Positions 1 through 27,131 of a DNA stretch of 27,131 nt are shown in pieces. Below the pieces are notes generated by a model, which saw only the letters and a list, made by a program, of their open reading frames with translations, was not told the origin of the DNA and ran no database searches. A program made the position numbers and the translations under genes. The first letter of the stretch is position 1; every line of letters starts with the position of its first letter. The stretch comes from Pseudomonadota bacterium (GTDB lineage: Bacteria > Bdellovibrionota > FAC87 > UBA2466): positions 1 to 27,131 of the forward strand of contig JAYSWN010000124.1 in assembly GCA_043718025.1 (NCBI GenBank), written 5' to 3'.

Positions 1-1682
1 CCGTGTTTGAAGCCTTTGCGCTTACCGTGCCCGATTCTCCGGGCGCCGAAGTGCTTAAGAAAGCGGCCACGTTTGCCTACAAAGCCCACGTGTTTCCCGC
101 TATCGATCGTGAAGCGCATCGCAAACTGCGTGAAGTGGCCGACGTCGTCGCCATTGACGTGTTTGCTAATAATCTTAAAAAATTATTGCTGGCCTCACCT
201 TACGGTCCGAAAGCGGTTTTAGGCTTAGATCCTGGCATACGTTCCGGCTGCAAGCTGGCAATGGTGGATGAAGCCGGAAAATTTGTCTCCAACCAGGTAA
301 TACAGATTCAGAGCGACGTTGAAAAAGAGAAGGCCAAAGCGGCATTGACCGAGCTACTGGGCAAACACGAAATTAGCGCCATTGCGATTGGCAATGGTAC
401 CGGTGGGCGGGAAGCCGCAACCTTTGTTCGGCAGGTGCTTAAAGACCTGGGTAAAACCGTGCTCGTGCAGATGGTGAATGAAGCCGGCGCCAGCGTTTAC
501 AGTGCCAGCGAAAATGCGCGCGAAGAGTTTGCCAATTTAGACATCACCGTTCGCGGCGCCATTTCCATTGCCCGCCGGCTACAAGATCCCTTGGCCGAGC
601 TGGTAAAAATTGAGCCCAAGAGCATCGGCGTCGGCCAGTATCAGCACGACGTGGCCCCGCACGCCTTAAAAAAGGGGCTGGAGTTCGTAGTCGACACTTG
701 CGTGAACTCAGTCGGAGTCAATTTAAATACCGCTTCATACCACTTGCTGGCTCGTGTTTCCGGCATTGGGCCCGGTTTAGCGAAGAGCATCGTAAATTTT
801 CGCCAAGAAAAAGGGCTTTTCAAGTCTCGCGCGGCGCTTTTGGAAGTTCCTTATTTTTCGGGCAAGGCTTTCGAACAAGCGGCGGGTTTCTTGCGTGTCC
901 CCGAATCCGAAAATCCTTTAGACAATACGGGCGTGCATCCTGAACGTTACGAGACGCTGCAAAAATTTGCCGAGCGGACCAGCCGCACGGTGCTGCAGTT
1001 GGTGGGCAGTGAAAGCGCTAAGGCGTTGAAGAGTGACGAATCTCTGCTGGCCGAGATGGGTGAATTCACCCTTGCCGACGTGATCAAAGAGCTGGAGAAG
1101 CCAGGTCGCGACCCGCGCGAATCCTTTGTTCCCTTTAGCTACAAAGAGGGGGTTTACGAACTAAAAGATCTTCAGGTCGGTATGGAGCTGCCGGGTGTGG
1201 TGACCAACGTTACCAACTTTGGTGCGTTCGTCGATGTCGGCGTTCATCAAGACGGTTTGGTGCATTTGTCGCAGCTGAGCAATCGGTTTGTGAAAGATCC
1301 TAAAGAGGTAGTGGAACCTGGCGATCGCGTTAACGTGCGCGTGCTTGAAGTTGATTTAGTTAAAAAGCAGATCGCGCTGTCGATGAAGCCGGTCATGGCC
1401 CCGCGCGAAGCGCGCGAGCCACGACGGGATAATCGCCCGCAAGGCGGGTCTCGGCCCCAAGGCAATCGGCCGGCGCAAGGGGCTCGGCCCCAAGGTGGCC
1501 AAGGCAACGGGCAGCGACCCCATCAAGGGGGCGGCCATCAGGGAGCCAGTAGGAATAATCGAGGCGCACCGCCTCCGCGCGACAATCGGCCTCCGCCGCC
1601 TCCTCGTCCTAAGTTCGCCAGCAACCCATTTGCGGTGCTCGCGGCTTTGAAAAATCAGGGTAAAGAAAACGATAAGAAGTAG
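1..1682 (+). CDS. tex: Tex/YhgF RNA-binding transcriptional accessory protein (5'-partial)
   Basis: YqgF-like domain (LGLDPGIRSGCKLA, IAIGNGT, VNEAGASVYSAS), RGAISIARRLQDPLAELVKI, HhH (VSGIGPGLA) and S1 domain (GVVTNVTNFGAFVDVGVHQDGLVHLSQL). The frame is open at the window edge. Confidence 0.96.
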   Translation, partial: VFEAFALTVPDSPGAEVLKKAATFAYKAHVFPAIDREAHRKLREVADVVAIDVFANNLKKLLLASPYGPKAVLGLDPGIRSGCKLAMVDEAGKFVSNQVIQIQSDVEKEKAKAALTELLGKHEISAIAIGNGTGGREAATFVRQVLKDLGKTVLVQMVNEAGASVYSASENAREEFANLDITVRGAISIARRLQDPLAELVKIEPKSIGVGQYQHDVAPHALKKGLEFVVDTCVNSVGVNLNTASYHLLARVSGIGPGLAKSIVNFRQEKGLFKSRAALLEVPYFSGKAFEQAAGFLRVPESENPLDNTGVHPERYETLQKFAERTSRTVLQLVGSESAKALKSDESLLAEMGEFTLADVIKELEKPGRDPRESFVPFSYKEGVYELKDLQVGMELPGVVTNVTNFGAFVDVGVHQDGLVHLSQLSNRFVKDPKEVVEPGDRVNVRVLEVDLVKKQIALSMKPVMAPREAREPRRDNRPQGGSRPQGNRPAQGARPQGGQGNGQRPHQGGGHQGASRNNRGAPPPRDNRPPPPPRPKFASNPFAVLAALKNQGKENDKK

Positions 1683-1699
1683 CACCGCTCTGGCGGGCG

Positions 1700-3712
1700 C
1701 TAAATTTTTTCGCGCCGCTCTTGAGTGGTCCGCTTTGGCCGGTAGCCGACGGTCTGTCCCGCTCCATTCGGAGTAGGAATGCGGTGGTGCATGTCGCGTG
1801 CATCACGATTGGCGCGATCGCGGCGTTGCTGCAAGGCTTCTTTAGGCGGGTGCGCCGGTATTAAAGTATCACAGCCATTACCAATTAAGTCGTGGCGACC
1901 GGTCCGCTCCAAGGCCTCGCGCACTTCAAAATAATTTTCAGGTTTAAAGAACTGCAGTAAGGCGCGTTGCAGTTTGCGGTCATTCAACTTTGTAGCCACT
2001 TCGACCGGCTTCTTTGTGAATGGATCCAGCCCGGTGTAATACATGCAGGTGGCGATATCAAAAGGAGCAGGAATAAAATCTTGAACCTGATCTGGTTTGT
2101 AACCGTTTCGCTTTAAGTAAATCGCAAGCTCGATCATCGAGTCGAGGCTGGAGCCTGGGTGGCCAGAAATAAAATAAGGTACGAGATACTGTTCTTTGTT
2201 TACCTTCTTTGAGGCTTTATCAAACTCCGTAGCAAAACCCGTAAAATTCTCGATACTCGGCTTCTTCATCAGGTTTAACACACCATCGCTGGCGTGCTCC
2301 GGCGCCACCTTAAGGTGGCCACCCACGTGGTGGGCCGCCAACTCTTCCAAGTATTCGGGATCAAGCTGGGCTAAATCCATGCGGATACCACTAGCCACAA
2401 ACGTGCGTTTAATTCCGCGCTGGGTACGAATGGACTTCATCAATTTTTTTAAGGGCTCATGGCTCGTCTTAAGCAGCGGGCAAATCGTGGGATGAACGCA
2501 GCTCAAACGGCGGCAGCTGCTTTCGGTCTTTGGGTCGCTACAACGCATTTCGTACATGTTGGCCGTAGGGCCACCGATGTCGCTGATGACCCCTTTAAAG
2601 TCTTTGGACGCCGCCAATGCCGTAACTTCGCGAACCACCGACTCTTGCGATCGCGACTGAATGATGCGGCCTTGGTGCGTAGTAATTGAGCAGAACGTGC
2701 AGCCACCGAAACAGCCGCGCATGATCGTCACCGAATCTTTGATCATTTCGAACGCCGGAATTTTCTCGCTGTAGCTGGGGTGCGCCTTTCGTAAATAGGG
2801 CAAATCGTAGATGCGATCCATCTCCTGCTGCGACAGCGGAAGGTCGGGTGGATTCACCACCACTTTTCGATCGCCATCGGTCTGCACCAGCACTTTGGCG
2901 TTAAACGGATTGGTGTGGGTGTGAATGAGGCGCGTGGCTTCGGCAAATTGAGCCTTATCGGTCTTTACGGCTTCGAAACTGGGAATGAGTAGCGGCGCGA
3001 AGTCGGCATTGTCGCGCGCGGCCTGGCTGAGTGGTCGCAGACTTTCCGGAATTTCTATTGGTAGCTCTTCTTTGGCCCCCAGCGCGTAAGCCACCCCGCG
3101 AATGTCGCGAAGCTGTTTTACCGTTGCCCCCAGTTGCAAGCGCTTTGCGATCTCACGAATTGGCCGCTCGCCCATGCCGTAAACAATGAGATCCGCCTTA
3201 GCGTCGAGCAAGATCGATCGCTTAACCGTATCGCTCCAGTAATCGTAATGGGCCATGCGCCGTAACGACGCTTCGACTCCTCCGGCAATCACCGGCACTC
3301 CTGGAAACGCCTCGCGCGCGCGCTGGCAGTAAGCCAGGGTGGCGCGATCGGGACGGAGGCCAATTTTTCCGCCGGGCGAATATGCGTCATCGTTTCTTAC
3401 TTTTTTATTTGCGGTGTAGTGATTGATGAGCGAGTCCATGTTGCCGGCACTCACTCCGAAAAAAAGGCGGGGTTTGCCAAACTGTTTCCACGGTTCACTA
3501 CTGCGCCAGTCGGGCTGACTTAAGATGGCAACGCGATACCCTTGGGCTTCTAGCACCCGGCCAATGATGGCCATGGCGAAGCTCGGGTGATCGACGTAGG
3601 CGTCGCCGGTGACAAAAACCACATCAACGTAATCCCACCCGCGCGCGGCCATATCCGCGGCGGTCATCGGCAAGAAAGCTGGGGCTGTTTTTTTCGCTTC
3701 GGGGAACGCCAT
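1700..3712 (-). CDS. ygiQ: YgiQ family radical SAM protein (UPF0313)
   Basis: [31 protein letters not shown], CxxxCxxC motif [36 protein letters not shown]. Start placed at ATG 3712; the ORF track extends to 3763. Confidence 0.93.
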
Positions 3713-3828
3713 GGGCCCGTTTAGATACCTGATTTCGCTGAGAAAAGGGGAAGAAAGTGGCAAACGATTTGAAATCGCAAGGGAAAATTCTGTGCGGCCT
3801 CATGCAAAATCGGTAGAGTGCAGCCTGC

Positions 3829-4821
3829 ATGACTAAGTTCACCGATTTTTCACACCTACTGCCCGAACAAATTTTTGATGCCGCCGAGATCATGGGGGGG
3901 CGGGCAACGGGTCGTTTTCAAGCTCTAAACGCCATGGAAAATCGCGTTTACGATGTGGAGTTTGAAGACAAGAGCCACGTTATTTTAAAATTCTACCGGC
4001 CAGGCCGTTGGTCGAAAGAGACCATCGAATCCGAACACCGGTATTTGGATCTGGCCTTAGAAGCAGAGATTCCCGTAGTTCCCCCGCTAAAAAAGAATGG
4101 GGTTTCCATCTTTGTAGCGGAGGGCGGGGTTTTTTTTACCCTGTTTCCTAAGAAACCGGGACGTCTTGAGCCAGAGCTAAATCAAGAGCAGCTCACTCGC
4201 TTAGGAAGGTACTTGGCGCGTCTTCATCAGGTCGGGCTTGAGATGGAAAACGTCCCCCGTATTTCGCTAACGCCGAAAACCTACGGCATGGATTCTCTAG
4301 ATTACATCACCTCGCAAGATCTTCTGGCGCCGGGGTTGAAGGGCCGCTACGAATATTTGGTAAAAAATATTGTTGAAAGGGTCACGCCGCTTTTTCAGGC
4401 GGGCTTTTCTCAAAGTTTGGTGCATGGCGATTGCCACGCGGGAAATATTTTGTGGAATGGAGACGAGCCGTTCTTTATCGACTTCGACGACATGCTTTTT
4501 GCGCCGCCCATTCAAGATTGTTGGATGTTAATTGGCGGCGATGATGAATACGCTTTAAAGAACCAGCAGGTGTTGCTTGAAGCTTACGAAGAGATTCGGC
4601 CATTTGATCGGCGCTCACTTATTTTAATGGAACCTCTGCGCGCGCTGCGCATTATCTATTTTGCGGCGTGGATTGCCCGTCGGCGTGAAGATGGTGCCTT
4701 TAAATTGGCGTTTCCACACTTCGGTACTGAGCGTTATTGGCAAGAGCAGATTGAAATTCTATCGAGCCAGCTTGAACGAATTGAGCGCCAAATCGAAGAC
4801 TGGAAGAACCGACAGAATTAA
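3829..4821 (+). CDS. srkA: Stress response Ser/Thr kinase SrkA/RdoA/YihE (APH fold)
   Basis: LNAMENRVY, KFYRPGRWS, catalytic HGDCHAGNILW, FIDFDD, EPLRALR, AFPHFG-ERYW are typical of the SrkA family. Confidence 0.92.
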   Translation: MTKFTDFSHLLPEQIFDAAEIMGGRATGRFQALNAMENRVYDVEFEDKSHVILKFYRPGRWSKETIESEHRYLDLALEAEIPVVPPLKKNGVSIFVAEGGVFFTLFPKKPGRLEPELNQEQLTRLGRYLARLHQVGLEMENVPRISLTPKTYGMDSLDYITSQDLLAPGLKGRYEYLVKNIVERVTPLFQAGFSQSLVHGDCHAGNILWNGDEPFFIDFDDMLFAPPIQDCWMLIGGDDEYALKNQQVLLEAYEEIRPFDRRSLILMEPLRALRIIYFAAWIARRREDGAFKLAFPHFGTERYWQEQIEILSSQLERIERQIEDWKNRQN

Positions 4822-4871
4822 CTGCCACCTCGGGCGTGGCATTCACGCCATCGCCGTGACCGGCCTCGCCT

Positions 4872-6032
4872 TTAATTGTTTCGCCAGTATTTCAGCAAGC
4901 ACTGGAAGTCTAACTGCATCACCACCGGAAAGTGATCGGAGGGATTCTGTTTTCTCTCTTCGTAGGTGTTGGGAAGCGGTTTTATTTTTCCTGCCGCATC
5001 TTTGTAGCGGTGTACGTACGCCGATTTAATGCAGGCCTTGATGTTGCGGCTGACCAGTAGGTAGTCGACCTGGTTCCATTTAGTTTCGGCGTCGCGGGGG
5101 TGGTAGGTGTGCGTGACGCGATCGTGGTTGCTTACGTTTAAATCGTTAAAGGGGTCATCCATGTCTAAAGCCTTACGCATGTTGGCGAAGGCCTCTTCTT
5201 TGTTGTAATTGCCGTTGAAGTCGCCGGCCAAAATAATGGGTACCGCTTCACCGAGCTCCCGCTTTAGCGCATTGATAATTTCGACCGTGGCGTCAGCTTG
5301 TGCTTTGCGCAAAATCTCGGATTCAGGATCGTCGTCGCGATCGCGCTTGGATTTGTAATGAGTGCCAATGAAAACGACCAGCGGTTTTTTGTCGCCCTTG
5401 GCACGCACAATTAAGGTGGGCAGGTCACGAGTGAAAACTCTTTGTTTGTGTTGGGAAATGGGGTCTACCCAAGTTCGGGCGACGTGACTGCGGTATTCAA
5501 TCTCAAACGGCAGATCGTGCTTCAAATACATGCCTATTTGAATGCCGCGTGGGTCGTTTCCCTTCACCATCAACGGATCAAATTGGCCATTCAGGTAAAT
5601 CTCGTTGAAGGCGAGAAAGGACTCTTTGCCTTCCACTTCCTGAAAAACTCCGAGGTCCATCTTCTCTTCGAGAAGAAGCTTGGCTTGCTGTTCGCGAAAC
5701 ACATCTTCTTTTTTTCGTGGCCCTTTCAGTTGGTGAAGGCCGGTGGCCCCGCGCTCGAATTTTCCCACGTGCATTTCGAGGTTGAGCAGGTTGTAGGTGA
5801 TGAGATTGAGAACGCTAATCTCTTCAAGGCGACGCTGGCTCCCTAGAGAGTTGTTTTGTCGGGTTGGTGAATTTGATGGTTGGTTTGGTGGTTGGCTTTG
5901 GCCGTGGGATTTCGTCCGCGCTTGGTTGAGCTCATCGCTGCAACGGTTTCGTCTTCGTGACGCCTCCGCTTCAGAAGGCGAAAGAAAGCACACCACCGCA
6001 ACGCAGAGTAATCCCCAAATCTTGCTCTTCAC
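4872..6032 (-). CDS. Secreted endonuclease/exonuclease/phosphatase (EEP, DNase I-like) family protein
   Basis: EEP motifs TYNLLNL, FQEVE, GNDPRGIQIG, THYKSK, LAGDFN, QVDYLL, SDHFPV. Likely GTG start at 6032 after a GGGGGA RBS, followed by a signal peptide (KSKIWGLLCVAVVCFLSPSEAEA). Confidence 0.88.
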   Translation of the reverse strand: MKSKIWGLLCVAVVCFLSPSEAEASRRRNRCSDELNQARTKSHGQSQPPNQPSNSPTRQNNSLGSQRRLEEISVLNLITYNLLNLEMHVGKFERGATGLHQLKGPRKKEDVFREQQAKLLLEEKMDLGVFQEVEGKESFLAFNEIYLNGQFDPLMVKGNDPRGIQIGMYLKHDLPFEIEYRSHVARTWVDPISQHKQRVFTRDLPTLIVRAKGDKKPLVVFIGTHYKSKRDRDDDPESEILRKAQADATVEIINALKRELGEAVPIILAGDFNGNYNKEEAFANMRKALDMDDPFNDLNVSNHDRVTHTYHPRDAETKWNQVDYLLVSRNIKACIKSAYVHRYKDAAGKIKPLPNTYEERKQNPSDHFPVVMQLDFQCLLKYWRNN

Positions 6033-6156
6033 TTGTCCCCCAAATCCCCTAACTGCGGGTTTGCCGGGGGCGTCGTTCAGAGTCAAAAAGTGGGGCGCTT
6101 AGCGTTAACAAAACAATGCTGTTATGCGTTATAAGTCTTCACCATTTGTCGACGAT

Positions 6157-6795
6157 TTATAGGGTGAAACCGATACCCGCTTTAAAAAGGTGGATCGTGT
6201 TCGCGGCAAAGAATATTGAGTAGCCCAAAAAGATCTGATTTACGGGAGATTTAATGTCGTAAAAACGGGAAAGTTGAGCCGACGCAATCGGATGGGTAAT
6301 GCCGCGCGCGCCGGTCCAGGTTTGGGCGCCGCCGCCGATGTCTAAGCGCGTCTCGGGGTTTATTCTGGTGCGAAACATGAGCTCGTAATTAACCGAGAGA
6401 AAGAGATCGCCGAGCGAGTTTTTGGGCACCGACAGCCCAAAATCAAAGCGCATTTCGTAGCGATCAATTTTGAATTGCGGGGTCCACGAAAATTGTCCGG
6501 TGAAGCTGTTGCCGCCTCCGGCTTGGAGCAGAAAAAGTCCGTTGAGCTGAAAGGCAAAGATCTGCGAACGAACGTGCCCAACGTAGGGCGTGGGGGGGGT
6601 GGGCTCGCCACCAGTACCGTCGGCCCAACCATCGCTCGGGATTGGCGCATTGGATGGGCTGTTTACGTTGGGCGGCGAGACGGACTTGCTTCCCTCTTTG
6701 GCCGGCTCAGTTGGTGGAGGGGGTTCCGCTAAAGCCCAGTGCGGAAGGGTTAGTACCAACAGGAAAAAAAGGGGGACGACGCGTTTTAGGCTCAT
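6157..6795 (-). CDS. Hypothetical exported protein, probable small outer-membrane beta-barrel with a Pro-rich N-terminal linker
   Basis: Signal peptide (MSLKRVVPLFFLLVLTLPHWALA), Pro/Ser-rich segment, then amphipathic strands (FTGQFSWTP, MRFDFGLS, LSVNYEL, IFLGYS) ending KAGIGFTL. Confidence 0.6.
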   Translation of the reverse strand: MSLKRVVPLFFLLVLTLPHWALAEPPPPTEPAKEGSKSVSPPNVNSPSNAPIPSDGWADGTGGEPTPPTPYVGHVRSQIFAFQLNGLFLLQAGGGNSFTGQFSWTPQFKIDRYEMRFDFGLSVPKNSLGDLFLSVNYELMFRTRINPETRLDIGGGAQTWTGARGITHPIASAQLSRFYDIKSPVNQIFLGYSIFFAANTIHLFKAGIGFTL

Positions 6796-6854
6796 TTTGG
6801 GGGTCCTCAGCCAAGTTTGAGAGGCAGTTAGCCCCTTCTATTCTACATTTTTCA

Positions 6855-6883
6855 TTGCCCTAACCCTACCTTCTGATTAAACA
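6855..6883 (+). promoter_or_regulatory. Putative sigma70 promoter for ffs
   Basis: TTGCCC-17 nt-TAAACA just upstream of the SRP RNA. Confidence 0.4.
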
Positions 6884-6895
6884 AAGCTTACGTAT

Positions 6896-6990
6896 GGCTC
6901 GGCCCTGCGCGACAAATTCTTGTGAACCCCGTCAGGTCCGGAAGGAAGCAGCGGCAACAACGTAATTTGATGCCGCAGGTAACCCGAGCC
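6896..6990 (+). ncRNA. ffs: Signal recognition particle small (4.5S) RNA
   Basis: Conserved helix-8 core GTCAGGTCCGGAAGGAAGCAGC, closing stem GGCTCGG...CCGAGCC followed by a T-tract, and the canonical position upstream of dnaX. Confidence 0.95.
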
Positions 6991-7036
6991 TCTTTTTTTT
7001 CTCCGCATTAGTCTCCTAAGGCGCTAGTAATAGGTC

Positions 7037-8728
7037 ATGAGTTACTTAGCGATCGCTAGACAGTGGCGACCCCAGACTTTTGAAGACTTGGTTGGTCAGC
7101 CGCATGTAGTCCAAACGCTCAGAAACGCCATTCTTCAGTCGCGAGTTCATCACGCTTATTTATTTAGTGGTGCCCGGGGGATAGGGAAAACCTCGGCCGC
7201 CCGTATCTTTGCCAAAGCCCTGCGCTGTCCCAACGCCAAAGACGCCATTGCCTGTCAGGTGTGCTCTGAGTGTCAGGCTATCGCCGAAGGGCGGTCAGTA
7301 GACGTCATTGAAATCGATGGCGCCTCGAACAACGGCGTTGAAGCCGTGCGCGCGATTCGCGACAACGTGGTTTATAGCGCGGCCACCGGATTTTATAAGA
7401 TCTACATCATCGATGAAGTGCACATGCTCAGCGTGAGCGCTTTCAATGCTTTGCTCAAGACTTTGGAAGAGCCGCCCTCGCACGTGGTGTTTCTTTTTGC
7501 TACCACCGAAGCCCAAAAAATTCCGCTTACGGTGTTGGGACGCTGTCAGCGTTTTGAGTTTCGCCGGCTTTCTCAAGGGCTCATCATCGAGCGCCTCAAA
7601 TTAATTTTGATCGCCGAAAAGAAAGAGCTGTCTTGCGAAGGGCTGGGGTTGATTGCCTCTGGCGCCGATGGCAGCCTTCGTGATGCGCTGTCGCTGCTTG
7701 ACCAAGTGCTGTCCTATTCGGCCAACCTTGCGTTGCCTACCTTAGATGAAACGCATGTGATTTCGGCGTTGGGCATTAGTGAGAACCGCGCGATTTACGA
7801 GTTGGTGCAGGCGATTGTCGAGTCCGATAAAAAAAGCCTTCTCCGGCTTATCGGTGACCAGTTCGATCGCGGTGTGGATCTCAAGCACTTTACGGAGCGA
7901 TGTTATGAGGAGGTTCGGCTACTTTATTTAGTGCGACTCACGCAGAATGAAAAAGAGCTGGTAACCAACGACTTTTTAGATATTTCTCCGCATTCGCTGA
8001 CTCGGCTTAGTGATCTGGCAAAAAAAGTTTCGCTGATTCAAGTCGAGCGCATGGCGCAGATTTTTGCCAAAACGATCTCTGACTTGAACTGGAGCAGCTT
8101 GCCGCGTTTTGTTTTGGAGCTGGCCACGATTCGCATGAGCGAGTTGCAGGGGCTTGAGTCGGTGGTGTCACCGCCTAAGCCATCGCCACAACCCCACCAA
8201 CCAGGCACTAAGGCGGCTCCGGAGTTGAGCGCGACTAAGCCAGGGAAGCCGGAGAAGCTTGAGGCGCCGGTGCGGCCGGCAGCCTTGACCCCACCACCTG
8301 CGCCCGTAATTCCCCCGGCGCCGGTGGCCCCGCCGGCTCCGCTAGAAAAGAATTGGGAAAACTTTGCTGCCTTTGCATTAAAGAAAAAGCCTCGCATCGG
8401 GGCCCTTGCCGAGCACGCTAAGTTTGAACTTAAGAAGTCAGAAAATGGCGTTGTCTTACGGCTTCATTTCGAAGGCAGTTTCTACGAGCGGCAGGCCTCT
8501 GATCCCGAATTTAGAAAAGAGATGGAAGCGCTCGCCAACGAGTTTTTTGCGAGTCCGTCGCGGGTTTTGATTGGCGGCAGCGATAAGGCGCCCGAAAATA
8601 AAAGTTTAGAGGCGCACCGAAACGAAAAACATGAGCAGCTTAAGCGTGAGGCTTTAGAGCATCCGTTGGTGGTTGGTTTTAAAGAGGCGCTGGGAGCTGA
8701 AGTGATTGAAGCGCGGGTTGATAAATAG
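7037..8728 (+). CDS. dnaX: DNA polymerase III subunit gamma/tau
   Basis: MSYLAIARQWRPQTFEDLVGQ, Walker A GARGIGKT, Zn-binding Cys, EIDGASN, IIDEVHML, FNALLKTLEEPP, GSLRDALSLLDQ, then a Pro-rich linker and a C-terminal tau domain. Confidence 0.97.
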   Translation: MSYLAIARQWRPQTFEDLVGQPHVVQTLRNAILQSRVHHAYLFSGARGIGKTSAARIFAKALRCPNAKDAIACQVCSECQAIAEGRSVDVIEIDGASNNGVEAVRAIRDNVVYSAATGFYKIYIIDEVHMLSVSAFNALLKTLEEPPSHVVFLFATTEAQKIPLTVLGRCQRFEFRRLSQGLIIERLKLILIAEKKELSCEGLGLIASGADGSLRDALSLLDQVLSYSANLALPTLDETHVISALGISENRAIYELVQAIVESDKKSLLRLIGDQFDRGVDLKHFTERCYEEVRLLYLVRLTQNEKELVTNDFLDISPHSLTRLSDLAKKVSLIQVERMAQIFAKTISDLNWSSLPRFVLELATIRMSELQGLESVVSPPKPSPQPHQPGTKAAPELSATKPGKPEKLEAPVRPAALTPPPAPVIPPAPVAPPAPLEKNWENFAAFALKKKPRIGALAEHAKFELKKSENGVVLRLHFEGSFYERQASDPEFRKEMEALANEFFASPSRVLIGGSDKAPENKSLEAHRNEKHEQLKREALEHPLVVGFKEALGAEVIEARVDK

Positions 8729-8730
8729 GC

Positions 8731-9339
8731 ATGGCAACATTTGAAAAGATTGAAAGCACTTTAGGTGAGCTGGTTTCTGAGCTGAAGCGGCTGCCCGGCG
8801 TTGGTGAAAAAACCGCCACCCGCTTGGCGTACTTTATTCTACGTCAGCCTAAAGAGTTTGCGTCTGATTTGGCCAATGCCATTTCGCAGGCGCGCGAAAC
8901 GCTGCATAGCTGTGCTGAATGCTGCAACTTCAGCGAGACGCCGGTGTGCGAGATTTGTTCTGATCCCCAGCGCAGCACCGAGTCAATTTGCGTGGTCGAA
9001 GGCCCTTCCGATTTGGCGGCGCTTGAGAAGAGTAAGCAGTTTAAAGGTAAGTATCACGTATTACACGGAGCGTTATCCCCACTCGACGGCATGGATGAGA
9101 CCAAGCTAAAAATTGGGGAGTTGCAGTCGCGCCTTGAGGCCGGAGGGGTTAAGGAAGTTATCCTGGCCACCAACCCCACCGTAGAAGGTGACACGACGGC
9201 GTTGTATATCGCCCGCCTAATCAAATACAATGGCGTGAAGGTGAGTCGCATTGCGCATGGAATTCCGGTGGGGGCTGAGATCGAATATCTCGATAGCGCC
9301 ACGCTAGGAAAAGCGCTGCAAAACCGCGTCTCCCTGTAA
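8731..9339 (+). CDS. recR: Recombination mediator RecR
   Basis: HhH LPGVGEKTATRLA, C4 Zn finger, Toprim ICVVE..DL, EVILATNPTVEGDTTA, SRIAHGIPVG. Confidence 0.97.
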   Translation: MATFEKIESTLGELVSELKRLPGVGEKTATRLAYFILRQPKEFASDLANAISQARETLHSCAECCNFSETPVCEICSDPQRSTESICVVEGPSDLAALEKSKQFKGKYHVLHGALSPLDGMDETKLKIGELQSRLEAGGVKEVILATNPTVEGDTTALYIARLIKYNGVKVSRIAHGIPVGAEIEYLDSATLGKALQNRVSL

Positions 9340-9346
9340 GGCAACC

Positions 9347-9928
9347 ATGTCCTTTATCAACCATGCTGCTCGCGAAATTAACTGCAAGATCGTCTATTAC
9401 GGCCCTGGCTTGGGCGGAAAGACCACCAACTTGCAGTACATCTACAATCAGACGGCGCCCGACCAGAAGGGGCGGCTGGTCTCTTTAACCGGAGACACGG
9501 AGCGAACTCTGTTCTTCGATTTTCTACCGCTTAACATCGGTGAGATTCGCGGTTTTACTACGCGGTTTCATCTCTACACCGTACCCGGTCAGCATTTTTA
9601 TGATGCGAGCCGTCGCTTAGTGCTCAAGGGCGTAGACGGCGTCGTGTTCGTGGCTGATTCGCAAGTGGAGCGAATGGAAGAAAACCTCGAGAGCTTAAAA
9701 AATTTAGACGCCCATTTAAGAGAGCAGGGGTACGACCTGAATCACATCCCGTTTGTCTTCCAGTACAACAAACGCGACGTGCCCAATCCCATTCCCTCAA
9801 GCGTATTGCGTGAGCAGCTTAATACGTTTAACGCTCCCGAAATTGAGGCGGTGGCGGTGGATGGCCGTGGCGTGTTTGATACCTTAAAAGAGGTTTCAAA
9901 AGGGATTCTTCGTTCTTTGCGATCGTAG
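9347..9928 (+). CDS. mglA: Ras-like small GTPase MglA
   Basis: MSFIN..REINCKIVYYGPGLGGKTTNL, RTLFFDFLP, HLYTVPGQ, GVDGVVFVADSQ, QYNKRD; closely resembles myxobacterial/Bdellovibrio MglA and sits next to recR. Confidence 0.96.
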   Translation: MSFINHAAREINCKIVYYGPGLGGKTTNLQYIYNQTAPDQKGRLVSLTGDTERTLFFDFLPLNIGEIRGFTTRFHLYTVPGQHFYDASRRLVLKGVDGVVFVADSQVERMEENLESLKNLDAHLREQGYDLNHIPFVFQYNKRDVPNPIPSSVLREQLNTFNAPEIEAVAVDGRGVFDTLKEVSKGILRSLRS

Positions 9929-9952
9929 TAAAAAAAATTGGGGAGGCTACGC

Positions 9953-10411
9953 ATGAAGTTTCTGGTTGGGGCAGTCGCATGGTTGGTTGTTTCGATGAAT
10001 GGATTTGCCGCCGAATTTGGCGCCAATCTAAAAATCACCGCTGAAAATTTAAAATTCAACCTTCAGCCGGTGCAAGGGGCCGTCGAATTAAAATGCGAAC
10101 ACCGCTTGGTGAATGAGGCCGCCCAAGATTGGGAAGTTCTTTGTAAAGATAGCGGCGGCAAGGTGAAGAATAAATACTCGGCCCATCTTTGGGTTTCTCG
10201 CTATAGCCACAACGCTGGGCCTAAAGTGAGCTTCGAAGTGCTGTATTGGATCGATGATCGCAGCGCGCCTAAAGACCCCAAGTCGGTGGGTTCTACCACC
10301 TGGTTTCATATGAATGAAGACACGTCGTTGCATTCTCTGCAAATCAATCAGTTCGTCGACAATGGCCAGGCCAGTTTAGAAATGGAAGTTAAAGCTAAAC
10401 ACGCCGACTGA
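9953..10411 (+). CDS. Hypothetical secreted beta-rich protein
   Basis: ATG at 9953 after a GGGAGG RBS, signal peptide MKFLVGAVAWLVVSMNGFA, and one Cys pair (KCEH...EVLC). Confidence 0.7.
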   Translation: MKFLVGAVAWLVVSMNGFAAEFGANLKITAENLKFNLQPVQGAVELKCEHRLVNEAAQDWEVLCKDSGGKVKNKYSAHLWVSRYSHNAGPKVSFEVLYWIDDRSAPKDPKSVGSTTWFHMNEDTSLHSLQINQFVDNGQASLEMEVKAKHAD

Positions 10412-10427
10412 CAGTGTTACGAATGCC

Positions 10428-10916
10428 TTAGAACAGTTTTCTACTCTTCCCAATTTTTTCCCACTCTTCGCAACTGCGCGCCCCGTCTTCACGTGACGTG
10501 ATGTGACCATCGCCGCCCACAAACAACGTGTGGGGGGTTGAACTAATGCCATCCACCATCGTAAGAAATTTAGGCGTCGCTTCTACCGAAACAAAGTTTA
10601 GGGCCAAGGGGCGTACCTCTTTTACGAGTGCCGCTTGATCGCCCACTCCGGCGGCAAGCACTTCCAGCGAAGCGTGCCGTTCTTTAAGGCACTTAAGCGC
10701 TTTCATTTGTTCCCGGCATGGCGAGCAGTCGGGTTGGAAGAAGACCAGAATAAACTTTTTTCCTTTAAACGACTCGAGATCAAAACGCTGAAATCGGGTG
10801 AGTTGATAGAGTTTTGCTTCGTGCAGGGAAACCGTATGGCCCCAAGCCGTAACCGCCAAAAAAAGGAGGCCAAAAATTAATTTAATTCGTAGCGAATCGG
10901 CACGGTAAGTTTCCAC
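10428..10916 (-). CDS. TlpA/ResA-like exported thioredoxin-fold protein
   Basis: N-terminal hydrophobic segment, FFQPDCSPCRE (CxxC) and a cis-Pro-like STP loop. Overlaps the 3' end of tonB; exact start uncertain. Confidence 0.75.
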   Translation of the reverse strand: METYRADSLRIKLIFGLLFLAVTAWGHTVSLHEAKLYQLTRFQRFDLESFKGKKFILVFFQPDCSPCREQMKALKCLKERHASLEVLAAGVGDQAALVKEVRPLALNFVSVEATPKFLTMVDGISSTPHTLFVGGDGHITSREDGARSCEEWEKIGKSRKLF

Positions 10917-11557
10917 GTTTCAACTCCTAACTCAGAGGGAAGGGGCTTAAAGGTCTTGGCATTCTGAACCAGCGCCAACGCCGCTTGGTTAAGTCGCTCG
11001 TAGGTAGAAGGGGTGACAATGACCACTTTGCCGATACTTCCGTCTTTCTCTATCTCAAAAGCAATTTCCACTTGGCCGGTCTGCCCCAGCGTGCGCGCCG
11101 AAGTGGGATAAGTTTTGCGCTGATCAAAAAACGTTTTTAGCTCGTAAAGGTAGCGATCACGGGTTGAAACTTGAATTCCGTTTGGATCCCCCATCAGCCC
11201 CGAGTCGGCGCCGTGCAAAGCGTTGCCCAAGCGACCGCCACTCTCATTGGCGCGGGTTTCCTCGGTGGCTTCAAGGACAGGTTTTATCTTTCTGTTTTTC
11301 TTTCTCGGCGCCAACGCCACGTCCGAGGGCAGGGCATAATCCACTTCAAATTCCGAAATCACGGCAATCGGCTTCCCCCCTCCGGGAATGCCTACACGCT
11401 CAACTAAGACTCCGTAAGGCTGGGGGCTAGATCTCCACAATCCGCCCAAACTCAAAAATAGTAATGAGCCATGAAGCAAAACGCTGATCGCAAAGGGGCC
11501 CGAAAGTCCCATTTTGCCCCAACTCACGAAGAAGCGCTGCTTTGGCATTTCTGCCAT
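10877..11557 (-). CDS. tonB: Energy transducer TonB
   Basis: TM anchor with SxxxH (ISVLLHG) and TonB C-terminal domain YPTSARTLGQTGQVEIAFEIEKDG...LNQAAL...FKPLP...VPIRYEL. Start placed at ATG 11557, just after the receptor stop. Confidence 0.88.
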   Translation of the reverse strand: MAEMPKQRFFVSWGKMGLSGPFAISVLLHGSLLFLSLGGLWRSSPQPYGVLVERVGIPGGGKPIAVISEFEVDYALPSDVALAPRKKNRKIKPVLEATEETRANESGGRLGNALHGADSGLMGDPNGIQVSTRDRYLYELKTFFDQRKTYPTSARTLGQTGQVEIAFEIEKDGSIGKVVIVTPSTYERLNQAALALVQNAKTFKPLPSELGVETWKLTVPIRYELN

Positions 11558-11567
11558 CAGCGAGCTT

Positions 11568-13637
11568 TTAAAATTTAGCCTGAAGTCCTGCATAGATTTG
11601 TCGACCGCGTAAAGGTCCCCAGATGTGTAGCACGTCGAATCCGCCGGCTGAATCAAAGAATAAAGGCGACTCAGTTTTTGTCTGCGTGTAGTCGAATAAA
11701 TTCTTTACCCCGAAATTAAGGCTAACCTCATCGCCAATTTTTTTTGCCACCCTAATATCGACCGTGGCCCAGACCGGAGCGGTGGTTCCCTTGGGGGCGG
11801 AGGCCGTAGTGCCATCCCAAATATTGAAGCGATTGCCGTAGTTGTAGGGTGCCAAGTCTCGCGCCCCAATTACGTTAACGGTTAGATTGCCTTCCCAGCC
11901 ATCGTGCGAAAAATCGGCCAAAAAGCGTGCCCGGTCTTCAATGGCGGCGGTGGGAAGCAATGACTTATAACGTTGGCTATAAAAAAAGTGTTCGTACCCC
12001 GCGCCCACCTGAAGTGAGGTGAAAAGTTGGTAGCTGGCCAACGCATCCACCGAACCTACGGTGACGTAACCAAAATCGTTTTTGAGTGAAGACCGCCCCG
12101 GGGAGGGAAGGTTTTCGATGTAAGCCAGGTTTTTAATGCCGGTCCACGAGCCCGATACCGTCGCCGCGGCAACTTTGTTGTCGTACGAGAGCGAGTACAC
12201 ACCCGAATGTGAGCTTTCGATATCCGAAATCAAAACGTCAAACCCGTTGTCGAGAATGCCGTGCTCCGACTCAAAAAAAGTGAGCGGTGCGCGGTAACCT
12301 TGTCCGTAAGAAAGGCGTGAGATCAGTTCCGGGCTATGCAAAAATTTAACGTGGACGCGGGGGACCACCACGCTCTTATCAATTTCTTTTGCTTTGGCAT
12401 TTTGCCCTTTCCAATCCACCTGAATCAGGTTGAAGCGAAGGGCCGCGGCCAGTTCCAGTTTGTCCCAAGGCGTCCAGGTGTCTTGGAGATAAAACCCTGG
12501 ACTAAAAAAATCGAAATCGTCTTTAGCGATAGACTTGGGCGGGTTAAAAAACTTTTCGGAGCGAGATCGCAATTGCTCTAGCTTAACGTCACCGCCAATG
12601 GTGATGAGGTGGCTAGCAAAAAGCTGATGGTTATATCGCAAATCGGCGAAGTAGGTGTCGTTAGTGTGGGCGTAATCGTTGCCTTCGTAAAATGAATCTT
12701 GCTTGCCTTGGGCGGCGCTCAGAGTGGCGCTGAAATTTGAATTATCGTTGATAATTTGGGTGAGCTTGGTGGCGCCTTCCATGCGCTCGAGCTCTACCGT
12801 TTCGTTTACCGCGTTGGATCCGCCGGTGTAGGGGCGGCGCACGTCGTTGCCTTCAAACGCCAGAGGAGCGGTTTGCACGGCGCTAGAAAAAATCCCCGCG
12901 TGCAGGGGGCCGCCGAAGGTGCTCGATTTCAGACCCGAAACGCGAACATCTAGATTGGTGTTTACTCCCAAATCAGAAGAGACGCGCGCCAACACCGAGT
13001 AATTACTTCGGCGGGGCGATTCATTCACGCCATTGTTATCGCTATCCCATTGGCCCTGATGATTGTGCTGAGCTGAAACCGTTGTCCGTTTTTTACCATC
13101 CTTGCTGACGGCCGTTCCCACTAGCGACAGCACACGGTATTCGGCATTGCCGCCGGCCAGATCTACGAGCAGTCCATTTTCGGTGGCCTTCTTGGTAATG
13201 ATGTTGATCACGCCGCCGATGGCTTCGGGGGCTAGCAACGCCGCGCCGGAACCGCGGGCCACTTCAATGCGTGCGACGCCGGCGGTAACCATGGCGTCGA
13301 AGCCGTAATAGCTCGACACGGTGGAGTGCAGCGGCACGTCGTCCATTAATACCGTGGTGTACTCGCCCTTAAGGCCGTTAATTTGCACTCGTTTGATGCC
13401 GCAAATGGAGCATCCGTTCTGGGTGTCGATGCCGGGCTCGTTTTCAATGGCGTCGGCGATGGTTTTGGCGGCCTTGCGCTCAATGTTTTTGGCGGTAATG
13501 ACTTCGGTTTTAATGATGGTGTCTTTAACCGTTCCGGTACGTTGAGCGCGTTCTTGAACGTCTTGAACCACTACGGTGTCCATGGTGTCGCCGAGGGCGG
13601 TGAGACTAAGAATAAGGGCGAAAACGTAGCGGAGCAT
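11568..13637 (-). CDS. TonB-dependent outer-membrane receptor with a CxxC in the plug domain
   Basis: ATG 13637 after AAGGA, signal peptide, TonB box (DTVVV), plug motifs (RIEVARGSGAAL..EAIGGVINIITK), barrel end GVKNLFD...GRQIYAGLQAKF with terminal Phe. Confidence 0.93.
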   Translation of the reverse strand: MLRYVFALILSLTALGDTMDTVVVQDVQERAQRTGTVKDTIIKTEVITAKNIERKAAKTIADAIENEPGIDTQNGCSICGIKRVQINGLKGEYTTVLMDDVPLHSTVSSYYGFDAMVTAGVARIEVARGSGAALLAPEAIGGVINIITKKATENGLLVDLAGGNAEYRVLSLVGTAVSKDGKKRTTVSAQHNHQGQWDSDNNGVNESPRRSNYSVLARVSSDLGVNTNLDVRVSGLKSSTFGGPLHAGIFSSAVQTAPLAFEGNDVRRPYTGGSNAVNETVELERMEGATKLTQIINDNSNFSATLSAAQGKQDSFYEGNDYAHTNDTYFADLRYNHQLFASHLITIGGDVKLEQLRSRSEKFFNPPKSIAKDDFDFFSPGFYLQDTWTPWDKLELAAALRFNLIQVDWKGQNAKAKEIDKSVVVPRVHVKFLHSPELISRLSYGQGYRAPLTFFESEHGILDNGFDVLISDIESSHSGVYSLSYDNKVAAATVSGSWTGIKNLAYIENLPSPGRSSLKNDFGYVTVGSVDALASYQLFTSLQVGAGYEHFFYSQRYKSLLPTAAIEDRARFLADFSHDGWEGNLTVNVIGARDLAPYNYGNRFNIWDGTTASAPKGTTAPVWATVDIRVAKKIGDEVSLNFGVKNLFDYTQTKTESPLFFDSAGGFDVLHIWGPLRGRQIYAGLQAKF

Positions 13638-13661
13638 CAGATTTTCCTTAAACGGTTTTTT

Positions 13662-13680
13662 GAAATTGAGAATCGTTATC
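13662..13680 (-). promoter_or_regulatory. Putative Fur box
   Basis: Minus strand GATAACGATTCTCAATTTC matches 14/19 of the consensus GATAATGATAATCATTATC, about 25 nt upstream of the receptor start. Confidence 0.7.
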
Positions 13681-13694
13681 AATATTAAGGGATG

Positions 13695-13723
13695 TGAATA
13701 CGTTCCCCAAGAATACTTTGCAA
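13695..13723 (-). promoter_or_regulatory. Putative sigma70 promoter of the TonB-dependent receptor operon
   Basis: Minus strand TTGCAA-17 nt-TATTCA immediately upstream of the Fur box. Confidence 0.45.
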
Positions 13724-13795
13724 GCGGAAAGAAACACCGCCCCATTGCCAGTCGAAAGATTACTGTGATACAGCTTTGGGTCCTTAGATGTGTGT

Positions 13796-13871
13796 GGGCT
13801 GGTAGCTCAGCTGGGAGAGCGCTAGGATGGCATTCTAGAGGTCGTGGGTTCGATCCCCATCCGGTCCACCA
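13796..13871 (+). tRNA. tRNA-Ala(GGC)
   Basis: Acceptor stem GGGCTGG/CCGGTCC with G3:U70, anticodon arm CTAGG-AT GGC AT-TCTAG, GTTCGAT T-loop, encoded CCA. Confidence 0.97.
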
Positions 13872-14084
13872 TTTTTTTCCTCAACTGTCAGTAGCCCAGT
13901 GGGGCTGTAAAAAACATCACCATGTGTTCCCTTCCGGTCTACGACGACCCTTCGTCAATTCAACCGACAAGAGCCTTAACGTCTCTGCTAAAGCAGCTCT
14001 GGCCAATTCTTTGCACTTCACGGCTCAGTTAAGTGTGGGGGCATGCTTTAGCCCCGAAATTTCAGACCCGCTTAGGAGAGAACT

Positions 14085-14738
14085 ATGATGCCGAAAAGAG
14101 TTGTTTTTTTAATGACCCTATTTCTGTCGGTTTACGCCTTTGCAGAAACTGCGCCGGATCACCTTGCTTCGAATCAACGGAAAGTGGAAGAGCAAGATGG
14201 CGTCGCTATAAGTGACGGGATTTTTTCTGTGACTCGCCTTGAGGTCGCAAGTTTGTTCAGTGCCACGAATCCCGATTGGAAAGAGCAGGCCTTCATACCG
14301 AAAATCTGCAACGAGCTCGGACGCTATGAAAAGAAGGTAGCGGGGATTATCGCGGAGATTTGGCGGGCAGCCGGAAAGCACCGTATGACTTGGGTTGCCA
14401 ATGACGAGGAGAGAAAAAAAATCGTAATCGAAGCAAACCACGTTGAGAACCAACTGTTCGAATTGCGCAATTTCTGTGACGACCCAAAGGGTTTTAAAGA
14501 AACTAAAACCTTAACCGGGATTACCGCGGTTAAACCTGGTGACATGGCCAGTCTACGTACGGCACTTTTAGACATCACTAGATCGCAGTTGCTAATCTAC
14601 CGAACCTTCGGCCCAGTCTACGCTGGTGGCGCCGAGGATACCGTCATCTATTTGGGCGAGGGTAAGGTGATTTCGGAGAGCGAAGGCAGGCTACTTAGAA
14701 GTACCAAATGGCGCGAAAAAGCCAATTTTAGGCAGTAG
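14085..14738 (+). CDS. Hypothetical secreted protein
   Basis: AGGAGAG RBS, signal peptide (MPKRVVFLMTLFLSVYAFA), helical-looking body with two Cys; no family recognised. Confidence 0.65.
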   Translation: MMPKRVVFLMTLFLSVYAFAETAPDHLASNQRKVEEQDGVAISDGIFSVTRLEVASLFSATNPDWKEQAFIPKICNELGRYEKKVAGIIAEIWRAAGKHRMTWVANDEERKKIVIEANHVENQLFELRNFCDDPKGFKETKTLTGITAVKPGDMASLRTALLDITRSQLLIYRTFGPVYAGGAEDTVIYLGEGKVISESEGRLLRSTKWREKANFRQ

Positions 14739-14755
14739 TTTTCTTTTCTTCACCG

Positions 14756-15616
14756 TTAAAATTTAGGAACTTTGGGTCCGTCCTTAGACTCGAGGTAGAT
14801 CACGTACTGGGCGGCGAATAGAAAGCTGTAGACCAGGAAATGGATCCAGGCCAGGAAGAGCAGTGGTTTAAAAAAACGGCCGTAGGTGCTGGCATTCATG
14901 TAGTGAAAATAAACAATATAAAATTGATACATCGCTTTGCAGATGACAAACGAACCCAAAAACAACGAACCGCCGCGTAAAGCATTGCGTACGCCAATCT
15001 TTTGCGTGGGTAACATCTTATAAAGAAAAGTTAGGCTCCCCAACAAAAATAGGGCCGACGTGAGCGAAGCAATAGAATTGATGTACCACAGGCTGTAGAT
15101 CGCAAAATTTGGTCCCACCATCGTCTTCAGTACGGCACTCTTAGTACTGAACAGAAAAATCGCCGCCGTGCTTCCGCTCGAAACCACCAAAAAGCAAAAA
15201 GAAGAGATCAGCTGCTCAAGAAAGGGGTGGCGTACCCTCTGGTTGATTGAAATTTTTTTGAAGATGGAGTGAAGGCAGGCGAATAACTTGTAGGTGGAGT
15301 AGATCAAAAGGCCAAAGCCCAAGAAGCCATCAACGGCGTTGGAGCGCAGTACTGAGATCAAACTCTGCGTAAACCATTCGCCCGAGTACGGAAACATCGA
15401 CTGCAGCACCGTTTGCATCTCGAGTGCCGAGTGATCGGTGTGGGCAAAACGTTCTAGCAAAAAGCGGGCGCCCATAAAACAGAGAATCAGAAACGGCAGA
15501 ACTGAGAACAGACAGTAAAATGAGAGGCTGCCGGCCAGCAGCCCTAGATCATTGCTGACCGCCAGCTTTCTGGTGCCACGCAGATCCGCAAAAAGGTGTT
15601 TTACCCCACGCATCAT
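14756..15616 (-). CDS. YihY/virulence factor BrkB family membrane protein
   Basis: AGSLSFYCLFSVLPFL, about six TM segments, FLYKMLP, TYG...LFLAWI pattern. Confidence 0.85.
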   Translation of the reverse strand: MMRGVKHLFADLRGTRKLAVSNDLGLLAGSLSFYCLFSVLPFLILCFMGARFLLERFAHTDHSALEMQTVLQSMFPYSGEWFTQSLISVLRSNAVDGFLGFGLLIYSTYKLFACLHSIFKKISINQRVRHPFLEQLISSFCFLVVSSGSTAAIFLFSTKSAVLKTMVGPNFAIYSLWYINSIASLTSALFLLGSLTFLYKMLPTQKIGVRNALRGGSLFLGSFVICKAMYQFYIVYFHYMNASTYGRFFKPLLFLAWIHFLVYSFLFAAQYVIYLESKDGPKVPKF

Positions 15617-15835
15617 ATGTTGAATTTATCGGTCTAATTCCCTGAAAAGATTAGTGGTCTGCCGAGGCCCCCTACTGGTCTGGCCTCTCTCTGAACACGG
15701 CGATTCCTTAGGCACTTCGAGCGTTTTTAACGCTCCTCACAATCGCCGCCCTGGTTCAGCCTGGCGGCACCCATTGAATACGAGTTTTGTTGGCGTTGTA
15801 AATGCATCTTAACGTGCTGCAGAGGGCTCCCGTTT

Positions 15836-17389
15836 ATGAGGTACGTTGGAAGTATAATTCTAGGTTTTTTGCTCTGCTTTGCGCTATTTGCCGCAGAGCC
15901 AAAGATCATCCCGCTTGGCAAAAAGATTTCTGCCACCGATGAACAGATTACCGGTCTGTTTCAAATCATCGAGCATAAGAACCCAACCCCGGTTCAGGTA
16001 GAAAAGACTAAAGAGTTTTTAGAAAACAATCCACTTCCGCCACGCCAATTGTTTTTCCAACGCCGCGAGGCCGTCGACAATTTTTTTGAGTCGGTCCTTC
16101 ATCGTGATCCCTCCAAGGCTGAAATGCGAAAAACGATGGAGTTTCTGGTTGAACAAGAGACTATCGCGAAGGTGAAAGCTGAAAACCCAGATTTAAATCC
16201 AAGCTCCGATGTAAAATTGGATTCAGCGAACTCCTTACCCCCTTCGGTGTTTGGCGATAGCAAACTCGACGCCTTTGATTTTGCGACCGCTGCGTCTGGT
16301 GCAGCCGCGGGCAATTCTTCAATTGGCGCTGCGGTAGTACCGGCTGCAGGCGTCGAAGGTGGCGGCGGTGAATCTGGTTCTAATCGAGGGGGAGCGCATT
16401 TCGCTCATTCCGCTGGTGGCGCTCCTGCCGCTGAGCCAGAAGTGGTGACTCCGGTGCTGTCTATTCCACTGGTGTTGCCGGCCTCCCCGGTCGCGACGCT
16501 TAGAAACTATCCCACTTTAAAAGAAGACCTAGAAAAAAATTTGGGAGATCGGGTGGAGAGTGGGCAACTAACGCGTGAAGAGGGCGCCCGCGTGGTGAAA
16601 GATATTTTGGCCGATTTTTCTGGACGCGAAGATCGTGGTCTATCCACGACTGACGAAAAAATTTCAAAGACCGCTTTGAGTGCGGTTAAGGGACCCGCCA
16701 TCCTACCCAATGTAATCGAGCAAGAAAAAATATCGTCAGGATCGGGGGGGGGCACAATCAAGTCCCCGCCGGTTGGCCAAGTGCCCGTTAATGGCACGGT
16801 GGCGAATGAAATGTCTAAACTTCTAACTGACTTTGGCAAACTAAGCCTGTCCGCTGACGAGGCGAACGGGGCTGCCTCGTCAGTGAAAGAAAAAGAGGAA
16901 ATCGAAAAAAGAAATTCAGAACGACTCCAGGCGGCCGGCGCGGTTCCCTCCTCCGGCGAACTTCCTGTTGCGCCCTCCGACAACACGGGTTTAACCCCGG
17001 CTATAGTGGCAAAGAGTGGAACTACCGTAAACTTAGCGATGGCCGCCGAATCGAAGGCCAAGGTAGCTGGCTGGCTCAATAAATTTGTTGATGAGTATTT
17101 AAAAAAGGGAAAAGGGGATATGCGGCTTGTGGCTTCGCCCCATCCGATTGGGTTACCTCGCGGCTCGTTATCGATTGCCGGCGAAAAACCGGTCAGCTTT
17201 AAACCGGAAGCCGCAGATTTTTTATCGTTGGGGCAAGCGGCTCCGGAGTTATCCGGCATGAAGTCGCCGTTACTACCCCTCCTGTTTTGGCTAGGTTTTG
17301 GCGCCGTACTCTTTCGCGTCGTCTATTTCCTCCGCCGTAAATCTGAAGAACGCAGTGAGGAAGACCGCATTGAGCCAAAGATAGGTTAA
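15836..17389 (+). CDS. Hypothetical exported low-complexity protein with a C-terminal membrane anchor
   Basis: Signal peptide MRYVGSIILGFLLCFALFA, Gly/Ala/Ser/Pro-rich middle, C-terminal TM (PLLPLLFWLGFGAVLFRVVYFL) followed by RRK. Confidence 0.7.
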   Translation: MRYVGSIILGFLLCFALFAAEPKIIPLGKKISATDEQITGLFQIIEHKNPTPVQVEKTKEFLENNPLPPRQLFFQRREAVDNFFESVLHRDPSKAEMRKTMEFLVEQETIAKVKAENPDLNPSSDVKLDSANSLPPSVFGDSKLDAFDFATAASGAAAGNSSIGAAVVPAAGVEGGGGESGSNRGGAHFAHSAGGAPAAEPEVVTPVLSIPLVLPASPVATLRNYPTLKEDLEKNLGDRVESGQLTREEGARVVKDILADFSGREDRGLSTTDEKISKTALSAVKGPAILPNVIEQEKISSGSGGGTIKSPPVGQVPVNGTVANEMSKLLTDFGKLSLSADEANGAASSVKEKEEIEKRNSERLQAAGAVPSSGELPVAPSDNTGLTPAIVAKSGTTVNLAMAAESKAKVAGWLNKFVDEYLKKGKGDMRLVASPHPIGLPRGSLSIAGEKPVSFKPEAADFLSLGQAAPELSGMKSPLLPLLFWLGFGAVLFRVVYFLRRKSEERSEEDRIEPKIG

Positions 17390-17393
17390 GGCA

Positions 17394-18188
17394 CTAGGCA
17401 GTTTTTTCGTCGCAATTGGTCAGGCGAAAAGCGGCCAGTTCAATGTGATAAACCTCGGTCTTATTTTTTGCTGATCCGTAACGTTGACCCAGTTCATCTA
17501 AAAAATTTGAAAGCTCTTTTTTCAGGATGGGAAGTAGAGATGGGTTCATGGCCAGTGTGACACCTTGAAATTCGCGTTCGGTCACCGTTTGAAATTCGAG
17601 AGCTTGTTCAGCCTTAGCCAAGATGTGCCGGTGGAAGTCGCGGATGGCTTCGGAGGGGTACTCCTCCTCAAAAACGATGGCCCGTTTGTCCAGCCGGTAG
17701 CCGTTTTCGGTTTCTGACAGAACTCCGACTCGTTTCAATTTTTCAAGCGCGATGCGTGTCTCCGGCTCACTAACCCCCAGCCGTTTTGAAATCTCCTTTT
17801 GATTCCAACGAAAGCCTTGGGTCTCGGTTAGGGCAAATAGCGCCCTGTAAAACCAGTCTCCGGCTAAAGCGAAGAGTTCGGAGTTCAATTTTTTTGCGGA
17901 TAGATCGCCAGCCGAATTTATTTGGGGTGAGCGTTCTTGTTCGGCGAGTTGAATTAAGAAATTGGTTTCAACTTCGGAAAAGCTCAGGGCGGTGGCGATG
18001 CGCGCGGCCGTTTTGGGGGTAACCGCCCGCTTACCCCGTAAAATTTCCGATAGCTCGCCCGGGCTCATCCTTAAATGGCGCGCCATGGCACGTTGTGAAT
18101 AGCCCGCATTATTGCGCTTTCGGCGCAGAAAGAGAGTTTCGAGGAACTCTCGGCAGCTGTTCGTCTGGATCATCATGGTCCACGTCAT
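17394..18188 (-). CDS. TIGR02147/DUF4423-type HTH protein
   Basis: N-terminal NAGYSQRAMARHLRMSPGELSEILRGKR HTH, W-FYRAL, SEAIRDFHRHILAKAEQAL...EREFQGVTLA, EVYHI. This family is expanded in Bdellovibrionota and Fibrobacter. Confidence 0.85.
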   Translation of the reverse strand: MTWTMMIQTNSCREFLETLFLRRKRNNAGYSQRAMARHLRMSPGELSEILRGKRAVTPKTAARIATALSFSEVETNFLIQLAEQERSPQINSAGDLSAKKLNSELFALAGDWFYRALFALTETQGFRWNQKEISKRLGVSEPETRIALEKLKRVGVLSETENGYRLDKRAIVFEEEYPSEAIRDFHRHILAKAEQALEFQTVTEREFQGVTLAMNPSLLPILKKELSNFLDELGQRYGSAKNKTEVYHIELAAFRLTNCDEKTA

Positions 18189-18323
18189 ACTCGAAATGGC
18201 AGAGGCGAATCCAGTGATTTTGGATCGTTCTGATCCTGGCTTAGGATCACTCTAAAGTAGGTAGACTTGGTGCACCGTTGCGTGTAACACAGGGTTTCTT
18301 TTGGACTTAAAGCTATCTTGAGG

Positions 18324-18400
18324 GCGCCAGTAGCTCAGTTGGATAGAGTATCAGACTACGAATCTGAGGGTCCCAGGTTCGAATCCTGGCTGGCGCGCCA
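18324..18400 (+). tRNA. tRNA-Arg(ACG)
   Basis: Acceptor GCGCCAG/CTGGCGC, anticodon arm TCAGA-CT ACG AA-TCTGA, GTTCGAA T-loop, encoded CCA. Confidence 0.97.
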
Positions 18401-18407
18401 TTTATTT

Positions 18408-18440
18408 AAAGGGAGCTGATTATCAGCTCTCTTTTTTTTT
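18408..18440 (+). terminator. Rho-independent terminator after tRNA-Arg
   Basis: Hairpin GGGAGCTGAT...ATCAGCTCTC followed by nine T residues. Confidence 0.85.
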
Positions 18441-18548
18441 GCATCGTTTGGTTGTCTGAAACGGTGTGTTAGTTGCCTTCCGCGCGAAACGTTTATTCGC
18501 CTGCTACACTATACGTACGCGACTCATTTCCTCCCATCCGAGACACCT

Positions 18549-20111
18549 ATGACCGATAGCTCAACAGTTCAGAAAAATACTGACGTGCTCATCATTGGCG
18601 CCGGCCCAGCCGGTTTGACCGCCGCCTACCTGCTTTCAAAAAAGAAGGTGCGGGTCACCGTACTTGAGGCCGATGCGCAATACGTTGGGGGAATTTCGCG
18701 AACGGTGAATTACAAAGGTTATCTTTTCGACATCGGGGGGCACCGCTTCTTTTCGAAGTCAGCCGAGGTAGAAAGCCTGTGGACTGAGTTGTTGCCCGAC
18801 GACATGTTAAATCGACCGCGCTCGAGTCGCATCTATTACCGGGGTAAGTTTTTTTCGTATCCGTTAAAGGCGTTTGATGCGCTTTTTAAACTGGGAATTT
18901 TTGAGTCCACGCTTTGCGTGTTGTCGTACTTCAAAGCAAAGTTATTTCCCGTTCCCAATCCTAATAATTTTCAAGACTGGGTTACCAATCAATTTGGTAA
19001 ACGGCTCTTCTCCATTTTTTTTAAGACCTACACCGAAAAGGTGTGGGGCATGGACTGTAAAGAGATCTCGGCCGATTGGGCGGCGCAGCGAATTAAGGGG
19101 CTTTCGCTGGGCGGCGCAATTATGAACGCCTTGCTCCCCCAAAAGAAACCGAAGGAGCGGTCGCAGATCATTAAGACTTTAATCGACTCGTTTCGCTATC
19201 CGCGTCGCGGACCCGGCATGATGTGGGATGCCGCTGCTCGCAAGACCATCGAGTTGGGCGGAACGGTTTTGATGAACTGCCAATTCACCGGCCTTACGTT
19301 CCATCCCGATAAGAATTTGTGGGAAGTTCGCTACACCGAAAAGGGTACCGCCAAAACGATCTGGACCGTTCAGGTTATTTCTTCGGCGCCGCTACGCGAA
19401 ATGGTCGCTGGCTTGAAGCCAGAACTCAAGAGTAGGCCGCACGCTCAAAATTTGAAATACCGCGACTTTCTAACCGTGGCGCTGATTGTGAAAGAACGAA
19501 ACACGTTCGATGATAATTGGATCTACATCCACGACCCCATTGTCAAAGTGGGCCGGGTTCAGAACTATAAGTCATGGTCTCCGGAACTGGTGCCCGACCA
19601 ACAGACAAATTGCTATGGCTTAGAGTATTTTTGTTTTGAAAACGATGGATTGTGGTCGTTAAAAGACAGCGAACTGGTGGCGTTGGCCAAACGCGAACTG
19701 GTAACCTTGGGCCTGGCAGAAGAAGCTGATATTTTAGATGGCTGCGTGGTTCGTCAGAAAAAGGCGTATCCCGTTTACGATCACCAATACCAAGGCCACG
19801 TTACGGCAATCAAAGAGGAGCTCACCGACAAATTTCCTTCGCTCCACGTAGTGGGACGAAATGGCATGCACAAGTACAATAATCAAGATCACGCCATGAT
19901 GACGGCGATGCTCACGGTCGAAAATATTTTGACCCATTCAACAAAGTACGATGTGTGGAATGTAAATCAGGATGCTGAGTACCACGAAGCGGGTACCGCG
20001 GGCTCCGACGCCATCAAAGAGGGCGGGCGTTTGGTCCCCTTGCCAGTTCGCCAGCCGTCAGACTCACAAATTCCTAATGAGCCGCAAACCCGCACCGGTT
20101 CTGGTCGTTAA
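18549..20111 (+). CDS. NAD(P)/FAD-dependent oxidoreductase (amine oxidase / protoporphyrinogen oxidase-like fold)
   Basis: Rossmann motif [54 protein letters not shown]. Confidence 0.88.
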
Positions 20112-20118
20112 AAGGCGC

Positions 20119-20574
20119 TTAGTCGATAAATAAGACGTGGCTAACCGAGCCGATGCGGTCATTTTTTTTTCGGGCTCCGGTGATACGGTTGCCCTCTAGA
20201 ACCAAAACGTGAAAACCGGCGGCCTTCGCTTTGGCGAGAATAAGATCTTTCGCTTTTTTCACCCCGCCTACCGTGAGTTTTACCGGGGTGCTGTAGTCCG
20301 AAGCGCCAAGCGGTAGAATGGTAATCTGGCTCAGGGTAAGAACTTTTCCGCTGATTCTCACCATGGCGCCGAACATGACCTCATCGCCATCGGGCGTCGT
20401 AAAGTAATCAAGGTAGCCGCCGTAGTTTCGAAAGGTGCGTTGAGTTGGCGCGGTTTCATCGGTTAGCGCCGCAATTTTTTGGGCGTCGTGTACGGCGTAG
20501 AGATACAGCGGACAGTCTGCGAGCGCAGACCCCGACAATAAAAAAATCCCCCACCATCTCCCCAAACGCCCCAC
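20119..20574 (-). CDS. Hypothetical secreted protein, possible toxin-like domain
   Basis: Signal-like N-terminus (WWGIFLLSGSALA|DC) and C-terminal AKAAGFHVLVLEGNRITGA; the ORF fills the gap between two clear genes. Confidence 0.6.
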   Translation of the reverse strand: MGRLGRWWGIFLLSGSALADCPLYLYAVHDAQKIAALTDETAPTQRTFRNYGGYLDYFTTPDGDEVMFGAMVRISGKVLTLSQITILPLGASDYSTPVKLTVGGVKKAKDLILAKAKAAGFHVLVLEGNRITGARKKNDRIGSVSHVLFID

Positions 20575-20657
20575 CTAATGATCTGTATCAATGGCCATTC
20601 ACGGTGGAAACCTCAATTGCGACAACGGCCTCAGCCCTGATGACAACCGCCTTCAGA

Positions 20658-21428
20658 TCAAAAAAGGGTGAGAATTTGCGGTTTACCGTCGGTGATGAGC
20701 ACCGTGTGTTCGAATTGCGCCGAGAGCGATTTATCCGAGGTTTTAAAAACGGTAATCGTTGAGCCCGGAATTTCAATCTCCTCAATTGGCGCGGCAGTCT
20801 CATTGATCATTGGTTCTACGGTGATGGTTCCCCATTTTTCTAACCGCACTCCGCGTCCGCGTTTTCCGAACGAGGGCACAAATGGGTCCTCGTGAAAGAG
20901 ACGCCCAATGCCGTGCCCACCAATTTCGCGCACAACGTGGAATCCTTTACGGCTGGTAAACTTTTCGACCGCAAATCCAATATCGCCGGTGAAAGATCCG
21001 GCCTTTGTCTCTTCGATGCCGCGGTTCATGGCGCCAAGGGCACACTCCACGATCTGTTTTGCTCTTTGGCTTGGCTCACCGACAAAGAACATTTTGGAGG
21101 TGTCGCCGTGAAAGCCTTCTACGATTACGGTGACATCGATATTGATAATGTCGCCGTCTTTGAGTTTGGTTTGGTCGGGAACCCCGTGGCAAATCACTTC
21201 GTTAATCGAGGTGCAGATGGCCTTTGGGTAACCCAAATAGTCGGTGCAGGCCGAAATGGCGCCGCGGCTTAGCACAAAATCCAGGGCAATCTGGTCGAGC
21301 TCGTTGGTGGAAATGCCGGCTTTAACAAACTTGCCGGTGTGGGCCAAAGTTTCGGCGGCCAGGCGTCCGGCCTTTTCCATGTAGCGGATTTCGTTGGCGG
21401 TCTTTATGTTCATGGGTGACAAGCTCAT
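20658..21428 (-). CDS. map: Type I methionine aminopeptidase
   Basis: ICTSINEVICHGVP, DGDIINIDVT, GFHGDTS, GGHGIG..FHEDP, TVEPMIN, SAQFEHT. Start at ATG 21428 after AAGGA (alternative 21446). Confidence 0.96.
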   Translation of the reverse strand: MSLSPMNIKTANEIRYMEKAGRLAAETLAHTGKFVKAGISTNELDQIALDFVLSRGAISACTDYLGYPKAICTSINEVICHGVPDQTKLKDGDIINIDVTVIVEGFHGDTSKMFFVGEPSQRAKQIVECALGAMNRGIEETKAGSFTGDIGFAVEKFTSRKGFHVVREIGGHGIGRLFHEDPFVPSFGKRGRGVRLEKWGTITVEPMINETAAPIEEIEIPGSTITVFKTSDKSLSAQFEHTVLITDGKPQILTLF

Positions 21429-21522
21429 AGCATCCTTTTTGCCCATCCTCCAGCGATGGTAACAAGCGGTGCCGAAGTGCCCTTTTGCGGCACCTGCATG
21501 TGCTTGACTTTTTGACCAAAAA

Positions 21523-23646
21523 ATGACACAAGGCGTTATGCCGGCACGTCTAATTTTAGCTCTTACTTTTCTCGCGTTGGTTTCATTCCCGGGGGGGGCC
21601 TCTGCTGTTAACTCCGCATGCACCGAACGATTCATCGAGTTGGCAACCAAGACCCCCAAGCTTACCGAGTTTGGACGCGACCTCACCCTCTTAGCTTCCC
21701 AAGGCAAACTAGACCCGGTCATTGGCCGCGTTAAGGAGCTGGGCGAGGCCTTTGAAATTTTAGGCCTTACGAAAAAAAATAATCCGGTTTTCATTGGCGA
21801 GCCGGGCGTCGGAAAAACGGCGTTGGCCGAAGGGCTGGCCCAACTGATTGCCGATGGCCGAGCCCCGAGCGCTTTCAAAAACCATAGAGTCATTCAACTC
21901 GACTTGACGGCGATGGTCGGTAACACCAAGTTTCGTGGCGAGTTTGAGCAACGCATGAAACTGGTGCTGGCAGAATTGGAAGCCAATCCGGATATCATCA
22001 TCTTCATCGACGAAATCCACACCGTACTTGGCGTTGGCACTACCGACGGGGGCCAAAATGCCGCCAACTTGCTTAAGCCGGCGCTGGCCAGGGGTTTAAA
22101 GTGCATAGGGGCAACTACCCTCGACGAATATAAATTGATCGAAAAAGATGGCGCGCTCGAGCGGCGTTTCCAAAAAGTGGTGCTGCAGCCTCCTAATGAT
22201 GCCGACGTTTTACTAATTTTGGTCGGACTGCGTGAAAAATTTGAGAAACATCATGGCGTGACGATTAGCGATGAGGCCTTAAAAGAGGCCATCGAACTCA
22301 CCAATCGGTATGTGCCCGGCGATCGATTCCAACCCGACAAAGCGATTACGGCTGTAGATCGGGCCTGTTCCCGCGCCCGACTTCTGGCTGACCCCGGGGG
22401 CTACGTGCCAAGCACTCGTGAAGAGCTTGTGGCATTAAAAAAAGAACTCGCGAAAGCGATTGGCGATGAGCAGTTTGAACTTGCAGCATCGCTCAGTGAA
22501 AAAATTAAGGTCATGGAAGGGGCTGCCCCACCCCCACCGCCGGGAACCAAAATAGTGGTTGGCGTGGAAGACATCCGCATCGTGGTTTCCAAAGAAACCG
22601 GCATACCCCTCGAGACTTTGGGTACCGATGAAGCTCAAAAATTGCTCGTCATGGAAACGGCGTTGAAAAAGGTGGTGGTAGGCCAAGACGAAGCCATTTC
22701 CCAAATTTCTAAAGCGGTACGCCTGTCCCGAGCCGGACTGCGTGATCCAAAACGGCCAATCGGAACCTTTGTTTTCGCTGGACCGACGGGAGTGGGTAAG
22801 ACCTTGCTCACGCGAAAATTGGGAGAGTATATGTTTGGCACCGAAGAGGCGGTGATCGAACTTAACATGACCGAATTCGCCGAAAAGCACACCGTCGGCC
22901 GACTGATCGGCGCACCCCCAGGTTACGTCGGATACGAAGACGGAGGCCAGCTCACCGAAAAGGTACGACGTCGTCCTTACTCCGTCTTAGTTTTTGATGA
23001 AATTGAAAAAGCGGCGCCCGAGGTAAGAGCCATTCTGCTTAAGATCATGGAAGATGGGCAAATCACCGATGCTAAAGGCCGCGTGGTCAGTTTCCGAAAT
23101 TGTATTATTATCCTCACTACTAATAAAGGCGCACGGGCCGTGAATTTTGCCAATGAAGCCAACGCGGCGGCCGCCGCCGAGGTGCCGGTGGAAGCCGACG
23201 GCTTCCGTCTTGGAGCCGCTCCCGAACGCACGCCGCCCAGACTTATCACTCAGGCCGAAAAAGAGAAGATGGTCATGGCCGAGCTGGAGCAAGAGTTCAC
23301 TCCCGAGTTTTTGGGCCGCCCCGACGGCATTATCGTATTCAACACGTTAACTAAGGAGCAGATGCACCTGGTGGTCGAGATTGAGGCAAACAAGCTGCGT
23401 AAGTTGCTTGAGGCTAAGGCGCTGACCCTGACCCTTTCGGGAGAGGCCAAAGACTATATTCTTGCGCAGGCCGACGTTTCCAAAACGGGCGGTCGAAATC
23501 TTCGAAAGCAAATTGAAGACAATCTGAGTAGCCCGATCGCGGAGCTCATACTGCGCGGCAGCTTAACCTCAGCAAAAGGGGTTAGCGTTACGGTTGAAGG
23601 CACTGGCGCCGACCGTCATCTGGTTTTTGAGGCCATTGCCCCTTAA
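21523..23646 (+). CDS. ClpC-like AAA+ ATPase (two AAA modules, UVR-type middle coil) with an N-terminal signal-peptide-like leader instead of the Clp-N domain
   Basis: TPKLTEFGRDLT, LDPVIGR, KNNPVFIGEPGVGKT, KFRGEFE, FIDEIH, IGATT, ALERRF, UVR coil AIGDEQFELAASL, VVGQDEA, GPTGVGKT, GAPPGYVGY, FDEIEKA. Start at 21523 or 21538. Confidence 0.93.
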   Translation: MTQGVMPARLILALTFLALVSFPGGASAVNSACTERFIELATKTPKLTEFGRDLTLLASQGKLDPVIGRVKELGEAFEILGLTKKNNPVFIGEPGVGKTALAEGLAQLIADGRAPSAFKNHRVIQLDLTAMVGNTKFRGEFEQRMKLVLAELEANPDIIIFIDEIHTVLGVGTTDGGQNAANLLKPALARGLKCIGATTLDEYKLIEKDGALERRFQKVVLQPPNDADVLLILVGLREKFEKHHGVTISDEALKEAIELTNRYVPGDRFQPDKAITAVDRACSRARLLADPGGYVPSTREELVALKKELAKAIGDEQFELAASLSEKIKVMEGAAPPPPPGTKIVVGVEDIRIVVSKETGIPLETLGTDEAQKLLVMETALKKVVVGQDEAISQISKAVRLSRAGLRDPKRPIGTFVFAGPTGVGKTLLTRKLGEYMFGTEEAVIELNMTEFAEKHTVGRLIGAPPGYVGYEDGGQLTEKVRRRPYSVLVFDEIEKAAPEVRAILLKIMEDGQITDAKGRVVSFRNCIIILTTNKGARAVNFANEANAAAAAEVPVEADGFRLGAAPERTPPRLITQAEKEKMVMAELEQEFTPEFLGRPDGIIVFNTLTKEQMHLVVEIEANKLRKLLEAKALTLTLSGEAKDYILAQADVSKTGGRNLRKQIEDNLSSPIAELILRGSLTSAKGVSVTVEGTGADRHLVFEAIAP

Positions 23647-23665
23647 AGCCGTAAATTTCATGAAG

Positions 23666-23709
23666 CGGGGCGGTTTGGTAAGGTAAAACTTGCCAACCCC
23701 CCCCTTTTT
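23666..23709 (+). terminator. Possible intrinsic terminator after the Clp ATPase gene
   Basis: Imperfect hairpin GGGG..GGTTTGGTAAG-GTAAAA-CTTGCCAACC..CCCC followed by TTTTT. Confidence 0.4.
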
Positions 23710-23736
23710 CGCCAAATTTCACAATTCCCCAAATGC

Positions 23737-23828
23737 GGAGGGGTGGCCGAGTGGCCGAAGGCGGCGGTTTGCTAAATCGTTATACGGGTAACACTGTATC
23801 GGAGGTTCGAATCCTCTCCCCTCCGCCA
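23737..23828 (+). tRNA. tRNA-Ser(GCT)
   Basis: Acceptor GGAGGGG/CCCCTCC, discriminator G plus CCA, anticodon loop TT GCT AA, long variable arm ATACGG..CTGTAT. Confidence 0.97.
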
Positions 23829-23875
23829 TTACTCGTCTTTTGCGATCTCTTCGTTATTAGCTAGGTCATTGTTGG

Positions 23876-24071
23876 TTGCGTTCCGCACGGCTTCGCAAAG
23901 CTTATGGAACGGGGACAGATTTACAGCTCGCTGGCTTTGTCGAATCCTCTCCCCTCCGCCAGATTTTTCACAAGGTGAAAAATCTCCTCTACTTACGATT
24001 TTCGATTTTCATTCCGGGGGTTCTTGGGGGTTGGCCGGTGCTTTTTTGCGTTCCGCACGGATGCGCGAAGC
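23876..24071 (+). repeat. Second direct repeat pair downstream of tRNA-Ser
   Basis: TTGCGTTCCGCACGG at 23876-23890 and 24046-24060, extending imperfectly as cttcgcaaagc / atgcgcgaagc. Confidence 0.85.
23940..23961 (+). repeat. 22-bp exact copy of the tRNA-Ser 3' end (att-like direct repeat)
   Basis: TCGAATCCTCTCCCCTCCGCCA is present at 23807-23828 and at 23940-23961. Confidence 0.92.
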
Positions 24072-24096
24072 GTTGCTCGCGCCGCAAAGTCTGTAA

Positions 24097-25809
24097 CTAG
24101 CGCCCCCTCTTTAGCTCGAGGCAAAACGCTTTGATATTGCGACCAAAGGCTTTTAAATCGGTGGCGTTGGGATCGATGTCTTCGCAAAACGATCCGTTCA
24201 AAAGGCAGTTAGCTCGCTCCGTAGAAAAGTCAGTGGGAATTTCGCGGCACTTTTCCGCCGCCACCGGCTGCGAGCCATATTGAGAATAGCAGGCCTCTCG
24301 CACTTTGCGATCCGCAATGCCGTGGCAAATCTTAGCGTCTTTCAATTCGTACACGAGATCGTTGTAACAAGATATTTGGTTAGCGTTGGCGTCCGGATTG
24401 TTTGTTTCGGTAAGTTTAATTTTTTCGCACAGCGCGGCGTTCTTCGAGGATCTGGCGGCGTGGGCGTAGCAATGGTCTTGGTCTTTTTCCAACCCCGCAC
24501 AAAAGTCTTTGCCGCCAAACGAAGTTTTTATGGACGCGCACGCCATTTTATCGTCTGACGAGGGGTGGATCATTTTTTCGCATAGTGTGCCTTCTTTTTT
24601 CTCATAGGCCACCCTCCTTAGACACTGATTGTAGGTCACCGCCGCTTCAATAGGCTCGCACTGGGCGGCATTTTTCTCTCGCTGCGCTAAGTTCGCATAA
24701 CATTCGTCGGCCGGACTCGAGCTGTTTGCCACCGCCATTTTTAGAAACTGGCAGCCGGCCAAGCTCAACTTAGCTGCCACCGCATTGATCAGGCAGCGCA
24801 CCGCCGGGGAATGCTCTTCCCTCGCGTCCCGTGGTTCTCTCGCCGCAGTCTTTAAGCATTCGCGTGCCTCCGCCGGAACGCTTTTGGCCGTAAGGGTAGT
24901 GACGATCTCTGCCCGCTGCATGCGCCGGCATCGGAACCCCTGCTTACCGTTTTCACATTCAAACCAGTAGTGAGGAATGGGCAGCTTAGCGGCATTTGCG
25001 CAGGCACAGCCGTAGCCAGCTTTCCAACCGGCGCTACACGCATCCCCTTCAATGCGAATTTTGCCGCACGGGTATCCGCCCGCCAGCTTTTCGCTGCTAA
25101 GCATCTTCACGTCAACCGCCCCTTTCTTGCACTCGACTTCGAAAAGCAGTGCCACTTTATTTTCAAGCGCCGTGAGATCGGCGGGCGATTTTTCTGCGCA
25201 CGCCGGTGCCGGCGGAAAATTCCCCTTCTTGAGGTAAATAAGCTCTTCTTTAGTGGGTGGACAGCTCTTGGCGCCTTTGCCCTGGCATCGACTCTCTCGA
25301 TTTCGTTCGAAGTGCTTCTGAATTGAATTTTGAAAATAAACGCACGCGGCGGGAACGCCGGTGAGACAGGCCAGCTTTGCGCTCGCATAAGTTGCAGAAT
25401 CGTGAAGCCCGTACGGTTCGTTGTAACAGCTGGCACCGCCCGCAAAAAAACAAGCAGGGCGTTCCTTTTCGCGCTGCTCCTTCGGCGCCCCGATACTGTC
25501 TAGAAACGGTGAGCAGTCTTCGTCGTAGCCGGTTTTTCTGCAATTTTCGCGCAGCGCTAACTGCTGGGGGGTGAGGGGAAGTTTCACTTTCGCCGAGCAA
25601 AACCCCAGGCAGCCGGCCTCACAAAACCTCTCCACCGCAGACTGAATTTGGCTCTCTAAGGGGGCGGGCAGCGCCCCTGGCACGGTCATTGACCAGGTCA
25701 TCAAAAAATAGGCCCCTTCGCCCGCCTTGCGGCAACTATCGTAAGGAGTCGCTTGTGAAGAACCGAGCGTCACGAGAAGCAAAACCGCGAGCGTTTTCAA
25801 AAATTTCAT
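24097..25809 (-). CDS. Secreted cysteine-rich repeat protein
   Basis: Signal peptide MKFLKTLAVLLLVTLGSSQA, 38 Cys by manual count, and C-terminal tandem CY..(L/A)A....(N/D)...C..I repeats. Start at 25809 or 25815. Confidence 0.8.
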   Translation of the reverse strand: MKFLKTLAVLLLVTLGSSQATPYDSCRKAGEGAYFLMTWSMTVPGALPAPLESQIQSAVERFCEAGCLGFCSAKVKLPLTPQQLALRENCRKTGYDEDCSPFLDSIGAPKEQREKERPACFFAGGASCYNEPYGLHDSATYASAKLACLTGVPAACVYFQNSIQKHFERNRESRCQGKGAKSCPPTKEELIYLKKGNFPPAPACAEKSPADLTALENKVALLFEVECKKGAVDVKMLSSEKLAGGYPCGKIRIEGDACSAGWKAGYGCACANAAKLPIPHYWFECENGKQGFRCRRMQRAEIVTTLTAKSVPAEARECLKTAAREPRDAREEHSPAVRCLINAVAAKLSLAGCQFLKMAVANSSSPADECYANLAQREKNAAQCEPIEAAVTYNQCLRRVAYEKKEGTLCEKMIHPSSDDKMACASIKTSFGGKDFCAGLEKDQDHCYAHAARSSKNAALCEKIKLTETNNPDANANQISCYNDLVYELKDAKICHGIADRKVREACYSQYGSQPVAAEKCREIPTDFSTERANCLLNGSFCEDIDPNATDLKAFGRNIKAFCLELKRGR

Positions 25810-25844
25810 TGGCATATCTTAACACTCGCCACATCACTCTGGCT

Positions 25845-27131
25845 CTAGCCTCCGTGCGGCTCGAGGGTTCTTTTTTTTAAAATCAGATATTCAGCCGTTT
25901 CTCCAATTGAGATAAAATCTGGCCGCAGGCATTTGAACTGTTCGAGTGGAGATTCACTTTTCTTTAATATGGCAATATTGAACATTCCCACCACCAGTTT
26001 GCAGCGATTTTGTAGCAGCCAGGCTGGAACATAATCGCCATCCTTGGCAAAAGTGGGCGCTAGGTTTTCGCTGAGCGCAAAGCGAGTTGTGGGCAGTTTG
26101 TAAGGGGACAGAATTTTATGAATCTCCTGCAGTTGAACGCGAAGTGTATGCCATTCGTGTTGATCGCCGCTAAGTGCAGCAAACTGAGTGATTGAATCAA
26201 TGGGCAGCTTGAAATTAATTAAGACGCTAAGGGCCAGACTAGAAATTAACGCAATGAAAAGTGAGCGGGCCGTATTATTTTCTCGACGACGAAAAATAGA
26301 CGCGCCGACCGCTATCAAAATCATGAGCACGGGAACCAAAATAGCTCGCGAATGAAACGAGAAAGGCACGACTCTTCCGTATATCAACAGGTTCAGTGCC
26401 TCTCTGCCCAACACTGCACCGATTAGGGTTACTAGAACGAAGCAGCGCAACGTTTTCTCTTTTTTCGTCAAGAGAATGATCATGCAGGGGGCAAGGCAGA
26501 GCTGCAAATAGAACACGCTCTTTAGGGAGCCCTTGAGCAAAGATACGTTGAATAAGGAGTTGTAGAAGACGTGGCTACGAGCGGAGACGCTAAAAAGATT
26601 CAGGGCGCGATAATGAAGCAATAGGGTCGTAGAGACGGCGCCAAGCATGAGAAAAATTGCGGCAATGATCAGAAAATCTTTTTTCGTTAACCAAAGCGTT
26701 CCGTAGAGCAGGTAATGGGCCACTATGAGCCAAATAAAAACAAAGGGGAAAAGAAATATGAATTCCTCTTTGGTTGCTAAGAAAAAAGCGATGCAAATAA
26801 AAAGTAGAACACGAGATTTTCTAAGGAGGCCTAAGAAAATTCCCAGTAAAAAAAGGGGCATCATGAAGTCGGGCTGAAACGAATCGTAGTTGGGCGCGGC
26901 AAACTGAAGGGCCAAGGGGTAAACGAGATGGAGAACGATGAGCAGCCAGAGTACTAAATCGTTTTTAATGAAGTCAGTATTTAATTGTTTACAGATTTTA
27001 AAGAACAATAGGGCCGATAGAGCCCAGCACGATAGACTGACGTAGATGAAAATGAGCGGGGTTTGAAATAGCCAGACCAATGGCGTGAGCAGCAAAAGGG
27101 TAAGGTAAGCGTGATTTCCGAGTAGGTGTTG
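25845..27131 (-). CDS. DUF2079-like polytopic membrane protein (GT-C glycosyltransferase-like), 5'-partial
   Basis: The frame stays open to the window edge (QHLLGNHAYLTLLLLTPL). Contains DSFQPDFMMPL and ATKEE motifs and many TM segments. Confidence 0.65.
   Translation of the reverse strand, partial: QHLLGNHAYLTLLLLTPLVWLFQTPLIFIYVSLSCWALSALLFFKICKQLNTDFIKNDLVLWLLIVLHLVYPLALQFAAPNYDSFQPDFMMPLFLLGIFLGLLRKSRVLLFICIAFFLATKEEFIFLFPFVFIWLIVAHYLLYGTLWLTKKDFLIIAAIFLMLGAVSTTLLLHYRALNLFSVSARSHVFYNSLFNVSLLKGSLKSVFYLQLCLAPCMIILLTKKEKTLRCFVLVTLIGAVLGREALNLLIYGRVVPFSFHSRAILVPVLMILIAVGASIFRRRENNTARSLFIALISSLALSVLINFKLPIDSITQFAALSGDQHEWHTLRVQLQEIHKILSPYKLPTTRFALSENLAPTFAKDGDYVPAWLLQNRCKLVVGMFNIAILKKSESPLEQFKCLRPDFISIGETAEYLILKKRTLEPHGG

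What the first reader, a model, noticed from the sequence alone, without database searches (positions are those of the whole stretch)
21523..23646. ClpC-type AAA+ unfoldase that appears to carry a Sec signal peptide in place of its N-domain
Seen: the protein starts MPARLILALTFLALVSFPGGASA|VNSACTERFIELA (basic residue, hydrophobic core, A-S-A cleavage site) and joins directly to the AAA1 entry motif TPKLTEFGRDLT. The roughly 150-aa Clp-N domain is absent. Both Walker A/B pairs, both pore loops (KFRG, GYVG), the D1 Arg finger and a UVR-type coil are intact. Known: Clp/Hsp100 ATPases are cytoplasmic and the periplasm is generally considered to lack ATP. Inference: this may be an exported effector that works inside a prey or host compartment containing ATP, for example unfolding prey proteins or engaging prey ClpP. 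Alternatively it is an N-terminally membrane-anchored Clp. Either would be a very unusual Hsp100 architecture.
Basis: partly seen in the sequence, partly recalled or inferred. Interest (0 to 1): 0.88.

Follow-up and report, generated by a model that had tools for sequence, protein, structure and literature searches.

The report
Exported, unbraked ClpC unfolding motor
An uncultured, probably predatory bacterium carries an extra ClpC protein-unfolding motor in which a predicted secretion signal and a short cysteine tag replace the normal control domain and a key braking residue is lost, so it is likely sent into prey cells, where it would use their ATP to destroy their proteins.

Summary
A ClpC-type AAA+ protein has a predicted Sec signal peptide where its N-domain should be; both motors are intact; no misassembly shows; the genome has separate ordinary clpA, clpB, clpX and clpP. 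The start is probably 21538. Two further orthologs (46-52% identical) keep the signal peptide. New here: (1) a Cys-x3-Leu/Phe/Met tag follows the signal; it is enriched genome-wide and also marks ATP-, SAM- and acetyl-CoA-dependent enzymes. (2) The clade is sister to ClpC named as planctomycete, not to the host's own Clp proteins. (3) All four members lack the M-domain brake arginine (S. aureus R443) or the whole M-domain; with N-domain loss this makes S. aureus ClpC adaptor-independent. (4) Other Clp-like proteins with predicted signal peptides occur in 15 of 17 sampled relatives. Best reading (0.5): a deregulated unfoldase delivered into prey cytoplasm, probably coupling to prey ClpP. Export, predation, delivery and ClpP binding are all inferred; the signal was scored with my own heuristic, not SignalP. 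This scan has noted exported Clp ATPases and a cysteine tag before, on other Bdellovibrionota DNA and on another contig of this genome. I found no paper describing them.

The parts
21504..21537 (+). Conserved promoter-like element: TTGACT, 17 nt, CACAAG, 5 nt, then the ATG; predicted leaderless transcript
   Evidence: Same layout before the G002 ortholog despite different neighbours; one match each in G000, G001, G002, none in G003, 0 in reversed controls. The generic sigma-70 scan did not flag it. Function inferred.
21538..23646 (+). Gene for a 702-aa N-domain-less ClpC-type AAA+ protein
   Evidence: (database call is 702 aa)
21538..21606 (+). Predicted Sec/SPase I signal peptide, 23 aa, A-S-A cleavage site
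   Evidence: Sequence; heuristic score and controls; similar leaders in P0276 and P0271, the latter also starting MPAR
21619..21633 (+). Cys-x3-Phe tag (CTERF) just after the predicted cleavage site
   Evidence: CKVQL in P0276, CARNM in P0271; genome-wide enrichment
21652..22400 (+). AAA-1 (D1): Walker A 21796-21819, pore loop KFRG 21928-21939, Walker B 21997-22014, Arg finger LERRF 22156-22170
   Evidence: end coordinate approximate
22408..22518 (+). Short ClpC-type M-domain coil; Phe equivalent to S. aureus F436 kept (22474), Ser in place of R443 (22495-22497), Glu in place of D444
   Evidence: Alignment to 6em8, counts, model helices 291-309 and 313-327
22600..23643 (+). AAA-2 (D2): Walker A 22780-22803, GYVG 22921-22932, Walker B 22987-23001, Arg finger 23308-23319, sensor-2 GGR 23488-23496
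   Evidence: start coordinate approximate
23197..23214 (+). Non-canonical ClpP-docking-loop candidate DGFRLG, inside a lengthened loop
   Evidence: F-x-[LF]-G in all four members at the loop where ordinary ClpC has [LIVM]GF; pLDDT below 50 at 549-565. Binding untested.
20658..21413 (-). Divergent neighbour: type I methionine aminopeptidase; not part of the system
   Evidence: not next to the G002 ortholog
23737..23828 (+). Downstream neighbour tRNA-Ser(GCT); not part of the system as far as shown

Best explanation
This is a ClpC-derived two-ring unfoldase with intact motors that has lost its N-domain and its M-domain brake arginine; it is predicted to be exported by Sec, likely routed by its cysteine tag into the cytoplasm of a prey cell, and there would assemble on prey ATP and unfold prey proteins without an adaptor, probably feeding them to the prey's ClpP. 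Export as an ATP-free, tagged chain would also keep an unregulated protease driver away from the producer's own cytoplasm. Shown: sequence anatomy, conservation, tag enrichment, tree position. Inferred: export, predation, delivery route, constitutive activity, ClpP coupling.
For: Signal peptide plus tag directly before D1 in 3 of 3 members with a complete 5' end; the fourth (G001) is cut by a contig end, and a separate contig end there carries the same promoter and a signal-like start (join unproven). All catalytic motifs kept at 46-53% identity. Housekeeping ClpA, ClpB, ClpX and one ClpP exist separately; no second, exportable ClpP was found in G000-G003 or G007. R443 equivalent is S, H, Q in three members, M-domain deleted in the fourth, against Arg in 152 of 155 ordinary ClpC that matched the motif. 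In S. aureus ClpC, N-domain deletion plus R443A or M-domain deletion gives adaptor-independent degradation, and deregulated mutants kill cells in a ClpP-dependent way (PMC5699869). Lone Cys after predicted signal peptides has Leu at +4 in 48 of 137 cases against 58 of 617 internal lone Cys, p=1.5e-12. Tagged proteins include a GNAT, an SF2 helicase, SAM methyltransferases, two ATP-grasp enzymes, a NUDIX and a pyruvate kinase, which need cytoplasmic cofactors; the kinase, the M3 peptidase and one ATP-grasp have untagged paralogs. Sister to planctomycete-named ClpC, UFBoot 100, on long branches. T2SS, Tad and type IVa pilus clusters present. No TLC nucleotide carrier found in the four genus genomes.
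Against: No experiment; the signal peptide rests on my own heuristic. Predation by this uncultured lineage is unproven, and no Sec-to-prey-cytoplasm route is established (PMC12428579 passages). The F436 equivalent, the strongest brake residue, is kept (Phe or Tyr) in three members, and N-domain loss alone leaves S. aureus ClpC inactive (PMC5699869, PMC12583610). The docking loop is non-canonical, and S. aureus ClpC toxicity in E. coli needed its own ClpP. ClpB-like signal-bearing relatives in the same order lack a docking loop altogether, so export does not imply ClpP use. 56 of 88 tagged or candidate proteins had no Pfam hit, and some are ordinary periplasmic types (penicillin amidase, S41 protease, trypsin-PDZ, a binding protein), so the tag is not shown to mean delivery to cytoplasm. 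The window's own protein is no closer to planctomycete ClpC (48-51%) than to other ClpC (50%); the signal comes from G001 and G002, and the planctomycete set was found with a G002 query.
Confidence: 0.5

Rival explanations
1. It is exported and works on prey or host ATP, but without ClpP: a threading motor that pulls tagged cargo across a prey membrane or extracts prey proteins, as HSP101 does in the Plasmodium PTEX translocon.
For: Non-canonical docking loop. Signal-bearing ClpB-like proteins without a docking loop in G017, G025, G028. HSP101 is a class I Hsp100 that threads cargo across the vacuole membrane (PMC7355975 passages).
Against: Found in one genus only among 38 genomes of the order, whereas a core translocon should be universal. 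No conserved neighbour or pore partner. Two hydrophobic loop residues are kept in all four members.
Confidence: 0.2
2. It is exported but stays in the producer's own periplasm or vesicles, where an unknown ATP supply lets it do protein quality control.
For: A Sec signal by itself only reaches the periplasm. Some tagged proteins are periplasmic types. TLC-like carriers occur in 8 of 38 genomes of the order.
Against: The periplasm is held to lack ATP (established knowledge). No TLC match in G000-G003 (77-94% complete). No exported ClpP found. Loss of the brake is hard to explain for housekeeping.
Confidence: 0.13
3. The leader is an uncleaved membrane anchor and the ATPase faces the producer's cytoplasm, acting on membrane proteins with the host ClpP.
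For: 19-residue hydropathy of the leader is 1.7-2.1 in three members. It removes the ATP problem.
Against: Hydrophobic core of about 13 residues, helix-breaking P/G and an A-x-A type site; basic residues precede the core and acidic or polar residues follow it, which favours an outward-facing mature part (positive-inside rule recalled). The tag is shared with many soluble proteins of the same leader type. A deregulated ClpC in one's own cytoplasm would be toxic by the S. aureus data.
Confidence: 0.12
4. The leader is a chance or non-translated extension, and the protein is a short cytoplasmic ClpC starting downstream.
For: My hexamer gene caller chose a later TTG at 21640; the database also holds a 682-aa call (P0124) of the third ortholog without the leader. 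No Shine-Dalgarno before 21538.
Against: Three leaders of different sequence all score as signal peptides, and two start MPAR; the promoter-like element ends 5 nt before the ATG in three genomes.
Confidence: 0.05

Closest known systems
ClpC of the ClpCP protease (S. aureus ClpC, PDB 6em8; B. subtilis ClpC, 3j3s)
   Same: Best PDB sequence match, E 1e-177 over residues 36-688; best fold matches; D1, short M-domain, D2 and all catalytic motifs.
   Different: No N-domain, so no MecA or phospho-arginine docking; signal peptide and Cys tag instead; R443/D444 not kept; docking loop non-canonical; no ClpC operon context.
Engineered deregulated ClpC (N-domain deletion plus F436A, R443A or M-domain deletion; PMC5699869, PMC12583610)
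   Same: The same two lesions occur naturally: no N-domain, and R443 changed or M-domain deleted.
   Different: F436 equivalent kept in three members; activity not measured; carries an export signal.
Plasmodium HSP101/ClpB2 of PTEX (PMC7355975)
   Same: A class I Hsp100 that works outside the producer's cytoplasm in a parasite-host setting; detected as a sequence match (6e10/6e11).
   Different: Eukaryotic, ClpB-type, keeps its N-domain, has PTEX150/EXP2 partners; none found here. That HSP101 has a signal peptide is recalled, not seen in the passages read.
ClpV/TssH of type VI secretion
   Same: Clp ATPase tied to secretion; profile match below cut-off, 566 bits against 885.
   Different: ClpV is cytoplasmic and has an N-domain (recalled); no T6SS genes in the window.
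ClpL / ClpE / ClpG (Clp proteins with replaced or short N-domains)
   Same: Altered N-terminus on a Clp core; ClpL, ClpE in PDB hits and ClpG/ClpK profiles below cut-off.
   Different: All cytoplasmic with their own substrate-binding N-domains (recalled); none has a signal peptide.

Membership tests
Class I Clp/Hsp100 AAA+ | Two AAA+ modules with Walker A/B, pore loops, Arg fingers, sensors | tested here: met
Class I Clp/Hsp100 AAA+ | ATP-driven hexamer that threads substrate | not testable with these tools
   Needs biochemistry
ClpC | Short coiled-coil M-domain in D1 | tested here: met
   deleted in the G001 member
ClpC | N-terminal Clp repeat domain | tested here: not met
ClpC | M-domain brake residues F436, R443, D444 | tested here: not met
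   F kept; R443 is Ser, D444 is Glu
ClpC | [LIVM]-G-[FL] ClpP-docking loop (consensus recalled; seen in ordinary ClpC) | tested here: inconclusive
ClpC | Descent from ClpC rather than ClpA or ClpB | tested here: met
   Sister to ClpC named Planctomycetes bacterium and Urbifossiella sp., UFBoot 100
ClpA, ClpB, ClpV, ClpG, ClpK equivalogs | NCBIfam curated cut-off | tested here: not met
   687/1232, 600/993, 566/885, 565/1900, 560/1900 bits
Sec/SPase I substrate | Basic n-region, hydrophobic core, A-x-A site | tested here: met
   Sequence and heuristic with controls; SignalP not run
Sec/SPase I substrate | Actual export and cleavage | not testable with these tools
   Needs fusion assay or proteomics
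Lipoprotein (lipobox) | Cys directly after the hydrophobic core in a lipobox | tested here: not met
   Tag Cys lies 5 residues after the predicted cleavage here and about 15-20 polar residues after it in the two orthologs; lipobox consensus recalled
Tat substrate | Twin-arginine motif | tested here: not met
   No RR in any of the three leaders
PTEX-type translocon | Pore and adaptor partners | tested here: inconclusive
   No conserved neighbour; no genome-wide search for a pore was made

The most novel reading that the evidence does not exclude
A Bdellovibrionota-type predator took ClpC from planctomycetes, possibly its prey, stripped both control elements, added a signal peptide and a cysteine address tag, and injects it to turn the prey's own ClpP into an uncontrolled shredder: a protein weapon that copies what ClpC-deregulating antibiotics do. 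The Cys-x3-Leu tag would be the sorting signal of an undescribed Sec-dependent route that delivers dozens of cofactor-dependent enzymes into prey cytoplasm.
Probability: 0.3. Interest if true: 0.93.

Novelty: new variant of a known kind. Interest (0 to 1): 0.8.

Why it matters
Bacterial Clp/Hsp100 ATPases are taken to be strictly cytoplasmic. A conserved, catalytically intact, signal-bearing ClpC must meet ATP somewhere else. How Bdellovibrio-type predators get enzymes into prey cytoplasm is an open question; this gene and its tag give a direct handle: a short motif to mutate and a cargo whose activity reports on arrival in an ATP-containing compartment. The natural loss of both ClpC brakes also offers a ready test of ClpC regulation and of proteolysis as a killing strategy.

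Tried and rejected
Misassembly or frameshift: rejected. Start at 21523: lies inside the conserved promoter spacer; 21538 preferred. Lipoprotein and Tat readings: rejected by sequence. Shared promoter for tagged genes: not found; 1 of 80 N-tagged genes (this one) has the layout. PSSM count of tagged genes (70+17 of 1122) is circular and was not used. The C-terminal form of the tag is weaker (Leu at +4 in 25% of 100 against 16% of 220 non-signal proteins). More orthologs: full-length search returned ordinary ClpC; metagenome scan covered 1 of 64 parts and gave 80 generic Clp loci, 64 with a complete start, none convincing; phylum search of 401 genomes scored only 2 candidates per genome and added none; a two-motif DNA pattern gave 34 loci, 27 with a complete start, whose only signal-bearing hit (L213) is the same protein as the second ortholog; leader-only search found only P0124. 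ESM Atlas gave generic Clp clusters and no usable hit for the leader. No RNA holder listed. Small-share runs X3 and X5 cover only fragments. Complex prediction with ClpP was not available, so binding is open. The paper search on IGF-loop tolerance timed out. The tagged pyruvate kinase has no close ortholog in the other three genus genomes. Only one ankyrin match in the genome, so no sign of a eukaryote-parasite repertoire from that family.

Full report
Observation. It has two AAA+ modules, a lid and a D2-small domain but no Clp_N match, and it scores below the curated cut-off of every named Clp equivalog. A Clp_N profile made from 125 ordinary ClpC detects the genome's ClpA and ClpB but not this protein, and nothing in the 1.7 kb upstream, so the N-domain is absent, not frameshifted away. 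Contigs of two runs span 20600-23776 without a difference; they may be the source data. All catalytic motifs are intact. The AlphaFold model (4-sequence alignment, mean pLDDT 73, pTM 0.46) and its fold matches agree with ClpC; residues 1-38 are low confidence.

Start and signal. The element TTGACT-17 nt-CA(C/T)AA(G/A)-5 nt-ATG precedes the gene in G000 and G002 although their neighbours differ, and occurs once in G001; reversed controls gave 0. It puts the start at 21538 and suggests a leaderless transcript (inference; the generic scan missed it). SignalP was not available. My heuristic scores the leader 4.45 and the orthologs 5.36 and 4.33; 0 of 289 other Clp proteins, 4 of 1445 shadow-frame stretches and 22 of 13641 internal Met starts reach 4.4. 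It was not calibrated on proven positives.

Orthologs. G002 (52-54% identical) and P0271 (46%, a Logan protein of unknown organism) both have signal peptide, short linker, Cys tag, then D1. G001's copy is cut at a contig end; another contig end carries the promoter and a signal-like start, without overlap. Within the order the close form was found in 3 of 38 genomes, all one genus; the fourth genus member is 77% complete. The genome keeps ordinary ClpB, ClpA, ClpX and one ClpP. That the organism is Bdellovibrionota comes from earlier scan notes; my own calls give a record label 'Deltaproteobacteria bacterium' for the second ortholog, a DUF4423 protein and a small GTPase that I recognise as MglA-like in the window (name recalled), and Tad, type IVa pilus and T2SS clusters (cluster names read from gene order and secretin/ATPase hits).

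The tag. Of 831 predicted signal-peptide proteins, 63 have C-x3-[LF] in the first 35 mature residues, against 33.4 +/- 5.4 in 500 shuffles, maximum 50. Without selecting on the motif, lone Cys there have Leu at +4 in 48 of 137 cases, against 58 of 617 internal lone Cys (p=1.5e-12). I scanned 88 proteins (87 of the 99 listed, three of them Clp-like proteins added by hand, plus one more) with Pfam: 56 had no hit; among 32 with hits were a GNAT, an SF2 helicase, two clear and one weak SAM methyltransferase, two ATP-grasp enzymes, a NUDIX, a pyruvate kinase, a weak GT2, an M3 peptidase and four Clp-like ATPases, but also ordinary periplasmic types. The kinase, M3 peptidase and one ATP-grasp have untagged paralogs. 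What the tag does is unknown; an address label is my inference.

Origin. The four members form a clade (UFBoot 100) sister to ClpC proteins of which two are named Planctomycetes bacterium and Urbifossiella sp. (UFBoot 100), with branches of 0.38-0.78 against about 0.1 (29 of the 49 sequences). They share FAGPTG[VL]GK[TS]LL in Walker A2. Limits: that set was found with a G002 query, most other tips are unnamed, and the window's protein alone is equally close to other ClpC.

Lost brakes. Aligned to S. aureus ClpC, F436 is kept, R443 is Ser and D444 is Glu. The R443 position is His in G002 and Gln in P0271, and G001 lacks the M-domain. Among other fetched proteins, 152 of 155 that matched the motif have Arg; 87 did not match the pattern and were not counted, and many of the 155 are close kin (23 of 26 among the 50%-identity representatives). 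Carroni et al. (PMC5699869; section 6 read whole, other passages) show that R443A, D444A, F436A or M-domain deletion give adaptor-independent proteolysis, that adding N-domain deletion unleashes GFP-SsrA degradation, that N-domain deletion alone does not, and that toxicity in E. coli (shown for F436A) needed S. aureus ClpP. PMC12583610 (passages) agrees. Constitutive activity here is therefore a prediction.

Wider pattern. From an AAA_2 search of 38 genomes I hand-picked 20 regions in 17 genomes that were not the ordinary ClpA, ClpB, ClpX or HslU size classes. They hold 22 Clp-like ORFs; 20 score 3.6 or more and 15 score 4.4 or more (best of several starts, so more permissive), and 6 have a C-terminal tag. 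Eight were placed in a tree: they fall apart from the ClpC-derived clade, have long M-domains and no docking loop, and three (G017, G025, G028) keep D1 intact (long branches, so their grouping is uncertain). Signal-bearing Hsp100 thus seems to have arisen more than once in this order.

Mechanism. The protein needs ATP, is predicted to leave the cytoplasm, has no exported ClpP and no TLC carrier found in its genus, and has lost control elements whose loss is harmful at home. The simplest fit is action in another cell's cytoplasm. Lambert et al. (PMC2797640, passages) assume that Bdellovibrio uses Sec to send degradative enzymes toward prey cytoplasm; a 2025 review (PMC12428579, passages) says the systems remain largely unproven. 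I give 0.5 to a ClpP-coupled prey effector, 0.2 to a ClpP-free threading motor like PTEX HSP101 (PMC7355975, passages), 0.13 to work in its own periplasm, 0.12 to an inward-facing anchor, 0.05 to an artefact.

Literature and novelty. Nine searches of an open-access library found no description of a bacterial signal-peptide Clp ATPase or of this tag; the word CxxxL occurred in none of the 25 papers listed. Also read as passages only: PMC12622784, PMC12546842, PMC11495043, PMC3239186, bioRxiv 10.1101/2023.11.21.568195, and PMC6561590 (44% of proteins with signal sequences, including M3 and M41 peptidases, in an intracellular parasite). No supplements were read; SignalP tables there could hold such proteins. 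Subscription papers were not searched. This scan's notes already report exported Clp ATPases in other Bdellovibrionota, in Elusimicrobiota (part of that report later fell) and on another contig of this genome, and a similar Cys tag elsewhere; these are unchecked and not support. What this locus adds is an intact, lightly diverged ClpC with a traceable donor group and a testable loss of both brakes.

Noticed in passing
G000:C36:1451-6118 (L061): 1555-aa protein with predicted signal peptide, Clp-like AAA modules, an M41 (FtsH-type) peptidase domain and a C-terminal CGEIL tag; Clp-like proteins of 1212-1553 aa with signal peptides also in G001, G005, G007, G017, G019 (their peptidase domains not checked).
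   Followed up: partly
G000:C232:13151-20306 (L054): Trypsin-Clp fusion followed by an 867-aa signal-bearing Clp-like ATPase; similar 850-920-aa proteins in G001, G002, G004, G012, G025, G044.
   Followed up: partly
G000:C35:17539-19884 (L041): 781-aa signal-bearing, strongly diverged double AAA protein ending in a CGGQL tag, next to another C-tagged protein.
   Followed up: partly
L242 (G025:C14), L245 (G028:C22), L246 (G017:C107): ClpB-like proteins with predicted signal peptide, remnant Clp_N domain and intact D1; two end in a C-x3-L tag. A second exported Hsp100 lineage.
   Followed up: partly
G000:C225:12104-13720 (L087): Pyruvate kinase homolog with predicted signal peptide and CTSWL tag, beside an untagged kinase elsewhere in the genome.
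   Followed up: partly
G000:C216:751-8892 (L036): Three co-directional tagged genes, the last a 1197-aa SF2 helicase with signal peptide.
   Followed up: no
window 20119-20574 (-) and 24097-25815 (-): Flanking orphan genes with signal-like leaders and a Cys soon after the cleavage site (DCPLYL, SCRKAG); no Pfam or NCBIfam hit.
   Followed up: no
window 23914-23961: Partial repeat of the tRNA-Ser 3' end (TCGAATCCTCTCCCCTCCGCCA) about 130 nt downstream, resembling an integration-site duplication.
   Followed up: no
window 9347-9928 (+): Small GTPase that looks MglA-like (name recalled), directly after dnaX-recR.
   Followed up: no
L096 (G384:C1): 997-aa open frame of a ClpG/ClpK-like protein with a zinc-type N-terminus in one genome of the phylum.
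   Followed up: no
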